Made by a program: the position numbers and the translations under genes
Origin: Terriglobia bacterium
GTDB lineage: Bacteria > Acidobacteriota > Terriglobia > Acidiferrales > UBA7541
NCBI GenBank assembly: GCA_963695545.1
Contig: OY968796.1
Coordinates: 1,696,001 to 1,760,000 of the forward strand
Length of the DNA: 64,000 bases
Direction: 5' to 3'
In this document: piece by piece, positions 1-64,000 of the stretch
Layout of the letters: each line of letters starts with the position of its first letter
How positions within the stretch are numbered: position 1 is the stretch's first letter
Notes under the pieces: generated by a model
Databases searched by the model: none
Seen by the model: the letters and a program-made list of their open reading frames with translations, nothing else
Told to the model about the DNA's origin: nothing

Positions 1-797
1 ACGCTGGCATCAGGCACGAAGGTGAGGCGGTAGACCGGCACTCGGACGACGAATTCACACGCGGACTCAAACACTAACCTAACCAATTCGGCATCCTCAG
101 CAAAAAACAGGATATTGGTGAGAAGCGCGCGCCCTGCCTCCGCTTGGGCGACCGGCTCGACTCGGTTCTGGAGGCCTTTCGCCAGTATGTACAACGCGGC
201 GATGGGCGCGCAGATGTTCTCACCCACTTTTGCTAGTTCTCCGGTAAAAGGCGTCCCGAAAGCAAAATAGCCCACCTCACGTTTCCGAACATAGGAGATC
301 TCATCGGAAAGCAGCACTGCATTTTCTGGCGCCAGCCTTGCGAGAGTGGTCTTACCGGCACCGGAAGCACCCGCGAACAAGAACGCCGCTCCATTCCGCA
401 CGGCGCTGGCCGCGTGCACGAGGAATCCTCCCCGCCGGGAGAGGGCCAGCGTGTGTACGATGCGCAATACCGCGTCGACAGAGTACGGGCTGGCGAAGTG
501 GCGAATGCTGCCTCTGTTCGAGATGGGGTTCCATTCGGCGCGAAAGTCGCCGCGCACGGCTGACCATCGGCCTGCTCGCTGGAGCACGTGTAGATCGTCA
601 TCTGACCCGATGGGGCCGGGCGGAGTCAGATCGATATCGAACTCGAACTCCGCATGTTCGGTCCGGCTCACGAACCCCGCATAGCGCTTCTCCAGCGAAC
701 GCAAGAAGGCAGAGTTGGCGGCGCGCAAGCGCACGGGAAGGCCACCGACCTCGATGACGATTTCTTGAATGTCGAGCGTGGTTTTCAGCTCTCGCAC
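1..797 (-). CDS. HPr-kinase-like P-loop protein (ScmC/HprK-related); 3' end runs off window
   Basis: Not in ORF track. Hand translation from GTG 797 is open to base 1: ...GGFLVHAASAVRNGAAFLFAGASGAGKTTLARL...LLSDEIS...FGTPFTGE. This gives the HPrK-type HA..., GxSGxGKT and SDE motifs. Start overlaps the peptidase stop. Confidence 0.85.
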   Translation of the reverse strand, partial: MRELKTTLDIQEIVIEVGGLPVRLRAANSAFLRSLEKRYAGFVSRTEHAEFEFDIDLTPPGPIGSDDDLHVLQRAGRWSAVRGDFRAEWNPISNRGSIRHFASPYSVDAVLRIVHTLALSRRGGFLVHAASAVRNGAAFLFAGASGAGKTTLARLAPENAVLLSDEISYVRKREVGYFAFGTPFTGELAKVGENICAPIAALYILAKGLQNRVEPVAQAEAGRALLTNILFFAEDAELVRLVFESACEFVVRVPVYRLTFVPDAS

Positions 798-1294
798 AGA
801 GCCTCTTGTTTTCCTCTTGAACGCTGCCGCATCGCATGCAAGCGGACGAGGGCCGTTGCGACTCGTCCGGAATGAGAAACCAGCGCCGCCGTAAGACGCG
901 CGCCGAAACTGAGCTGCGTACAAGGTTCGATCCATTTCCCGGCGCGAAGGATGGAAGAGACTTTTCCAAGCAACTCGGCGGCTGTGATGGCGGAATCCTG
1001 CAACGGAAGCGCATCGCCTCGGGTGACCAAACGCGCGATTTGATGATCATTCGTCCTAATCACCACGCGATGGGCGATGAACCTGCCATCGCGAGCGAAA
1101 AGCACGATATCGCCTGGAAGGACGTCGCCGATCTGCTGGCGACGAATCAAGAGGAGATCGCCGGGCCACACGGAAGGAAGCATGCTAAAACCCCTGACTT
1201 TCAACCGCAATCTCCCGGACGATCGCAGAACCTTTTCCGCCAGTTCGCACTTCGCGGCGTCAGCAGCTTCAAGTTTGGGGTGATTGATCGGCAT
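785..1294 (-). CDS. S24/S26 family (signal-peptidase-I-like) peptidase
   Basis: GFSMLP (Ser), PGDIVLF, IAHRV (His) and TRGD motifs. Start taken at ATG 1294 (GTG 1309 also possible); the 1528 extension looks spurious. Confidence 0.85.
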   Translation of the reverse strand: MPINHPKLEAADAAKCELAEKVLRSSGRLRLKVRGFSMLPSVWPGDLLLIRRQQIGDVLPGDIVLFARDGRFIAHRVVIRTNDHQIARLVTRGDALPLQDSAITAAELLGKVSSILRAGKWIEPCTQLSFGARLTAALVSHSGRVATALVRLHAMRQRSRGKQEALCES

Positions 1295-1594
1295 CGAGCA
1301 CTTGCTCACTCTCGCGCCTTGGCGCGGTGAAGTTGAATCGCCGCCGCGCCAGCGCCGCGACGTGCCACCATCGCCAGACTTCCTTCCAAGCGTGTGCGCG
1401 ATTTCCGCCTGCCATTCGCGGCCCCCAGATGGGCCTCTTGTCTGCCTGCACAGGTAGAGTGCAAGGGAAGGGAACCGATCCGGGTCAGAGATATCGCTGT
1501 CAGCATTGGTCTGGTGACCAATCGGCATTTAATGATTAGACGCCAACGAGCATCCGTTTCCACATGCGAATGGCTGGCCGCGCATATTCCGCGC

Positions 1595-1789
1595 CTAAGA
1601 AAGTTTGCGATTGAAATGGCATTGTGGCTGGGTACTGCTGATCTTTCCACACGTGAGTGCTGTAGTTTCAAAGACTTCCTCAGTACGAAATTCAGGTTTG
1701 CGGTAGGGTTTCTTCCTCACGCTACGCCCAATTTCTTCGTCTCCGCGGGAATGTCCCGTCTTGTCGCTGCCCGGCTTAGGATGAGTCAT
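1595..1789 (-). CDS. Putative RiPP precursor peptide, 64 aa
   Basis: MTHPKPGSDKTGHSRGDEEIGRSVRKKPYRKPEFRTEEVFETTALTCGKISSTQPQCHFNRKLS. GAGG RBS before ATG 1789, YxxP leader motif, and position upstream of peptidase and kinase genes. Confidence 0.75.
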   Translation of the reverse strand: MTHPKPGSDKTGHSRGDEEIGRSVRKKPYRKPEFRTEEVFETTALTCGKISSTQPQCHFNRKLS

Positions 1790-1858
1790 ATTCCTCGTTT
1801 CATGGCAAACCGGATTGTGTCGACCTTGGAGATGGTGGTTTAGAACGCTTGGTTGCAC

Positions 1859-4237
1859 TTACTGCAATCCGTTTTGTGTCAACTTTTGAAAACATCCCCC
1901 GGAGGTTGCCGAGTTACATTGAAAGGCGGAGCCAGCCCCACCAATTAGACTGGGCCCAGCTGGAGCCAGCCACGAGAAATAAATGCTCGACGCTTGTGGA
2001 AAATTCCCAACCGTTGTCAGAGCGTTGTTGTCGATGATTATTCCGCTCGTTCCGCCCGTGCTCACGTCTGAGAAAGCTGTAATACCCGTGTCGCCATTCC
2101 CTTCTGTACCTGATGGAGGCCATGAAGTTGTGGTGAGATCAAGAGACATTACGCAACCGGTCTGACCATTGCACGGCCAGTTTAAGTTCGCGACGCTGAG
2201 AAATATCCAATCCGTGGAAGTATTTGTATTATAGAACTCGGTTACCGGAGAGCACTGAACATTAGGGGGATCCGAGATCTCGGCACTGTACACGAGAGTC
2301 CGATAGGCTGTCGGGCCTCCGTCCGCAGTTGCATTCATAACACCAGTGCTGCTGAATCCGACGCGCCAAAGAGCAGGCGCATCGGCTAGCGTTGGATCCT
2401 TGCCACAGAAATAGAGAAACCCTGAGGTGCTATTCGCTAAACTATTGTAATAGGTATTGTCAAAATCGCCGGCGAACATCGCCGATCCGGTGCTGGTCCC
2501 GCCGACTCCCGCGAGCGTCACGACGCTACCCAGTGCCGTATTCGTCTGCACCACCTCCCCGTTGTTGACAGTATCTGTCCCATCGAACCAGAAGACGCGT
2601 TCCGATGTGCTGTCAACCAAGGGCCCATCAACAATGGAGCCAGACAGCGCTATCTCTGGTGAACCCAGGCAAGGTGGGATTCCAGAAGCGCACGATCCGG
2701 ACGAACTCCCCGTTTCTCGGGCGTACGAGATCTTTCCAGCCGAATCGCCAACGAAGATATTTCCGCTGCTCCCGTCGAAAACCGGACTCGTGAGAATCGC
2801 GCCAGCGTCCACGGTGATCGGCCAACCGCCCGTAATGACCTCGCCGGGCGTCCCCTGGAATACTCCCGAGAACTTGTGGAGTACGCCGCTTTCGTCCCCA
2901 ACGTATAGCGTATCGGTCGCGTAATCGTAAAACGGAGACGAGTTCGTATCTTCATTTCCGTTGTGAAACGGAACACTAATCATGCAAGATTCACCATTTG
3001 GACAGGTGGTTGTGTTCCAGGCCGTGTTACCCAATGCGCCTGCCGCTGTGTTGACGTAGCTATTCGTGGGTGTCATCGGCGATGTGATGGTGGTGCCTTC
3101 GCCTGCCACGCCCCTCAGAATCCGGAGGACAGCACCAGTCGAGACGGAGGTTTCGACGAACGCGACTTTATCGCCGAGCGCAGATAAGACAACTGATGTT
3201 TGCGCGCTGCCGGTGCCGGTGAAATAGGACCACATCACCGACGGCCCAGCTGTCCCGCAATACCCGGCCGGACTACCGCCAGCCTGTGATGCATAGAGTT
3301 GATTAAGCGCAATAATATTGGGCGTTCCGGATCCCTCCCCGCCCGAAGCGCCCGGAAGATCGTTGTTAAAAGTAACATAGTCGTTGATGCAGTCTGGAGC
3401 GGCATCGACGTTAAATGAGAATTTTGCCGGAAACGTAGTCGCGCTTCCGGTCGTGGCGGTGCCAGCCGCGAGCGAACTCATGGAGAATGCCCAATCCCGA
3501 TGCAGTTCGTCGATTGACGAATTGTTTTTCGGCGGGGCCGAAGCCGTGCCGAGCTCTGACGTCGCCGTACCGACTCCTCCGCAACTAGAAATCATCAAAA
3601 CGAGCAAAATCGCAAGAGCCGTCATCAACGTCGGCAGCCAACGTCGTCGACTCATAAATGCAACGACAAATGACAACCCTAAAATAACTGCCGCAATCTG
3701 GAAGCCGTGAACGGGTGACGCTGGCAGCGGTAGCGTTTCGGGTTGATTCTCTTGGGCCTCCGCCGCGTGGACAGTCGTTGCGAAGCTTACGTCCAGGGCC
3801 GCCGCTAAGCGCATCAGAGCGGTATTAGTCCTTGCGGTTAACGCCGGCGATCTGACCCCGTTTGCGTTACGCGGTTCCGAGTGGGTGGAGAACGGACCAG
3901 GACCGCGAGTAGTGCTGTAGTACGGCTGTAACGAACGTACATTTCGTCTCAGCCGTTGGTGAAGCAGGCGAGGATCCTTTTGGATTTTTGCCCAGACGGC
4001 AGGGTCAGATGTGTTGCTGAACACAAGGTGCTGATGAGACCAATCCCAAGGATATCCAACAGGTTGGCCATCCGAAGAGGCAGACCGTGTTGGCGAGACG
4101 AAATAGAACACCGTCAGAAAAACTAGGCCGCAAAGCGCTCCGCAAACGATCATTCGCACTTGCTTATGCCCAAGCTCAAGTCTCGCTCGAACACGCGAAA
4201 GCAGCACTCCCGGCCTGTGACGGGCGCCCCTTCCCAA
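1859..4237 (-). CDS. Large exported Ser/Thr/Gly/Cys-rich protein with beta-propeller-like repeats
   Basis: 792-aa ORF, GGAGGA before TTG, N-terminal hydrophobic segment. Blade-like repeats SSPFYDYATDTLYVGD, TSPVFDGSSGNIFVGD and DGPLVDSTSERVFW. Internal TM-RRRR-TM-SSCGG segment. Confidence 0.8.
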   Translation of the reverse strand: MGRGARHRPGVLLSRVRARLELGHKQVRMIVCGALCGLVFLTVFYFVSPTRSASSDGQPVGYPWDWSHQHLVFSNTSDPAVWAKIQKDPRLLHQRLRRNVRSLQPYYSTTRGPGPFSTHSEPRNANGVRSPALTARTNTALMRLAAALDVSFATTVHAAEAQENQPETLPLPASPVHGFQIAAVILGLSFVVAFMSRRRWLPTLMTALAILLVLMISSCGGVGTATSELGTASAPPKNNSSIDELHRDWAFSMSSLAAGTATTGSATTFPAKFSFNVDAAPDCINDYVTFNNDLPGASGGEGSGTPNIIALNQLYASQAGGSPAGYCGTAGPSVMWSYFTGTGSAQTSVVLSALGDKVAFVETSVSTGAVLRILRGVAGEGTTITSPMTPTNSYVNTAAGALGNTAWNTTTCPNGESCMISVPFHNGNEDTNSSPFYDYATDTLYVGDESGVLHKFSGVFQGTPGEVITGGWPITVDAGAILTSPVFDGSSGNIFVGDSAGKISYARETGSSSGSCASGIPPCLGSPEIALSGSIVDGPLVDSTSERVFWFDGTDTVNNGEVVQTNTALGSVVTLAGVGGTSTGSAMFAGDFDNTYYNSLANSTSGFLYFCGKDPTLADAPALWRVGFSSTGVMNATADGGPTAYRTLVYSAEISDPPNVQCSPVTEFYNTNTSTDWIFLSVANLNWPCNGQTGCVMSLDLTTTSWPPSGTEGNGDTGITAFSDVSTGGTSGIIIDNNALTTVGNFPQASSIYFSWLAPAGPSLIGGAGSAFQCNSATSGGCFQKLTQNGLQ

Positions 4238-4384
4238 CTCAGCATTCCTCCATGTTCATTACATCTGGTAGCTCATCTCCACCGGCCATCACGTCAGAAC
4301 CCGCTCGCATCCAGACACCGACTAGCCATTGCCCACATCGAAGATCAGATTAGATAAAGCGCCTGCCCGATTAAAATTACGCAT

Positions 4385-4411
4385 TCAGACGGGATCTCAT
4401 TTTAACGTTCC
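4385..4411 (-). promoter_or_regulatory. Candidate ECF-sigma promoter for the left operon
   Basis: Minus strand GGAAC-N16-GTCTGA about 150 bp upstream of the 4237 start. Confidence 0.3.
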
Positions 4412-4773
4412 CGGCCGACCGAATTGGAGTGCATTCCCGACGTCCGCGGCGAAATCTAAAATCCAAGTACCGGCGCTCCTCCCAGCCATTCCCCAAGTAC
4501 TTCTCTTTCTCCAGCCTCGCTCAACACCGAAATCTGTTTCGGTCTGCGGCTCGCTCTTTTGCTATGAGTCAAATCGGCATAGGCGAACGGTGTTTCCGAG
4601 GATTTGGACACCACGGAAAATCCGACCCTCGACACTAAGTCGATTCTGATCTTAGACGGCGATGTCGGTCCAACCATCAATCCCACAAACACGAACTCGG
4701 CCTCAAGCACGCCAAAACAGAGTGTGTGGCAGGGATCATCGCATACTTGAAATGATTCTGAAAGAAATTCTGC

Positions 4774-4938
4774 AGGGTCACGGGCACGATTGAAGAAATC
4801 GCCCAATAGAACATGCTATTGACCGAGGCTATCTTCGAACTACTGGCGCGAAAAGGAATTCTAACGGACGTGGGAGTGAAGGACTGAATCGCCAAACTCA
4901 CGGCCGAGACGCAGATTCAGTTTCGCCGGTTTCGGTAG
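4774..4938 (+). pseudogene. Decayed small hypothetical gene
   Basis: One frame reads RVTGTIEEIAQ*NMLLTEAIFELLARKGILTDVGVKD*IAKLTAETQIQFRRFR*, a protein-like amphipathic sequence with two internal stops. Confidence 0.3.
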
Positions 4939-4961
4939 GTCAGCTAGCCCGTGGGACGCGG

Positions 4962-5215
4962 TGATCGGCTCGGCTTTTTTGTACCACCTCGAGGTTGAGT
5001 TTTCGGCTGTCTGTAATCCAATGAGATCGCCGCTAGCCGCGATCTCAGTGGCGAATTCGTCGGGCGTTTTTCCCCGAGGGCCCGGTGGGGGCGACTCTCA
5101 TCGTATTCGACGTGCCAAGTCCCCACGCTCTTGCGCCTGCGTCAATGACATGAACCAATGGGCGTTGAGGCATTCGGTCAAAAACGTTCCGTTGAACGAT
5201 TCCAAGCAGGCATTA
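4962..5215 (-). mobile_element. IS3-family transposase remnant (3' end and probable terminus)
   Basis: Frameshifted NACLESFNGTFLTECLNAHWFMSL.../WHVEYDESRPHRALG.../TPDEFA, the integrase-core C-terminus. Ends in ...GGTACAAAAAAGCCGAGCCGATCA (IS3-type CA end). Confidence 0.8.
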
Positions 5216-5388
5216 CGCTACTAGAGAGGCCGAAGCATTCCAACGCGGCAGCGAGATTTACCACCTGCAACAAAGATGACGAGAAGCCAACCACGGCCGA
5301 GGAACCTGTCGCTGGCGGCCAAGGCATTTTATCTACCCTGACCTAGACTATCTCCGTGCTCCTGTTTCGCCCGACATCACGGGCTCTG

Positions 5389-5586
5389 TCAATTTCCCTT
5401 GATGTGGTTGCAGCTGTTGTTCCTCATCGGTAGGCGTCTTGGAACGAGCGGTCGAATCTTGGTATCGCGCCAGCCGTGAGTCCGCACCGTCGCTTCGTAA
5501 CGCCTTGCAATTCGCTCGTTCGGATAAGTGTCTATCCGCATCAGCGGTCCGCCCTCGAATCTCCTGCCTACGATCTCGTATTTCAT
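5389..5586 (-). CDS. Small hypothetical protein
   Basis: ORF MKYEIVGRRFEGGP... with a weak GGA RBS; no recognisable motif. Confidence 0.25.
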   Translation of the reverse strand: MKYEIVGRRFEGGPLMRIDTYPNERIARRYEATVRTHGWRDTKIRPLVPRRLPMRNNSCNHIKGN

Positions 5587-6295
5587 TGTCCAGCCATCGC
5601 CCAGGTTGTTCTGCCTTTCTCGTACGTGCCCACAAGGTAAGATAGCGTACGTGGCGCGAAATGTTTCAAACGGAGGCCGCAATCGGATAACGCCTCAGCT
5701 CGACGCCAGAATCAAATAGCAACGCCACCGCCGCGGGCCGAACTCGGCCCAGCCCTCGCGTCTCTGTTCATTCACGATCTTTCAGTCATATCATGAGCTG
5801 TCGGCTATTTGGCACAGGGGCGGCGCGCCGAGGAAAATTCGTGCGCGCCAACCGATACCGGCCGGACGCAGCCTCGAAAAGACGATTTTTGCAAAACGAA
5901 CTGGCCTAACCAACACAAAATAAGTGATTTGACTGTTTTCGCGCATTGCAAAACCCGTGCATTTTAGACCTTTCGCGAAGCCTTCGGACGTTATCGGCGT
6001 GCCCCTGTGTACAAACAGCTCGCGACCGCGGTGCCAACAGATCAAGTCGTCGCATGCTTCCCTCCTTTCCGGCCGACTGCCTGCGTCGGCACATTTTGCT
6101 GCGCGTCCCTGTTTCGCTATACTTCCATGCGCGATACGGTTCCCCTCGGGTCTGGGCTATGAACCGATGCCCGCTATCATTCGACTTTTTCGTTTGTGCG
6201 GCACCCAACGTTGGTGCCTAGTCCGATAGTTCAACAGCCCTACGTTTGCGCCGCGGGGTCATGACCACTCAGGAAAGCGGCGCGGGAAGGTTCCG

Positions 6296-7501
6296 CTGTT
6301 AAGCAAGAATCAAGCGCGGCGAAATCCGTCCTCCGCGGGTGAGCGCGTCGCCATTGTGGGTGGTTCGACGGCAGGGTTCTTCACTGCCTCGCTGCTCGCG
6401 CGCCGTGGAGTGCGCGTTCAGTTGTTCGAGCAAGCCGAGCAGCTCGATCCCGCGCCGCGCACGCTGATCGTCACTCATCGTATGCGCGAATTGCTCGGCG
6501 CGCACGCCGAGCCTTCCGTGGTCAACGAGATCCGCCGCTTTGAAATGTTCACGGATGGTCGCGCGGCCACCGTCGCCCTCGACCGCCCGGACCTCATTGT
6601 CGAACGCGCGCGTTTGATTCGCGGCCTCGCTGCCCAGGCCGAACGCGACGGCGCCCAGATTTCGATGGGGCGCCGATTCCTCGGCGTGCGAGGCAAGCCG
6701 CGCGGCAATGGTGCGGGCCTTCAGTTGACGCTCGGCGTTTCCGGATCCGGGGCGACCGAGCAAATCGACGCCGACACAGTCGTTGGCGCGGACGGCGCTC
6801 AGAGCCGCGTGGCCCAAGCCGCCGGTTGGCCGCGCATGCGCACCGTGCCGTTGATTCAAGCCATCGTCAAGATGCCAGCCGACATGCCGTCCGATTCCGT
6901 CCGTGTCTGGTTCGTTCCCGGAGACACGCCGTATTTCTACTGGCTCATTCCGGAATCGAACCAAACGGCCGCGCTCGGCCTGATCGGCGAAGACGGCCAT
7001 CACGCGCGCGAGTGCCTCGATCGATTCATGGACAAGCGACACTTCGAGCCGCTCTCGTTTCAAGGTGCGCGCATTCCCGTCTACGACGGCTGGGTCCCTG
7101 TCGAGCGGCGCCTCGGAGCCGGCCGCGTTTTTCTGGTCGGTGACGCCGCCTGTCAGGTCAAGGTCAGCACCGTTGGCGGCATCGTCACCGGTTTCCGCGG
7201 CGCGCTCGGGGTCTCCGAAGCCATCCTTGATGGCGGCCGCAGCCGCGAATTGCGCGCCCTTCGCCGCGAACTCGATCTGCACTTGCTGATTCGCCGCACC
7301 ATCCATACCTTCCAGCAGGCCGACTACAGCCGCTTGGTGGATTTGATGAACGCTTCGACCAAACGCTCTCTCAGCCGATACTCGCGCGATGAAGCCGGAC
7401 GCGTCCTCTGGCATTTGGCGATCAGCCAGCCACGCCTTCTTCTTCTCGGGCTGCGCGGGTTGTTGTCCGGCGGGAGCGCCTTCCGCTCGAACCTGCGGTG
7501 A
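6296..7501 (+). CDS. Geranylgeranyl-reductase-like FAD-dependent oxidoreductase (start uncertain)
   Basis: ERVAIVGGSTAG Rossmann start, VVGADGAQS, YWLIP, LVGDAA..V..STVGGI. No in-frame ATG/GTG/TTG upstream of the Rossmann strand; CTG 6296 used tentatively. Confidence 0.8.
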   Translation: MLSKNQARRNPSSAGERVAIVGGSTAGFFTASLLARRGVRVQLFEQAEQLDPAPRTLIVTHRMRELLGAHAEPSVVNEIRRFEMFTDGRAATVALDRPDLIVERARLIRGLAAQAERDGAQISMGRRFLGVRGKPRGNGAGLQLTLGVSGSGATEQIDADTVVGADGAQSRVAQAAGWPRMRTVPLIQAIVKMPADMPSDSVRVWFVPGDTPYFYWLIPESNQTAALGLIGEDGHHARECLDRFMDKRHFEPLSFQGARIPVYDGWVPVERRLGAGRVFLVGDAACQVKVSTVGGIVTGFRGALGVSEAILDGGRSRELRALRRELDLHLLIRRTIHTFQQADYSRLVDLMNASTKRSLSRYSRDEAGRVLWHLAISQPRLLLLGLRGLLSGGSAFRSNLR

Positions 7502-7694
7502 TCACTGCGATACGTTTCTGAGGCGCGGTAGCCGCGATTCACGCGCACCAACGATTGCTTTTCGCGGCGACCTCTATGCAAATTGCGTCACTCAGCTCGA
7601 GTTTCCTCTTTGCCGGTTGCGCGTTGTAAGCGAAAATGTTGATTCCGATCAAAGCGCCGCTGTGGCGCTGGATTCCATCACAAGCGGAGAGTGC

Positions 7695-9080
7695 ATGAAG
7701 CTCGCGGTAATCGGCTGTGGATACGTGGGACTCGTGACCGGCGGATGTCTCGCCGAAATCGGCCATGAGGTCATCGCCACTGACAACGACTCCGCAAAAA
7801 TCGCCGTCCTCGCGGCCGGCCGCGTGCCAATCTACGAGCCGAAACTTGAGCCCATGCTGGCCGCCGCGCGCCGCTCCGGCCGCCTGCGCTTCACTGCCGA
7901 CGCAGCCGAAGCTGTGCGCTCGGCGGATGTAATTTTCATTTGCGTCGGCACGCCGCCGCGCGAAACGGGCGAGGCGGATTTGTCCGCCATTGACAGCGTG
8001 GCGCGCATGATCGCGAGCGAGGCGCGCACTCCGAAACTGGTCATCGAGAAAAGCACCGTGCCGGCTCACACCGGCGAAAATCTGAAGCGCGCTCTCACCG
8101 TCTATGGCCGCAACGGTGGCACGTTGTTTCGGGTGGCCTCGAATCCCGAATTTCTGCGCGAAGGCACGGCCATCGGGGATTTTTTCCACCCCGATCGCAT
8201 CGTCATCGGTGTTGAAGACGCGGCTTCCACCGAGCAGCTTCGCGAGCTTTACTCTCCCATTCTCGAGGGTCGCTTCTCCTGCCCGGTCCATTCAGGCCAA
8301 TGCCCGCCGGCCGCGAAGCCGGAGTTTTTGGTGACCACGATCGCCAGCGCGGAGCTGATCAAGCACGCCTCGAATTCCTTTCTCGGCCTGAAAATTTCCT
8401 ATGCCAACGTACTCTCGGATCTATGCGAGAAGCTCGGCGGCAACGTCGACGAAGTCACGCGCGCCGTTGGACTCGATCCGCGCATCGGCCCGCAATTTTT
8501 GAAAGCGGGGCTCGGCTTCGGCGGCTTCTGCCTGCCGAAAGACATTCAGGCTTTCCTGCATCTGGCCGAGCAAGTGGGTGTGGATTTTGGACTCTTGCGC
8601 GAGGCGGAACGCGTGAACCGCCAGCGCGTCGACCGGCTGATGGAAAAAGTTCACCAGTTCCTTTGGGTCATCAAGGGCAAGGAAATCGGCCTGCTCGGTC
8701 TGGCCTTCAAACCATTCACCGACGACATCCGCCTCGCGCCCGCGCTCGAAGTGATTCGTCGCCTAAGCGCCGAAGGCGCCCGCTTGCGCGCCACCGATCC
8801 CGAAGCCATGGAGCGCACCCGCGCTCAGTTTCCCGATCTTGCCTATAGCGCCGATCCCTACGACGTCGCGCGCGGCGCAGACGCTCTACTGCTGCTCACC
8901 GAATGGCCCGAATACAAAAAACTTGATTGGAAACGCATTCACAAAGAAATGGCTCGTCCCCTGGTCATCGACGCGCGAAATCAGCTCGACCCCGCCACCA
9001 TGAGCGATCTGGGTTTCGAGTACGACTCCTTCGGCCGGCCGGGCTTGCACGTACCGGTCGCGCCAAAACAGTCGCGCTAG
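7695..9080 (+). CDS. ugd: UDP-glucose 6-dehydrogenase
   Basis: IGCGYVGL, EKSTVP, SNPEFLREG and GFGGFCLPKD (catalytic Cys); GGAG RBS. Confidence 0.95.
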   Translation: MKLAVIGCGYVGLVTGGCLAEIGHEVIATDNDSAKIAVLAAGRVPIYEPKLEPMLAAARRSGRLRFTADAAEAVRSADVIFICVGTPPRETGEADLSAIDSVARMIASEARTPKLVIEKSTVPAHTGENLKRALTVYGRNGGTLFRVASNPEFLREGTAIGDFFHPDRIVIGVEDAASTEQLRELYSPILEGRFSCPVHSGQCPPAAKPEFLVTTIASAELIKHASNSFLGLKISYANVLSDLCEKLGGNVDEVTRAVGLDPRIGPQFLKAGLGFGGFCLPKDIQAFLHLAEQVGVDFGLLREAERVNRQRVDRLMEKVHQFLWVIKGKEIGLLGLAFKPFTDDIRLAPALEVIRRLSAEGARLRATDPEAMERTRAQFPDLAYSADPYDVARGADALLLLTEWPEYKKLDWKRIHKEMARPLVIDARNQLDPATMSDLGFEYDSFGRPGLHVPVAPKQSR

Positions 9081-9104
9081 CCGAAAGTGAACCGCGTGCG
9101 GTGT

Positions 9105-10052
<948 letters not shown>

Positions 10053-10231
10053 AATTCGCTCCTCCCAACGCACTCGCCAGAATTTCGAGCAGCCCGGTCA
10101 CGCAAGTATGAAGCGTCCGCGTGTCCCGCAGCAAGCTTGCCCCGATTTCATGTGCCGGCGCCGCAAGATACTGCATCGCGCATTTGACCCGAACCGCCCG
10201 CCGCGTTAGCATTCGCCGCCGAGCACACTGC

Positions 10232-10936
10232 ATGAGCTTCAACTGGCCTCCACTCTACGAGCCGTATCCCGATCCCGCGCCACCCGCGGATGCGCCGCCC
10301 CCGCCGCGCCGGAATCAGCGCCGCATTCTGGTCGTGCTCACAGCGCTCGCGCTCTTGTTCGTCGTGGCGGCTGTTGTCTTCCTTCGCGTCGGCCAATGGC
10401 TCGTCATCGAAGACCCGCTCGCGCCCGCCGACGCCATCGTCATACTGAGCGGCCGAATTCCGGAACGCGCCATGGAAGCCGCGCGCATTTATCACGAGGG
10501 CGTTGCCAGCGAAGTGTGGATTTCGCAGGGCACGAGCCCGGCCGACGAACTTGCCAAGCTCAATATCCATTACCTCGGCGAGGATTTCTACAATCAGCAA
10601 ATTTTGCTCGCGATGAATGTGCCGCCCGATGCGATCCGCGTCCTCGATCAGCCTGCGTTAAACACCGAAGCCGAAGTCGATGAAATCGCCGCCGATCTGC
10701 GCGCCGACGGTTTCACCTCCGCCATCATCGTCACTTCAAAGCCGCACACGCGGCGCGTGCGTGCGATCTGGAATCGCCGCGCCGGCCCGGGGCTGCGCCT
10801 GATCGTCCGCTATCCCGAAGATGATCCCTACGATGGCGCGCATTGGTGGCGCAGCACCCGCGACGCTCTGGACGTCGTGCGCGAGGTTCTCGGCTTGCTA
10901 AACGCCTGGGCCGGGTTCCCGCTGCACGCGCTCTAA
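10232..10936 (+). CDS. YdcF/ElyC-like (DUF218) membrane-anchored protein
   Basis: N-terminal TM, ADAIVILSG, NTEAE, IVTSKPHTRR. Confidence 0.85.
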   Translation: MSFNWPPLYEPYPDPAPPADAPPPPRRNQRRILVVLTALALLFVVAAVVFLRVGQWLVIEDPLAPADAIVILSGRIPERAMEAARIYHEGVASEVWISQGTSPADELAKLNIHYLGEDFYNQQILLAMNVPPDAIRVLDQPALNTEAEVDEIAADLRADGFTSAIIVTSKPHTRRVRAIWNRRAGPGLRLIVRYPEDDPYDGAHWWRSTRDALDVVREVLGLLNAWAGFPLHAL

Positions 10937-10970
10937 AAACCCCTCTAAAAGCGCCTCAATCCCCCATCTG

Positions 10971-10983
10971 TAAGTGATTGATT
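10971..10983 (-). promoter_or_regulatory. IHF-consensus site
   Basis: Minus strand AATCAATCACTTA matches WATCAANNNNTTR. A weak GG-N10-GC lies at 11002-11015. Confidence 0.4.
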
Positions 10984-11058
10984 ACAAGTGTCTTATTTGA
11001 TGGCAACCGCGAGGCATTTCGGGTGCCCGCCCCCCGATAGGACCGACGATTAAGCGCC

Positions 11059-11103
11059 TAGTACGGACCGCCCATTGAGCCAGGCGGCCGCGCGCCTCAA
11101 AAT
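11059..11103 (+). promoter_or_regulatory. Promoter with upstream GTAC box (copy 1)
   Basis: TAGTAC-GGAC-CGCCCA directly before TTGAGC-N17-CAAAAT. Confidence 0.45.
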
Positions 11104-11123
11104 GAATCCCGAAGCGAAGAGTA

Positions 11124-11516
11124 ATGCTATCGATGCTTATACTCGTGTTATCGACCATCGCCCTAGTCCAATTTGGCGTGTACTACTGGCGCGCCTTGGT
11201 CGTGACGGCCGCGACCCAGCCCCTCTCCGATCGCGCGCGCGCCGCAGCCCAATTGGCTACGGACAAATCCGGCGCGCCCGACTTCGCCGCCGTGCTCAGC
11301 CTGCACCAGCTCACGCCGGGCCTGGGCGGCCAAGGCAGCGGACTCACGCTGGTCCGCTCGTATCACAGCGCCGTTAGCGCGCTGGGCCGGATGGTCCCTT
11401 CGCTCTCCGGCTGGGTCAACGGCGAGAAGCTAGTCTGCGCGCGTTATGCGACGGTGATGTTGGATCGCCGCCTGGCACGCGTTGCGGCCTGTGTTGCAAG
11501 CTCACAATCTTTCTAA
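11124..11516 (+). CDS. Hypothetical membrane-anchored protein, tandem paralogue 1
   Basis: 130 aa with N-terminal TM; closely similar paralogue 540 bp downstream. Confidence 0.85.
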   Translation: MLSMLILVLSTIALVQFGVYYWRALVVTAATQPLSDRARAAAQLATDKSGAPDFAAVLSLHQLTPGLGGQGSGLTLVRSYHSAVSALGRMVPSLSGWVNGEKLVCARYATVMLDRRLARVAACVASSQSF

Positions 11517-11598
11517 GGCTTCCCCCCGAGAGGGAGCTTTTCGGCACCGGGTGCTGGGCCTGTCGGCGCGGCACCCGCTGACCGAAAGGTCCAACCGC

Positions 11599-11643
11599 TG
11601 GTACTCCCGTTCTATTGAGCCCGGCGGCTTTCCGCGCCACAAT
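11599..11643 (+). promoter_or_regulatory. Promoter with upstream GTAC box (copy 2)
   Basis: TGGTAC-TCCC-GTTCTA directly before TTGAGC-N17-CACAAT. Confidence 0.5.
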
Positions 11644-11663
11644 CCACGTAGAGATTAAGAGAG

Positions 11664-12056
11664 ATGCTGGCCCTGCTCATCCTCGCGCTATCCACCATCG
11701 CCCTGGGGCAATTCGGCGTGTATTACTGGCGCGCCCTGGTGGTGACGGCGGCTACCCAGCCCCTCTCCGATCGCGCGCGCGCCGCGGCTCAGCTCGCCAC
11801 CGATCGATCCGGCGCGCCTGACTTCTCCGCGGTCTTGAGCCTGCACAAGCTGTCACCGGGCCTGGGCGGCAGCGGCCGCGGCCTCACGCTGGTCCGCTCG
11901 TATCACGGCATCGTCAACGCGCTCGGCCGGATCGTCCCGCCGCTCTCAGGCTGGGCCAATGGCGAGAAAGCGGTTTGCGCGCGTTACGCCACTGCGATGC
12001 TCGATAGCCGCCTGGCGCGCGTTGCGGCCTGCGTGGCAAGCTCCCAATCCTTCTAA
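11664..12056 (+). CDS. Hypothetical membrane-anchored protein, tandem paralogue 2
   Basis: 130 aa, colinear with 11124..11516; many differences are synonymous. Confidence 0.85.
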   Translation: MLALLILALSTIALGQFGVYYWRALVVTAATQPLSDRARAAAQLATDRSGAPDFSAVLSLHKLSPGLGGSGRGLTLVRSYHGIVNALGRIVPPLSGWANGEKAVCARYATAMLDSRLARVAACVASSQSF

Positions 12057-12140
12057 GAAATTCCCCCCAAAGCTTCTAAGCAGCCGGCGCGAGCCCAACG
12101 GCGTAGCATCATCCATTGCGGACGACAATCGCACACATTT

Positions 12141-13139
12141 TCAGTACGCCCAGTGCATCAAAATTCCGCCGGTCGTATATCCCGCACCGACCGCGACCAG
12201 CAGCACTAAATCTCCCTTGTGCAGCCGGCCCTGTTCAATCGCGTCGTGCAATCCCAGCGGAATGGTGGCCGCGGTGGTGTTTCCGTAGCGGTCGATGTTC
12301 ACCATCACCTTTGAATCTTCCACTCCCAATCGCTGCTGCATCGCGCGGATGATTCGCAAATTTGCCTGGTGCGGCACGATCAGCGTCAGGTCCGCACCGG
12401 TGTAGCCGTTGCGTTCCACCAACTGGCAAGCCACTTCGGCCATCTTGCGCACCGCGTACTTAAAAACCTGCGGCCCTTCCTGATGAACGTAATGCATGCG
12501 CTTATCCACCGTCTCGTGCGAGGGCGGATGCAGCGAGCCGCCGCCCGGCATATAGAGCGACATTCCGCCAGACCCATCGATATCGTGCACGAAATCTATG
12601 ATTCCCTCGCTCTCATTCGTGGCCGGCTCAAGCAGCACGGCGCCCGCGGCATCGCCGAACAGCACGCACGTGGCGCGATCCTGAAAATCGAGGATCGAAG
12701 TCATGGTGTCGCTGCCGATCACCACCACCTTGCGGTGCGTCCCGGCGCCGACGAATTGCGCCCCGACCGTCAGCGCGTATAGAAAGCCCGAGCACGCGCC
12801 CGAGAGATCGAATCCCCAGGCCTTCGTCGCGCCGATGCGGTCCTGCACCAGGCAGGCTGTGGCGGGAAACATCATGTCCGGCGTCACCGTGGCCACGATG
12901 ATCAGGTCGATTTCCTCCGCGCGCGTGCCGGTTTGCTCCAGCAGACGCCGCGCCGCCTCCGTGGCCATGTGCGAAGTCGCCACGCCCGGATCGACCATGT
13001 GCCGCTCGCGGATTCCGGTGCGCTCGCGAATCCAGGCGTCGGTGGTCTGGACCATTTTTTCCAGATCGGCGTTGGTCAGCAGGCGCGGAGGAAGATACGC
13101 GGCCACACCAGTAATCTTGGCGGCAATGCGTTGGGGCAT
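12141..13139 (-). CDS. fabH: Beta-ketoacyl-ACP synthase III
   Basis: GACSGF (Cys), PHQANLRI (His), [10 protein letters not shown] (Asn); GGAG RBS. Confidence 0.95.
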
Positions 13140-13354
13140 CGATCTCTCCGTCAGGCGCCCGCGGCGTCGCGGGTTGAGGAATCGCGATTCTACGCAATCG
13201 CCCCACAGGTGACAAGCGCTTCGCCGGTGCCGCGCCGAGCGCGCATTCGATGCGTGACGATCGATGGAGGCTGCCGCCGCAGGCCGGGCATCGCCGTCGC
13301 TGCGGGCTGGGGTGAGCTTGTGGTGCGTGTTGCGGGAGCGAGATCGCGCCGGGA

Positions 13355-13808
13355 GGGGGGTACACCCCCGGGTATGTTTTGCGTAAGAGCCCGTAAATAC
13401 AGGACTTCGGGGAAAAGAGTGACAAAGAGTGTGCAAGAGATTGATTGCAATGGGTTTGCGATCGTTTATTTTCAATAAGATGCGCACTCTTTTGCATTTG
13501 GTTTGGAATCATTCGTTTACGGCGACACGTTTGTGCACGTGAGCGCGGTTCGGTTGCAGTCAAGCGATGATATTTGGTAGGCCAAGCAAGGCGGGCGGCG
13601 GGCAGGCTCGGGCGGACGCGCGTAAGGTTGTGCTCCGAGATGCGCGCGATTGAGTCGGGCTCGAACGGGAAAATCTTGCGCAGGCGATCCGCCTTCGCCA
13701 AGGCTGTGGCGGACTCCGGCGTCGGGACGTGTCGTTCGAGGTTCATACAAAAGGATAGCACGAGCGGCAATGTGATGTCAATATTATCTTTAAGTTATTA
13801 TTCGAATA
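13355..13808 (-). repeat. Dispersed promoter-bearing element, copy 1 (divergent)
   Basis: TTCGAATA...TTGACA-N18-TATCCT-N5-ATG, core CAAAAGAGTGCGCATCTTATTGAAA, G-run end. Related to the copies at 27.9 and 34.8 kb. Confidence 0.7.
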
Positions 13809-13980
13809 CAATTGGTGCGGGGCATAGCGAAATGATTTAGAGTGAGATGTTCAGAGTCTTGGTCGTCCGTCTTCTAGCGAGTGGGATGCGGGCGAGATGA
13901 GGCATCGCAGGCGAAATATCAGCAAACGTCCCGTCTGTCATCGGTTTTCCCGGTTCAGTTTCCCGAGAGCCCGCGATTGA

Positions 13981-14514
13981 TCAATTTGAAAGGATCGCGT
14001 TTGATACGACAGTGTATCCAGAGAGTCTGAGCGTGCCGCCGGTTTTCTTCCATGTAAATGTCTCGACGGCCGACCCGGCAGCGAACGTCGTGTTGTACTC
14101 ACATACCAACAAAGAGTCGCCGAATCCGATGTCGACCTTGAGGCTCACCAGTGTTGCCGCGTCGGCGTCGCCTAATTTAGCGTGAAGACCCGAAAAGAAT
14201 TTCAGTGGATCTTGGTCTGTCGCGCCGTCGGAGAAACCTTCGTCGGCTTGGCCGAGGATATCTTGATACCGGCCCTCGTTGAGCTCCTCGTGAAACTGTC
14301 GAACCGCAGTGTCGGCAAGATTGCGCCCATTGACGAAAGCGGAGCCGCATTGCCAAACATAGAATATCGAGACGGCTAGCGTGACTGCGAGAGACCACTT
14401 CCACGGGGCCCCAGTTCGCTTTAAACGCACCCCGTACCCGAAGTCCGGGGGCCGACTGCTGCCCAAGGAGGGTGGCGCACCGTTTATGCGCGTGTCGCTA
14501 GGTTCATTCTGCAC
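13981..14514 (-). CDS. Hypothetical exported/membrane protein (DUF4019-like)
   Basis: TM segment followed by AVRQFHEELNEGRY...KLG...YNTTF...ETFTW...LSGY. Confidence 0.7.
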   Translation of the reverse strand: MQNEPSDTRINGAPPSLGSSRPPDFGYGVRLKRTGAPWKWSLAVTLAVSIFYVWQCGSAFVNGRNLADTAVRQFHEELNEGRYQDILGQADEGFSDGATDQDPLKFFSGLHAKLGDADAATLVSLKVDIGFGDSLLVCEYNTTFAAGSAVETFTWKKTGGTLRLSGYTVVSNAILSN

Positions 14515-14587
14515 GCGCGGATGATACCACTAGCGATCTTCACCTTGGAGTAATGTGGCGCGTCCGTCGGGCTGCGGCTTGCGCAGC
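14470..14587 (-). repeat. ~120-bp gene-heading module, copy A
   Basis: Alignable by eye with 15186-15305 and 17414-17533. Confidence 0.9.
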
Positions 14588-14635
14588 AAAGGGTGAGCCG
14601 CTCCTAGCTGGAAGGCGACATCCCACCCGCGGCGA

Positions 14636-15157
14636 TCAGTGTCGCCGAGTTCCGATCCCGATCAGAAGGCCGCCGCTGATGCCGAGCGACTGCTCGTGCC
14701 CTGGCCCAAAGCTGTAGTCGTAAGCCGGTTCGAGAAACCAGCCGAATTTGTGCCTGCCGGAGGGCCAGAACATGAAATCAGCGGCCACTTCAATGCCGGC
14801 CGCATCTGTGGTCGTGCCGTGTTCGGTCGCATGAATCCACTCGGGACCGACACCGGCCATAAACTCCGCTTTCTTGGAGAACGTCCAGGGCTTCTTGAAC
14901 AGAAGATCGGTGTCCCATTCGGTCGAGTCGAGGCCGAAAAGCGGCGTGACGCCCGCTTCGATTTCCAGCCAATTTTCTATCGGCGTGAATTCAACAGCGA
15001 CATCCGGGCCGAAGCTCGCGCCGCCACCGGTGAGACTCTCGCTCGGGGCGGCCCCGAATTCGAGGATTGCGGCAGGGTCGTTATCGGGCGGCTGCGCCAA
15101 GGCGTTTGCGCAGCAGAGAAACAGAGAGGCCAGCAGCACGTATTTTGTTGCGTTCAC
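14636..15157 (-). CDS. Hypothetical secreted small beta-barrel-like protein
   Basis: Signal peptide ending ANALA, alternating aromatic beta-strands; GGAG before GTG 15157 (15232 also possible). Confidence 0.75.
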   Translation of the reverse strand: MNATKYVLLASLFLCCANALAQPPDNDPAAILEFGAAPSESLTGGGASFGPDVAVEFTPIENWLEIEAGVTPLFGLDSTEWDTDLLFKKPWTFSKKAEFMAGVGPEWIHATEHGTTTDAAGIEVAADFMFWPSGRHKFGWFLEPAYDYSFGPGHEQSLGISGGLLIGIGTRRH

Positions 15158-15185
15158 AATCGCTCCGACGCACGCCCGATGTTTG

Positions 15186-15305
15186 ATGGCGGGCGGCGCT
15201 CTTCCGTGAGTATGCGCGTTTTCGATCTCCACGCGCGGATGGTACCACTAGAGATCTTCACCTCGGACTGATGCGGCCAGTCTGTCGGGCTGCGGTTTGC
15301 GTAGC
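15186..15305 (-). repeat. ~120-bp gene-heading module, copy B
   Basis: Same module as 14470-14587. Confidence 0.9.
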
Positions 15306-15341
15306 CCTCAGGTCGAAGGCTGAGTCAGTCGCTAATCTCGG

Positions 15342-16094
15342 TTATTTTTTTGCGTCTTCGTCGCGCCTTCGAGCAGCGGCTGCTTCAGGGTCGGTTATGA
15401 TATCGACCCATTTTGGGTTGGGCGAGGCCTCGACCGCGTAAGTGTCGTGCCAGTTCCACCACTTGTACGGCGCGGTCTGCGGGTAACCCTCTGGCGAATC
15501 CTCCCAAGTCTCCTGACGGCCGAGCGCCGTCATATCGAGATAGCTCCAGATGGTTCCCATGTTCTCGTCGCCGCGGACGTTGATGAAGTAGGTGCGGAAC
15601 ACTTTGTCGCCCTCGCGGATAAACGCATTGTGGCCGTGCCACTGGTCCACGCCGAAGTCCACGTCGAAGCTGTCGGTGATGGTGTACCAAGGCATCTCCC
15701 AGTCCATCCGCGCCTTCAGGCGCGCGATGTCCGCCTGCGGCGCGCGCGAGGCGTAGGCCAGCGTGGTGTCGCGTGCGTTCAGATGGGCCAGGTGGGAGAC
15801 CTGATCGGCGCCCAGGGAACAGCCGCGGCAGGCGTGCTCGGGCCAGCCAAAAACGCCGGGCTCGAAGAAGGCGCGGTAAATGACCAACTGACGGCGGCCC
15901 TCGAACAGGTCGAGCAGGCTTACCTTGCCCTTGGGTCCATCGAACTCGTACTTCTTCTCGACGGCGAGCCACGGCATGCGCCGGCGTTCGGCGGCCAGCG
16001 CGTCACGGGAGTGCATCACGGCCTTCTCTTTCGCGAGGAGCTGCTGGCGCGCAGCCTCCCATTCTTGTTGCGAAACGACGGGTGGAGTTTTCAT
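15342..16094 (-). CDS. DUF899 family thioredoxin-like protein
   Basis: LAAERRRMPW, LLDLFEGRRQL, CRGCS, LDMTALGRQE. Confidence 0.9.
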   Translation of the reverse strand: MKTPPVVSQQEWEAARQQLLAKEKAVMHSRDALAAERRRMPWLAVEKKYEFDGPKGKVSLLDLFEGRRQLVIYRAFFEPGVFGWPEHACRGCSLGADQVSHLAHLNARDTTLAYASRAPQADIARLKARMDWEMPWYTITDSFDVDFGVDQWHGHNAFIREGDKVFRTYFINVRGDENMGTIWSYLDMTALGRQETWEDSPEGYPQTAPYKWWNWHDTYAVEASPNPKWVDIITDPEAAAARRRDEDAKK

Positions 16095-16146
16095 TGCGAG
16101 TGCTCCTTTGGGTGCTCGATGCACTTTGTTTCTCGATCGTTTTTGT

Positions 16147-16374
16147 TTACTTCATCGACGATTGGTTCAATGTTCGAGCAACGTACACAAGAACGATACC
16201 GCTGACGAGCGCGAGGCCGCCGAGAATTGGGGTCGTCAGATTGGGTTTATGCGGTACGAAGGCCGCGAGCATAAATCGTATGGGCGACACAAAGTATATG
16301 AGCGCGATGATTCCCAAGGCGATCAAAATGATACCGACAATCGATGCCACATTGATTAGGAATTGTCGCAGCAT
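16147..16374 (-). CDS. Small two-TM membrane protein
   Basis: 75 aa with two hydrophobic helices (GIILIALGIIAL; PILGGLALVSGIVL). Confidence 0.65.
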   Translation of the reverse strand: MLRQFLINVASIVGIILIALGIIALIYFVSPIRFMLAAFVPHKPNLTTPILGGLALVSGIVLVYVARTLNQSSMK

Positions 16375-16495
16375 GTGTGATCCCTCGGGCGCAGGCTTGG
16401 TCGACCGCGTGATGCGCGGAGCAACAGGAAGAATACTCCAACTGCGATCAATGCGATGGCATTGCAGGGTTCAGGCGAGCCGGGACTTCGGCGAC

Positions 16496-17416
16496 TTATC
16501 GAGCCTTTGTGGAGTGACTTGCTGCGTCGGCTACGTCTTCCAAAGCCCGACGCAACGCGGTAACGGGTTCATTGCCGAATGCCTTGCGCCACTCCGTTTC
16601 TACTGCCTGTATGCGTTCGTCATGCGCGTCCTTTACAGCGACGCCCTTTCGGGTCAGGTAAATAATCTCGCCGCCTTTGCTGCCGCTCAAACGCACGAAG
16701 CCGTGACGGTCCAACGCGGAGATGCCAGCGAAGGGGCCAAGTCCCTGCAGAGGCCGGCCCTCAAGGGGGATGCGCTTGATCACCATCAAACTAAGCGAGA
16801 GCGCAACCGGCGACTTTTTCTCGTAGTTCATCGCGAACGCAACCAGGGCTTGGGAGAGCAACGCCGAGAGCGCGAGATCCGAGACACTGTTTCCGTTCTG
16901 GCGAGGGACCGCTTTCCAGTCGCGTCCGTTCCCACCTGTGATACTCGCGTCCGCGGCCCCATAACTCGCCGGATAATGGGGATGTTCCAGCGGCAGCCTG
17001 GTGGCGATTTGTTCGAGGGAGGCGCGGAGTTTGCTGGTGCGCTCGGCACCGACCTCCGCCCGCCAGCGTTCTTCCGCGGCGTGTTGCAGCGGCGTCCATC
17101 GAGTCGCGACAACGGACCCTCGGGCTGTGAGCCGCACGGTCGCCGGGTCGCGCCCGAGCTTCAATTCTTCGACCCATCCATTTCTGGCCGCCACCGACAT
17201 CCTTGATCGCACGGCCCGCTTCGATAGCCGGACAATCGCCGGCAGCTCCCGGCGATCGGTGCCCGCGACGTTGAGGGCGCGAAGAAGGTTCGCCCACAGG
17301 TCAAGCGACGGCATGCCGTCGCCGCCAGCGCCTTCAAGGATATAGGCTCGCTCGAGTCCGCCGAGTGCGGTCCAAAGCAATGAGGGCAGAGCCGCAGATG
17401 CGACGCTGTTCTCCAT
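16496..17416 (-). CDS. Tandem winged-helix (MarR-like) protein
   Basis: Two repeats of L..LL...L / GWV...VRLTARG / EERWR..G. ATG 17416 follows the repeat module (GTG 17464 also possible). Confidence 0.7.
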   Translation of the reverse strand: MENSVASAALPSLLWTALGGLERAYILEGAGGDGMPSLDLWANLLRALNVAGTDRRELPAIVRLSKRAVRSRMSVAARNGWVEELKLGRDPATVRLTARGSVVATRWTPLQHAAEERWRAEVGAERTSKLRASLEQIATRLPLEHPHYPASYGAADASITGGNGRDWKAVPRQNGNSVSDLALSALLSQALVAFAMNYEKKSPVALSLSLMVIKRIPLEGRPLQGLGPFAGISALDRHGFVRLSGSKGGEIIYLTRKGVAVKDAHDERIQAVETEWRKAFGNEPVTALRRALEDVADAASHSTKAR

Positions 17417-17533
17417 GGCGGGCGGCGCACCGTTTACGCGCGTCTCGCTACGTTCACTCTGCACGCGCGAATGATAGCATTAGCGACTTTCACCTTAGAG
17501 TGATGCAGCGGGTCTCTCGGGCTGCGGTTTGCC
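17414..17533 (-). repeat. ~120-bp gene-heading module, copy C
   Basis: Same module as copies A and B. Confidence 0.9.
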
Positions 17534-17550
17534 CCACTCGCGGGCGGAGT

Positions 17551-18072
17551 TCAAGGTGCGTAGCGAGTGAAGACATAGTCCTGCGCTTTCGCGGGCACGT
17601 GGCAGGGGAAGCATGTTTTGTGCACCGCCTCGCCGGCCGGTTTGCCATCGATGAATTCGGCGTAGCCCCAGCCGCCCGTCGCGGCGTACTTTTTCGAGTC
17701 CTTGACCATGAACTGAACATTCGTGGCGGGCCCGGCAATGAAGGATTGCTCGCGGCCGAAGACTTTGTCGTTCTGAGCCGATGGCACGTATTTCCAAGCC
17801 AGTCTGGCGATGATCGCGCCGTCCGGAAAGGGCAGCGTCCCGTTGCGAAAAGCCGTCATCGCAATCGGGTTCCCGAGCATGGCGCGTATGTCGTCGTAGT
17901 TCGCGGCTTCGTGGGCCACGGAGATCAATTCCCACTGGCGATATCCCGGAGGAATTGTGATTCCGTAGATCGGGGCGGCGTCGTCACCGGCGCCCACCGC
18001 CGTGGATGCCGCCGATGCGATCACGCACGCCGCCGTCGCAACGGCGAGCACGAAGAGAGGGAGTCGTTTCAT
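17551..18072 (-). CDS. Cytochrome P460/c'-beta family protein
   Basis: Signal peptide, PPGYRQW, FPDGAII, MVKDSK, GGWGYAEF, C-terminal CFPCH, DYVFT. Confidence 0.9.
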   Translation of the reverse strand: MKRLPLFVLAVATAACVIASAASTAVGAGDDAAPIYGITIPPGYRQWELISVAHEAANYDDIRAMLGNPIAMTAFRNGTLPFPDGAIIARLAWKYVPSAQNDKVFGREQSFIAGPATNVQFMVKDSKKYAATGGWGYAEFIDGKPAGEAVHKTCFPCHVPAKAQDYVFTRYAP

Positions 18073-18114
18073 GGAATGTCCCGTCCTAATTGATGCCGAC
18101 ATCGGCCGAGCGGC

Positions 18115-19182
18115 TCAAAATTTATCGACGTCGATGATCGCTTGGGCGAAATCCTTCGGAGCTTCTTGCGGCAGATTATGCCCTACGCCGCCGGTGATGA
18201 GGCGATACTCATACTTGCCCGAGAATTTATCGCGATACGCCGTGCTGGGCGCGTGGATTGCGCCGTTGGCGTCGCCTTCCATGGTGATCGTGGGCACGGT
18301 GATGGGAGGAAGCGCGGCCAGCCGCTTTTCCAGGTCGTCATATTTCCGCTCGCCGTCGGCCAGGCCAAGCCGCCAGCGATAGTCGTGCATCACGATGTCA
18401 ACGTGGTCGGGGTTGTTGAAGGACGCCGCGGTGCGCTCGTACGTGGCATCGTCGAAATTCCACTTTGGCGAAGCCTGGTGCCAGATGAACTTATTGAACT
18501 CGTCGAGGTATTTCGCGTAGCCGGCCTTGCCCACTGGGGTAGCGAAATAGTACTGATACCAAAACAGGAACGCGGGCTCGGGTGGCCACGGCGTCTGGTT
18601 GCCCGCCGGGGTGCTGATCAGATAGCCGCCGACGGAAACGATCGCTTTGCAGCGTTCCGGCCACAGCGTTGCCATGACGTCCACCGTGCGCGCGCCCCAG
18701 TCAAAGCCGGCGACGGTAGCTGTCTGGATCTTGAGCGCATCCATCAGAGCGATGATGTCGAGGGCCACGGCAGTCTGCTGGGCGTTCCGCATGGTGTCCG
18801 CGGAAAGAAAGGTCGTCGAGCCGTAGCCGCGCAGATACGGGACGATCACTCGGTAGCCTTTCGACGCCAGGATCGGCGCGACGTCGACGAAGCTGTAAAT
18901 GTCATACGGCCAGCCGTGCAGCAGCACGGCCGCCGGACCATCGCTCGGGCCGGCTTCGGCGTAGCCAATGTTCAGCAGGCCGGCGTTGATCTGCTTGATC
19001 GAATCGAACGATGCGTTCCCGGCCGGCGGACGCGCGGGAACGCCTGTCCGTTCTGCGTCGCTGGCTTCCGCTTTCGCAGAATCGCCGATGAGGAGCTTGG
19101 CGGCGGCAACCGACGCGGCCATCGTGCCCAAAAGACTGCGGCGACTACGGTTGATTTCTTCAGGCTTATCAATCGTGCTCAT
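18115..19182 (-). CDS. Tat-exported alpha/beta hydrolase (epoxide-hydrolase-like)
   Basis: SRRSLL Tat motif, HGWP, GFDWG (Asp nucleophile), GHNLPQE. Confidence 0.9.
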   Translation of the reverse strand: MSTIDKPEEINRSRRSLLGTMAASVAAAKLLIGDSAKAEASDAERTGVPARPPAGNASFDSIKQINAGLLNIGYAEAGPSDGPAAVLLHGWPYDIYSFVDVAPILASKGYRVIVPYLRGYGSTTFLSADTMRNAQQTAVALDIIALMDALKIQTATVAGFDWGARTVDVMATLWPERCKAIVSVGGYLISTPAGNQTPWPPEPAFLFWYQYYFATPVGKAGYAKYLDEFNKFIWHQASPKWNFDDATYERTAASFNNPDHVDIVMHDYRWRLGLADGERKYDDLEKRLAALPPITVPTITMEGDANGAIHAPSTAYRDKFSGKYEYRLITGGVGHNLPQEAPKDFAQAIIDVDKF

Positions 19183-19271
19183 CTGCGTTTCTCCTTGAAT
19201 GGATTTGATCGCGCTCGTTTTCTAATCTCGTTGGTTTGCGGCCGCTCGCAGGACCGACGGAAACCATCGAT

Positions 19272-20621
19272 TTAGCGCAGTGTTCGGAACGCCGCTCGGA
19301 GCTCTTCAGAAAACAGCTTCGGCTGTTCCCAGGCCGCGAAGTGCCCGCCTACCGGGGGCCGGTTGTAATAAATCAGATGTGGATAGGCTTTCTCTGACCA
19401 GCTCTTCGGGGCTTGGTAAATTTCGTCTGGGAAGGCGCTCACGGCGACCGGGATGGTGACGTTCCTGACGTCGAAAAAGCCGCCCTTATATTCCCAATAG
19501 AGACGAGCCGACGAGACCGCGGTATTCGTAAGCCAGTAGAGCGAGACGTTTTCGAGGATGTCGTCTCGCGTCAGGCCTTCGGTCTGGCCGTCGAAGACGC
19601 GTGCGATCAGCGCGTAACTGGCGGAATCGTGATCCAGGATCCACGCCGCGAGACCCACCGGCGAATCCGCGATTCCGTATAGCGTCTGTGGGCGGTTGGC
19701 CATTTCGATGGCGTAGCCAAGGCCGTGCTTATAGAAAAAGGCCAGCTGGTTGTAAGCGCGCAGTTCGTCGGCTGAGAGATCGGGCGGCGGCGGCGCCCCG
19801 GCAAGCGCCGCCTTGTCGATGTCGGCTGGAACAGTGGCCGCCATGTTGGTATGGATTCCGAGCAATCCCGGAGGCGTCTTTAGAGCCAACAGCTCGGTGA
19901 CACAATTTCCCCAATCGCCGCCTTGGGCAACGTACTTCGAGTAGCCAAGCCGCTTCATCAGTACGATCCAGGCGCTTGCGATGCGGTCGGGGTCCCAGCC
20001 GGTCGCGGTCGGCTTGCCTGAAAATCCGTAGCCCGGCAGTGAAGGGATCACCACGTCGAAAGCATCCGATGCATTCCCGCCATATGCCGTTGGATCCGTC
20101 AGCGGCGCGATGACTTTCATTTGCTCGATGATTGAACCGGGCCAGCCGTGCGTGATGATCACCGGAAGTGCATTCGATTCCTTCGAACGCACATGAATGA
20201 AATGAATGTCCAAACCGTCGATGTTGGTTATGAACATCGGCAGGGCGTTCATCCTGGCCTCCACCTTTCGCCAGTCGTAATCGGTCTCCCAATAGTGCGC
20301 GAGCTTCTGCGTGGTCGCGAGCTGCACGCCTTGCGTCGCATCACTGACCAGTTCCCGCTCAGGCCATCGCGTTGCCGCGACGCGCCGGCGGAGATCGACG
20401 ATCTCCGGCTCCGGTACATGGACGTGGAACGGGCGGATGGTTTCGTCTCCAGCGGCTGCCTGTGGCTCGCTGGAGACGGCGCCAGTGACAGGGGCCTTTG
20501 CATCGGCGGACGGGCGGGTGTGGGCGTGACTAGGGTTGGCGAGCAGCGTGGCTCCAGCGGAAAGGCCTGCCATTTTCAAAAGATGGCGACGTGAAATCCC
20601 AAGCGACTCTGACTGTTTCAC
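19272..20621 (-). CDS. Tat-exported epoxide hydrolase (EHN domain)
   Basis: SRRHLL, IRPFHV..., HGWPGS, GGDWG, GGHFAAWEQP. Confidence 0.92.
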   Translation of the reverse strand: MKQSESLGISRRHLLKMAGLSAGATLLANPSHAHTRPSADAKAPVTGAVSSEPQAAAGDETIRPFHVHVPEPEIVDLRRRVAATRWPERELVSDATQGVQLATTQKLAHYWETDYDWRKVEARMNALPMFITNIDGLDIHFIHVRSKESNALPVIITHGWPGSIIEQMKVIAPLTDPTAYGGNASDAFDVVIPSLPGYGFSGKPTATGWDPDRIASAWIVLMKRLGYSKYVAQGGDWGNCVTELLALKTPPGLLGIHTNMAATVPADIDKAALAGAPPPPDLSADELRAYNQLAFFYKHGLGYAIEMANRPQTLYGIADSPVGLAAWILDHDSASYALIARVFDGQTEGLTRDDILENVSLYWLTNTAVSSARLYWEYKGGFFDVRNVTIPVAVSAFPDEIYQAPKSWSEKAYPHLIYYNRPPVGGHFAAWEQPKLFSEELRAAFRTLR

Positions 20622-20951
20622 CGTTATTCTCCCTTTGAATTGAAATGCTTTCTACGTGATCATGCAGCTCTCCGCAAAACCCCTCTTTGGTCCGATTTCC
20701 TTCATGATTTGTCCGCAAGCAAAGATCTGTCGTCTAAGTGAGGCGCACGTTGGCGGTCTGGACGCATAAAACGTGCTTCACCGTGCCGCAGAACGCCGCG
20801 AGGTCTTACATTATGCTCCCGTGGCAATGCTCCGGCTACGCTCTTTTCGACGCTTCACAAGAATTCCGAGGAAATCTGCGCGAGTGGGGCGGGCACGCGT
20901 GAGCCAGAACTGGGCCGAGACCTGAGTAAAACAATGAAACGTAGGTGCGCG

Positions 20952-23900
20952 CTAGGCGCGAGTGTCAGCGGGGATCGCGGCTTCCACGAGAGGATTCGGC
21001 ATACTCCGCAAGCGGTCGACAAACAAGCGCACAAGCTCGGCGTCGAATTGTGTTCCGGCGCAGCGCTCGAGCTCCGCTATGGCTTCTTCGGGCGCGCGGC
21101 CCTTCTTGTACGTGCGGTCTGAAGTGATCGTGTCGTAGGCATCGGCGATGGCCACGATGCGCGATCCGAGCGGTATTTCCGAGCCGGTGATGCCGTCGGG
21201 ATAGCCGGAGCCGTCGAAATATTCGTGATGGTGGCCGACGATCTTGCGGATGCGCGCGATGGCGCGCAGCGGCTCAAGAATCTTGGACCCAAACAAAACG
21301 TGCTGCTTCATGGTTTCCCACTCTTCGGCGTTGAGTGGGCCGCTCTTGTTCAAAATGTTTTCAGGAATTCCGACTTTGCCGATATCGTGCAGCAGCGCGC
21401 CCAAACGGATTTCCTCGGTTTCGACGTCGGTCATGGCCAGCGCCTCGCAAAGCAGCGCGGCGTAGGCGGCCACTTTCAGGGAGTGGCCTTGCGTGTAGTG
21501 ATCCTTGGCGTCGATCGCGAGAGCCAGAGAGGTCACTGTATCCAGCACGGCCGGCGGTAGCGCCGCCAGACCCTGCGCCTCCGCATCCGCTCCATCGCCG
21601 TTCTGGTGTGGCGCTGCCTCGGCGCCGTTGGGCGCACCGGCAACCAGCGATTGCGAAAAATGATCCAGGCGCTGGCAAATCTCCTCGAAAGCTTCCGGGC
21701 CGGTCGAAAACAAACGCTTGAGGGTGACGCCCAGATAGGCTTCGAGCACGTCGTGCTTCCACTGCCGGGTTTCGTCCGGATTGCAGGAGTCCGCAGTGGA
21801 CACCGTGTTGCCGCCCTGATGCTTCGAGAGATACATCGAAGCGTCGGCGACCTGGATCAGTTCCTGCGGCGTCGAGCCGTGCTGTGGGAAGCTGGCGATG
21901 CCGAAGCTGGCGGTGATGCTCTTTTCGCGCAGCAGCGGATCGGTGCCGATCCACGAGCACAATTTCGTCGAGAGCTGCCGGCCCTGTTCAATGTTCGTTT
22001 CCGGCATCAACACCACGAATTCGTCTCCGCCGTAGCGCGCCACCACGTCCGAGCGCCGGCAATTCTGTTCGAGGATGCTCCCGACGCGCTGCAGCACCAG
22101 GTCGCCTTCCAGGTGGCCGTGGCTGTCATTGACCATCTTGAATCCATCGAGGTCCAGCAGCAGCAGCGAGAACGGCCGCCCCGCGCGCGTAGCGCGCTTC
22201 CATTCGGCGGAGAGCGCCTCCATGAAGAAGCGGTGCGTCTTTACGCCCGTAAGGCCGTCCGTGATGGCTTGCTCTTTCGTCTTCTGGAACGTCACGGCGT
22301 TGTGCAGCGCGCCGGAGATCAGGTCGGCGAGCGTGCGCAGGAAGCGCTGCTCTTCTTCGTCGAATTCGCACGGCTCGCTCGATTCGACGTAAAGCACGCC
22401 GTGAAGTTGGTCGGCGTACGCCAGCGGCAGCGCGATGGCCGATACGGTTCCTTCGAGCACGGTGGTTCCCGGCGCGTCAGGCGCGGCCGCGTCCTTCACC
22501 ACCAACATTTGCCCCGCGCGCGCCACTTGTCCCACCAGACTGCCGTTGAGCGGCAGGCGCATTCCGAGCGCTCCGTGCCGGCGCCCGGCTTCCGCGGATA
22601 TCTGCACTTCGCGCGCCGAATAATCCAACAGGCCGATGCCGATGTGGTCGTAATTCAGGCCGTCTTGCAGCTCGCCGGAAATCTTTGCGAGCACTTCGTC
22701 CAGATTCAGCGTGGTGATGATGTTCTGCGAGATCTGATTCAACAGCGTCAGGTGGCGCGATTTCGATTGCTCTTCACGGAATAGCCGCGCGTTTTCGATG
22801 GCCACCGCTGCCTGGCTGGCCAAGCCGCGCATCAGTTCCAGGTGATCGGCGTCGAACGCGCGCTCTTCCGAGCTCAGCGCGACCATCACCGCGATGGCTC
22901 GCCCGTAGAGCACCAGCGGCGCCCCGCAGTAGCAACCCATTGGGCCGAGCGGCACAAGTCCCAGTCGGCGCACCTCCGCGGCGAAATTCTCGCGGATTAA
23001 TATCGGCTGGCAGGTGCGCAGCATGTATTCCGCCACGTGGTTTCCCGCGGGCCGCGAGCGTTTCGGCAAGCGCTCTCCGTTTGCGATTTCGAGTTCGTAG
23101 CGAATTGCGCCGCGCGGTTCGTCGTACATCGCGATGAAAAAGTCGTCCGCATTCAGCAGGCGCTTCATCTCCGAATAAATTTTTTCAAACAGCGCTTCCG
23201 TGTCCAGTGTCGAGCTCAGCGCCCGGCCGATCTCGTTCAGCGCGCGCAACTCATCGGTACGCCGCGCCGTTTGCTGCACCAGATAACTATTCTCCACCGC
23301 CATCCCGATCTGGTGCCCCAGCGCCAGCAATAGCCGCAGTTCCGGCGGCGTGAAGCGCCGCGTGTCCGGCGTGCTCAGCAGTAGCAACCCGAACGCATTC
23401 GCTTTGGTCTGCAAGCTGATGCCCACCACCGAGCGCACGCCATGCTGCAGCGCCAGTTGCCGGAAGCGCCGGAACGCGTCCTCGCGCTCGAGCGCCGCCC
23501 AGGAAGCGTCGCGCCCCAAATCGCGGAACACCGCGAGCCCGCCCAATCGCGAAACCAGTTCCACCAGCCGGTCGTCGAGCCCGCCCTCTTGCGCCGCCGC
23601 GCAGAACGATTCGCTGAGGCCCGTCGCGATCACCGAAGTCGGCCCATTCGGATCGCCGTGGTGCAGAAAAAATGCGCCGGCCGGAATGCGCGCCACGTTC
23701 AGAATTCGCTCCAGCGCCTGCCCCAGCATTTTCTGAATTTCTCCGCCGGTGAATCCCGACGTCGCCAGATTCAAATTCGAGAGCGCCAGCATGTTCCGTT
23801 CGACGCGCCTCTTTTCTTCCTCGTACGCGGCCATGATCATCAGCACCGCGCCAAACAGTTCCGGAATCAGCTCGAGCAACCGCAGGTCGCGCCCTTCCGG

Positions 23901-24407
23901 CGTTGCCGGCCCGGCCAGGTGCGTGGCCACCAGCATGCCGCCCCACAGCACGAAGGCCAGCGAAAGCAGCAGGTCGCTCATCGTGTCCTGCTCGCGGCTT
24001 TCCCGCCACAGCACCACGCCCACGGCCACGAAGATCACGGCGATTCCGTAAACTGGCGAAATCGCGATGGCTTTTGTTTGGTAGGCAATCACCCACGCCG
24101 CGCACAACGCCGCAGTCGCCAGCAGCGTGCGCGTCCACGGCCGCTGTTTCGCGTAGAGTTGCGCCGCGCAGAAAAACAGCAGCCCCGCGCCCGCCAGCAG
24201 CCATTGGTTAATCGCCGCTTGCCAGGGCGCCACGATCATCCAGGTCTCAAGCGCCGGGCTTAAATCGTGCAGCGCCACGAAGCCCCACGCCCCGGCCCAG
24301 AACAGCAAATATTGCTGCCGCTTCATGTCGTGGATGTAGGAGAACAATCCGGCCGCGAACGCGCCTGTGATGAACAGCCCTATCGCAACGATGGGATCGT
24401 GTGTCAT
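20952..24407 (-). CDS. Membrane sensor with GAF domains, GGDEF diguanylate cyclase and HD-GYP phosphodiesterase
   Basis: About 7 N-terminal TMs, three GAF-like repeats, RRSDVVARYGGDEF (I-site and active site), HDIGK and HHEYFDGSGYP. Confidence 0.93.
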   Translation of the reverse strand: MTHDPIVAIGLFITGAFAAGLFSYIHDMKRQQYLLFWAGAWGFVALHDLSPALETWMIVAPWQAAINQWLLAGAGLLFFCAAQLYAKQRPWTRTLLATAALCAAWVIAYQTKAIAISPVYGIAVIFVAVGVVLWRESREQDTMSDLLLSLAFVLWGGMLVATHLAGPATPEGRDLRLLELIPELFGAVLMIMAAYEEEKRRVERNMLALSNLNLATSGFTGGEIQKMLGQALERILNVARIPAGAFFLHHGDPNGPTSVIATGLSESFCAAAQEGGLDDRLVELVSRLGGLAVFRDLGRDASWAALEREDAFRRFRQLALQHGVRSVVGISLQTKANAFGLLLLSTPDTRRFTPPELRLLLALGHQIGMAVENSYLVQQTARRTDELRALNEIGRALSSTLDTEALFEKIYSEMKRLLNADDFFIAMYDEPRGAIRYELEIANGERLPKRSRPAGNHVAEYMLRTCQPILIRENFAAEVRRLGLVPLGPMGCYCGAPLVLYGRAIAVMVALSSEERAFDADHLELMRGLASQAAVAIENARLFREEQSKSRHLTLLNQISQNIITTLNLDEVLAKISGELQDGLNYDHIGIGLLDYSAREVQISAEAGRRHGALGMRLPLNGSLVGQVARAGQMLVVKDAAAPDAPGTTVLEGTVSAIALPLAYADQLHGVLYVESSEPCEFDEEEQRFLRTLADLISGALHNAVTFQKTKEQAITDGLTGVKTHRFFMEALSAEWKRATRAGRPFSLLLLDLDGFKMVNDSHGHLEGDLVLQRVGSILEQNCRRSDVVARYGGDEFVVLMPETNIEQGRQLSTKLCSWIGTDPLLREKSITASFGIASFPQHGSTPQELIQVADASMYLSKHQGGNTVSTADSCNPDETRQWKHDVLEAYLGVTLKRLFSTGPEAFEEICQRLDHFSQSLVAGAPNGAEAAPHQNGDGADAEAQGLAALPPAVLDTVTSLALAIDAKDHYTQGHSLKVAAYAALLCEALAMTDVETEEIRLGALLHDIGKVGIPENILNKSGPLNAEEWETMKQHVLFGSKILEPLRAIARIRKIVGHHHEYFDGSGYPDGITGSEIPLGSRIVAIADAYDTITSDRTYKKGRAPEEAIAELERCAGTQFDAELVRLFVDRLRSMPNPLVEAAIPADTRA

Positions 24408-24603
24408 CTCAACCGGCAATCCACTTCCTGGCGGGAGCCAGACCAAGCGCACTCTTCCTTACGCCGCCGGAGTACGGGGCGGGGTGCCGTGGACCGGTTT
24501 GCGGTGCGCTCGACATGTACTGTGGTTCGGCAGAGGCTGACAGTCGCGGGGTGCGCTTCTCCCCGCTCAATTCGCCGTGTCAATACTTCTGCACTATCCC
24601 ACG

Positions 24604-24649
24604 ACTATAATCTCCGCATTTTTTGGGGGTCAAGGGTACGGGAGTACCC
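24604..24649 (-). promoter_or_regulatory. Sigma70-like promoter with palindromic operator
   Basis: Minus strand GGGTAC-TCCC-GTACCC directly before TTGACC-N18-TATAGT. Confidence 0.6.
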
Positions 24650-24767
24650 CCTAAGAACATTTGCACAAATTGTCTCAAACGGCACAGACCTCGCCCGGCT
24701 CGCCTTTCGGCAGCCCTTCGGCTAAAATAACTTGCTTCTCACTCGCGCTACAAATTGACCCGAGCCC

Positions 24768-26285
24768 GTGTCCTCTGCCTCCACCATATCATCCGGCATC
24801 CCATCCGCCACGCGAGTGCGTTTCGCTCCGTCGCCTACTGGTTATTTGCATGTAGGCGGCGCTAGAACGGCCCTGTTTAACTGGCTTTTTGCGCGTTCCA
24901 CGGGCGGCGCCTTCATCCTGCGCATCGAGGATACTGACGCCGAACGCAATCGCCCCGAACTGGTCGACGGCATCCTCGACGCACTGAAATGGCTGGAGCT
25001 CGATTGGGATGAAGGCCCCATCCACCAATCGGCGCGCTTCGCCCTTTACGCCGCCGCCGTGGAAAAGCTTCTGGCGTCGGGCGCTGCTTACTACTGCAAT
25101 TGTCCCCCGGAAAAATATGCCGGTGGTGACGCCGCCGAGCCTGGCGATCCTGCCGCGCCAAGCGCCCCGCGCCGCGTGGTGCGCTGCGCATGCCGCGAGC
25201 GGCCCGGCGCCGAATCCCTCGAAAATTCCGCCGTGCGTTTCCGCGTGCCCCTCGGCCAAACCACGCATTTCGACGACGCCGTCTTCGGCCCGCGCGAAGT
25301 CTCCAACGACGAAATCGAAGATTTCGTCCTGCTGCGCTCGCCGCGCCCCGGCCAGCCTCAATGTTTACCGACTTATCAACTCGCCGCCGTCGTTGACGAC
25401 GTCGATATGCGCATCACCCACGTGATCCGCGGCGCTGACCATCTCTCGAACACTCCCAAGCAAGTGCTGCTCTATCGCGCGCTCGGCGCGGCCGTGCCCA
25501 TCTTCGCTCACGTGCCGCTGATTCTCGGACCCGACCGCACGCGTCTCTCGAAGCGCCACGGCGCCACCAGCGTCGGCTCCTATCGCGACGAAGGTTTTCT
25601 CTCCGAAGCCTTCGCCAATTTCCTGGCCCTGCTCGGCTGGTCTCCCGGCGACGATTCCGAATTTCTGCGCACCGCCGATCTGCTCGCCCGTTTTTCACTC
25701 GCGGGCGTCAGCCGCACCAACGCCGTCTTCGATCGCCCCAAGCTTGAATGGTTCAATCAGCAGTATCTGCAAAAATTGCCCATCGAAGAATTGCTGCCCA
25801 TCGTCGAAGCCGAATTGCGGCGTGCTGGAATCTGGCGGGATGAATGGGCCGCCGGCGCCGGCCGCGAATGGTTCGCGCGCGCCGTGGATTTGCTTCGCCC
25901 GCGCACGCGCCTGCTCCCGAATTTTTCCGTCTGGGCCCGCGCGTTTTTCAGCGACGATTTCGAGTTCGATCCCGCCGCCTGCGCGAAATTCTGGAAAGAT
26001 CAGCGCGTCCCCGCCCTGCTCGCGCGCCTGGCCGACGCCCTCGCCGCGCTCCCCGAATGGAACCACGACGCCTGCGACGCCGCTCTCCGCCAACTAGCCG
26101 AATCCGAATCCATAAAAGCCGGCCTCCTGATCAACGCCGCCCGCGTCTCCATCGTCGGCCAAGCCGTCGCCCCCCCGCTCTTCGAGACCATGGTAATAAT
26201 CGGCCAGCCCAAAATAGTAGCCCGCCTGCGCCGTTCGCTCCCCGCTGCGACTGCCTCAGTCGCCGCAGCTGACCAACCGTCCTGA
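24768..26285 (+). CDS. gltX: Glutamate--tRNA ligase
   Basis: RFAPSPTGYLHVGG, LRIEDTD, HVIRGADH, RLSKRHG. Confidence 0.96.
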   Translation: MSSASTISSGIPSATRVRFAPSPTGYLHVGGARTALFNWLFARSTGGAFILRIEDTDAERNRPELVDGILDALKWLELDWDEGPIHQSARFALYAAAVEKLLASGAAYYCNCPPEKYAGGDAAEPGDPAAPSAPRRVVRCACRERPGAESLENSAVRFRVPLGQTTHFDDAVFGPREVSNDEIEDFVLLRSPRPGQPQCLPTYQLAAVVDDVDMRITHVIRGADHLSNTPKQVLLYRALGAAVPIFAHVPLILGPDRTRLSKRHGATSVGSYRDEGFLSEAFANFLALLGWSPGDDSEFLRTADLLARFSLAGVSRTNAVFDRPKLEWFNQQYLQKLPIEELLPIVEAELRRAGIWRDEWAAGAGREWFARAVDLLRPRTRLLPNFSVWARAFFSDDFEFDPAACAKFWKDQRVPALLARLADALAALPEWNHDACDAALRQLAESESIKAGLLINAARVSIVGQAVAPPLFETMVIIGQPKIVARLRRSLPAATASVAAADQPS

Positions 26286-26296
26286 CCCCCAGGTTG

Positions 26297-26560
26297 GTCA
26301 TCCCGAGCGAGCGCAGCGACGAGGGACCTCTCTGTCGATTCTGTTTTTCTCCGTGGCATTTGCAGTTGTTTCGCAGTTGAATCTGTAGCGGCGGAGTTCA
26401 TCTCCGCCCGCTTTCAGCTGTTGCCTTTCCGCATTTCGTAGCGGAGGCCTTCAGGCCCCCATCTGTCACCTTCGCTCTTCTCCGTCGGTCTTGTTTTTCT
26501 CCGTCGCCCCTGCCTTTGCCCTCAACGTTGTCATCCCGACCTAAGCGGAGGGACCTCTCC
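26297..26560. repeat. Cluster of REP-like palindromes
   Basis: GTCATCCCGA...GAGGGACCTCT at 26297 and 26530; GTAGC-stem-TTCA-stem at 26385 and 26438. Confidence 0.8.
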
Positions 26561-26572
26561 GTGGCGTTCGCC

Positions 26573-26902
26573 TTAAACGGTAATCCCTCTCCCCAACTGC
26601 TGCGTCAAAATCCTCCCCATCACTTCCCTCAAATTCTCATCCGTCTTTTCCAGCTTGAACGCCCCGTCCGTCTGCGACCATGCCAGCTTGAAACTCGTAT
26701 CCAGCGCAGAAATCCAAATCTGCCGCGCCGCCGTGTTCGGACTGATCACAAACCGCACTTCCTCCGGCTCCTCAAACAACAACTCGAGCCTCTCCCCGCT
26801 CCCCTCAACCTCAAATCCATGCTCATCCCCCAACTCGAGCAACCGTTTCTTCAGCGTTACCAACTCCGCGTCCGCTTTCCTCCGAAAGTCCTGTTCGTCC
26901 AT
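26573..26902 (-). CDS. cyaY: Frataxin-like iron donor
   Basis: MDEQDFRRKAD, VISPN...RQIWIS motif, acidic, 109 aa. Confidence 0.85.
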   Translation of the reverse strand: MDEQDFRRKADAELVTLKKRLLELGDEHGFEVEGSGERLELLFEEPEEVRFVISPNTAARQIWISALDTSFKLAWSQTDGAFKLEKTDENLREVMGRILTQQLGRGITV

Positions 26903-26995
26903 GCGTCTCTCCCTCTTTTTTTCTGGCGCGCTCGAAGTACAGCCCGCACCCCGCCATTATCGCAGTTTCTTCCGCCCTCGATTGCGCGGCGTTAT

Positions 26996-27382
26996 CTAGG
27001 CGCGCCCAGCGGTTCGATTCCGGCTGGCTCTTCGCGCGATAATTTTTCTCCTCGGGCCCACAGCCGCTTTCTTTTTTTGCAGATAGTGCGTCAGACTCAC
27101 CGTACGGTCCGGCAGCACCGCGTGCACCTCGATCCTGCCGCCCAGGGCCTCGACATAGTCGCCCAGTGTGTGGATCAGCATGTGCGGCCGCTTTTCCAGG
27201 CGCGAGACCGCCGCCTGTGTGGTCTTGAGCTTCCGCGCGAGCGCGACTTGCGTAACCCGCAACGCTTCACGCAGATCGCGCAACTCCATCTCCGCCAGGT
27301 CGCGCATGGCCAGCGCATGCGCACGGGCCTGCTGCCGCTTGGTCATCGTCTGATTCTTAATCTCACGCCAACTCGTTCGCAC
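26996..27382 (-). CDS. XRE-family HTH antitoxin (HigA-like)
   Basis: LRDLREALRVTQVALA..L..TQAAVSRLEK...YVEALGG; follows the toxin gene. Confidence 0.88.
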   Translation of the reverse strand: MRTSWREIKNQTMTKRQQARAHALAMRDLAEMELRDLREALRVTQVALARKLKTTQAAVSRLEKRPHMLIHTLGDYVEALGGRIEVHAVLPDRTVSLTHYLQKKKAAVGPRRKIIARRASRNRTAGRA

Positions 27383-27420
27383 GGTCCCCTCCCAGGGTTC
27401 TTCCCAAAAAGCTGCCACTC

Positions 27421-27777
27421 CTAAATCAATCCCTCTTCTTTCAGTTCTTCGAGATACCGTTCATAAATCTTGTCCGCGGCAATCACGGCCGTCTTGTACC
27501 ACTTCTTATCCGCCTTGCGTCCGCCGAGCAGCAGGATTCCCACTCTCCGGGGATCGAACGCGAAAGGAATCCGGTAGGCGTCGCCCGCGTGCTGCACAAT
27601 CAATTCCTTCATGTTCGGATAGCGCGAGCCCTTGAGTTGGTCCGCATCCGGCCTGCCGAGCCTCGGGCCCACCTGCTCCAGAAGATCGACCTTGCGCGCG
27701 ACCGAGATCCGCTCGGCGCCCCTCAGGCCGCGAAACCATTTCTGGAATTCGTCGCTGCCTTCGATCTCCCATGCCAT
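27421..27777 (-). CDS. RelE/ParE-superfamily toxin (HigB/Gp49-like)
   Basis: EFQKWF, GPRLGRP..D.LKGS..NMKEL, RIPFAFDPRR, ADKIY. Confidence 0.9.
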   Translation of the reverse strand: MAWEIEGSDEFQKWFRGLRGAERISVARKVDLLEQVGPRLGRPDADQLKGSRYPNMKELIVQHAGDAYRIPFAFDPRRVGILLLGGRKADKKWYKTAVIAADKIYERYLEELKEEGLI

Positions 27778-27779
27778 GC

Positions 27780-27813
27780 GTGTAATATTACACTGAGGGC
27801 ATATTCTCGTCAA
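27780..27813 (-). promoter_or_regulatory. TA promoter with palindromic operator
   Basis: TTGACG-N17-TAATAT-N7-ATG; perfect 14-bp palindrome GTGTAATATTACAC over the -10. Confidence 0.75.
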
Positions 27814-27848
27814 GCGCCATCGAGCATGCGACGCGGCAGTGGCCTTAT

Positions 27849-27873
27849 GTGGCGCCAGCCTTCAGGCTGGCCC
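27849..27873 (+). repeat. GTGG-type REP-like palindrome
   Basis: GTGGC GCCAGCC TTCA GGCTGGC. Confidence 0.65.
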
Positions 27874-27910
27874 GCTCCCCTCGGGACGCCCGCCAGCTTT
27901 TTCCGCCCCC

Positions 27911-28249
27911 TGTGGATATCATTTCGAATACTTAAATAGTAATTGACAGTGATTAGCACTTCTGTTAAGCTTCTGCATGTTCGCCCACAATCCATTCGAA
28001 TCGTTGCCCAGCCTCACTTTTCCCGGCCTCGCCCCGGCATTCGCGCGCTCCCGTATGCACACGAAGCCGCTTTTTTCGCCCCAACAAGCTCTTTCGTTTC
28101 AATCGAATCCGCACTCTTTCAAAAGAGTGCGCATCTCATTGAAAAAAGACGATATCAACGTGCCTGTTTTCACACTCATCCGCACTCTTTCCCTGCATTC
28201 CCTTTGCAATCATCATTTTACGTATTTGGTACGGGGGGTATATAGGGGT
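27911..28249 (+). repeat. Dispersed promoter-bearing element, copy 2
   Basis: TGTGGATA..TTTCGAATACTT..TTGACA-N17-TAAGCT-N5-ATGTTCGCCC; alignable with 34821-35204. Confidence 0.9.
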
Positions 28250-28386
28250 CGCTCTCGATCCGCTTCTATCTTAAAGGCCGGAGCCTGTCCCGACCCTGTC
28301 GGGAAGCCTCCATCTTTGCCTCTGCATGCTACAATTCGCGCGCCGGGAAAACCATTTGGCAGGTTCCTCGCGTGGAGTATTCCGAC

Positions 28387-29307
28387 ATGATGAAGAAGAA
28401 CACGAAATCGTTTCTGCTCATCGCATCGCTCGCATTCGTCGCGTTGGCAGCGTCGCTGGCGGCGCGCGCTGTGGCGCAGACGGCGCCTGCTGCGACGACC
28501 TCAGATCAGGCGGCGCCGTCAACGCCGATCGCCGTCAAGTACGCGCCGCCATCGCAATCGGCCGTGCTCGGCACCACGTTTGTCGATTGGGACGCGCTCA
28601 CGGTGCGCACCACCGCGAATGGCGAACAGCGCGCGGTGTTTGATAATCCCACGCCGACGCTCGAAAAACTCGAGGTTCACATTTCCACGCTAAATCCCGG
28701 CAAGATGTCGCATCCGCCGCACCAGCATCCTTGGGAAGAAATTCTCCTGGTCAAGGACGGCGAGATGGACGCCTCGATCAACGGCGTCACACATCACGCC
28801 GGCCCCGGCGCGCTGATTTTTTTCGCTTCGCACGACGTGCACAACGCGCAAAACAACGGCACCGCACCCGCCACCTACTACGTGATCAATTTCGTCACCG
28901 ACCTGGTGCACACCGTTGCCGATAAACCGGCCGCCGAACAAGCCGTCGCGGGAATGCTGCCTTCCTCGGTGCTTGACTGCAACAGCATGCCCGCCGTCGC
29001 GACAGCGACCGGTTCGCGCGCGAGCTGCGTCGATTCCCCGACGCTCACCTTCGCGCGCCTTGAGAGCCACATCACCACGCTCAACGTCGGCGCAAGCACC
29101 ATGCCCGACATCGTCGATCCGGGCGATGAACTCTTCATCGTGAAATCCGGCGCGATCGAAGCGCGCATCAACGGCGTCGCCGCGCGCATCTCCGCCGGCT
29201 CGTTCTTCTATTGCGCGCCGAATGATAAGCGCACGTTCCGAAATATCGGCGCGACGCCCGCGGTCTACCAGGTCATAAAAGTGATGTCGGATAAATCGCC
29301 CAAGTGA
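28387..29307 (+). CDS. Secreted bicupin-domain protein
   Basis: Signal peptide; cupin 1 with HPPHQH..EE...H; cupin 2 has lost its His ligands. Confidence 0.85.
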   Translation: MMKKNTKSFLLIASLAFVALAASLAARAVAQTAPAATTSDQAAPSTPIAVKYAPPSQSAVLGTTFVDWDALTVRTTANGEQRAVFDNPTPTLEKLEVHISTLNPGKMSHPPHQHPWEEILLVKDGEMDASINGVTHHAGPGALIFFASHDVHNAQNNGTAPATYYVINFVTDLVHTVADKPAAEQAVAGMLPSSVLDCNSMPAVATATGSRASCVDSPTLTFARLESHITTLNVGASTMPDIVDPGDELFIVKSGAIEARINGVAARISAGSFFYCAPNDKRTFRNIGATPAVYQVIKVMSDKSPK

Positions 29308-29344
29308 CAACGACCGGCGCTGGGTCGCGCGCCGTTTCCTCGCT

Positions 29345-29388
29345 GTCATCCCGAGGAGTCCGCCGCGGCGGACGACGAGGGATCTGCT
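29345..29388. repeat. GTCATCC-type REP-like palindrome
   Basis: GTCATCCCGAGGAGTCCGCCGCGGCGGACGACGAGGGATCTGCT between convergent genes. Confidence 0.75.
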
Positions 29389-29482
29389 GTTCGGTTGCGC
29401 CGAATGCGATTGGGATGCGGAGTGGTGAGTGGCGAGTCAGCAGCCTAGCAAAATGTGCGCCCGTCTTGTGCAGCAAGAACCG

Positions 29483-30718
29483 TCAGGAAGCTTTTTGAGG
29501 CGCCGCGGATCCCGCGGGCGCCGTGCCGGCCTTCAGCAGATCGAGAGCCTTGCTGAACACCGCATCGTCCTTCGCCGGCAGTTGACCCGCCGCGAGCGGC
29601 GCGGGAGTCTCCACGTTTTCGTCGCTTTGGTCCGTCGGCGGAGCAACTTCAACCGTCGCGGGCACGCCGTCCTCGATGATCGCCTTGCCGTCCGGCGCGT
29701 AGTAGTACGCCACGGTCAGGATCAGCCCCGCGCCATCGTCCAGCGGAATTTCTTTCTGCTCGGAGGCCGAACCGAAAGTCCGCTCGCCGACCAGATCGCC
29801 GCGCTTATTTTCCCCAATCGCGGCGGCGAGCACTTCGGCCGCGCCCGACGTGCTGTCCGAAATCAGCACTTCGACCGGCCCGTGCCACACGACTTTATCC
29901 GGCGCCGCGTCGAAAACTTGCTTCTCGACGGTCTGTCCGCCGAGCGAGCCGATCTCTCCGCTCGAAAGAAACAGTTGCGCCGCCGCCACGCCTTCGGAAT
30001 CGGGGCCGGTCGAGCAATCGCGCAGATCGAGCACGAGTTTCTGCGCGCCCTGATGCTGCAGCTGCACGAGTTTCGCCGAAAGCTCCGCGGCCGTGCCCGC
30101 GTCGAGCGTCGGCAGACGCACGTAGGCTGTGTCGTCGGAGACTTTGTCGGCCGTCAGGTGCGGCACGTCGGTCACTGCGCGTGTCACTTCGATTTGCTGC
30201 GGCTCGGTCGCGCCACGCCGCACCACGTCCACTTTCACGGTCGTGCCCGGCGCGCCATCGAGCAGCAAGTAAGCTTGCGGCACCGACATATCGCGCGTCG
30301 CAAAGCCGCCGACTTCCTCAAGAATATCGCCGCTGCGCAACCCGGCCTTCTCGCCCGGCCCGCCCGGCAATTCAGAAACCACGATGATGTAGCCGTAGCG
30401 CTTGGAAAGCGTCAGCCCGGTCGAAGCGTGCGTGCCGCCCTTGGTGCGGTCGCGATAATCGGAATATTCCCGCGGACTCAGGTATGCCGATTGCGCGTCG
30501 AGCGACTCGAGCAAGCCGTGCAGCGAGCCCGCCGTGACCACTGGCAAATTCGGCTCGTCCACGTAATCTTCCTGAATGTGCTGCAGCACTTCGCCGTAAA
30601 CCGTCAGCGAGCGATAGGTTTTGTCGTCGTCGCTTTTCCCCAGCAGATAACCCAGGCCGGCGTAGCCGAACACAATGATCGAAAGGGTGACGACGACGGA
30701 CTTACCGAGGCGGCTCAT
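29483..30718 (-). CDS. S41 (CtpA-like) PDZ protease homologue, probably inactive
   Basis: PDZ (AGLRSGD), LVLDLR, LTVAYYYAPDG; catalytic motifs read TSGAAE and TFGSA. Confidence 0.88.
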   Translation of the reverse strand: MSRLGKSVVVTLSIIVFGYAGLGYLLGKSDDDKTYRSLTVYGEVLQHIQEDYVDEPNLPVVTAGSLHGLLESLDAQSAYLSPREYSDYRDRTKGGTHASTGLTLSKRYGYIIVVSELPGGPGEKAGLRSGDILEEVGGFATRDMSVPQAYLLLDGAPGTTVKVDVVRRGATEPQQIEVTRAVTDVPHLTADKVSDDTAYVRLPTLDAGTAAELSAKLVQLQHQGAQKLVLDLRDCSTGPDSEGVAAAQLFLSSGEIGSLGGQTVEKQVFDAAPDKVVWHGPVEVLISDSTSGAAEVLAAAIGENKRGDLVGERTFGSASEQKEIPLDDGAGLILTVAYYYAPDGKAIIEDGVPATVEVAPPTDQSDENVETPAPLAAGQLPAKDDAVFSKALDLLKAGTAPAGSAAPQKAS

Positions 30719-30875
30719 GAGTTCGCTCGCTTTCTGAGGCCGGTATTATAACACGCCTGCCGATCGCTTCGGATGCCTCCGGCGCAGCTCGCCGGGCGAA
30801 GTCTCCGCGGCGCGGAAAGTCGCTGGGGTTTGCCGATGAAGCCGCCGGCGGGGTCGCCGGAGAAGTCGCCGTCCT

Positions 30876-31877
30876 CTAAAGCAACGCGCTCCGTGCAGAT
30901 TGGCCAAGCGGATTTTCCGCCGGCGATACCCGCGTTAGGTACGTTTGTGAGATGCGGTCCTGCCAGCACAGGTGGTCTTCGTCCCACAGTGCCCACAGGT
31001 AACCAAGCATGAAGGTTCCCGCCGAAATCATGTAGCCGAAACTCCGCCACAGCATTTGCCGCGGCGTGGGCATGTCGCCGTCGAAGGACACCACGCGCAG
31101 CCCGCGCATCATCATCCCCGGCGTCGAGCCGCCGAACACCGTGAAGAGCATGAAGTATTGCGCGTAAAAAAGTCCTAGCGTCGCGACGGCGATCGCCGCG
31201 TCCATACGTGTCAGCGTGAATCGCCCGCCCAGCGCGCAGAACAGCGCCAGAATTCCCCCGAATGTAAACAACAGCACCACTGCGTCGAGCACTGCCGCGA
31301 TGCGCCGATCCGCCAGCGAAGCCACGGGGCGCAGCATTTGCGCGCCGCTCGATTCCAGAGCGCCGATCCGCGCCGCGCTCTGCCGCGCAGCGCCGTCCCA
31401 ATCCAGATTCGGCTGCTCAATGGAAATCTCTACGCGCGTGTTGCCGTTGCTCGCGCTCGCGTTGCGCTCCGCGCGGGCACGCGCTCCCGGCGATTGCACC
31501 GCCGGCGACGGCGGCAGCCAATCCACCGGCCCATCGCCGGCCCCGCGGTCCGCATCAATCTCTCGTTCCGCCTCCGCCGTGCGCGCGGAAGCAAATGGCA
31601 GCGCCGTCTGCCCTTCCGGTTGCCGCAAAGTGCGGCGACGAACTCTGTAAGCTGCAAGCCGTGAGTGAACTTCCCGCTGCCAATCGTGCTCGATGGCCAG
31701 ATTGCCGTCGGTCGGCGCCACTTCGACCGCGGTTCGCCGCGCCGGCGCAGACACGGACGCAGGCGCGGATGCGCGCACGGATCGCTCGGATGCCGGGCTC
31801 AGGCCAAAATCGCAGAAGCAGCAGGTCGCCGCCTGCTGTTCATTGAGGGCGCCACATTGCGGACAGGTTCTTATCAA
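30876..31877 (-). CDS. RDD-family membrane protein with N-terminal zinc ribbon
   Basis: CPQC..CCFC; RIAAVLD, TPGM..GLRVV, WQDRISQT. Confidence 0.85.
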   Translation of the reverse strand: MIRTCPQCGALNEQQAATCCFCDFGLSPASERSVRASAPASVSAPARRTAVEVAPTDGNLAIEHDWQREVHSRLAAYRVRRRTLRQPEGQTALPFASARTAEAEREIDADRGAGDGPVDWLPPSPAVQSPGARARAERNASASNGNTRVEISIEQPNLDWDGAARQSAARIGALESSGAQMLRPVASLADRRIAAVLDAVVLLFTFGGILALFCALGGRFTLTRMDAAIAVATLGLFYAQYFMLFTVFGGSTPGMMMRGLRVVSFDGDMPTPRQMLWRSFGYMISAGTFMLGYLWALWDEDHLCWQDRISQTYLTRVSPAENPLGQSARSALL

Positions 31878-32118
31878 TCGTCGTTTTGCGCTGCGGGCGC
31901 TCTACGAGACTCGTGCATTTTAGCAGCGATCCTCGCGCCGCCCAGCGCCGATGCGCGCCGTGTCGCCAATCGAACAACCCTCCGCGATCTGAACATCCCA
32001 CCCCCAATCGCGGGCATCTTCTCGGGCAACGCGGAATACTTGCGGAGCGCAGCGGCTCCGTTGTCAGCCCCATGGGGGAATGCTAGGCTAACCAACTGCT
32101 TTGCGCGGCGCACATGCC

Positions 32119-34488
32119 ATGAGCGGCACCACGAAATTTTTCAAGCACGCGGCGGCGTTGGCTCTGCTCGTTTTCTGCGCCGCGGTCGCGCGCGCTGAGG
32201 CGTCGCAGGTCCGCGTGGTCACCGGCGACCAGGTCGTGCAGCTCCAGGCCGACCAGCAGCGCCGATCCGGCAATGTTTTCATCGCCGATGGTCACGTGGA
32301 GATCGATTACGGCGACGTGGTTCTGCACGCCGATCACGCCGAGTACAACTCCGACACCTACGTGGTCACCGCCACTGGCCACGTGGTCCTCGACCAGGAA
32401 ACTCAACACGTCGAATCCGATCGCGGCACCTACAACCTGAAAACCGCCGTCGGCCATTTTGAAAACGTCCACGGCTCGGTGCACATTGAGCGCCGCCCGA
32501 GTAACAACATTCTGATCACGCCGAATCCGCTGGTGTTTCAAGCCGACACTGTCGATCGCCTTGACGAGCGCACCTACGTGCTCCACCGCGCCTGGATCAC
32601 CGTGTGCGCGCCCGATCGCCCGGTCTGGAAATTTTTTGCCGCGCAAGCCACGCTTCACGTGGATGATAAAGTCGTCCTGGTCAACGCCAATTTCCGATTG
32701 TTTCGCGTGCCGCTGATTTATTTGCCCTACGCCACCGCGCCCGCCGGAGTGAAAAATCGCCAGTCCGGTTTCCTGATTCCCACCGTCGGCAACAGTTCCA
32801 TCAAAGGCTTCGAGTTCGGCGACGCCTATTACTGGGCGCCCAACGATTGGTCGGATCTCACCGCCGCCGCCGAACTTCTCAGCCTGCGCGGCTGGCAGCA
32901 GAACGTCGAATTCCGCGCGCGCCCCGCCGGCGACGTTTCGCTCACCGCCACGTATTTCGGCGTCGTCGATCGCGAAGGCCAGGGCGGCCACAAACTCAGC
33001 ATCTCCTTTAACGCGCAGCTCGCGCACGGCTGGCACGTGGTCACCGATATCAACACCCTGAGTTCGCTCACGTTTCAACTCGTTTTCGCGCCCACCTTCG
33101 GCGAGGCCGTCGTTTCCGAAGTCCCCACCAGCGTCTTCGTCACCAATAATTCCGGCGGCTTCAGCTTCAACGTCGCCGCCAACGACTACAAGGATTTTCT
33201 CAGCGTGCCCAGCACCAACTATCCTCTTGAGCCGCAGACCTCCATCGATCTGCGCAGCGCGCCCGAAGCCCGCTTTTCCTCGGTCGATCGCGCGCCCTGG
33301 CGGAACTGGCCGATTTATTTCGGCTTTGACGCTTTCGGCGGCGCGGCCGGCCGCAGCGATTCCTGCACGCCCACTTCGACGGGCCCCGGGGGCTGCGTAA
33401 CCTTCCCGAATTTTTCGTCGCCGGCCATGGTCCAGCGCGATATGTTCTCTCCGCGCGTCACCGTGCCGCTGCGCTGGGGTCCGTGGCTCGGCCTCACCAC
33501 CAGCTACGCCGTGCGCCTGATGCGCTACGGCTCCCAGCAGACGGACGACGTTCTCCTCGGCCGCTCACTCCTCGAGACCACCGGCGAACTCGCCGTGAAT
33601 CTCCGTCCGCCCTCGTTCGAGCGCGTTTTCTCCACCGGCAACACCAAATGGAAGCACACCATTGAGCCCGACGTCACCTATCGCTATGTCAATGGCGTCG
33701 ACGATTTCCAGAACATCATCCGCTTCGATGAAGAAGACACCATCACGGACACAAGCGAAGTGGATTATTCCCTCACGCAGCGGCTCTATCGCAAAGTTGG
33801 CAACGCCCAAGCCGAAGATTTCATCACCTGGCGCCTCGAGGAAAAATATTATTTCGATCCCACTTTCGGCGGAGCGCTGGTTCCCGGCGCGCGCAATGTT
33901 TTTGCCGCGCTCGATTCGGTCACGCCGTTTGCCTTCGCCGATACGCCGCGCCGCTATTCCCCCGTCGTCAGTGATATCGTGGTCTCTCCCGGCGGCCCCT
34001 TCGACGCCGAGCTGCGCACCGATTACGATCCGCAGCAGGGCCGCTTCACCACCACCGGCCTCACCGTGAAGGCTCACCCCTACAAGCTGCTCACCGCCAC
34101 GCTCGCCGAATTCGCCATCCACAACGATCCCATCGCCTGCCTCGAAGACAACACGTCGTCCGGAGGTTCCGGCGATCCCGCGGAAACCTCCACGACGTGC
34201 TCTTTTCTCCAGCCTGCGGAAAATCAGTTGCGCATGCTCGTCGGCTATGGCGATTTAAATCGCCGCGGTTGGAACGCCTCCGTCGGCTATAGCTACGATT
34301 TCCGTTTGAATGAAGTGCAGGACGAGCTCGTGCAGCTCAGCTACAACGGTTCCTGCTGCGGCCTCTCCGTCGAGTACGCCCGCCTCGCTCTCGGCTCCCT
34401 GCGCACTGAAAATCAGTTCCGCGTGGCCCTGGTAATCGCCAACATCGGCACCTTCGGCAACCTCCGCCGCCAGGACAAAATCTACTAG
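32119..34488 (+). CDS. lptD: LPS-assembly outer-membrane protein
   Basis: OstA-like N-terminus (ADQQ, GHVEI, ADHAEY), ITVC, RQSGFLIP, YYWA, KHTIEP, C-terminal SCCG. Confidence 0.9.
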   Translation: MSGTTKFFKHAAALALLVFCAAVARAEASQVRVVTGDQVVQLQADQQRRSGNVFIADGHVEIDYGDVVLHADHAEYNSDTYVVTATGHVVLDQETQHVESDRGTYNLKTAVGHFENVHGSVHIERRPSNNILITPNPLVFQADTVDRLDERTYVLHRAWITVCAPDRPVWKFFAAQATLHVDDKVVLVNANFRLFRVPLIYLPYATAPAGVKNRQSGFLIPTVGNSSIKGFEFGDAYYWAPNDWSDLTAAAELLSLRGWQQNVEFRARPAGDVSLTATYFGVVDREGQGGHKLSISFNAQLAHGWHVVTDINTLSSLTFQLVFAPTFGEAVVSEVPTSVFVTNNSGGFSFNVAANDYKDFLSVPSTNYPLEPQTSIDLRSAPEARFSSVDRAPWRNWPIYFGFDAFGGAAGRSDSCTPTSTGPGGCVTFPNFSSPAMVQRDMFSPRVTVPLRWGPWLGLTTSYAVRLMRYGSQQTDDVLLGRSLLETTGELAVNLRPPSFERVFSTGNTKWKHTIEPDVTYRYVNGVDDFQNIIRFDEEDTITDTSEVDYSLTQRLYRKVGNAQAEDFITWRLEEKYYFDPTFGGALVPGARNVFAALDSVTPFAFADTPRRYSPVVSDIVVSPGGPFDAELRTDYDPQQGRFTTTGLTVKAHPYKLLTATLAEFAIHNDPIACLEDNTSSGGSGDPAETSTTCSFLQPAENQLRMLVGYGDLNRRGWNASVGYSYDFRLNEVQDELVQLSYNGSCCGLSVEYARLALGSLRTENQFRVALVIANIGTFGNLRRQDKIY

Positions 34489-34511
34489 CCCCGCGCGTTG
34501 GTCGATGCCTT

Positions 34512-34815
34512 TGGAGGGGCGGATATTGTCTCCGCCTTGGCCGTGCGAATTTGTAGCGGAGGCCTTCAGGCCTCCATCTTTGCGCTCTCGGATCGCAATC
34601 GCCGCTAACGCCCCCTCATTTCTCGCGACACGCCACTCGTCTCTCGCCACTTTCCTAATGCCGTCATTCTGAGCGAAGTCCCGACGCCCGGCCTTTCTGT
34701 CCGCGCCGCGCGGACAGGTCGGGACGCAGTCGAAGAATCCCTCTTCGTCTTCGCACCCCGCCGCAATCCCCGTTAACCCTCCGCCCGCCTTGACCGTGCG
34801 AATTCGTGGCGCAGG
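34512..34815. repeat. Cluster of REP-like palindromes
   Basis: GTAGCGGAGGCCTTCAGGCCTCC at 34552; GTCATTCTGAGC...GAAGAATCCC at 34662-34741; direct repeat CCTTGRCCGTGCGAATTYGTRGCG at 34535 and 34788. Confidence 0.8.
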
Positions 34816-34820
34816 TCTTT

Positions 34821-35204
34821 TGTGGAAACTGTTTCGAATACTTATTTATTACTTGACACTATAATTTAATTCTGCTATCCTTCCGCATGTTCGCCCGCAA
34901 TCCATTCGAATGGTTGCCCTCCCTGACTTTTCCCGGCCTCGCCCCAGCATTTGCGCGCATCCGTTTGCACCCGAAACCGCTTTCCTCGCCCCGACAAATC
35001 CTTGATTTTCAAAAACATCCGCACTCTTATGTCAAAAAGCGCCCCTCTAAAGCACCTATTTTCAGTCAATTGCAAAAGAGTGCGCATCTCATTGAAACTA
35101 TTAATTATCAAGTGCCCTGTTTTCACATTCATCCGCACTCTTTCCCTGCAAACCCTTTGATTACATCATTTTACACTTTTGGTACCGGGGGTGGATGGAG
35201 GGGT
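34821..35204 (+). repeat. Dispersed promoter-bearing element, copy 3
   Basis: TGTGGAAA..TTTCGAATACTT..TTGACA-N17-TATCCT-N5-ATGTTCGCCC; same core and G-run end as copy 2. Confidence 0.9.
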
Positions 35205-35427
35205 AACTCGAAGGTTAACGGCCAGACCGCCCTCCAGCGACCATCGCGAGCCCAATTAAGGCCGATGTCGCCAGGATGCGGGCGGCACATATCGCACGTC
35301 CGCGGCGCGACGCAACTTTCGCGCCGCCTGTGCGCGCCCGCCCTCTTGTGCGAGAATGACTTGTTTTGGCGCGCTGGCTGTGGCGAGTGGTTCGCCGCGG
35401 AGAATTTTCGGGGAGCACGTTCTCACC

Positions 35428-36333
35428 ATGCGAGTCTCGATTTTTGCGGCGCTGATCGCGGGACTGATTTCGTTCCTCTCGCCCTGCGTCCTGCCGCTTG
35501 TGCCGGGGTACATCTCGATGCTCTCGGGCATCGGCGTCGAGCAATTGCAACGCGGCGAAAAACCGCGCGGCAGTTTGCTCGCGTCGGCTGTGGCCTTCGT
35601 CGCCGGGTTTTCGCTGGTGTTCATCGGCTTCGGAGCCTCGGCCAGCGCGGTGGGCCAATTTCTGGTGCGCAACAAAGACGTTCTGGGTCCGGTGGCCGGC
35701 GTGCTGATTCTGATGTTCGGTCTGCACCTGATCGGCTGGTTGGGCAAGATCGATATCGGCGCGGGCCTGGCCATCGGCGGCACGCTTCTGGTGTGCGGCG
35801 CATTCCTGTACGGCCGGCACGGCACGGCAACGATTGGTCCCGGCGGCGTGATCGGCGGAATTCCGTTCGCCGCGCTCTCCATCATCTTTCTACTCGGTCC
35901 GCGGCTCGCCATTTGGCTCAATCGCGATGTGCATTTCCGCCAGCTTGGTTCGAGCGGCGAGCAATCCTCTTCAGCCGGACCGTTCGCCGGAGTCGCGAGC
36001 GGATTCCTGCTGGGCTTTGCCTTCGCGTTCGGCTGGACGCCGTGCATCGGTCCGATTTTGGCGAGCGTTCTGGCGATGGCCGCCGCCAGCCAAACGGTTG
36101 GCCGCGGAATTTTCCTTCTGGCCGTTTATTCCGCGGGCCTCGCGATTCCGTTTCTGGTTACGGCGCTGGCGCTCAACAGTTTTCTGCGTTTCTACCAGCG
36201 CTTTCGCCGCTATCTGCACGCCGTCGAAGTCTCGAGCGGCGCGCTGCTGCTCCTCGTGGGCGGCCTGATTTTCTTCGATCGCTTGACCTGGCTATCGGGT
36301 AAACTGAGCTTTCTGAATCGATTTGTGCGCTAA
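35428..36333 (+). CDS. ccdA: CcdA-type transmembrane electron transporter
   Basis: [12 protein letters not shown] and [18 protein letters not shown]. Confidence 0.92.
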
Positions 36334-36346
36334 GGACGCGCCCGCT

Positions 36347-36928
36347 ATGCGAAAAACAATCGTGGTACTCGTGATCGTCGTCGCGCTCGTCACCCTGACA
36401 GCCTGGGCGAACCGCAAATGGCCCGCGGACGACGCGCAGGCGGCCCAGCAGCAAATCGCGCCCGCCGATTCCGCGCCGATCGGTTCCGATGACGCCGCGC
36501 TGCAAACCTTGCAGCTCGTCGACGTCAATGGAAAGCCGGTGACGCTCTCCGATTATCGCGGCAAGGTGGTTCTGGTCGATTTCTGGGCCACCTGGTGCGA
36601 GCCATGCAAAATCGAAACTCCCTGGCTGATCGACTTCCAGCAGAAATACGGTTCGCGCGGCTTCGTGATACTCGGCGTGGCTATGGATGAAGAAGGCGCG
36701 AAAATTGTCGCGCCCTATGTCGCCAGCACGCAGTTCGACGTCAACGGCCAGAAAGAAACCATGAATTACCGCATCCTGCTCGGCACCGACGATATCGCCG
36801 ATAAATTCGGCGGCGTCGAAGGCTACCCGACCGGCATGCTGTTTACGCGTGACGGCCGGAAAGTCAAAACGCTGATCGGTCTCGAAGATTACGACGAGAT
36901 GGATAAGGACATTCAGAGCCTGCTGTAG
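36347..36928 (+). CDS. TlpA/ResA-family thiol-disulfide oxidoreductase
   Basis: N-terminal anchor, FWATWCEPC, GYPT. Confidence 0.92.
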   Translation: MRKTIVVLVIVVALVTLTAWANRKWPADDAQAAQQQIAPADSAPIGSDDAALQTLQLVDVNGKPVTLSDYRGKVVLVDFWATWCEPCKIETPWLIDFQQKYGSRGFVILGVAMDEEGAKIVAPYVASTQFDVNGQKETMNYRILLGTDDIADKFGGVEGYPTGMLFTRDGRKVKTLIGLEDYDEMDKDIQSLL

Positions 36929-37023
36929 TTGGGACTTGCTGTAGTTTGTTCGGGTCTGGCGCGCGCTCGGCAGATTGATTTGGGTCGGCCTGACGATCGT
37001 CGAATTTGTTTCGCCATGCAGCG

Positions 37024-38148
37024 CTAAAGAATTTCGGCCGCGAGCGACGCCACGCGCTCCGCAATCGCCAGCGCGGACGTGAGGCCCGGCGATTCGATGC
37101 CGATCAGTTGAATCATGCGCGGCACTTCCTGGTCCGGCGCGATCACGAAGTCGGCCATGCCGGGATCGCCCGGCGGCAAAAGCTTGGCGCGAATTCCCGA
37201 GTGCGCCAGGCGCAGATCGTTCACCGTGATTTCCGGCAGCAACGGTTTCGCGGCGCGGGCGAATTCTTCCACGGGATGCCGATTGCGCTCGTAATCGTTT
37301 TTGTCGTCGATGTAATCCGCCGTCGGCCCGACCCACAGCGCGCCCGAGGTCGTCTTGGTGAGATGCATGCCGAGCGTGACGCCGGCCTGATGCGGCACCG
37401 GATACACCAGCGCGCGCACCAGATCGGCTTTTTCGCGCACCACTTCGCAGTATTCGCCGCGCACCGGATAAATTCGGTAGCGGTGATTGCCGATGAGCGC
37501 GGCGACTTCGTCGGCGAACAATCCGGCGCAGTTGATGACGCAAAGCGCTTCGACGGTTTCTTCCGTGAGGTCGGGCGCTTCGCCGATCGCGATGTGCGCG
37601 CGAATCGCATCGGAGCCGGGCTCAAGCGCGGTGACCCGCGCGCGGGTCAGCAGGCTCGCGCCCCGCTCGGTGGCCTGGCGCGCGTACGCTTTGAGCAATT
37701 CTTCCGCGTTGAGGATGCCGGTCGAAGGCACTTCCAGCGCCGCGACGGCTTCGATGTTCGGTTCGATCGCGCGAATTCGCGCGCGATCGATCAGGCGCAG
37801 CCCTTCGACGCCGTTCGTGCGGCCGGTTTCGCCGAGCGCTTCAAGCGCCGGCATTTCGTGTTCACTCGAGGCCACCACGAGTTTGCCGCAGGCAACATGC
37901 GGCACGCCGTGCGCCACGCAAAATTCGTGCGAGAGGCGATTGCCGCGAACGCAAAGGCTGGCCTTGAGCGAGCCCGGCGTGTAGTAAATGCCGGAATGGA
38001 TCACGCCGCTGTTTCGCGTGCTCGCTCCGGCGCCGAGTCGCGGCGCGCTTTCGACAAGGAACACGTCGCTCCACCGAGCCGCGAGTTCTCGCGCCACGGC
38101 GCAGCCCACCACGCCGCCCCCGATGACGAGTGCGTTGACTTGATCCAT
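37024..38148 (-). CDS. L-2-hydroxyglutarate-oxidase-like FAD oxidoreductase
   Basis: IGGGVVG, STRNSGVIHSGIYY, GIESPGLTSA. Confidence 0.88.
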   Translation of the reverse strand: MDQVNALVIGGGVVGCAVARELAARWSDVFLVESAPRLGAGASTRNSGVIHSGIYYTPGSLKASLCVRGNRLSHEFCVAHGVPHVACGKLVVASSEHEMPALEALGETGRTNGVEGLRLIDRARIRAIEPNIEAVAALEVPSTGILNAEELLKAYARQATERGASLLTRARVTALEPGSDAIRAHIAIGEAPDLTEETVEALCVINCAGLFADEVAALIGNHRYRIYPVRGEYCEVVREKADLVRALVYPVPHQAGVTLGMHLTKTTSGALWVGPTADYIDDKNDYERNRHPVEEFARAAKPLLPEITVNDLRLAHSGIRAKLLPPGDPGMADFVIAPDQEVPRMIQLIGIESPGLTSALAIAERVASLAAEIL

Positions 38149-38162
38149 GAAAAGTTCCGCGC

Positions 38163-38876
38163 TCAGCCCGGACCGAGCGGCAGAAAATATTGCGTGCCCT
38201 TGACTGGCTCCTGCAAGCGGCGCAGAAGCTGCTGCAAATCCTCGTTGCGATCAACGAAATCGATCTCGGAGGTATTCACGACGAGCAAATCGGAAGCGGA
38301 ATAGCGGAAGAAGAAATGCTCGTACGCGCGCACCACTTCTTCGATGTAGGAGCGCGAGATGCGTCCCTCCGACGGGGCGCGCTTTCGCGCGATGCGTTTC
38401 TGCAGGACTTCGGGCGTGGCCTGGAGATAAATCACCAGATCCGGCGCGCGCAATCCGGCGGTCACCATTGAGTAGTAGCGTTCGTAGAGTTGCAGATCGA
38501 CGTTGTCGAGATTGATGTAAGCGAAAATTTTGTCCTTCTCGAGCAGATAGTCCGCGACTACGGGGCCCGCGGGCGCATCGACCAGCGCGTCGCGCAGGCG
38601 CCGCTGCCGCTCCATCAAGAAATACATTTGCGCGCTAAACGCAGCGCCACCTTTTTCGCGGTAGAAATCGGCGAGGAAGGGATTGTCTTCGCAATCGAGA
38701 ATGCGCCGCGCGTGCATGCGATCGGCCAGAATCTGCGCCAGCGTAGACTTGCCCACGCGCAGCGGTCCTTCCACCGCGATGAAACGCGGCGCTTCAAACG
38801 CAGGCGGCTTCGCGGGCGTGGGCAGCTTTGGAAATCTCTGCAGTTTCGGCGGCGCGGGCTTCCGGGGACGCGGCAT
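38163..38876 (-). CDS. Deoxynucleoside kinase
   Basis: IAVEGPLRVGKST, NPFL..FY, QMYFL..R, PDLVIYL. Confidence 0.9.
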   Translation of the reverse strand: MPRPRKPAPPKLQRFPKLPTPAKPPAFEAPRFIAVEGPLRVGKSTLAQILADRMHARRILDCEDNPFLADFYREKGGAAFSAQMYFLMERQRRLRDALVDAPAGPVVADYLLEKDKIFAYINLDNVDLQLYERYYSMVTAGLRAPDLVIYLQATPEVLQKRIARKRAPSEGRISRSYIEEVVRAYEHFFFRYSASDLLVVNTSEIDFVDRNEDLQQLLRRLQEPVKGTQYFLPLGPG

Positions 38877-38965
38877 GTCCGGCGATTATAGCCCGAACGC
38901 CGCTCGCGCCGAATATCGACAAATCGAGCGGAGCAAATCGAGACGAGACGGACCGCTCCGCGCGA

Positions 38966-40633
38966 TCAACTCCCCGAGGCGCACCATTTTTTCCACGCCT
39001 CGCGATAGAACGTCTCGACGTTGCGCGCGAATCGCTGGGCGTCCATCAGAGGCGAAGCGCGCATGCGATCGCGCAGCGTGCGCCGATAGTTCTTCAAGCG
39101 CTCGTAATCGCCGGCCAACTCGGTGGCAATTGCGATGAACTGCTCCGGCGTCTTCGCGATCAGCTCGGGCACGCCGATTGTCGAAAGCAGACCGAGGCCG
39201 GCTCTACCCGCCGGAGTTTTGCCGACGAGGGTGACTACGGGAACGCCCATCCAAATCGCATCGCACGTTGTGGTGATGCCGTTATAGGGCAAAGGATCGA
39301 GGCAAATGTCGATGCGATCGTAGAGGCGCAAATAGTCGCGACGGGAGCAGCGCTCGAGAAATTCCAGGCGCGACGGATCGATCGCCCATTCTCCAAACCA
39401 ATTTGCGATTTGCTCGCGCTGTGCGGCGTCGAAGGTTTGCAGAATCAATCGGGAGCCGGGCGTGGCTCGCAGAACTTCGCCCCATAAATGCAAGAGCGGG
39501 CGATTCAGTTTGCAGGGATTGTTGAGCGAGCCGAAATGAATCGGCCCGCTCTGTTCAATGGGGCGCGGCGGAATTTCCGCGAGCGGATCGTAGGCGACCC
39601 AGCAATCGGGAAGTCGAATGGATTTCTCGGCGTAGTGGCGATCGGTTTCGCCGAGCGGGTCCATCCACGCGTCGGTGAAACGATAATCGATCGCGTGAAG
39701 GCCCGTGCCGCCGGGATACGCGAGCCATGTGACTTGAATTGGAGCTGGCTTGCGCGCGAATGTCAGCAAGCGATTGTCGGCCATGTGCATCGTGACGTCG
39801 ATCAGGATGTCGATGCCGTCGGCGCGGATATTCTCCGCCAGTTGTTCATCCGAGAGCGCGAGCACATCGTGCCAAACGTCGGCGGCGTTGCGAAATTCCG
39901 TGGTGATGGCATCGGGCCGGCGCACGGATGAATAGCAATGGATCTCGAATCGCTCGCGGTCGTGATTGCGCAGCAGGGGCAGCACGAAATAGCTTTCGGC
40001 GTGCGCGCGAAAGTCAGGCGAGACGTAACCGACGCGCAGTTTGCGGTCCGGCGAGCGCTCGTTCGCGTGGGCCTCGATAAATTCGGCTAGCGGCTCTGCG
40101 TGCACTTCGTTCCATTTGCGCAACGCGGCTGAGAGCGCGCCGGAATCGTAGTCTGGATGAAAATGCATCGCGTAAACGAGATTGCTACCGATCAGCGCGT
40201 GATCGGGTTTGCATTCGACGGCCTTCGCATAACACGCAATCGCTTCGGTAAGCTTGCCGCGATCTTTGAACAGATTCCCGAGATTGCTGTGAGCTTTGGC
40301 GAACGTGGGGCGCAGCGCGAGCGCCTTCGTGTACGCTGCGATGGCATCGTCGTGGCGACCGATTTCGCACAACACGTTGCCGAGATTATTGAAGGCTTCG
40401 GGATAATCGGCGCGCAGGTCGATGGCGCGGCGATATGCGGCGATGGCTTCGGTGGCGTATCCGGGGCCGCGGGCGTGGTACAAAGCGGTGCCGAGAGAGT
40501 TGTAAGCTTCGGGGAAAACTTCCTGCAACGCGATGGCCGTGCGAAACGCGGCGATCGCGTCGTTCGAGCGTCCGGCACGCAGGTGCTCGAGGCCCAATTC
40601 AAGCGCTTGCTGTGCGGAAGTTGTTGCGGTCAC
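38966..40633 (-). CDS. TPR-containing GT41 (SPINDLY/OGT-like) glycosyltransferase
   Basis: TPRs (AYNSLG, AFNNLG, AHSNLG), VGYVSPDF..H, PAPIQVTW, FGSLNN..K, LDPLPYNG.TT. Confidence 0.9.
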   Translation of the reverse strand: MTATTSAQQALELGLEHLRAGRSNDAIAAFRTAIALQEVFPEAYNSLGTALYHARGPGYATEAIAAYRRAIDLRADYPEAFNNLGNVLCEIGRHDDAIAAYTKALALRPTFAKAHSNLGNLFKDRGKLTEAIACYAKAVECKPDHALIGSNLVYAMHFHPDYDSGALSAALRKWNEVHAEPLAEFIEAHANERSPDRKLRVGYVSPDFRAHAESYFVLPLLRNHDRERFEIHCYSSVRRPDAITTEFRNAADVWHDVLALSDEQLAENIRADGIDILIDVTMHMADNRLLTFARKPAPIQVTWLAYPGGTGLHAIDYRFTDAWMDPLGETDRHYAEKSIRLPDCWVAYDPLAEIPPRPIEQSGPIHFGSLNNPCKLNRPLLHLWGEVLRATPGSRLILQTFDAAQREQIANWFGEWAIDPSRLEFLERCSRRDYLRLYDRIDICLDPLPYNGITTTCDAIWMGVPVVTLVGKTPAGRAGLGLLSTIGVPELIAKTPEQFIAIATELAGDYERLKNYRRTLRDRMRASPLMDAQRFARNVETFYREAWKKWCASGS

Positions 40634-40880
40634 CGATCGGATTCCTGCACGAAGCGCGCGGCTTCGCGAAATTGTTGCGGCGGACGGGAGTCGCACGAAC
40701 TCTCCGCTGCCTTAATTTCCCGGCAGCGGGAGAAGAGAGGAAGTATGTCAAGTTGCTTCACGCCCTCCGCGAGATAAATGCTCACCGGGGTATTTTGGCA
40801 GAGAAATCCTCATGTTTGCGATGAATCGGGACACGGAACGACCGGGAAGGCCAAATGCGTGTTGCGAGTGCTTCGAGTTG

Positions 40881-41015
40881 CTACGGTTTATGGCGCTTGA
40901 AGAATTCGACTTGGCGAAGGCGCTTTTTTGCTTCTTCGCGCGTCTTGTATGGACCGCCGAGATTTTTTCCTTTGCTCGACAACACCTGGTAACCTTTCTT
41001 AACTTTTTTGATCAT
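40881..41015 (-). CDS. Small basic protein, 44 aa
   Basis: Below the ORF-track cut-off. MIKKVKKGYQVLSSKGKNLGGPYKTREEAKKRLRQVEFFKRHKP with a GGGGAG RBS. Confidence 0.75.
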   Translation of the reverse strand: MIKKVKKGYQVLSSKGKNLGGPYKTREEAKKRLRQVEFFKRHKP

Positions 41016-41248
41016 GATCGACTTTCTCCCCGGATTTCGATAGCCTCACCAACCGTGTGGCGGTTAAATATTCCGACGGCGCGCGCTTGCTGTTCCCAGG
41101 CTGACATATGAGGTCCTCAATCGCCTGGAAAGTATCACAACGGAAATTCATTCTCTACGCCGCAAAAGTCGATTCCCATCGTCGTCAAAATAGCATCTCA
41201 TGCGCTAGGATGTGCGATCCGATTTAGGGGTCGCTCTCCGAGGATTCT

Positions 41249-41899
41249 ATGAAACTTAGCGAATATCGAAAGAAGCGCCGCTTCAGCGTCACGCCGGAAC
41301 CTTCGGGCGCCGGAAATGTCGGGACAAAAGGAAAGGCGACGCTCGCCTACGTCGTGCAGAAGCACATGGCTACGCAGTTGCATTACGATTTCCGTTTGGA
41401 ATGGCGCGGGGTACTGCTCTCCTGGGCCGTGCCGAAGGGGCCATCGCTCGATCCGGCGGTGAAGCGCCTGGCGATGCAGACGGAAGATCACCCGATCGAC
41501 TACGCAAACTTCGAGGGGGTGATTCCCGCAGGTGAATACGGAGGCGGAACGGTGATGCTGTGGGATCGCGGAACCTGGGAACCGGAGAGCGACGATGTGG
41601 ATGCCGCGTTGAAAAAGGGAGACCTGAAGTTCACGCTGCACGGAAAAAAATTGCGAGGTTCGTGGGTCCTGGTTCGCACACGCGGATTTGGAAGTAAGCC
41701 CTCTCGGTCTGCGTGGCTGCTGATCAAGCATCGTGATCGGTATGCGAGCACTAAGGACGTCACTGCGGAAATGCCCCGCTCTGTTTCGAGCGGACGACTT
41801 CTCGCGGAGATCGCGCGAGCCGATGGAGACGATGTCGAAAAGGCCGCGAAGGGCGATCCGGCGGGCAACGGGCGGCGCAAATCTCGCCCAAAAGGGTAA
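41249..41899 (+). CDS. LigD 3'-phosphoesterase domain protein
   Basis: Y.KKR.F..TPEP, VQKH.A..LHYDFRLE, SWAVPKGP, EDHP, GEYGGG. Confidence 0.93.
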   Translation: MKLSEYRKKRRFSVTPEPSGAGNVGTKGKATLAYVVQKHMATQLHYDFRLEWRGVLLSWAVPKGPSLDPAVKRLAMQTEDHPIDYANFEGVIPAGEYGGGTVMLWDRGTWEPESDDVDAALKKGDLKFTLHGKKLRGSWVLVRTRGFGSKPSRSAWLLIKHRDRYASTKDVTAEMPRSVSSGRLLAEIARADGDDVEKAAKGDPAGNGRRKSRPKG

Positions 41900-41925
41900 C
41901 GACGGCCTGCGAAAGAAGGGGCTGC

Positions 41926-42852
41926 ATGGCGACAAACAGGACTCCAATCCGCGTGCAGCCCATGCTGGCCACGCTCGTTTCCGAGCCATTCGACAAGCCT
42001 GGATGGGTCTATGAGGAGAAATACGACGGCATAAGGATCATTGCGTACAAAGAGCGGGATCAGGTGCGGTTGTTATCGAGGAATGGGAAAGACCGCACGG
42101 GGAGTTTTCCTCGAATCGCAGCGGCCATCAAGAATCTCAAGCCCATCAGACTTATCCTTGACGGCGAGGTTGTGGTATTCGACAAGAAAAAGATTTCGCG
42201 ATTCCAGTTGCTCCAACAGGGCAAAGGCGAACCGGTTTACGCCGTATTTGACTGCCTTTTTGAAAATGGCAAGGATTTGCGGGGTGAGCCACTGTCTGAA
42301 CGGCGCGCTGCGATGGAAAGTGCGATCGGCTCGAGCAAAACGCTGTTGCCATCTCATCAGCTTTCGACGAATGGCCTCAAAGCATTCCGCATTGCTCAGC
42401 GCCGGGGATATGAGGGACTGGTAGCAAAGGATTTTTCTTCTCCGTACGAGGAAACACGATCGCGCGACTGGCTGAAGGTAAAAGTTCATCAGGAAGATGA
42501 ATTCGTGATCGCGGGTTACACCAAGCCCGAGGGCGAACGCGAGCATTTTGGCGCTCTGCTGCTGGGAGCTTATGACAAAGGGAAGCTGCGTTACGTGGGC
42601 AAAGTGGGAACGGGATTCGATCGGAAGACGCTTGCTGCGCTCTATAAAAAATTCCAACCGTTCGTGACATCAAAATCCGCGCTTGTTGATCCTCCCAGGG
42701 AAAAAGACGCGGTATTTGTTTCGGCGCGATTCATCGCACAAATTTCGTTCCAGGAATGGACAGCGGACAACAAACTGCGCCAGCCGGTTTTCCTGGGCTT
42801 GCGCGACGACAAGCTCGCTCAAGAAGTGCGTTTGCCAGAGGTGCGCGCGTGA
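41926..42852 (+). CDS. LigD ATP-dependent ligase domain protein
   Basis: EKYDG, DGEVV, VFD, EGLVAK, WLKVK, VGTGF, LRQP. Confidence 0.93.
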   Translation: MATNRTPIRVQPMLATLVSEPFDKPGWVYEEKYDGIRIIAYKERDQVRLLSRNGKDRTGSFPRIAAAIKNLKPIRLILDGEVVVFDKKKISRFQLLQQGKGEPVYAVFDCLFENGKDLRGEPLSERRAAMESAIGSSKTLLPSHQLSTNGLKAFRIAQRRGYEGLVAKDFSSPYEETRSRDWLKVKVHQEDEFVIAGYTKPEGEREHFGALLLGAYDKGKLRYVGKVGTGFDRKTLAALYKKFQPFVTSKSALVDPPREKDAVFVSARFIAQISFQEWTADNKLRQPVFLGLRDDKLAQEVRLPEVRA

Positions 42853-43775
42853 AGGCGAACCGGAGTACGAAGGCGGAACGACCTGCGTCCACTAAATTGC
42901 CGATCGCCGTGTCGAATCCCGACAAAGTTTTTTGGCCTGCTGAGGGTTATACGAAGCTCGATTTGGTTGAATACTACGACGCGATCTTTCTAAAGCTCTC
43001 GCCGTACGTGAAGGATCGCATTCTGACGCTCGAACGCTGCCCCGACGGGATGCGAGGCGAGTGTTTTTATCAAAAGCAGATACCAAAAGGCATGCCTGCC
43101 GGGACGCCGACCAAACGGATCGTGCACGCAACGACGGCGCGCAAGTTCACTGACTACGTGGTGGGCGGTTCGTTGATTACGCAACTCACGCTGGCTAACC
43201 TGGGCTGCATCGCCGTGCACGTAATGGCCAGCCGCGCGAGCGCGCCGCGAAAGCCGGACTGGGTGTGCTTGGACATCGACCCCGGATCTGGAAAGTTCTC
43301 GGAGGCCGCTCGCGCAGGGTTGCACGTGAAAGAGGGCTTGGACATTTTGAAATTGACGTGCTACGCGAAGACTTCGGGTAGCCGCGGCATGCATGTGCTG
43401 GTTCCGATACGACGCGGACCGGATGCGGACGAGGTGCTCAGATTCGCGGAATCGTTTGTGGCGCGCGTGGCGGCTGCGCATCCGAGTGAATTGACTGTGG
43501 AGCATTCGGTCGAAGCGCGGCGCGGGCGCGTCTACTTGGATCCGTTTCGGAATGGTTTTGGACAAACCGTTGTGGCGCCATACTCGGTGCGCAGGCGCGA
43601 GAAGGCTCCGGTTTCAACTCCGCTCGAATGGTCGGACGTGAAATCTACACTGCTCCCCACGGCATTCAATATTGGAAACTTCACAGAGCGGACTCGGCGC
43701 GCCGATCCGTGGAGCGATTTCTTTCGGAATCGCCAGTCGCTGACCGCGGCGACCAAATCGCTTAGCAAACTGTGA
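42849..43775 (+). CDS. LigD primase-polymerase domain protein
   Basis: SNPDKVFWP, RCPDG, DIDP, KTSGSRGMH, VAPYSVR; GTGA overlap with the ligase stop. Confidence 0.92.
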   Translation: MKANRSTKAERPASTKLPIAVSNPDKVFWPAEGYTKLDLVEYYDAIFLKLSPYVKDRILTLERCPDGMRGECFYQKQIPKGMPAGTPTKRIVHATTARKFTDYVVGGSLITQLTLANLGCIAVHVMASRASAPRKPDWVCLDIDPGSGKFSEAARAGLHVKEGLDILKLTCYAKTSGSRGMHVLVPIRRGPDADEVLRFAESFVARVAAAHPSELTVEHSVEARRGRVYLDPFRNGFGQTVVAPYSVRRREKAPVSTPLEWSDVKSTLLPTAFNIGNFTERTRRADPWSDFFRNRQSLTAATKSLSKL

Positions 43776-43886
43776 GTGCTGGCGCGGATACCTGGGATCG
43801 GTTCGCCATCGCCGATCAGAATAAGTGATCGGCGCCAAATTTGGCTTTTCGCGCGAAATTCGAGAGAGAGAAAACGCAGAACCGGA

Positions 43887-43976
43887 TGGCGGAGGGGGAG
43901 GGATTCGAACCCTCGAGGCCCTTTCGAGCCTGGCGGTTTTCAAGACCGCTGCCTTCAACCGCTCGGCCACCCCTCC
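43887..43976 (-). tRNA. tRNA-Ser(TGA)
   Basis: 90 nt, anticodon arm GCGGT-CTTGAAA-ACCGC, long variable arm, GGTTCGAATCC, CCA. Confidence 0.97.
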
Positions 43977-44102
43977 GCGAGGTAGTGTACAGGCCGGGCG
44001 CGCGGGGCCGCAATCGCGCGGCGTCGCGCGAATGCTCGGTGCGCACGGCAACGCGGGCGCGACGCCGGCGCGGATTGATACGAGGTTTCTGACGCTGGGT
44101 TT

Positions 44103-44471
44103 TTAGTTCGGTTGGGTCGGCACGGAATCGGGCTTCGCGGGCCAATCCTGGGGAACGAAATCCACGCCCCAGAAATGGGGCGACGGTGAGAGAAATTCAA
44201 CGCCGACGCGCTGGCCCTTGTCCACGGAATCGCCGAGATAAACGACGCGGCACTCCTGCTCCTCTTGCGTGAACGGGTTGGTGAGCACCACGAGGGCATC
44301 CATGGCGATTTCCTGATCGAGATAAACCAGGCCGCCATGCGCGTTGATGACGATGGTTTCACAAGCGGTGCGAAAACGCCGCCCGGTGAGGTTTTTCCCG
44401 GAGGCCACCACGCGCACGCGCATGAAGATCCGCGTGCTGCGCCGGTCAGCCGAAGTGGAGGTTGCGCTCAT
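44103..44471 (-). CDS. PilZ-like domain protein
   Basis: DRRSTR (RxxxR) and INAHGG (N/DxxxG), CRVV, VGVEF. Confidence 0.75.
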   Translation of the reverse strand: MSATSTSADRRSTRIFMRVRVVASGKNLTGRRFRTACETIVINAHGGLVYLDQEIAMDALVVLTNPFTQEEQECRVVYLGDSVDKGQRVGVEFLSPSPHFWGVDFVPQDWPAKPDSVPTQPN

Positions 44472-44615
44472 GCAACTCCATGCTGCGGCAGGCTTCTCTG
44501 GGCGTCAACAACGCAACCCCCGCGGAGTTCCTGCTAGAAACCTGTCCCCGGGAACAGCGCGGCGCGCCGATTCCGCCACGCAGGAAAGGCGGCGCGAGGT
44601 GTGCGCCACCGATGT

Positions 44616-45089
44616 TTATTCTTTTTCGTACGCTCGGTTCAAGGTGTCGATATCGATCTTCACCATTTTAAGCACGGCTTTCATGACTCGTTGCGATCTT
44701 GCGGGATCTTTGTCTTGAAGCAGCTTGGGCAAGATTGTGGGAACCACTTGCCATGACAGGCCATATTTGTCCGTCAGCCAGCCGCACTGCACTTCCTTGC
44801 CGCCGGCGGAAAGCTTGTTCCAGAAATAGTCCAATTCGTCTTGGGTCTCGCAGCTCACGACGAACGATATGGCCGGCGAGAAAGTGAAGTGTGGACCGCC
44901 GTTGAGGGCGATAAAATCCTGTCCATCGAGCTCGAACGCCACGGTCATCACCGCGCCTTTGGGCCCTGGCCCCGTTTCTCCATATCGAGTGACAGCCTTA
45001 ACCTTCGAGTTCTTGAAGATAGAGACATAAAGGGCCACGGCTTCCTCGGCATTGCCGTCGAACCACAGAAACGGTGTGATTTTTTGCAT
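44616..45089 (-). CDS. VOC/PhnB-like family protein
   Basis: KITPFLWF, ALNGGP, CGWLTDKYGLSWQV. Confidence 0.92.
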   Translation of the reverse strand: MQKITPFLWFDGNAEEAVALYVSIFKNSKVKAVTRYGETGPGPKGAVMTVAFELDGQDFIALNGGPHFTFSPAISFVVSCETQDELDYFWNKLSAGGKEVQCGWLTDKYGLSWQVVPTILPKLLQDKDPARSQRVMKAVLKMVKIDIDTLNRAYEKE

Positions 45090-45158
45090 GGCTCTCTCCC
45101 TTCCGATGATTTGGACAATCGATCCCTTCGCGCAATGCCGCCCGTGCTCGGGGCCGCA

Positions 45159-45809
45159 TTACCTTCGGGCGTGCCGCAACTCCTTGGCGCTGCGTGGAAT
45201 GAAGAGGAACTCGAGATACCGGTGCAGGTGATCCAAGCAGTCGGCAGCGACGCTTGGTCCGTTCTTGGCTTTGGCGAGAATGAACGCGCCCTGAATGACT
45301 GCTTGCGTGTAGAGAGCAAGGCTTTGGGCGCTCCATTGCGCATCGATGCGGTAGTCGCGCATGGCTTCGGCGATATCCGCTTCTACCATTGCGGCGTGCT
45401 CGTTGAGGCAGCTGTTGCAGGCTTCGCGGATGGCGGGATGGGTCTCGAAGGTTTCCTGCACCATGGTGCCGAGCAGGCAGGTGAATTCAGGCAATTCACC
45501 CTGCAGGATCGCCTTGCGAAACTCGACGTAGGCCAAGAGCCGATCTACGGGGTCGGCCAAGGCGCGGTAGGGCGCCGTGGAGAACAAGGAGTCTGCCATC
45601 GAGGCAAAGTATCCGGCTGCCGAGAGAGCTAGCTCTTCCTTGCTGGCGAAGTAATGGAAGAACGCGCCTTTGGTGACGCCGGCACGCTGGCAGATATCGT
45701 CAACGGTGGTGGCGGAATAGCCTTTGGTGCGAATCACGGTCAGTGCGGAGTCGAGGATTCTAACTTTGGCATCGCTGTGGGGCTTGGCGTGGAGAGCCTG
45801 CGGTGGCAT
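45159..45809 (-). CDS. TetR-family regulator (NemR-like)
   Basis: GYSATTVDDIC..AGVTKGAFFHYF.SKE, TCLLG; GGAGG RBS. Confidence 0.9.
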   Translation of the reverse strand: MPPQALHAKPHSDAKVRILDSALTVIRTKGYSATTVDDICQRAGVTKGAFFHYFASKEELALSAAGYFASMADSLFSTAPYRALADPVDRLLAYVEFRKAILQGELPEFTCLLGTMVQETFETHPAIREACNSCLNEHAAMVEADIAEAMRDYRIDAQWSAQSLALYTQAVIQGAFILAKAKNGPSVAADCLDHLHRYLEFLFIPRSAKELRHARR

Positions 45810-45828
45810 AATGGACCTCCCGGTTGGT

Positions 45829-45856
45829 ACATACCAACTAGCCGGTATGTTGTCAA
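45829..45856 (-). promoter_or_regulatory. TetR operator within its own promoter
   Basis: ACATACC-N8-GGTATGT directly downstream of TTGACA (45851-45856). Confidence 0.75.
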
Positions 45857-46056
45857 GAGCTTTCCCTGTGTGTAGATCGATTCCGCGAACAGCGGTTTCG
45901 CCGCGATGCCCGATGGGCGGTAGGTCTCCTAGGATCGCAACGCTCGATCCAGTGCGCTCCGTTGAGAGAGCGCCGGCCATCCCGCCTTCGTGATAGCGGG
46001 CAAAGTGTAGCGCGGGATTCGTGGTATAAATCGGGGCGATTTATTTTGGAGCACGA

Positions 46057-47424
46057 ATGAGCCTCTTTGACTACATCGAAAGCAAGCGCCAAGAGCATTT
46101 GAACGACCTGTACGAATTGCTGCGCATCCCGAGCGTTAGCGCCCAGAGCCAGCACAAGCCGGACATTGAGCGGGCGGCGCAGTGGGTTGCGGAGCGTCTT
46201 CGGCGCGTGGGCCTGGATTCGGTGGAGATTCTGGCGACGAAGATGCATCCGCTGGTTTACGGCGAATCTTTGCACGCTCCGGGCAAGCCCACGGTTTTGC
46301 TCTACGGCCACTACGACGTGCAGCCTGCGGATCCGCTGAATTTGTGGACCTCGCCGCCATTTGAGCCGACGGTGCGCGACGGCAATTTGTTCGGCCGCGG
46401 CACGGCCGACGATAAGGGGCAAGTGCACATTCACATCCGCGCGCTCGATGCGCTGCGCCAGGTGACGGGGAAGCTGCCGATCAATATCAAAGTGCTAATC
46501 GAGGGCGAAGAAGAAGTAGGCAGCGAAAATTTGTGGGACTTCGTGCAGGCGAATAAGACGCGGCTGCGCGCGGATGCGCTGATCGTTTCGGACACTTCGA
46601 TGCTGGCGCGCGGCGTGCCGTCGATCACATATGGGTTGAGGGGACTCAATTATTATCAGATCGAATTGACCGGGCCGGCGCAGGATGTGCACTCCGGCGT
46701 GTTCGGCGGCGCGATTCCGAATCCGCTGCAGGTGCTGACGGAACTGTTCGCGAAATTGCACGACAAGAATTTTCGCGTGGCCATCCCCGGATTCTACGAT
46801 CGGGTGGCGACGGTTTCGCGCGCTGAGCGCAAAGCGCTGAACGCTTTGCCTTGGAAAGAAAAGGAATTTCGCAAAACGGTTGGGGCGCCCGGCTTATCCG
46901 GCGAGAAAGGCTATACGATCATCGAGCGGCTGTGGTGCCGGCCGACGCTGGAATTGAACGGAATTTGGGGCGGTTACATCGGGGAAGGCGCGAAGACCGT
47001 GATCCCCTCGAAAGCCTACGCAAAATTTTCAACGCGCTTGGTGCCGCGGCAGGAACCGAAAGAGATCGCGCGGCTTGTCGAACGCCAGATTCGGCGCCTC
47101 TTGCCGAAAACCGTTCACTGCAAATTTGAAACACTGAGCATGGGCAAGCCGTGGGTGGCCGCGTACACGCACCCTTATTTTCAGGTGGCGCGGGAGGCGC
47201 TGGAGAAGGGTTTTCGGAAGCGCGCGGTGTTCATCCGCGAGGGCGGCTCGATTCCGTTTGTGACGCAGATGCACGACACGTTTAAAGTGCCTTGCATTCT
47301 GCTGGGATTCGGCCTGCCGGATGAAAACGCACATGCGCCGGACGAGCACATCGCGCTTGAAAATTATTTCGGCGGGATCAAGGCCGTGGCTTCGCTATAC
47401 GAAGGCCTGGGCAACTTGAAATAA
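46057..47424 (+). CDS. M20 family dipeptidase
   Basis: YGHYDVQP, GRGTADDKG, EGEEEVGS, HAPDE. Confidence 0.93.
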   Translation: MSLFDYIESKRQEHLNDLYELLRIPSVSAQSQHKPDIERAAQWVAERLRRVGLDSVEILATKMHPLVYGESLHAPGKPTVLLYGHYDVQPADPLNLWTSPPFEPTVRDGNLFGRGTADDKGQVHIHIRALDALRQVTGKLPINIKVLIEGEEEVGSENLWDFVQANKTRLRADALIVSDTSMLARGVPSITYGLRGLNYYQIELTGPAQDVHSGVFGGAIPNPLQVLTELFAKLHDKNFRVAIPGFYDRVATVSRAERKALNALPWKEKEFRKTVGAPGLSGEKGYTIIERLWCRPTLELNGIWGGYIGEGAKTVIPSKAYAKFSTRLVPRQEPKEIARLVERQIRRLLPKTVHCKFETLSMGKPWVAAYTHPYFQVAREALEKGFRKRAVFIREGGSIPFVTQMHDTFKVPCILLGFGLPDENAHAPDEHIALENYFGGIKAVASLYEGLGNLK

Positions 47425-47431
47425 TTCTTCG

Positions 47432-48142
47432 TCAGTTCGCGGAAAGCTGCACTAATTTTCCGCGCGCGTACTCGGCGAGAGCCGTGTTCGCGTCAGCGAT
47501 GACGCCGAGCGCCTCGGCCACACGCTCGAGATCCGCAGCCGGCACCGCAAAGTACATTTCGCTTTCGCCGATTCCCGTGTACACACGATTTCCGATGCAG
47601 CCCAGGCTCGCGACGGTGCCCTTTTGGAGCGCCGCGGGAAGCGCCATGCAGGTGGGCCGTCCGAGGACGGGAAGCGAAGCGCCCGAGCCGGCGCGCGTGG
47701 CCGCCTCGTTTAGCAGCATGGCAGACGATGCGGGGCAGATGAAGAGCACGACGCTCGGCGTGACGGGCGTGCGTCCAAGCGGAGCGTAGACGATCGACGC
47801 GGGCGTTTTAGCGAGCGTGGGGATGCCACCGACTTCTTCGGGGCGGATGTATCCCAACTCAAACATCATGTTCATTACTTTCTCGGCGTCTTTCGCGCGA
47901 TCCGCGGGCAGCGGGAGACTGTGCGTGTGACTGCCGATGGGGCAGTTGTAGTGATCCGCCGCGACGGTTGAGAACACGCGTCCGTCGGCGGCAAGGCGCC
48001 AGAAACTGCAGCCAGCCGGAGAGTTTCCGGTGAAAGGCTCGACGCCCGCCGGTGCTGAGTCCAGAAACGCGACGGCCACGGGCCGGCGTTTCAATTGCAG
48101 GCGTGCGGTGAAACCCTTCTCAAGCGCTTCCCAATTTGGCAT
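47432..48142 (-). CDS. DUF169 family protein
   Basis: RPVAV, conserved Cys (GCSF, NCPIG, PTC, SLGCIGNR). Confidence 0.8.
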   Translation of the reverse strand: MPNWEALEKGFTARLQLKRRPVAVAFLDSAPAGVEPFTGNSPAGCSFWRLAADGRVFSTVAADHYNCPIGSHTHSLPLPADRAKDAEKVMNMMFELGYIRPEEVGGIPTLAKTPASIVYAPLGRTPVTPSVVLFICPASSAMLLNEAATRAGSGASLPVLGRPTCMALPAALQKGTVASLGCIGNRVYTGIGESEMYFAVPAADLERVAEALGVIADANTALAEYARGKLVQLSAN

Positions 48143-48313
48143 GGAGCCATCCTCTCGGATTAGTTCGAGCAGGCGAACATTATAGTCACAGCGGAGCCTG
48201 CCGTCGAAGAACTAAAGATGCCGCGCAGGGAAGCAAGAAGCGATCGAGCGCGCGTCCTACAGGACGACTCTCCGCGAAGCCGCATTTTATCTGGGTTTTT
48301 TGAATGTTTTTGC

Positions 48314-48342
48314 TTGCCTTCGAGGAATGAGGCCGCTATAGT
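48314..48342 (+). promoter_or_regulatory. Sigma70-like promoter of the HU gene
   Basis: TTGCCT-N17-TATAGT. Confidence 0.6.
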
Positions 48343-48419
48343 GCTCGCCGAACAGAGGCCCCACGTTTACCGGGCCTGCAACACACCCCCACACCAAGAA
48401 AAAAGGAGATCGAGATTCA

Positions 48420-48713
48420 ATGGCAGCAAAACCGTTGAGCAAGTCCAAGATCGTAGGTTATCTTGCGGAGAAAACCGGCACGTCGCGCAAGTCCGTGACC
48501 ACTTTTTTTGAGGAATTGTTCAAGCTGGCCGTCAAAGAATGCAAGGGCGGCGCTGGCAAATTCGTCATTCCGAATATCGGGCGCGCGGTGAAGGCGCATC
48601 GGAAGGCGCGCATGGGACGGAATCCGCAAACCGGTGAGGCTATCAAGATCAAGGCCAAGACGGTTGTCCGGCTACGCGCGGCGAAGGCGTTCAAGGACGC
48701 GGTTCTGAGCTAG
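48420..48713 (+). CDS. HU-family DNA-binding protein
   Basis: RKARMGRNPQTGEAIKIKAK; AGGAG RBS. Confidence 0.95.
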   Translation: MAAKPLSKSKIVGYLAEKTGTSRKSVTTFFEELFKLAVKECKGGAGKFVIPNIGRAVKAHRKARMGRNPQTGEAIKIKAKTVVRLRAAKAFKDAVLS

Positions 48714-48803
48714 TCGTACCTCGGGCACCGGCCTGGCAATTGCAGTTCGCGTTTGCGCGCCGCGCGGAGTTATCGCCGCCCGGGCGCTCAAAAGTTTCGA
48801 CGG

Positions 48804-48844
48804 CCCTCAGGCGACCACCAGCTGCCGCCTGAGGGTTTTCTTTT
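48804..48844 (+). terminator. Intrinsic terminator
   Basis: CCCTCAGGCG/CGCCTGAGGG stem followed by TTTTCTTTT. Confidence 0.75.
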
Positions 48845-48874
48845 CGGCCGCGCATGCGGATGTGGAGGAAACAA

Positions 48875-50248
48875 TTGCTTCGGCCGCCGACGCCTCAAGA
48901 CCCACAATTCTCGGGCCTGCAGACCGATCTCTACGAGCTGACCATGGCGGCCGGCTACCGAAAAGCCGGCTTCGACGCGCGAGCCACGTTTGAATTGTTT
49001 GTACGCGGGCTGCCGGCGCGGCGGAATTTTCTGGTGGCGGCGGGACTGGCGCAGGCGCTGACATATCTCGAGCGCATCAATTTCACGGACGATCAAATCG
49101 GGTATCTTCGCCGCCATCCGGTTTTTGCCGGGATCGACGACGACTTTTTCGATTTTCTCGCGAACTTTCGTTTCAGCGGCGACGTGTGGGCCGTTCCCGA
49201 AGGCACGGTGATTTTTCCGGACGAGCCGATTCTTCGCGTGACGGCACCGATCGCCGAAGCGCAGATTGTCGAAACGTATCTTCTTTCCGCGATTCATTTC
49301 CAAACATTGATCGCGAGCAAAGCAGCGCGGGTGGTGACTGCGGCGCAAGGGTGCCGCGTGGTGGAATTCGGCACGCGGCGCGCGCACGGCCCCGAAGCCG
49401 GCGTGCTGGCCGCGCGGGCCGCGTTCATCGGCGGATGCCGCGGGACATCGAACGTGGCGGCGGGCTATCGCTTCGGGATTCCGACATTCGGCACGCAGGC
49501 ACACTCATGGATCATGGCTTTTGAAGATGAGAAGGAAGCGTTCGGGCGGTTTCTGGATATCTTTCCGAAAAACGCGGTGCTGCTGCTGGACACTTACGAC
49601 GTGCACGCGGCGCTGGAGACGATTCTCGCGATGGGGCGAAAGCCGCGCGGCGTGCGTCTCGATAGTGGCGACGTCGCGGCGCAAAGCGTGTGGATTCGCC
49701 GGCGGCTCGATGGGGCGGGCTGGAGCGACGTGGAGATCTTCGCATCGGGCGATCTGGACGAAGATCGCATCGAAGCCGTGCTGGCCGCGGGGGCGCGCTT
49801 GAACTCGTTCGGCGTGGGAACGGCACTGGCGACTTCGATCGACGCGCCGGCGCTGAGCGTGATCTACAAATTGGTAGAGCTCGAAACCGGCGGCACGGTG
49901 CGCGAGGCGGCTAAGTTCAGCGCGGCCAAGGTCACGTATCCGGGGAAGAAGCAAGTCTTCCGGCGCTCCGATGCGCGCGGCAAATTCTCCGAAGACGTGA
50001 TCGCGCTCGAAGGCGAAAAAGTTCCCGGCGCAGAGCCGCTGCTCGAGCCGGTGTTGCGAGCCGGGCGTTTAATCGCGCCGGCGACTGAACTCGCGGCGGC
50101 GCAGCAGCGTTGCCTTGAACAAGTAGCGCGATTGCCAGATGCGGTGCGCGGTTTGGCGCCGTGCCCCGCGTATCCTGTGCGTCACAGCGAGCGCCTGGTG
50201 GAATTGCTGGACGAAGTGCGGCGGAGGGTGGAGCGCGCCGCGCGCTAG
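48875..50248 (+). CDS. pncB: Nicotinate phosphoribosyltransferase
   Basis: TDLYELTM, EFGTRRAH, GTQAHSW, LDTYD, RLDSGD, FGVGT; GGAGGA before TTG 48875. Confidence 0.93.
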   Translation: MLRPPTPQDPQFSGLQTDLYELTMAAGYRKAGFDARATFELFVRGLPARRNFLVAAGLAQALTYLERINFTDDQIGYLRRHPVFAGIDDDFFDFLANFRFSGDVWAVPEGTVIFPDEPILRVTAPIAEAQIVETYLLSAIHFQTLIASKAARVVTAAQGCRVVEFGTRRAHGPEAGVLAARAAFIGGCRGTSNVAAGYRFGIPTFGTQAHSWIMAFEDEKEAFGRFLDIFPKNAVLLLDTYDVHAALETILAMGRKPRGVRLDSGDVAAQSVWIRRRLDGAGWSDVEIFASGDLDEDRIEAVLAAGARLNSFGVGTALATSIDAPALSVIYKLVELETGGTVREAAKFSAAKVTYPGKKQVFRRSDARGKFSEDVIALEGEKVPGAEPLLEPVLRAGRLIAPATELAAAQQRCLEQVARLPDAVRGLAPCPAYPVRHSERLVELLDEVRRRVERAAR

Positions 50249-50324
50249 ATGCGCGGATGATCGACGCGAATCTCCGCTCCCAATCAAGAATCTCCGCGCC
50301 CAAATAAACAATCGAATAGAGGAA

Positions 50325-50960
50325 ATGGTTTCGCGCAAATTCATCTTCTGGGATGTGGACACGCAGGCAGATTTTGTTTTGCCCGGAGGAAAACTATACG
50401 TGCCGGGCGCGGAAAAACTTCTGCCGAATATGGAGTTGCTGGCCGGCGCGGCGCGCGAAGGGCGCGTGTTTTTGGTCTCGAGCGGCGACGCGCACACGCC
50501 CGAGGATCCGGAACTTCGCGAGTGGCCGCCGCATTGCATGCGCGGAACACCGGGCGCTGCGATTGTGCCGCAGACGCTGACGCAACATTATTTTGTGGTG
50601 CCGAATCGACCGGCGGCCGCGCTGCCGGCGGATCTAGGCCGCTATCAGCAGGCCATTCTCGAAAAGCAAACGCTGAATGTTTTCGACAATCCGAACATGG
50701 ACGCGGTGCTCGCGCGCCTTAACGAGTTGACCGACGCCGATGCGGAATTCGTCGTATTCGGCGTGGTCACGGAATACTGCGTGAAGTTCGCGGCGAAGGG
50801 ATTGCTTGAGCGCGGGCGCCGCGTGGCGATCGTGACGGACGCGATCGAGGCGCTAAAACCGGAAGACGGGCGTCGCACGCTTGCGGAACTCACCGCTCTA
50901 GGCGCGCGGTTGATCACGACGCGCGATGCGCTCGCGTTGCTCGACAAGACTCCGCAGTGA
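50325..50960 (+). CDS. pncA: Nicotinamidase (isochorismatase family)
   Basis: DVDTQADF, D.H, WPPHC, EK, GVVTEYCV; adjacent to pncB. Confidence 0.85.
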   Translation: MVSRKFIFWDVDTQADFVLPGGKLYVPGAEKLLPNMELLAGAAREGRVFLVSSGDAHTPEDPELREWPPHCMRGTPGAAIVPQTLTQHYFVVPNRPAAALPADLGRYQQAILEKQTLNVFDNPNMDAVLARLNELTDADAEFVVFGVVTEYCVKFAAKGLLERGRRVAIVTDAIEALKPEDGRRTLAELTALGARLITTRDALALLDKTPQ

Positions 50961-50993
50961 ACCGCCGCGACGCGTAATTCGATTTGCAATCGA

Positions 50994-51755
50994 CTAAGGC
51001 GCGAGAGTTTTTGTGAAAAAAGCGAGCGTGCGATTCCAGGCGTCCGCGGCGTCGTCGGGACGGTAATGATCGGCGTCGGCGGGATCGTCGAATCCGTCGC
51101 TTGCGCCGGGATACGCTTTCAGATCCGATGATTCGCCGGCGGCCTGCATAGCGCTTTGAAACGCGCCCAGCGCCGCCGCAGGAATTCCGCGGTCGTCCGC
51201 ACCGAAATTGCCTAATACCGGCGCACGAATGCGCGCGATGTCGGATCGGTCGGTGGGCAACGCGCTGTCGTTCACGACGCACGCGGCGAGATTTGATTCG
51301 TGAATCGCGAGTTGCAGCGTGTACCAGCCGCCCATATTCCAACCGATCGCGCCGATTCTTGTCTTGCGCACATCTGGCCGCGCGGCAAGATACGTGAATG
51401 CAGCTTCGAGATCGCGCAGCGCACGATCATCCGGCAGGCCGCGCATCAGTTCGTGCGCGTCTTCGGTATCGCGCGCGATTTGGCCGCGATAGAGGTCCAC
51501 GGCGAGCACGAGGTAGCCGCGCGCGGCGAGCTTGCGCGCTTGATCCTTCGTCCAATCGTTCAGTCCGTGATCTCCGTGAACGACGATGATCGCCGGGCGG
51601 CGGCCGAGTTTGGCTGGCAACGCAAGAAAGCCGCGAACAGTCTCCTGGCCGCTTGGGTAGGAGACGATTTGCGTACGTACGGTCGCCGCAGGCACAGGTG
51701 CGGCCACGAGCGCGAGGGAAATTCCAAACGCCACGATTCTGGCGAGTGCGCCCAT
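50994..51755 (-). CDS. Dienelactone-hydrolase family paralogue lacking catalytic Cys/His
   Basis: Signal peptide; GWNMGG and GASDGF in place of GWCMGG and GAGHAF. Confidence 0.85.
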   Translation of the reverse strand: MGALARIVAFGISLALVAAPVPAATVRTQIVSYPSGQETVRGFLALPAKLGRRPAIIVVHGDHGLNDWTKDQARKLAARGYLVLAVDLYRGQIARDTEDAHELMRGLPDDRALRDLEAAFTYLAARPDVRKTRIGAIGWNMGGWYTLQLAIHESNLAACVVNDSALPTDRSDIARIRAPVLGNFGADDRGIPAAALGAFQSAMQAAGESSDLKAYPGASDGFDDPADADHYRPDDAADAWNRTLAFFTKTLAP

Positions 51756-51771
51756 CGAAATTTTGGCGTCG

Positions 51772-52548
51772 CTACGGCTTGAGCTTCGCGGCAAAAAAGG
51801 CATCGATGCGATTCCAGGCGTCGGCCGCGGCTTCCGGGCGATATCCCGCTGTGTTATTTGGATTCTCGAAGGCGTGGCCCGCGCCGTCGTATTCTTTCGG
51901 ATCGAACGATACGTGCGCCGCCTGGGCCGCTTGCTGGAATTCCTGAACGGCGGCCGGCGTAATTCCCATATCTTCGGCTCCAAAATTGCCGAGGATCGGC
52001 GCGTGAATGGCGGCGATGTCGGCGGGATCGGTCGGCGGGGCGCCGTAATTCACAACGCAAGCCGCGAGCGTGGGCTCGTGGATCGCCACTTGAAACGAAT
52101 ACGTGCCGCCCATGCACCAGCCGACTGAGCCGATCCGGGCCGGGTCCACGTCAGGGCGCGCGGCGAGATAAGAGAACGCGGCCTCGAGATCGCGCACGGC
52201 GCGGTCTTTCGGCAAAGCGCGCATCAATTCTTGCGCGTCGCCGGGCGTGGTGGCGACGCCGCCGCGATAAAGATCGACGGCCAGCGCGACGTAGCCTTGG
52301 TTGGCGAATTTTTGCGCGTTCTGCTTGATCCAATCGTTCAATCCCCAATATTCGTGAATCACGATGATGGCCGGATGGCGGCCTCCGGAAGCGGGCAGCG
52401 CAAGAAAAGCTTTCACGGTCTCGTCGCCGCTTTGATACTGGACGATTTGAGATGTCGGCACCGGCGCTGCCAGCAGCACGCCAATGCTTGCGAGAACTAC
52501 CAGCGCTATAAGCGCGCGCGACCTCGGCGATTGCATGATGTGCATCAT
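51772..52548 (-). CDS. Secreted dienelactone-hydrolase family protein
   Basis: HEYWG, GWCMGG, GAED, GAGHAF. Confidence 0.92.
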   Translation of the reverse strand: MMHIMQSPRSRALIALVVLASIGVLLAAPVPTSQIVQYQSGDETVKAFLALPASGGRHPAIIVIHEYWGLNDWIKQNAQKFANQGYVALAVDLYRGGVATTPGDAQELMRALPKDRAVRDLEAAFSYLAARPDVDPARIGSVGWCMGGTYSFQVAIHEPTLAACVVNYGAPPTDPADIAAIHAPILGNFGAEDMGITPAAVQEFQQAAQAAHVSFDPKEYDGAGHAFENPNNTAGYRPEAAADAWNRIDAFFAAKLKP

Positions 52549-52630
52549 GATCGTTTCTCCTGTGCGGGAATCCGGGCCGGGCGTTCCGGTTCTGGCACGG
52601 TCGGAATTCTATCTCGACGGAGGCGCGCTG

Positions 52631-53908
52631 TCATTTGGTCGTCGCCGTTGCCGCACCAGGGCGCGCGACGATGTTGTAAATCCAGAGCAGCAGCGTGGTA
52701 GCCAGGCCAATGGCCGCGAAAACCCACCACACGCGTTGCGGCTGGTGCGCGACCTCACCGAAATAATGCACCAGGCGTCCGCCCATGGCTCCAGCGATCA
52801 CGAAGCCGATGGCGATGGGCAAGAACGCAAAGCCCATATACGTGCCTTGCTGACCGGGCGGCGCGAGGCGCGAGATATATTCGTAGAAGCGCGCGGCCTG
52901 AATGGTCTCGCCGATGGCGACAACAATTAGAGTTGCCACGGCCGCGGCCACACTCGCGTGCGATGCGAGGATCAACCACGCCGCTCCTGAGATGAGCACG
53001 CCCAGCGCCATCGCCGGAAACGCCGGAATCCAGCGCGTCAAATACGTCATCGGCACTTGCAAGCAAATCACGGTCAGCGCGTCGGTGGCCAGAATGCGCT
53101 CGACGTTGGCGTGGGCATTGACGTAGGAATGTAAATAGAGAGGAAGCGCGATGTACTGCTGCCAGAACGCAATCCAGAACCCGGAAAAGATCAGCAGGAA
53201 CGCGAGAATCCTAAAATTGCTGATGATGCTCCAGAAATTCCGGAAGACCGCGCCAAGATTCGCCGTGCGACTCTCACTCGCGGCCTCAGGATCCTTGAAA
53301 AAAAAGACCACCAGAAAAACCATCAGAAAAACAGCCAGTGCCGCGAAGCGGAAGACTGACGGAATGCCCCAGTGTTCATGGACCACCGACGCGACAAGCG
53401 GCCCTAGCGCGCCGCCGATGTTCACGAGTGTGTAGTAAATCGAATAGCCGATCGAGCGAACATTTTCTTTCGACGCGCGCGCCGTCGTGCCGACTACGGA
53501 TGGCTTCACGATTGCCGGACCCAGCGCCGGGACCAGTAGAACGAGCAGCACCAGCCGTTCGAGTGGCATGGCGTGGGCCACGGGGGCCATCCACGGCGAT
53601 CCGAGCGAGCCGAGGAGAAAATAGCCGATGGAGAGGACCAGATACGCGAGCGAGAGCGCGCGGCGGAAACCGATAGCATCAGCGAGCGCGCCGCCGAGGA
53701 TTGGCAGGAACCACACGATCCCGCCGAAATATCCGATCAGGTCGCCGGTTTGCGCGTCGCTGAAGCGCAGCGTTTCGTGCAAATAAATCGCGAGAACCGC
53801 CTGCACGCCGTAGTAGGCCAGGCGTTCGAATAATTCGGAGACGTTTGCGACCCAAAAGGCCGGCGCGAATCCTTCGCGAATTTCACGAATGCGTTGACTG
53901 GCGCTCAC
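52631..53908 (-). CDS. MFS transporter, POT/PTR-like
   Basis: ELFERLAYYG (ExxER), GGALAD, YYTLVNIG, about 12 TMs. Confidence 0.88.
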   Translation of the reverse strand: MSASQRIREIREGFAPAFWVANVSELFERLAYYGVQAVLAIYLHETLRFSDAQTGDLIGYFGGIVWFLPILGGALADAIGFRRALSLAYLVLSIGYFLLGSLGSPWMAPVAHAMPLERLVLLVLLVPALGPAIVKPSVVGTTARASKENVRSIGYSIYYTLVNIGGALGPLVASVVHEHWGIPSVFRFAALAVFLMVFLVVFFFKDPEAASESRTANLGAVFRNFWSIISNFRILAFLLIFSGFWIAFWQQYIALPLYLHSYVNAHANVERILATDALTVICLQVPMTYLTRWIPAFPAMALGVLISGAAWLILASHASVAAAVATLIVVAIGETIQAARFYEYISRLAPPGQQGTYMGFAFLPIAIGFVIAGAMGGRLVHYFGEVAHQPQRVWWVFAAIGLATTLLLWIYNIVARPGAATATTK

Positions 53909-54108
53909 GCCGCTCTCCCTTGCCGAAAATGCGCGCTTGCCGTGCGCGGCACGGCCGCGATTGTAGCGCGCCGGCATCGCGCGCGGCGAGCGCCGTGGCT
54001 TGCGGAGATCGCTCATCCATCGCGGCGGCGTGGTCGAACGCGCACGATCCGCCGTTGCACCCTGCGCATCTCGCCTATAGAATTCGGCGCATCACTGGAG
54101 GAATCGCC

Positions 54109-55143
54109 GTGACTGAGTCCGCTCGAGCAAAAATTCCAGCAGTGCCGCCACATGTCCAGTTGATCCAGATGGCCAGCGCGCATTGGGTTCCGCGCCTTCT
54201 GAATGTGGCTGCGCAATTGAATCTGGCGGATCACCTGGCTCGCGGGCCCAGGACTGCCGACGACCTCGCTCAATCAACCGCAACACATGCACCGTCGCTT
54301 TACCGCCTAATGAGGACGCTCGCGAGTATCGGAGTATTTACGGAGGATGCGGCGCACCGCTTTTCACTGACGCCGCTGGGCGAGGCGCTCAAGAGCGACG
54401 CACCGGGCTCGGCGCGAGCGACGATCCTGACATTGGCGGGCGGCCACCAGATGCGCGCCGCGGACGAACTGCTCTATTCAGTGCAGACCGGGAAAACCGG
54501 ATTCGAGAAAGCATTTGGCATGCCCATATTTGACTGGTTTGCGAAAAACCAGGATCAAGCATCGCTTTTCAGCGAGACCATGGTAGGCGTTCACGGACAA
54601 GAACCCGCTGCCGTCGCCGCGGCTTACGACTTTTCTGAATTTGCGACGGTCATCGACGTGGGCGGCGCGACCGGCAATCTTCTCTGCGCGATTCTCGGGC
54701 AGCATCGCGCGCCTCGCGGCGTGCTCTTCGATATGCCGCATGTGGTTCGCGATGCGCCGGCGCTGATTGAATCTCGCGGAGTGGCCGACCGCGTTGCGAT
54801 CGAAACCGGAAGTTTCTTCCAGCACGTCCCCGGCGGCGGCGACGCGTATCTGCTTTCGCACATCATCCACGATTGGAGCGAGGAACAGTGCCTGACCATC
54901 CTCGGCAATTGTCGCCGCGCGATGAAACCCACCAGCCGATTGCTGATCGTCGAGACAGTGATTCCCGCCGGTGACGCGCCGCACGCCAGCAAAATGTTCG
55001 ACATCGTCATGCTTGTCGTGCCGGGCGGACAGGAACGCTCTGAGGCAGAGTATCGCGATTTGCTGGGCAAAGCGGGGTTCCGGCTGAATCGTGTGGTGCC
55101 GACCGAATCGGTGGTGAGCGTCGTCGAGGCTTTCCCCGCTTGA
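54109..55143 (+). CDS. SAM-dependent O-methyltransferase (dimerisation + Methyltransf_2)
   Basis: DVGGATG, GSFF, SHIIHDW, GGQERS; GGAGG RBS. Confidence 0.92.
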   Translation: MTESARAKIPAVPPHVQLIQMASAHWVPRLLNVAAQLNLADHLARGPRTADDLAQSTATHAPSLYRLMRTLASIGVFTEDAAHRFSLTPLGEALKSDAPGSARATILTLAGGHQMRAADELLYSVQTGKTGFEKAFGMPIFDWFAKNQDQASLFSETMVGVHGQEPAAVAAAYDFSEFATVIDVGGATGNLLCAILGQHRAPRGVLFDMPHVVRDAPALIESRGVADRVAIETGSFFQHVPGGGDAYLLSHIIHDWSEEQCLTILGNCRRAMKPTSRLLIVETVIPAGDAPHASKMFDIVMLVVPGGQERSEAEYRDLLGKAGFRLNRVVPTESVVSVVEAFPA

Positions 55144-55276
55144 TGTGAATTGAACAATTCCTGATCAACGCGCTCACCGGAAGCTGACTCACTCATTGGC
55201 GCGCACTTCGCGCATTCTCCGTGTGCTACGATTTTGTAGGCGCTCGCCGGCAGCGTGCGCAGCGGGAGGCATTTCG

Positions 55277-56482
55277 ATGAGTGCCGAAAATCGACCTCAG
55301 CTTTCCTTTTTGCGCGAACAGCTCGCGGAGATCGAAGCGAAGGGCTTGCATTCGCGGCAGCGCGTACTCGATGGCGAGCAACTGCCGCTCGCCGATTTCG
55401 ACGGCAAGGAAGTGATCAACCTCAGCTCGAACAATTATCTGGGTCTCGCGACGCACAAGGCGCTGCGGCGCGCGGCGATTGACGCGATCCGGCGCTGGGG
55501 CGTCGGCGCGGGAGCGGTGCGGCCGATCGCGGGCACGATGCGGCTGCACGTGGAGCTGGAAGAGCAGATCGCGCGCTTCAAGGGTACGGCAGCATGCGTT
55601 GTTTTCCAATCGGGCTTCACGGCCAACGCGGGGACGGTGGCCGCGCTTCTTGGCAAGGACGATCTGATCATTTCCGACGAGCTGAACCACGCTTCGATCA
55701 TCGATGGTTGCCGGCTCTCGAAAGCCGCGATTCAGGTTTACAAACACACTGATGTTGCCGACTGCGAGCGCGTCTGCCGCGAAACGTCCGCGCGCGCCGG
55801 GCGAAAATTGCTGATCACCGACGGCGTGTTCTCGATGGATGGAGACGTCGCGCCGCTGCCCGCGCTGTGCGATCTGGCGGAAAAATACAATTGCATCATG
55901 ATGGTGGACGACGCGCATGCTTCCGGCGTGTTCGGCCGCAATGGACGCGGGACGGTGGATCACTTCGGGTGCCACGGCCGCGTGGATATCGAGGTCGGCA
56001 CGCTCAGCAAGGCAGTCGGCGCGATGGGCGGCTACGTGTGCGGATCGGCCGACCTGATCGATTTTCTTCGCCAGCGCGCGCGGCCGTTTTTATTTTCGAC
56101 CGGGCATCCGCCGTCGGTCGTGGCCACGTGCCAGGCGGCGTTCACGCTGCTGGATTCAGCGGAAGGCGAGCGTCTGATTCGGAAATTGTGGTCGAATACG
56201 AAATTTTTTCAGCGGCGCTTGCGCAAGCTGGGTTTCTCGACGGGCAAAACGCAATCGCCAATCACGCCGATTCACGTGGGCGAGGCGGCCAAGGCGCAGG
56301 AATTTTCGCGGAAGCTTTACGATGCCGGTGTTTTCATTTCCGCGGTCGGGTATCCGACTGTTCCCGAAGGCAAGGCGCGCCTGCGAGCCATAGTGACGGC
56401 CACGCACAAACGAGCCGATCTCGAGCGGGCGACGGAAATACTGGCGGAAGTTGGCCGGGGTCTCGGGATCGTCACGAACTGA
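55277..56482 (+). CDS. PLP-dependent alpha-oxoamine synthase (Kbl/BioF family)
   Basis: SNNYLGL, DELNHASIIDG, DGVFSMDGD, DDAH, GTLSKA. Confidence 0.92.
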   Translation: MSAENRPQLSFLREQLAEIEAKGLHSRQRVLDGEQLPLADFDGKEVINLSSNNYLGLATHKALRRAAIDAIRRWGVGAGAVRPIAGTMRLHVELEEQIARFKGTAACVVFQSGFTANAGTVAALLGKDDLIISDELNHASIIDGCRLSKAAIQVYKHTDVADCERVCRETSARAGRKLLITDGVFSMDGDVAPLPALCDLAEKYNCIMMVDDAHASGVFGRNGRGTVDHFGCHGRVDIEVGTLSKAVGAMGGYVCGSADLIDFLRQRARPFLFSTGHPPSVVATCQAAFTLLDSAEGERLIRKLWSNTKFFQRRLRKLGFSTGKTQSPITPIHVGEAAKAQEFSRKLYDAGVFISAVGYPTVPEGKARLRAIVTATHKRADLERATEILAEVGRGLGIVTN

Positions 56483-56571
56483 ATTCTGCGAGCAGTTTTT
56501 ACCAGGACGTCACTTTTTACCCCGCCCGGCTGCGGCCCAGTTCCACTCAAGGAAGCTCCTAAGGCATCCTA

Positions 56572-56606
56572 AATCAATAACTTAAGTTTTTGGAATGCCA
56601 ATTGCG
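56572..56606 (+). promoter_or_regulatory. IHF site plus sigma54 -24/-12 promoter
   Basis: AATCAATAACTTA (56572-56584), then TGGAATGCCAATTGC (GG-N10-GC, 56591-56605). Confidence 0.55.
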
Positions 56607-56711
56607 AATCGATACTAAGAAGTCCCGAGGAAGTACGCATTTCCGCAGTTTTGCCGATACGCGGGCATTCGCGCCGGAGGCATCTAAATCGAACAGGGAG
56701 GTTTTCATAGC

Positions 56712-57635
56712 ATGCGAAAAATTCATCTATTGCTGATGGCAGGAATATTTCTCGCCGCGAATGCGTCGGCCCAAGTGTCTGGCAGCGCACAGGCGGGCGC
56801 GCAGTCGGATACGAATTCTTCCACGAGCGTAGGCCGCTCGAGCGTGAACACTGCGACGAGCACGCAAGCGTCGGGCTCGGCTTCCGCGCAAGCCAGCGCC
56901 GGACAAAACAATCTCGAGAGCGGCACGACGTTTCATTCCCGGCTGACGAACTCGCTCGACGCGAAAAGATGCAAGCCGGGCGACAAAGTCGAAGCGCGCA
57001 CAACCGAAGACGTGAAGCAGGACGGCCGCGTTGTGCTGGCGAAGGGCACGCTGATTGAAGGTCACGTGACGCAAGTGCAGGCGCGATCGAAGCAAGATTC
57101 GCAATCAACGATGGGCATCGCCTTCGACCGCGCGGTCCTGCGTGACGGCGAGGCGATACCGCTTCGCGTCGGAATTCAAGCGCTGGCCGAAAGCGAGGCC
57201 GCTGCGCAATCGTCCGTAGGCGAAGATGCGGACATGATGTCCGCGCCGAATATGGGCGGCGGTGCAAGTGCCGCGGCGCACTCTGGTGGCGGATTGGTTG
57301 GAGGGGTAGGGCATGCAACGAGCGGCGCGGTGGGTGGCGCGGCAAGCATGGCGGGAAATGCTACGGGCGCCGTCGGCGGCGTTGCTGGAGATGCGGGTGG
57401 GACCGTCGGATCGACGGTGGGCGGCGCGACGCGCACAACTGCGGACGTGGGCGGCTTTGATGCGGCGGGTCGGCTGACGTCGGAAAGCCAAGGAGTCTTC
57501 GGCCTCCAGGGTCTGCAACTCGCCACTACGGTGGCGAGCAACACGGAAGGCTCGCTGATCGTTTCGTCAACTCGCAACGTTCGTTTGGAAAGCGGAACGC
57601 AGATTCTGCTGCGCGCCACGGGTCAAGCCGAATAG
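56712..57635 (+). CDS. Secreted Gly/Ala/Ser-rich hypothetical protein (TrbI/VirB10-like beta domain)
   Basis: Signal peptide, LDAK.CKPGDKV.A, KGT.IEGHV, FDRA, NVRLESGT; GGGAGG RBS. Confidence 0.75.
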   Translation: MRKIHLLLMAGIFLAANASAQVSGSAQAGAQSDTNSSTSVGRSSVNTATSTQASGSASAQASAGQNNLESGTTFHSRLTNSLDAKRCKPGDKVEARTTEDVKQDGRVVLAKGTLIEGHVTQVQARSKQDSQSTMGIAFDRAVLRDGEAIPLRVGIQALAESEAAAQSSVGEDADMMSAPNMGGGASAAAHSGGGLVGGVGHATSGAVGGAASMAGNATGAVGGVAGDAGGTVGSTVGGATRTTADVGGFDAAGRLTSESQGVFGLQGLQLATTVASNTEGSLIVSSTRNVRLESGTQILLRATGQAE

Positions 57636-57657
57636 CCTTTCCTGGCAATCTTCTATT

Positions 57658-57702
57658 GGCGGGCGGCGCCGATCGTCTCGCGGGCGCCGCCCGCCTGTAT
57701 TT
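57658..57702 (+). terminator. Intrinsic-terminator-like hairpin
   Basis: 13-bp stem GGCGGGCGGCGCC/GGCGCCGCCCGCC followed by TGTATTT. Confidence 0.7.
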
Positions 57703-57817
57703 CCCGCTGTTTCTTATTCATCCCGTCCGTAGGTACAGGGAGAACTCTTTGCTCAACCTCGCCTCACTCGGAGATTTTGCGGGCGGTCCATTGTGCTAGT
57801 TTGATGGACAGGGCGAA

Positions 57818-59233
57818 ATGCGAAAATTACGAATTCATTGGTTGTTGATTCTCGGGCTCAGCGCCGCTCTCGTGGGTTGCAGCGGCCATTCGAGCGGCAT
57901 GTTCGGAACCGTGGGCCCGCCGTCCGGAGCGCCGGTCGCTTTGCTGATGACCGATTCGCCGCCCGCGGGCGTGACGCCGATGTCGTTTGAAGTGACGCTT
58001 GCGAGCGCGAAGCTCGAGCCGGGCGATGTTTCGTTGCTAACGGGTCCGGCGACGGCTGAAATCACCCGATTGCAGACTGAGACAATTTCGCTTTCGACGA
58101 CCTACGTCAATCCTGCGAGCTACACTTCGCTGGTTCTCACGTATCTAAATCCGACGCTGACGTTTGAAAACAATACGGGCGCCACGATCACTGCCGGGGG
58201 AATCGCTTGCACGGCGGGTTCGGTGTGCACCGTTTCGCCCGCGGCGACGAACCAGACCACCACGCTGGCGTTTCCGAGCGCGTTCGCCGCAAGCACGAGT
58301 TCGCCGCAGGCTGTGCTGGTCGATCTGAACCTGGCAAATCTTTTTTCGAGCGCGCTCGCGGCGGATTTCAGCGCAGGCTCGAGTGTCTCCGTGGTTGCGC
58401 CGTCGTCGCCGGGCCTGCCGGTGGACACGATCGAGGATTTCGTCGGCGAGATTCAGGCCGAGAGCACGGCGAATTCCACGATCACGCTCGGGAATTCGAT
58501 GAGCTCGGTGGTGGCTACGGTGAACTCAAGTACATTGTACCACGATTTCCCCACGACCGCGTGCGCGACTCCCTCGTTCGCGTGTCTCGCGGACAATCAA
58601 ATTCTCTCGGCCGATCTTTTCGTAGAGCCTAGCGGCACGCTGGTCGCGGAAAACCTTTGGTTCAAGGACGCCGATTCCAGCGACATCGAAGTCGAGGGCG
58701 TGATCACGTCGATCAATATTCCCGCGCAGGAGTTCAGCTACGTGGTGCTGATTGAATCGTCGCCCGTGCTGAATCTCAGCATCGGCAACGTCGCCACCGT
58801 GCATTGGAACGTGCCCGCGATCACAACCACGTTTGCGCCTGACGATATGGGAGTGGATACGACCGGTCAGCTTTTCGCGATACCTTCGGACCTGATGGTG
58901 GGCCAGGAAGTTTCCGTGCGCCGGAATTCGACCTCCGCCGGAACCTCCATCAATGCGGATCGTGTTCTACTGCGCGGCTCGCGCATCACGGCCACGGTCA
59001 CAGGTCCCATCGCATATCCGAACATGACCATCGGTGACTTGCCGTCGTTATTCGGCGCGGCGGGCACGTCGCAGATCGTCGTGACGGTTTCAACCACGGG
59101 CGGCACAGAGTACGCGGGGAACGCAAACGTGTTCACCACGATTCCTCTCAACGGCAGCGTTTCCGTGCGCGGCCAACTCTTTCCCAATGGCGGCACGCCG
59201 GCGTTGCTGGCTTCCAAGATCGTATTGAACTGA
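57818..59233 (+). CDS. DUF4382/DUF5666-like lipoprotein
   Basis: Lipobox LVGC, MTDSP, EVEGVITSI, VGQEVSV, VSVRG. Confidence 0.75.
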   Translation: MRKLRIHWLLILGLSAALVGCSGHSSGMFGTVGPPSGAPVALLMTDSPPAGVTPMSFEVTLASAKLEPGDVSLLTGPATAEITRLQTETISLSTTYVNPASYTSLVLTYLNPTLTFENNTGATITAGGIACTAGSVCTVSPAATNQTTTLAFPSAFAASTSSPQAVLVDLNLANLFSSALAADFSAGSSVSVVAPSSPGLPVDTIEDFVGEIQAESTANSTITLGNSMSSVVATVNSSTLYHDFPTTACATPSFACLADNQILSADLFVEPSGTLVAENLWFKDADSSDIEVEGVITSINIPAQEFSYVVLIESSPVLNLSIGNVATVHWNVPAITTTFAPDDMGVDTTGQLFAIPSDLMVGQEVSVRRNSTSAGTSINADRVLLRGSRITATVTGPIAYPNMTIGDLPSLFGAAGTSQIVVTVSTTGGTEYAGNANVFTTIPLNGSVSVRGQLFPNGGTPALLASKIVLN

Positions 59234-59265
59234 CGGCGCAGCAACGTGCCGCGCCTCGTCGGCCA

Positions 59266-60894
59266 TCAGGCCGCGGCGACGGCGGGAACCACCGGCCGGC
59301 GCGATTGATCGTGAATCGCGAGCAGGATCGCTCCGATACCCCACATCACGACCGCGAGGCCCACCAGTCCTCCTAGAAACGGCACCAGCCTGACCGCGTC
59401 GATGATCAACAGGCCCAGCGCGAAGCGGCCGAATTGTGAACCGTTGCCGGGAGTAGCGGCCGGCATGATCGTTTCGCCGAGCCACGCGGCGACGAAAATC
59501 TGCGCCGAATAAGCGATTGGGAAATAGAGCACCGCCGCCGCGAGCCCTGCGCCGACGCCAAGCACCGCAAGCACGATCCCAGCAACCACGAGAAAGATCC
59601 AGATGATGGTCGTCAACGCGCCGATGCCCAGCGACACGGGCCAGCGGCGAGCCGCGCGGACCCCGGCGTCAAAAAAGCCCGGCAAAATCGACATCAGCAA
59701 CAATCCAACCAACAGCGCCGCGCCATAGCGAAGAACCGCATGCAAGAATGTGAGCCCGGAAGCCTGGCGGTGCTCCCTGCGGCGTTGTTCAAAGTGCACA
59801 GGACTCAGCAAGTGCGCCCCGTCTGCGACGTCGGGCGGCTCCGCTCCCGCGAAATTGACCGGGCCATTGAGCACGGCCGTCGAGCCGATCGAGAGATGGT
59901 CGCCGAGCAGTTTCGTTTCGCCGCCGACGGAGCCTTCGATTTCGGTGTGCTTATCGACCACCGCGAGAATGCCGCGTCCCAAGTGGCCATCGAACAACGC
60001 ATCGCCCGCAGCGCACGTGAGGCTGCCGCCGATTTTCGAGTCCGTACCGAGATCCACGCTCTGCGCGACGATGCTGACATTTTTGCCGACCGAGCCATCC
60101 AGTGTGAGCGTGTTCATGGCGCCGCGAATGTTGTCGTCCACCGTGCCTTCCACGCGCAGATATTGAGCGAAGCCGATGATGTCGCCGGTCACATGGCCAT
60201 TTACCGTGACGCTCTGCGCGAAAACGATCAAATCGCCGTCCACCGTGCCGTCGATTTCCACGCGTTCTCCGCTGACGATCAAGTCGTCGTGAATCACCTG
60301 ATCCTTTTCGAGCGTGTAGTCCTGAGCCTTCCGGTGAATCTCGGTGGCTCCCGCCGGCGCCGGCATGCCGGCGATCAGCGCGATCACGCCGATCATCGCG
60401 GCCACGACGGCGCCGCGGCGCAATCGCAGCGGCACAAGAGAAAACGCGAAAACTCCCAGCGCTACGAGCGTTCCTGTCTGCACGGTATCGATCATTGAAT
60501 TCCACCCTTTCCAGAAGGCGCCGTTGAATACCAGCGCCGCGAGCACATTGGTTCCGCCAAAACCTGCCTGAGAGATGTTTTCCCACAACGGCGCGATCAA
60601 GCCCGCCCACAATGTATAAGCCGCCGCGGCGCCCAGGCCAAACGAGAGCGGCCACGCCCAGCGCGCCGGCGAAGGCCGATCGAACTCTGCGAGACGCGCC
60701 GGCAGCATTTCGTCGATCTCGGTGAACGCGCGCGTTAGCACCAGCGATTCCTGGCCGAGCGCGCGCAGCATCGCGCCGCAGGATTCGCAGGTGGCGGCGT
60801 GCGCGCGCAATTCTTGCGCGCGCGCCGCGTCGAGTTCGCCTTCGAGATACAGCAAACACGTCATCTCGTCGAAATGTTTGATTGGCTCGATCAT
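59266..60894 (-). CDS. Zinc-finger (zf-HC2) anti-sigma factor fused to bactofilin-like repeats and C-terminal TMs
   Basis: YLEGEL..HAATCESC; repeated I/V.G.V.GD units; multiple TMs; ATGA overlap with the sigma gene. Confidence 0.82.
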   Translation of the reverse strand: MIEPIKHFDEMTCLLYLEGELDAARAQELRAHAATCESCGAMLRALGQESLVLTRAFTEIDEMLPARLAEFDRPSPARWAWPLSFGLGAAAAYTLWAGLIAPLWENISQAGFGGTNVLAALVFNGAFWKGWNSMIDTVQTGTLVALGVFAFSLVPLRLRRGAVVAAMIGVIALIAGMPAPAGATEIHRKAQDYTLEKDQVIHDDLIVSGERVEIDGTVDGDLIVFAQSVTVNGHVTGDIIGFAQYLRVEGTVDDNIRGAMNTLTLDGSVGKNVSIVAQSVDLGTDSKIGGSLTCAAGDALFDGHLGRGILAVVDKHTEIEGSVGGETKLLGDHLSIGSTAVLNGPVNFAGAEPPDVADGAHLLSPVHFEQRRREHRQASGLTFLHAVLRYGAALLVGLLLMSILPGFFDAGVRAARRWPVSLGIGALTTIIWIFLVVAGIVLAVLGVGAGLAAAVLYFPIAYSAQIFVAAWLGETIMPAATPGNGSQFGRFALGLLIIDAVRLVPFLGGLVGLAVVMWGIGAILLAIHDQSRRPVVPAVAAA

Positions 60895-61502
60895 GAGTTT
60901 CCTCGGGAAATTTCGCTGTGTGAAGCGCCTTGCATCGCTTCGCGCAATTGATGGCGCGCTCGCAGCAGCACCACGCCCACAAACGATCGCTGCACGCCGA
61001 GCGTATCGGCGATCTCGTGGTAATCCATTTCGGCGTAATAGCGCAGCACCAGCGCCATGCGCGCCCGCGCGGGCAACGTCTTGAGCGCCTTACGAACTTG
61101 CTCGCCGCTGCGCTCGGTGATCAACTGTTCGAACTGGCCCGGATCGGGATGCTCGAGCGGCATCACGTCGACGTCGCCGGTTTCGCGGTCCTGGCGCAAT
61201 TTGCGGCGGCGCAGTTGATCCCAACAATGATTCGCGGCCACGCGATACAGCCAAGCCGAAAACGACCGCTCCGCATCGTATTGTCCGAGTTTGTCGCGCA
61301 GCTTCAAGAAAATCTCCATGGTGGCATCTTCGGCGTCCTCGCGTGTGGGCAGGGCGCGCCGGCAAAAACGGAAAATCGCCGGCGCGTAGTGGCGATAAAC
61401 CTCGCCCCAGGCTTCGCTATCGCCGCGCCGCGCCCTCGCGATAATCTCGGTCGGCTCCGCCACTGCGGCCGGGGCGCCTGTGGGTCTAGTGGCTTCCACC
61501 AT
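60891..61502 (-). CDS. ECF RNA polymerase sigma factor
   Basis: DAED, FSAWLYRVAAN, LP..R, EIADTLG. Confidence 0.92.
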   Translation of the reverse strand: MVEATRPTGAPAAVAEPTEIIARARRGDSEAWGEVYRHYAPAIFRFCRRALPTREDAEDATMEIFLKLRDKLGQYDAERSFSAWLYRVAANHCWDQLRRRKLRQDRETGDVDVMPLEHPDPGQFEQLITERSGEQVRKALKTLPARARMALVLRYYAEMDYHEIADTLGVQRSFVGVVLLRARHQLREAMQGASHSEISRGNS

Positions 61503-61506
61503 CTTA

Positions 61507-61534
61507 TATACGCACCCCGCGGAGGAAAATTTCA
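61507..61534 (-). promoter_or_regulatory. Candidate autoregulatory ECF promoter (SigW-like), leaderless
   Basis: TGAAAT-N16-CGTATA-N4-ATG. Confidence 0.65.
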
Positions 61535-61641
61535 CGCATCGCGCCGGCCAGGCTCCCCGGGGGGCCGGCTCGCACGCCACGCCGTCCTCGGGCCGGCGTC
61601 GGTGCGCCGAATGCCCGGGTGGGGTACAGTGTAAGACTCCC

Positions 61642-63084
61642 ATGAGCCAATCGTTACCTAGCGTCGTAATTCTCGGTCGGCCGAACGTTGGCAAATCGCG
61701 CCTGTTCAACCGCCTCACCGGCACGCGCCGCTCGATCGTCACCGACGAGCCGGGCATCACGCGCGACCGCATCCACGGCACGGCGAATTGGCAAGGCCGC
61801 TCGTTCGAGGTCGTCGACACCGGCGGCCTTGTGCCGGATGAGACGGCCGCGATCCCGCGCGAAGTGATGCGCCAGGCGAAGGTGGCCATCGACAGCGCCA
61901 CGGTCCTTGTGCTGGTGGTGGATGCGCGCGCGGGTCTTCTGCCGCTGGACGCCGAGCTTGCGCGTCTCGCGCGCTCTACCGGCAAGCCGCTGGTGATCGC
62001 CGCGAACAAAGTGGACACGCTGTCGCAGGAATCTCTCACGGCGCCGTTTTTCGCGCTCAGCCCGGACGTCTTCGGCGTCTCCGCCGAACATGGCACGGGT
62101 CTCGACGCTCTGCTCGACTACATCACGCGCGATTTTTCCGACGCGCCGGCCGAAGCCGCGGCGCACGAAGACATCCAGGTCGCGATCATCGGCCGGCCCA
62201 ACGTCGGCAAATCGACGCTGCTGAACCAGCTCACCGGCACGGATCGCTCGATCGTTTCGCCCGAGCCCGGCACCACGCGCGACGCGGTCGACGCCGTGGT
62301 CGATCGCAGCGGCCATCGCTATCACTTCGTGGACACGGCCGGCATCCGCCGCAAAAGCAAAACGCGCATGGTGGCGGAAAAAATGTCGGTGATGATGGCG
62401 CGGCGGCATCTCGAGCAAGCCGATATCGCGCTGCTCGTCGCGGACGCCAGCATCGGCGTCACTGCGGGCGATCTCACGATCGCGGGTTACGCGCAGCAGT
62501 CCGGCCGCTCTGTGATCCTGGTGCTGAACAAATGGGACCTTGCCGTGGAAGCCGCGCGCGCCAAAGCGGCCGAAGTGAAAGCCACGCCCGAAAAAAAAGC
62601 GGCGCGAAATAAATCCGCGCGCAAATCGAGTTACGCGCGCGCCGCGGTCAAGCCGCCCGCGCCCGCGTTCAGTCCCGAAATTCTGGCGACCGAATACGAA
62701 GCGCTGGTGCGCGAGCGCTTTAAATTTCTCGACTACGCTCCGGTAGTTTTTCTCTCCGCGCTCACCGGGCAGCGCGTCGCGCCAATCTTCGAGTTGATGG
62801 ACCGCGTCGCCGAAGCGCGCCGCCGCCGCATTTCCACCGGCGAGCTGAATCGCTGGCTTAAGGAAACCGATCTCGATCGCGGCACCACTCCGTCGGCGCG
62901 CCGAGTGAAAATCTACTACATCACGCAAGCCTCCACCGCGCCGCCGGTCTTTGTGATTTTCACCAATCAGGCGAAGCGCCTGCACTTCAGCTTCGAGCGT
63001 TTTCTCGAGAATCGCCTACGCGAGAGTTTCGATTTTCTGGGCACGCCGATTCGCTTCCTGCAGCGCGTCAAGGAGCGGCGTTAG
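61642..63084 (+). CDS. der: Ribosome biogenesis GTPase Der (EngA)
   Basis: Two GRPNVGKS, DTGG/DTAG, NKVD/NKWD, C-terminal KH-like domain ending GTPI. Confidence 0.95.
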   Translation: MSQSLPSVVILGRPNVGKSRLFNRLTGTRRSIVTDEPGITRDRIHGTANWQGRSFEVVDTGGLVPDETAAIPREVMRQAKVAIDSATVLVLVVDARAGLLPLDAELARLARSTGKPLVIAANKVDTLSQESLTAPFFALSPDVFGVSAEHGTGLDALLDYITRDFSDAPAEAAAHEDIQVAIIGRPNVGKSTLLNQLTGTDRSIVSPEPGTTRDAVDAVVDRSGHRYHFVDTAGIRRKSKTRMVAEKMSVMMARRHLEQADIALLVADASIGVTAGDLTIAGYAQQSGRSVILVLNKWDLAVEAARAKAAEVKATPEKKAARNKSARKSSYARAAVKPPAPAFSPEILATEYEALVRERFKFLDYAPVVFLSALTGQRVAPIFELMDRVAEARRRRISTGELNRWLKETDLDRGTTPSARRVKIYYITQASTAPPVFVIFTNQAKRLHFSFERFLENRLRESFDFLGTPIRFLQRVKERR

Positions 63085-63160
63085 CGCGATCCACAGGCCG
63101 CGCCGGCCACGTGCCTCGCAGCGTTGACACCCGCCGAAATCGGCATAGGATAGGGTCAAA

Positions 63161-63556
63161 ATGATCGGCGCAAACGGCCAATCCGATTTACCAATTCCCG
63201 CCAAGAATTTTTTCCGCATTGGCGAGGTCAGCCGGCTCACGGCCACCAAAGCCTTCGTTCTGCGCTACTGGGAAACCGAATTTCCGATGCTCCAGCCGGT
63301 GAAAAGCCCCAAAGGCCACCGCCTGTATCGCCGGCAAGATATCGACACCGTCCTCGCGATCAAGCGTTTGCTCTACGACGAAGGTTTCACGATCGCGGGC
63401 GCGCGCCGCCACTTGCGCGAACAAAATGGAGCAGGCGCAAATGGTGAAAATGGCCACGCCGCCGAGCCCGAATCGCTGACCGCTCTCAATCGCAAAGCTT
63501 TGCTGGATTTGCGCGACGCTCTGCGCGCCTTCTTGACGCTTCTCGAAGGCGAGTGA
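63161..63556 (+). CDS. MerR-family HTH regulator
   Basis: FRIGEVS, VLRYWETEF, R.Y, LLY.EGFTIAGA; precedes tRNA-Pro and surE. Confidence 0.9.
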   Translation: MIGANGQSDLPIPAKNFFRIGEVSRLTATKAFVLRYWETEFPMLQPVKSPKGHRLYRRQDIDTVLAIKRLLYDEGFTIAGARRHLREQNGAGANGENGHAAEPESLTALNRKALLDLRDALRAFLTLLEGE

Positions 63557-63608
63557 TACGCTCGGAATCGCCTGCGAGGTGCGTACTCTGCGCGCCGCGA
63601 GGACCGGT

Positions 63609-63685
63609 CGGGACGTAGCGCAGCCCGGTAGCGCGCACCCTTGGGGTGGGTGAGGCCGCTGGTTCGAATCCAGTCGTCCCGACCA
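63609..63685 (+). tRNA. tRNA-Pro(GGG)
   Basis: 77 nt, anticodon arm CACCC-TTGGGGT-GGGTG, GGTTCGAATCC, CCA. Confidence 0.97.
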
Positions 63686-63850
63686 TTATTTTGCTGTTAT
63701 TTTTGCCGTGACGTCAGCTCCGGCCTGTGGTCTTCCGCTCGTCGCCTGCCCCAATCAATCATTCGCTTCGCGCGATTCCGAACGCGCAACACGCAAAGTT
63801 GACGGGACTCGCGCCGACGGCGATGATGGAAGTGTCCGTAAGAGGGTTCC

Positions 63851-64000
63851 GTGCCGAATATTTTGGTCACCAATGACGACGGAATTCACGCTGAAGGCCT
63901 GCGCGCGCTGGTCGCCGCGCTCGAGGGCCTCGGCACCGTCAGCGTCGTCGCGCCGCATATGGAACGCAGCGCGGCGGCGCAATCGCTGACGCTGCGCCAG
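63851..64000 (+). CDS. surE: 5'/3'-nucleotidase SurE (5' part; runs off window)
   Basis: Hand translation (not in track): [17 protein letters not shown]...[19 protein letters not shown]. Confidence 0.92.

Follow-up and report, generated by a model that had tools for sequence, protein, structure and literature searches.

Gene content and conservation of the locus

The window (the whole 64,000-nucleotide stretch analyzed) carries four genes of a seven-gene cassette, encoding an exported protein, a small precursor peptide, an S26 peptidase, and an HPrK/PEPCK-type kinase (Table 1). All four frames are present and co-oriented on the minus strand, as the earlier note described, and the overlap it proposed between the kinase and S26 genes is confirmed: the kinase most likely starts at GTG 797, which is preceded by AAGAGG and overlaps the S26 stop codon. 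The same note predicted PqqD/RRE and radical SAM/SPASM or nucleotidyltransferase genes past base 1, and Pfam matches place all three directly there. Neither the invariant terminal Ser of the peptide nor its pairing with the propeller had been anticipated in that note. A promoter and terminator scan of the locus gave results at chance level.

Table 1. Genes and features of the cassette (window positions, or G000:C1 positions in the source genome for genes beyond base 1).
Feature	Position	Strand	Description
Exported protein gene	4237-1859	minus	792 aa from TTG
Exported protein parts	1859..4237	minus	Signal helix 29-47, conserved DWS-x-x-H domain, insert, C-terminal 8-bladed beta-propeller
Insert in window copy	3545..3790	minus	Residues 150-231; two hydrophobic helices flanking RRR, lipobox-like end
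Precursor peptide gene	1789-1595	minus	64 aa; GAGGA ahead of ATG
Precursor peptide motifs	1595..1789	minus	YxKP leader (26-40), AL-x-C47-G-K49, Cys57, terminal Ser64
Predicted core Leu45-Ser64	1598..1657	minus	Putative site; assumes that S26 cuts behind T/V-x-A
S26 peptidase gene	ATG 1294 to 785	minus	169 aa
Anchorless S26, Sec11/SipW type	785..1294	minus	Ser37, His75, Asp94, Asp100; predicted leader peptidase
HPrK/PEPCK-type kinase gene	1..797, end G000:C1:1695982	minus	271 aa; 18 bases beyond base 1
PqqD/RRE gene	outside window, G000:C1:1696000-1695668	minus	PF05402, E 5e-11
Radical SAM/SPASM gene	outside window, G000:C1:1695671-1694529	minus	380 aa; PF04055 + PF13186
NTP_transf_5 nucleotidyltransferase gene	outside window, G000:C1:1694532-1693288	minus	PF14907, E 1e-49; D153-x-D155

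Across 80 related loci collected with the radical SAM enzyme as seed, the kinase and RRE occur in all 80, the S26 peptidase in 74, and the precursor in 70, and because the same genes recur, their grouping is not due to chance. The nucleotidyltransferase is an optional member, present in 44-45 loci; the other 35-36, some of them short, gave no match, which counts against the full pathway proposed below. Neither an ABC exporter, which the earlier note had suggested looking for beyond base 1, nor a lasso cyclase, second protease, or regulator is conserved near the 80 loci, whose neighbor clusters were built from frames of at least 200 aa and could miss a short B2 protein in relatives. The precursor is found in 45/251 genomes of the class and 26/43 of the family, and all conservation counts given here are inflated by kin genomes.

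Gene set, gene order, overlapping frames, motif conservation, and the linkage in genomes of the precursor with the exported protein are direct observations, and they support the earlier reading of the operon as a peptide-modification (RiPP) system: an RRE and maturase genes lie near the peptide gene, synteny is strong, and gene co-occurrence is conserved in other genomes. With a SPASM enzyme, an RRE, and a conserved adjacent leader-core precursor, the locus has the make-up of an RRE-dependent radical SAM RiPP pathway, and it almost certainly encodes one.

The precursor peptide

The precursor, a single-copy gene in the source genome, matches no NCBIfam or Pfam model, and its core follows the pattern AL-x-CGK-x~7-C-x~6-S. 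In a 72-row alignment, Cys47 (71/72) and Cys57 (70/72) supply the conserved core Cys expected of an StsB-type sactipeptide, and Lys49 (71) and a terminal Ser (70) are kept as well, with variable sequence between the cysteines. Among 47 precursor genes of equal length, codon-position entropy is 0.90/0.81/1.46, the third position varying most, and the last Ser is written with four different codons ahead of three different stops. A terminal Ser also ends the peptide in 79/80 metagenome loci seeded with the peptide, a sample biased by ranking on similarity to the window copy. Among 60 distant S26 loci it is present in 34/35 precursors adjoining a kinase vs 2/4 without one; against this pattern, two copies in L306 have Leu as the last residue, and a number of copies are degenerate. 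The Thr(-2) rule of lasso peptides was considered and rejected for this family, as the residue ahead of the Cys varies.

Kinase and radical SAM enzyme

The kinase carries His128, Lys149, and Asp165-Glu166. In the His-Lys-Asp-Asp motif, His, Lys, and the first Asp are conserved and the fourth position is Glu in 80/84 kinases, which differs from the Asp-Asp of PadeK and PsmK and counts against a simple equation with them; among distant kinases, Asp-Asp occurs in 17/22 that could be matched, with 11 further unmatched. The top model is ScmC (TIGR04249), at 48.6 bits against a cut-off of 125. PadeK and PsmK place a phosphate on a terminal Ser, to which PsmN adds a hexose, according to parts of PMC9266682 and PMC6993621, and the terminal Ser of 70/72 precursors corresponds to that substrate. 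By this analogy, the window kinase is highly likely to act on Ser64.

The radical SAM enzyme has eight SPASM cysteines, all conserved, as in MftC. Its best NCBIfam models are AhbD, MftC, and NirJ2, every score lying far under cut-off, and its best PDB sequence match is SkfB (E 1e-17). The six active-site residues are Y,S,K,S,V,Q vs Y,T,I,S,K,L in StsB, with just two exact matches; the mapping returns the published StsB residues for a Kitasatospora enzyme. Against an StsB-like reaction, that sactisynthase lacks the second SPASM cysteine, whereas the window enzyme has all eight. A mycofactocin- or PQQ-like route, in which the enzyme would decarboxylate or cyclize either the CGK motif or the (phospho)Ser terminus and an excised small cofactor would be loaded into the propeller, is improbable. 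The decarboxylases AhbD and MftC giving the top family scores, the MftC-like cysteines, an invariant Lys96 pointing into the active site, and PQQ_2 repeats in a second type of exported partner all speak for such a route, but active-site positions 1, 2, and 4 (Y,S,S) are nearer StsB than MftC (L,G,S), no additional conserved peptidases would excise a small cofactor, a free cofactor would not need one precursor gene per propeller gene, and the fold search described below shows no prominent dehydrogenase.

An anchorless S26 peptidase

The S26 protein matches PF00717, scores 45 bits with TIGR02228 (cut-off 51.9), and aligns by profile with human SEC11C/SEC11A (E 7.5e-10) at the SM, HR, and GD..D motifs. 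Over 75 rows, Ser37, Asp94, and Asp100 are invariant and His75 is kept in 74, giving the catalytic Ser-His-Asp motifs of S26B; the N-terminal membrane anchor typical of signal peptidases occurs in none, no hydrophobic helix preceding the Ser in 75/75 rows, and the earlier description of the protein as anchorless holds. In a wider S26 set, two true signal peptidases score 2.9-3.0 and the remainder ≤1.5. The C-terminal Cys of the S26 proteins was set aside as a feature, since it probably arises from the overlap with the start codon of the kinase.

As the only conserved protease of the cassette, encoded immediately downstream of the precursor in 62/71 loci with room, the S26 enzyme is the likely agent of leader removal, a role that the earlier note had proposed. 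It is placed in the cytoplasm because it is fused ahead of a signal peptide in three loci (L152, L158, L175). Signal peptidases follow a (-3,-1) rule at their cleavage sites. Ahead of the predicted core, the Ala of T/V-x-A is kept in 71/72 precursors and the Thr/Val two residues before it in 70/72, while the middle residue varies, which is consistent with that rule; the fit is poorer in distant precursors, and cleavage at this site is suggested only tentatively. A complex prediction of RRE, peptide, and S26 scored 0.22 vs a mark of 0.32 and carries no weight either way.

The enzyme might instead spare the peptide, processing the exported protein or serving a general role, with the leader cut by a host protease or kept. 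S26 genes do often adjoin or fuse with the gene of an exported protein (C25 or Wza), a quick tree intermixes linked with unlinked copies, and both RRE and radical SAM genes are missing within ~8 kb in 23/60 distant S26 loci, their S26 genes adjoining arginase, TyrS, SecA, and similar genes; this last count also weighs against the leader-peptidase assignment itself. Such an alternative is nonetheless rather unlikely, as the protein is anchorless and the fused copies, lying ahead of a signal peptide, are on the wrong side for a signal peptidase; S26 stays with the enzyme genes in L009, L016, and L018 when precursor and propeller relocate; and the StsA/StsB sactipeptide cluster, which also contains an S26, pairs it with an ABC transporter, while its listed frames include no exported partner of large size.

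The exported propeller and its link to the precursor

The true length of the exported protein is probably ~764 aa, judging from a hydrophobic signal that begins at Met29 (window 4153). The protein has no Pfam match. A structure model of residues 242-792 (pLDDT 80.5, pTM 0.88) resembles 8-bladed propellers such as BamB, YxaL, and WD40 proteins (Z 25-27, rmsd 2.3-3.1), and shows the modeled fold to be an 8-bladed beta-propeller. Fold searching (Foldseek, VIA) returned generic propellers only, with no enzyme family prominent. The insert (TM-RRR-TM-lipobox) has hydropathy maxima at residues 178 and 204 and scores 30.3 bits with NF058595 invert_tail, under the cut-off of 37; it is extra to the window copy, no counterpart being seen in a hydropathy scan of homologues. 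Export, as claimed in the earlier note, stands, but the label of scaffold does not, since an exported propeller is separated from its cytoplasmic partner enzymes.

Precursor and propeller track each other across genomes. Among 251 genomes, 45 have the precursor, 34 the propeller, and 33 both, so that 33/34 propeller-positive genomes have a precursor and 205/206 precursor-negative genomes have no propeller match. At the level of loci, the propeller is found in 59/70 with a precursor vs 1/10 without; against this, 11/70 loci have a precursor and no adjoining propeller, although five genomes checked have one elsewhere. Of the 12 precursor-only genomes, nine were examined, and eight have a CBM96 + PQQ_2 propeller adjoining the precursor, which constitutes the second exported partner type. 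Where no precursor adjoins the enzyme genes, as in five genomes, it lies just 3' of a propeller gene in 5/5, but four of the five carry near-identical peptides and may represent one event. In one genome (L302), eight propellers (28-75% identical) alternate with six precursor genes, of which the five compared are 85-95% identical in DNA, a pattern of constant peptide and varying partners. Distant relatives have a C25 (PorU-like) protein in place of the propeller; a C25 domain, its His and Cys motifs kept, occurs in 18/60 distant loci. A local C25 profile picked up nine more such proteins among the fetched loci but none in the source genome (93.8% complete), so the C25 link is limited to relatives. 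An apparent propeller-precursor fusion at L263 (a 1860-aa frame) was discarded as a probable frameshift, since it lacks the usual end of the propeller and its peptide part starts with a Met of its own.

This tight gene linkage suggests that the peptide works together with the predicted secreted propeller and is not an antibiotic, and the two very likely share one function. An ordinary diffusible RiPP, acting as signal or antimicrobial with the propeller as receptor, carrier, or immunity protein, would fit a two-Cys core with an RRE and a SPASM enzyme, as is typical of sactipeptides, the variable loop between the cysteines, and the scoring of the precursor family as predicted sacti/ranthipeptide in the supplement of Precord et al. 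It is an unlikely reading, as neither exporter nor regulator is conserved, the near-identical L302 peptides with much-diverged propellers are the reverse of cognate toxin-immunity pairs, and phosphorylated pseudomycoidin and paeninodin are without antibacterial activity, at least in parts of PMC6993621.

A proposed pathway

The preferred reading, which has about an even chance of being right as a whole, is that of a radical-SAM RiPP that is phosphorylated on Ser, cross-linked, trimmed by S26, and kept as the constant bound partner of a predicted secreted propeller; the chemistry of every step is inferred. The RRE would very probably dock the YxKP leader. The kinase would phosphorylate Ser64 in the manner of PadeK and PsmK, and the nucleotidyltransferase, where present, would reasonably be expected to cap the phosphate with a sugar or nucleotide, by analogy with PsmN. 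The radical SAM enzyme may cross-link the peptide through its cysteines; a Cys thioether is about an even guess, and the radical SAM reaction is the weakest step. S26 would trim the leader inside the cytoplasm, and the short peptide would act as partner of the propeller encoded by the adjoining gene; that it stays bound, as small subunit or tether, is roughly a toss-up. Against the scheme, the partner is exported, yet no exporter is conserved across the 80 loci.

A bolder extension, which we regard as unlikely, takes the RiPP as an anchor or subunit that is encoded apart from the secreted proteins it serves. By the action of kinase and nucleotidyltransferase, the terminal Ser would become a phosphodiester link to a sugar or envelope glycan. 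The exported partner would capture the cross-linked Cys-(Gly)-Lys end once a leader peptidase of signal-peptidase fold had freed it, propellers of the window subfamily binding the peptide and PorU/gingipain-like C25 proteins of distant loci joining it covalently. If true, this would represent a new route of cell-surface protein display and put RiPP chemistry to a new use.

Comparison with known systems

The closest known peptides are in the supplementary dataset of Precord et al. 2023 (PMC10288494), which lists them only as predicted sacti/ranthipeptide precursors. Its group 16, "Other Uncharacterized" (six rows), shares the YxKP leader, F-E-T-x-A-L-A-C-G-K, second Cys, and terminal Ser but has a third Cys, and its group 6 resembles the distant EEAVL..CK..S precursor type. 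The main text does not mention kinase, peptidase, or nucleotidyltransferase, although the SI PDF may show gene clusters, and our literature search turned up no publication that treats the kinase, the S26, or the link to a partner.

Paeninodin and pseudomycoidin lasso clusters share the YxxP leader, stand-alone RRE, HPrK-type kinase, terminal Ser, and DxD nucleotidyltransferase. Unlike them, the window operon has a radical SAM enzyme and S26 instead of a lasso cyclase, B2 protease, and ABC exporter, and cyclase and B2 are also absent from the conserved neighbors of the 80 loci. The SynChlorMet cassette, by NCBIfam names, shares a ScmC-like kinase, PqqD-like protein, and SPASM enzyme but has two radical SAM genes instead of one, and scores with the ScmC-F models are all far under cut-offs (ScmC 49/125, ScmD 16/100, ScmE 114/400 bits); related loci with several radical SAM genes and S26 do exist (L143, L159, L167, L171). 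For mycofactocin, the precursor ends in Ser and not Val-Tyr, and TIGR03962 gives 138/265 bits.

The StsA/StsB/StsC system of Streptomyces sparsogenes shares an MftC-group SPASM enzyme and stand-alone RRE, and a Kitasatospora plasmid cluster of this type (L082) has the same kind of anchorless S26. The Sts system differs in its CxCxC..GxGxG core, ABC exporter, seven SPASM cysteines, and lack of kinase and terminal Ser; the window enzyme scores 101 bits vs 625 with NF045574, and NF045558 does not match the precursor. The Sts cleavage site is stated as unknown in its paper; S26 is a candidate for leader removal in Sts-type sactipeptides. S26, S24, and signal peptidase all go unmentioned in a review from 2023 on leader proteases of RiPPs, and "signal peptidase" in PMC6760926 and PMC13239113 was rejected as a precedent, being a loose label (RumPc is M16).

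A further parallel is quinohemoprotein amine dehydrogenase, whose gamma subunit QhpC is a small radical-SAM cross-linked peptide that loses its leader in the cytoplasm and joins an exported beta-propeller subunit. Unlike that system, the operon has no haem subunit, ABC exporter, or Trp or Asp/Glu acceptor pattern; to our knowledge, the QhpC system has no kinase module. A radical-SAM peptide with lasso-type tailoring of its C-terminal Ser, an S26 protease where a leader peptidase would be expected, and a tight genetic tie to an exported protein were not found together in the literature, and their combination bears on why RiPPs have phospho-Ser and sugar-phosphate tails, a question open for paeninodin and pseudomycoidin. 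What is new here is that the precursor tracks an exported 8-bladed propeller, in a seven-gene set conserved in soil Acidobacteria and with a common precursor family.

Operon organization and conservation

The 64-aa peptide and its neighbors belong to an operon of seven co-oriented minus-strand genes, read from the window and from the genome sequence beyond base 1. The PqqD/RRE, radical SAM/SPASM and nucleotidyltransferase genes that the earlier note had predicted past base 1 are all three present, and from S26 onward the stop of each gene overlaps the start of the next. All seven genes are single-copy in the source genome, and none reached an NCBIfam cut-off in a model search.

With the radical SAM enzyme as seed, at least 518 stretches were confirmed, and the best 80 were kept for counts; nearly all of these are from Acidobacteriota assemblies, with a few labelled Verrucomicrobiia, Methylomirabilota, Pseudomonadota or others. 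The synteny across Acidobacteriota that the earlier note proposed to test is strong in this set, with kinase and RRE each in 80/80 loci, S26 in 74 and the precursor in 70; the exported protein occurs in 58 (60 when counted by profile) and the nucleotidyltransferase in 44-45. Clustering of frames of at least 200 aa from the 80 loci, with clusters judged by eye from printed stretches, revealed neither an exporter nor a cyclase nor a further protease that is conserved.

Polysaccharide-type genes flank the operon on both sides, including a geranylgeranyl-reductase-family oxidoreductase (model search) and, by eye, a sugar dehydrogenase, an epimerase, glycosyltransferases, an asparagine-synthase-like protein and a PEP-CTERM-like protein; these flanks are not conserved among the best 80 of the at least 518 loci.

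Features of the operon, its surroundings and related loci (L numbers, fetched loci of relatives; G000, source genome; G378, another genome)
Feature	Location	Strand	Remark
Exported protein gene	window 4237-1859	-	792-aa product; includes a DWS-x-x-H domain
TM-RRR-TM-lipobox insert	window 3545-3790		inside exported protein; weak match to NF058595
Precursor gene	window 1789-1595	-	
S26 peptidase gene	window 1294-785	-	
Kinase gene	window 797 to 18 bases beyond base 1	-	
PqqD/RRE, radical SAM/SPASM and NTP_transf_5 genes, in that order	genome 1696000-1693288	-	
Polysaccharide-type flanks	window 6356-10936; G000:C1:1670164-1682143		
Tandem pair of similar 130-aa genes	window 11124-11516; 11664-12056		each with N-terminal hydrophobic helix
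Nuclease-like and HNH-like frames	G000:C1:1686498-1689464		by eye, resemble part of a mobile element
Propeller-precursor array	L302 (G378:C9:1-20000)		
Three tandem long-core precursors	L127:6170-7278; L137:3073-4187		Gly-rich loop; adjoin 744-944 aa kinase fusion
Second precursor subfamily, then CBM96 + PQQ_2 exported proteins	L305, L308, L310-L315, L318, L319		
Distant RRE-radical SAM-kinase-S26 cassettes	L118-L126, L142, L153-L156, L158, L160, L163, L169, L172		beside large exported PorU/gingipain-like C25 proteins
S26 in-frame fusions	L158:8140-16500; L152:7126-8523; L175:480-1925		partner a C25 giant or Wza-like polysaccharide export protein
Related cassettes	L132, L133		precursor and S26 separated by an extra B12-binding radical SAM
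SynChlorMet-like clusters	L143, L159, L167, L171		S26 plus three radical SAM genes, of which one is a fusion with the kinase; precursors match Precord group 6
Kitasatospora plasmid StsA-StsB-RRE-S26-ABC cluster	L082:5047-9689		unannotated
Thiodictyon plasmid cluster	L271:5647-11724		annotated RRE-radical SAM, radical SAM, amidohydrolase, YcaO, TfuA

The precursor and its proposed exported partners

The operon type is real, widespread and uncharacterised. An alignment of 72 rows gives the consensus KKPYxKPxFRxExVFx[TV]xALxCGK-x7-C-x6-S, in which Cys47, Lys49 (window numbering) and the alanine are each kept in 71 rows and Cys57 in 70; the terminal serine is also kept in 70, the two exceptions being one truncated copy and one frameshift. 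Nine residues lie between the two cysteines in 60/69 precursors, and seven residues follow the second cysteine in 56/69. Of 80 metagenome loci retrieved with the peptide as seed, 79 have a precursor that ends in serine, and S26 is the next gene after the precursor in 62 of the 71 loci with room. Precursors at L127 and L137 likewise open their core with AL-x-CGK and close it with C-x8-S, around a loop of about 55 residues, and these unchanged ends suggest that the modification enzymes read both ends of the precursor and tolerate the middle.

The operon has an unexpected tie to exported proteins. The C-terminal 551 residues of the window's exported protein were modelled confidently (pLDDT 80.5) as a predicted eight-bladed propeller resembling BamB, YxaL and WD40 proteins in a fold search (Z 25-27), a fold from which function is not deducible. 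The lipobox insert would make this propeller a lipoprotein.

Occurrence of the propeller gene goes with that of the precursor: among the best 80 of at least 518 loci, 59 hold both, 11 the precursor only, nine neither and one the propeller only. For enzyme loci lacking an adjacent precursor, one was found just 3' of a propeller gene in 5/5 genomes tested (four of them close kin), and for precursor-only loci the propeller lay elsewhere in the genome in 5/5 tested. A sample of 251 genomes holds the precursor in 45, the propeller in 34 and both in 33; nine of the 12 precursor-only genomes were inspected, and eight carry, directly after the precursor, a CBM96 + PQQ_2 exported protein of a type distantly related to the first (probability 93.9). 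At L314, L315 and L319 this pair occurs without enzyme genes within ~7 kb. The array at L302 alternates eight propeller genes (28-75% identical) with six similar precursor genes, of which one is degenerate and another is truncated where the contig stops, together with two S26 fragments; no intact enzyme gene lies within 30 kb.

Because a constant peptide is duplicated with varying secreted proteins and has no exporter of its own, a stoichiometric partner of those proteins fits better than an antibiotic. On a bolder reading, the peptide would serve surface proteins as a phospho-sugar-tailed anchor. The peptide's unexplained export route counts against both the partner and the anchor.

Predicted tailoring enzymes

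According to the available text of PMC9266682 and PMC6993621, PadeK, ThcoK, SyanK and PsmK phosphorylate the terminal serine of lasso precursors, and hexose on that phosphate requires PsmN. The window kinase retains His128, Lys149 and Asp165; unlike the PadeK/PsmK type, 80/84 kinases have Glu in place of the second Asp. Sixty distant S26 regions were taken roughly in score order, near-duplicates skipped, and a hand-seeded profile found 39 precursors in them; 34 of the 35 beside a kinase end in serine, versus two of the four without one, a group too small for statistics.

The top models for the window radical SAM enzyme are AhbD, MftC and NirJ2, and among solved structures its closest match is the sactisynthase SkfB. 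All eight SPASM cysteines are shared with MftC, whereas the second of them is missing from StsB and from most relatives linked to C25 proteins. The six active-site residues of this type, by the Precord definition, are Y,S,K,S,V,Q (kept in 79-81/81), compared with Y,T,I,S,K,L in StsB and F,F,T,S,H,Q in CteB (available text of PMC10288494). Since this evidence is mixed and the precursor has two invariant cysteines, the enzyme may make a thioether, with the chances evenly balanced.

The S26 peptidase and C25-linked relatives

Ser37, His75, Asp94 and Asp100 of S26 show almost no variation and line up with human SEC11A/C, and a membrane anchor ahead of the catalytic serine is absent in 75/75 S26 proteins. 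Three distant loci carry the domain joined in front of a signal peptide and exported protein, an order that puts it on the cytoplasmic side. SodX, an S26 pro-peptide protease, is a precedent, and the window S26 scores weakly on the SodX model. S26 is a candidate new leader-peptidase class, with a cut after Ala44 as the predicted site; the available text of a review of RiPP leader proteases (PMC10885120) holds no mention of S26, S24 or signal peptidase. Of the 60 distant loci, 37 have an RRE or radical SAM gene near S26, and the 23 without either count against a leader-peptidase role, as do matches of the S26 profile in 122/301 genomes of the phylum.

The sole plasmid match of S26 is the Kitasatospora cluster, whose StsA and StsB score above model cut-off. 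The StsA cleavage site is unknown according to the available text of Precord et al. (PMC10288494), and the S26 of this cluster is a candidate for the enzyme that cuts the leader from Sts sactipeptides.

The large neighbor in distant relatives is a peptidase C25 protein in 18/60 loci, 17 of them with a radical SAM gene. These proteins match the PorU model below cut-off, and an alignment of 15 copies shows the His and Cys motifs retained; the source genome gave no C25 match.

Comparison with known systems

Six precursors of this family are listed as "Other Uncharacterized" group 16 in the available text of Precord et al. 2023 (PMC10288494), and no relevant passage on this system was found in the available portions of PMC7470986, PMC12710340 and PMC11002830. 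A full-text literature search, with subscription journals mostly outside its scope, turned up no paper describing this combination of genes. The whole proposed mechanism is given about the same chance of being right as of being wrong. The operon appears to be a radical-SAM RiPP system combined with lasso-type serine tailoring. For the peptide as stoichiometric partner, an analogy is offered by quinohemoprotein amine dehydrogenase, in which the gamma subunit is cross-linked.

What the first reader, a model, noticed from the sequence alone, without database searches (positions are those of the whole stretch)
13920..17545. Cassette-like array: three unrelated genes each headed by the same ~120-bp promoter/hairpin module
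Seen: direct repeats at 14470-14587, 15186-15305 and 17414-17533. On the minus strand each reads GCAA(A/G)CCGCAGCCCGA...GGTGAA...extended -10 (TGGTATCAT/TGGTACCAT/TGCTATCAT)-N6-GTG. Next comes a GCGCGT...ACGCGC stem with a variable loop, and the module ends GCGCCRCCC. The GTG is in frame with the cargo in all three, giving MQNEPSDTRINGAPP / MEIENAHTHGRAPP / MQSERSETRVNGAPP on unrelated proteins. The array ends near AAACGTCCCGTCTGTC (13924). No attC signature or integrase is in the window. Inference: serial gene capture at a fixed site that regenerates a promoter/start for each newcomer, integron-like in outcome but by another mechanism.
Basis: partly seen in the sequence, partly recalled or inferred. 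Interest (0 to 1): 0.8.

Follow-up and report, generated by a model that had tools for sequence, protein, structure and literature searches.

The report
Gene-capturing REP transposon with outward promoter
The repeated module is the promoter-bearing end of a small mobile element in soil Acidobacteria whose single-strand transposase, of a family thought to be tamed and immobile, appears to cut and join neighbouring DNA and so builds rows of switched-on foreign genes without an integron.

Summary
The three repeats are real. They are the promoter-bearing arm of a 0.8-0.9-kb element: a REP-associated tyrosine transposase (RAYT) gene between two inverted arms, each a REP hairpin plus a sharp terminus GCCACCCGCC. 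Three intact copies lie elsewhere in this genome. Window copies 1 and 2 are RAYT-deleted derivatives. The site is empty in 3 of 5 congeners; a fourth has one arm with a different gene. Similar co-oriented element-cargo arrays recur in Acidobacteriota (25 of 25 adjacent promoter arms in the same orientation). Where the unjoined sequence could be found, 42 of 47 junctions lie at G^C or C^C, and the REP foot (GTGC or GTGG) predicts which, matching published RAYT guide chemistry. The -10 box and start codon are intact in the 6 genome copies facing a sense gene; 8 of 9 decayed copies face antisense genes. Not supported: one fixed site, an integron, a conserved stem, or in-frame fusion as a rule (21/11/20 by frame). 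That cargo travels with the element is inferred, not shown. Earlier scan notes did not hold this element.

The parts
14467..14630 (-). Unit 1: RAYT-deleted derivative of the whole element. Short-end remnant (14630-14588) with a half REP hairpin, then the long arm with extended -10 (14529-14521), GTG (14514) and terminus GCCACCCTCC (14476-14467)
13981..14466 (-). Cargo 1: DUF4019-like membrane-anchored protein. No Shine-Dalgarno-led start was found behind the junction; it is in frame with the arm GTG (177 aa)
   Evidence: Atlas lead, score 0.97, DUF4019 on 33% of members; distant homologs in 11 of 150 other genomes
15188..15332 (-). Unit 2: collapsed element. Short-end remnant (15332-15305) fused directly to the long arm; -10 at 15247-15239, GTG 15232, terminus 15197-15188
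14631..15187 (-). Cargo 2: beta-barrel-like exported protein with its own start (GGAG, GTG at 15157, 173 aa); its stop lies about 5 nt from unit 1
   Evidence: Atlas holds the 173-aa form; look-alike clusters of 171-179 aa
17417..17533 (-). Unit 3: long arm only (no short-end remnant detected); -10 at 17479-17471, GTG 17464, terminus 17426-17417
15333..17416 (-). Cargo 3: winged-helix-like protein (ATG directly at the junction, 17416-16496), a 75-aa membrane ORF (16374-16147) and DUF899 (16094-15342); last stop about 9 nt from unit 2
13295..13939 (-). A different repeat element closing the island, with a TIRYT-type end (GACAGACGGGACGTTT). Long copies also lie beside two of the RAYT loci of this genome. 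Not part of the module
   Evidence: the GGGGWSAS consensus is from PMC3733652
17551..20621 (-). Cytochrome P460, alpha/beta hydrolase and epoxide hydrolase genes: inside the strain-variable island, not headed by an arm
12141..13139 (-). fabH, conserved flank of the variable site (the other flank is the 1166-aa ORF at 20952-24452)

Best explanation
The module is the long arm of a mobile RAYT (Y1-HUH) element: terminus - short arm - REP - RAYT gene - REP - long arm with outward promoter and leaderless start - terminus. SHOWN from sequence: the anatomy, sharp ends at GCCACCCGC(C), no target duplication, recent copies at separate places, junctions at G^C or C^C, and recurrent arrays of co-oriented units separated by one or a few genes. 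INFERRED: on single-stranded DNA the RAYT uses the four bases at the REP foot as a guide (GTGC gives G^C, GTGG gives C^C), cuts the terminus and a distant site, and exchanges strands. This deletes DNA next to an end, trimming it towards a gene start or stop, or excises a circle of element plus flank, which rejoins at another copy's terminus. The result is element-cargo-element rows like those built by IS26 translocatable units. Recombination between the two palindromic REPs then drops the RAYT gene and leaves the short units seen in the window. Each unit transcribes the cargo behind it, and its start codon at the predicted +1 can also supply translation when a junction happens to be in frame, as for cargos 1 and 3. 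The window is an old, enzyme-less array of three such units from different element lineages.
For: Y1_Tnp genes lie inside all three divergent pairs of the module; NF047646 is over its cut-off; HUH is present in 124 and Y-x-H-x-NP in 121 of 127 homolog copies. Of 107 copies, arms were resolved on 78 left and 70 right sides, with an extended -10 in 31 left and 6 right arms. Mobility: two 752-bp stretches 100% identical on different contigs of G001; 922-bp units 97-98% identical with different flanks in G005; no target duplication in 81 of 91 units. Junction rule: 42 of 47, against 6-19 of 47 for shifted controls; 21 of 23 where the unjoined copy lies outside any arm; GTGC foot 14 G^C and 2 C^C, GTGG foot 0 and 5, Fisher p = 0.001. 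PMC8266576 reports that changing GTAG to GTGG moved cleavage to CC. Arrays: (L039, L317, L318, L194, L190, L224); 25 same-orientation against 0 opposite pairs; 51 of 57 genes in 51 bounded cassettes read away from the promoter arm. Promoter: a start codon 6 nt behind the -10 in 25 of 38 unselected arms with 16 different spacers; the same spacing peaks genome-wide; intact motif 6 of 6 sense, decayed 8 of 9 antisense, p = 0.0014. Moved DNA: 154 bp (99%) from the flank of one copy stands behind a terminus beside a 97% identical copy 2.66 Mb away (L136/L128).
Against: No circle, no precise empty allele and no excision joint was seen, so co-transport of cargo is not shown; adjacent deletion after separate insertions gives the same junctions. 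Only 47 of 482 junctions could be tested, 24 of them inside other arms, and 5 do not fit; two registers were allowed; related elements are not independent, so the p-values overstate. Orientation is not absolute: next to RAYT genes, long left arms face sense genes in 32, antisense in 9, with no call in 7, and in L002 and L038 one promoter arm faces its cargo antisense. Many left arms, mostly from Acidobacteriaceae/Terriglobales records, are short and have no promoter. In-frame fusion is not enriched. Homologs of cargos 1 and 3 in other genomes have no terminus in the 400 nt upstream of the match (distant homologs, and for cargo 3 that stretch lay inside the gene). Gene calls come from my own dicodon model. 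There are no expression data.
Confidence: 0.7

Rival explanations
1. Hot spot, not capture. Foreign genes arrived by other routes. The element and its MITEs inserted separately into dispensable islands, trimmed their flanks by RAYT-made deletions, and were kept when the promoter faced a useful gene. Cargo never travels with the element.
For: The same intergenic site holds unrelated mobile DNA without an arm in G003. The three window units are only 73-82% alike. RHS and immunity regions are naturally rows of small co-oriented genes. No circle was seen.
Against: Near-identical units flank cargo in direct orientation (L080 99% over 809 bp; L039). Flank DNA of one copy reappears beside another copy 2.66 Mb away. 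Two of this genome's three RHS-core motifs lie between element termini and are cut at them.
Confidence: 0.22
2. RAYT makes the primary junctions, but arrays grow and shuffle by ordinary homologous recombination between dispersed copies of the element.
For: Exact duplications that include an arm exist (642 bp, 100%, in L171). In this genome intact elements carry long arms at both ends, which suggests exchange between ends. PMC4894685 notes that recombination can also incorporate IS26 units (abstract).
Against: Stacks of short pieces each ending in the terminus (L040 7225-7645) and termini joined into the middle of RAYT or RHS genes have no homology to recombine on.
Confidence: 0.06
3. An integron or integron-like fixed site served by a tyrosine recombinase.
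For: Co-oriented, mostly single-gene cassettes (35 of 51) of mostly unknown function (45 of 57 without a Pfam family) resemble integron arrays.
Against: No IntI over the cut-off in the genome; no attC core pair in 13900-17600; the repeat is the arm of a RAYT gene; each cassette has its own promoter.
Confidence: 0.02

Closest known systems
REPtrons / RAYT (TnpA-REP) with REP and BIME sequences (PMC3333891, PMC8266576, PMC5581495)
   Same: Same enzyme family (NF047646; best solved relative 4ER8); gene flanked by inverted hairpins with a GTGG-type foot; guide-linked dinucleotide junctions. PMC3333891 already speculated that distant cleavage could sequester flanking genes.
   Different: [quoted passage not shown] Here there are several recent copies per genome, a second fixed terminus outside each REP, an outward promoter with a start codon, and cassette arrays.
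TIRtrons / TIRYT, Acidobacteria group (Di Nocera et al. 2013, PMC3733652); GTGG-rich marginal arcs of subclass 2.2 (Quentin et al. 2018, 10.1101/279083)
   Same: RAYT-like genes flanked by inverted repeats in Acidobacteria; probably the same protein clade (not tested).
   Different: The passages I read describe only genes and flanking repeats: no mobility, termini, promoter, target rule or cargo. Our arms lack the GGGGWSAS motif.
IS26 translocatable units (PMC4894685)
   Same: Rows of directly oriented copies sharing cargo between them; unit = one element plus flank.
   Different: IS26 uses a DDE transposase with target duplication (recalled). Here the enzyme is a single-strand Y1-HUH, there is no duplication, and most units have lost the enzyme gene.
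ISEcp1/ISPme1 transposable modules and ISCR elements (PMC9330008)
   Same: A complete outward promoter drives mobilised adjacent genes.
   Different: Different enzymes. Here both ends act, and a start codon sits at the predicted +1.
Integrons and Bacteroidales rAID-1 immunity arrays (10.1101/471110)
   Same: Co-oriented rows of small, often unknown or immunity-like genes separated by repeats.
   Different: Those depend on a tyrosine recombinase at the head of the array. Here the repeat is a transposon remnant with its own promoter.

Membership tests
RAYT / REPtron | Y1-HUH protein of the RAYT family | tested here: met
   NF047646 at 109 and 97.5 bits against a cut-off of 80; HUH and Tyr motifs
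RAYT / REPtron | Flanking inverted hairpins with a GT(A/G)G foot | tested here: met
   GTGG foot in this genome; many relatives have GTGC instead
RAYT / REPtron | Single-copy gene that does not transpose as a unit | tested here: not met
   3 copies at 85-91% DNA identity in this genome; identical copies in G001; up to 12 matches, some fragments, in G005
RAYT / REPtron | High-copy dispersed REPs | tested here: not met
   8-12 REP cores by exact pattern in 4.2 Mb
RAYT / REPtron | ssDNA cleavage and strand transfer by the protein | not testable with these tools
   only the junction signature was tested
TIRtron (TIRYT) | Gene flanked by terminal inverted repeats | tested here: met
TIRtron (TIRYT) | GGGGWSAS motif in the repeats (most, not all, members) | tested here: not met
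   not seen in the arms; present in the neighbouring second element
TIRtron (TIRYT) | Belongs to the named Acidobacteria group (aba 1552 and others) | not testable with these tools
   Figure 9 and Additional file 5 were not among what I could read
IS200/IS605 | TnpA of the IS200 family | tested here: not met
   NF033573 at 44.7 bits, below the cut-off of 55
IS200/IS605 | Two different ends processed on one strand (recalled) | tested here: not met
   the ends are inverted copies of one terminus
Integron | IntI integrase | tested here: not met
   TIGR02249 best 79 bits against 265
Integron | attC core sites | tested here: not met
   no RYYYAAC..GTTRRRY pair in 13900-17600; IntegronFinder itself was not available
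MITE | Short non-coding deletion derivative keeping both inverted ends | tested here: met
   units 1 and 2; RAYT-bearing and RAYT-less units share arms within one array (L224); unit 3 keeps one end only
MITE | Target-site duplication | tested here: not met
   none in 81 of 91 units; 2-3 nt in 10
IS26-type translocatable-unit arrays | Directly oriented copies alternating with cargo | tested here: met
   25 of 25 pairs
IS26-type translocatable-unit arrays | IS6-family DDE transposase | tested here: not met
   the enzyme is Y1-HUH
IS26-type translocatable-unit arrays | Circular element-plus-cargo intermediate | tested here: inconclusive
   no joint at the modules in the contigs of four runs; contigs drop rare forms

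The most novel reading that the evidence does not exclude
An undescribed gene-capture and expression system of Acidobacteriota: a RAYT that still transposes as a unit, picks its joining dinucleotide by the REP foot, carries trimmed flanking genes (often RHS toxin tips, immunity and envelope genes) between loci as circles, stacks them in arrays, and gives each a promoter with a leaderless start. It would be a single-strand-transposase counterpart of the integron.
Probability: 0.55. Interest if true: 0.88.

Novelty: new variant of a known kind. Interest (0 to 1): 0.78.

Why it matters
What RAYTs do in cells is an open question: the papers read show cleavage and recombination in vitro and treat the genes as domesticated and immobile. 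This family leaves hundreds of sharp junctions whose dinucleotide follows the REP foot, which is natural-sequence support for the guide model and gives a precise prediction for a bench assay. If cargo travels with the element, it is a further route to expressed gene-cassette arrays, in an abundant soil phylum, and one that integron searches would miss. A small single-strand enzyme with a swappable guide and a portable promoter could also serve as a genetic tool for Acidobacteria.

Tried and rejected
Rfam and tRNA scans of the window found only two tRNAs, far from the array. GC content does not set the island apart. The GCGCGT stem is not conserved. In-frame fusion as a rule was rejected: 19/8/14 with the window copies included, 21/11/20 without them; cargos lacking their own start give 16 of 34, p = 0.07. 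The search for clean empty alleles by pairing the two flanks of 91 units found only two self-matches at DNA level, and the protein-level output was too noisy to use; this is weak because no close strains are held. All-against-all comparison of 206 cargo starts found mostly duplicates and nested arms, plus a few homologous cargos with different junctions (L058/L187; L198/L313/L078), so no identical cassette in two arrays. No RNA holder was listed. No match on plasmids at E 1e-25. The 14 viral pattern hits had no RAYT and no evident hairpin and were taken as chance. A short-arm pattern matched 9 of 151 genomes drawn across the phylum, several probably chance. An inward -10 for the RAYT gene is only hinted at (34 of 192 arms at 24-25 nt, 30 at 33 nt). 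The RHS control (0.25% of random windows) comes from one genome only. Literature searches found no paper describing this element's mobility, promoter or arrays; most subscription papers and ISfinder are outside that library.
Full report
Observation. Each has TGnTAnnnT, six bases, GTG, and an open frame into a downstream gene. They are 73-82% alike. Short-read contigs from one study bridge all three with no differences. The proposed GCGCGT stem folds in only 5 of 12 copies.

What the module is. A profile of the module finds 12 strong and 4 weaker copies in the genome. Six form three divergent pairs, each enclosing a Y1 transposase gene that scores over the cut-off for REP-associated tyrosine transposases and under it for IS200. 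In those copies the module is preceded by a REP hairpin with a GTGG foot and ends at GCCACCCGCC, beyond which the copies diverge. Relatives of the protein were found in 20 of 61 genomes and at 75 loci, nearly all from records titled Acidobacteriota. Among 107 distinct copies, the plan REP - spacer - terminus was resolved on 78 left and 70 right sides. The extended -10 sits 40-56 nt inside the terminus in 31 left arms and occurs in 6 right arms; many left arms are short and have none. Window units 1 and 2 carry the reverse complement of the short arm directly upstream (p = 0.001 and 0.0005; unit 3 p = 0.49), so they are whole elements that lost the enzyme gene.

The site varies. Between fabH and the next conserved gene, three of five congeners have only 0.1-0.2 kb, G003 has 8.4 kb of other DNA with no arm, and G004 has one arm followed by a different 267-aa gene on the same strand.

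The element moves. G001 holds two 752-bp stretches that are 100% identical, and G005 holds 922-bp units 97-98% identical with different flanks. There is no target duplication in 81 of 91 two-ended units. Termini are joined into the middle of genes, including another RAYT copy and RHS cores. [quoted passage not shown]

Junction chemistry. Of 482 distinct junctions, 47 had a second, unjoined copy of the flank among the DNA held (at least 88% identical, matching from the first base). At 42 of these the join lies at G^C or C^C, allowing either of two registers; controls shifted by 2-10 bases give 6-19. The figure is 21 of 23 for unjoined copies outside any arm, and 7 of 9 for pairs added after the rule was first seen. 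Unambiguous cases split by REP foot: GTGC 14 G^C and 2 C^C, GTGG 0 and 5 (p = 0.001; kin are not independent). PMC8266576 (passages) reports that a GTGG guide directs cleavage to CC, and PMC3333891 maps E. coli cleavage to C^T up to more than 400 nt from the REP. I infer that the RAYT made these junctions.

Arrays. Rows of unit - cargo - unit, with and without the enzyme gene, recur in genomes and metagenomes (L039, L317, L318, L190, L194, L198, L224, L321). All 25 pairs of neighbouring promoter arms 0.3-3.5 kb apart point the same way. In 51 cassettes bounded by both termini, 35 hold one called gene and 7 none; 51 of 57 genes read away from the promoter arm, and many end within 30 nt of the next unit. 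Pfam names 12 of the 57, among them SMI1/KNR4, Ntox44, PIN and an antitoxin; one, AsnA, is probably a native neighbour. RHS core motifs occur in 19 of 75 RAYT loci and 3 of 80 shorter metagenome loci; of this genome's three, two lie between termini and one 7.5 kb from an element.

Does cargo travel? The best case is 154 bp from 395 nt outside one copy that reappears, cut at G^C, behind a terminus beside a 97% identical copy 2.66 Mb away on the same contig (L136, L128). In G005, 503 bp of an RHS gene recur at 98.6% behind a promoter arm about 27 kb away (L047, L037), but RHS cores also duplicate by other means. No circle or clean empty allele was found. Capture is therefore likely but not shown.

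Promoter and start. A start codon stands exactly 6 nt behind the -10 in 25 of 38 arms not selected for it, with 16 different spacers; ATG and TTG variants occur. The same spacing peaks at gene starts genome-wide (20 at 6 nt, 8-13 at 7-9 nt and 20 nt, 1-5 at the other offsets; the count includes a few arms). Of 15 long arms in this genome, the 6 with an intact motif all face a sense gene, and 8 of the 9 decayed ones face an antisense gene (p = 0.0014). In-frame fusion, however, is not general (21/11/20), and cargo 2 has its own start. Three in-frame cases out of three in the window may be chance, or retention of cargos 1 and 3, which show no Shine-Dalgarno-led start.

Model. On single-stranded DNA the two termini can pair. 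The enzyme, guided by the REP foot, cuts the terminus and a G^C or C^C site and swaps strands. A site beyond the end gives a deletion that trims the flank; a site on the other side releases element plus flank as a circle, which can rejoin at another terminus. Loss of the gene between the palindromic REPs leaves the short units. All of this paragraph is inference.

Comparison. It is not an integron and not an IS200/IS605 element. The enzyme is a RAYT, probably of the Acidobacteria TIRYT group named in PMC3733652 (passages and section 16 read; Figure 9 and Additional files 4 and 5 not seen, and they may show these arms) or the GTGG-rich margins of subclass 2.2 in 10.1101/279083 (passages; two supplements of PMC6006769 searched without a hit). 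It works like IS26 translocatable units (PMC4894685, abstract) combined with the outward promoters of ISEcp1-type modules (PMC9330008, passages), and its product resembles rAID-1 arrays (10.1101/471110, passages). 10.1101/2024.07.17.603846 (passages) found no circular RAYT DNA in E. coli. Seven searches found no description of this behaviour. Earlier scan notes did not hold this element.

Verdict. A new variant of a known kind: a mobile, promoter-bearing RAYT element that builds cassette arrays. My estimates: anatomy about 0.95, RAYT-made junctions about 0.8, working promoter about 0.7, cargo transport about 0.6. Interest 0.78.

Noticed in passing
window 13295-13939; G000 C1:1200733-1201286, 1473929-1474544, 1205245-1205461: A second element of about 650 bp with a TIRYT-type end and its own -10 plus ATG about 5 nt downstream. 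Its distal 140 bp has about 50 BLAST hits in the genome. Long copies sit beside two RAYT loci and this array.
   Followed up: partly
L009, L015, L029, L041, L068, L322, L330: An insertion sequence that looks IS110-like (label recalled, not tested) inserts at the same point of the REP stem; in L322 it occupies both REPs of one element.
   Followed up: partly
G000 C1:1476462-1478581 (L002): Cargo between two RAYT elements begins and ends inside RHS core sequence; two of the genome's three RHS core motifs are here.
   Followed up: partly
L040 7225-7645; L094; L080: Stacks of short DNA pieces each ending in the terminus, some taken from arms of related elements: a record of repeated joining at one end.
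   Followed up: partly
G000 C1:2958869-2962655 (L003): Three arms in tandem, without REPs, with decayed -10 and no GTG, each facing the 3' end of an oppositely oriented gene.
   Followed up: yes
G000 C1:1387480-1387863 and 1424854-1425237: Two further RAYT-family genes over the NF047646 cut-off, not of this clade; their flanks were not examined.
   Followed up: no
window 11117-11416 and 11657-11956; 51172-51471 and 51950-52249: Tandem paralog pairs (81% and 70% identical), the first encoding two 130-aa proteins, of which the one tested has no Pfam family.
   Followed up: no
window 27911-28248 and 34821-35201: Two copies of a longer composite repeat (D4, D5, D17) that shares 34 bp with the second element.
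   Followed up: no
L082, L310, L312, L317, L318, L319: A small ORF of about 65-80 aa (starting like 'MSYFYEIRS..') recurs in cargo of several genomes.
   Followed up: no
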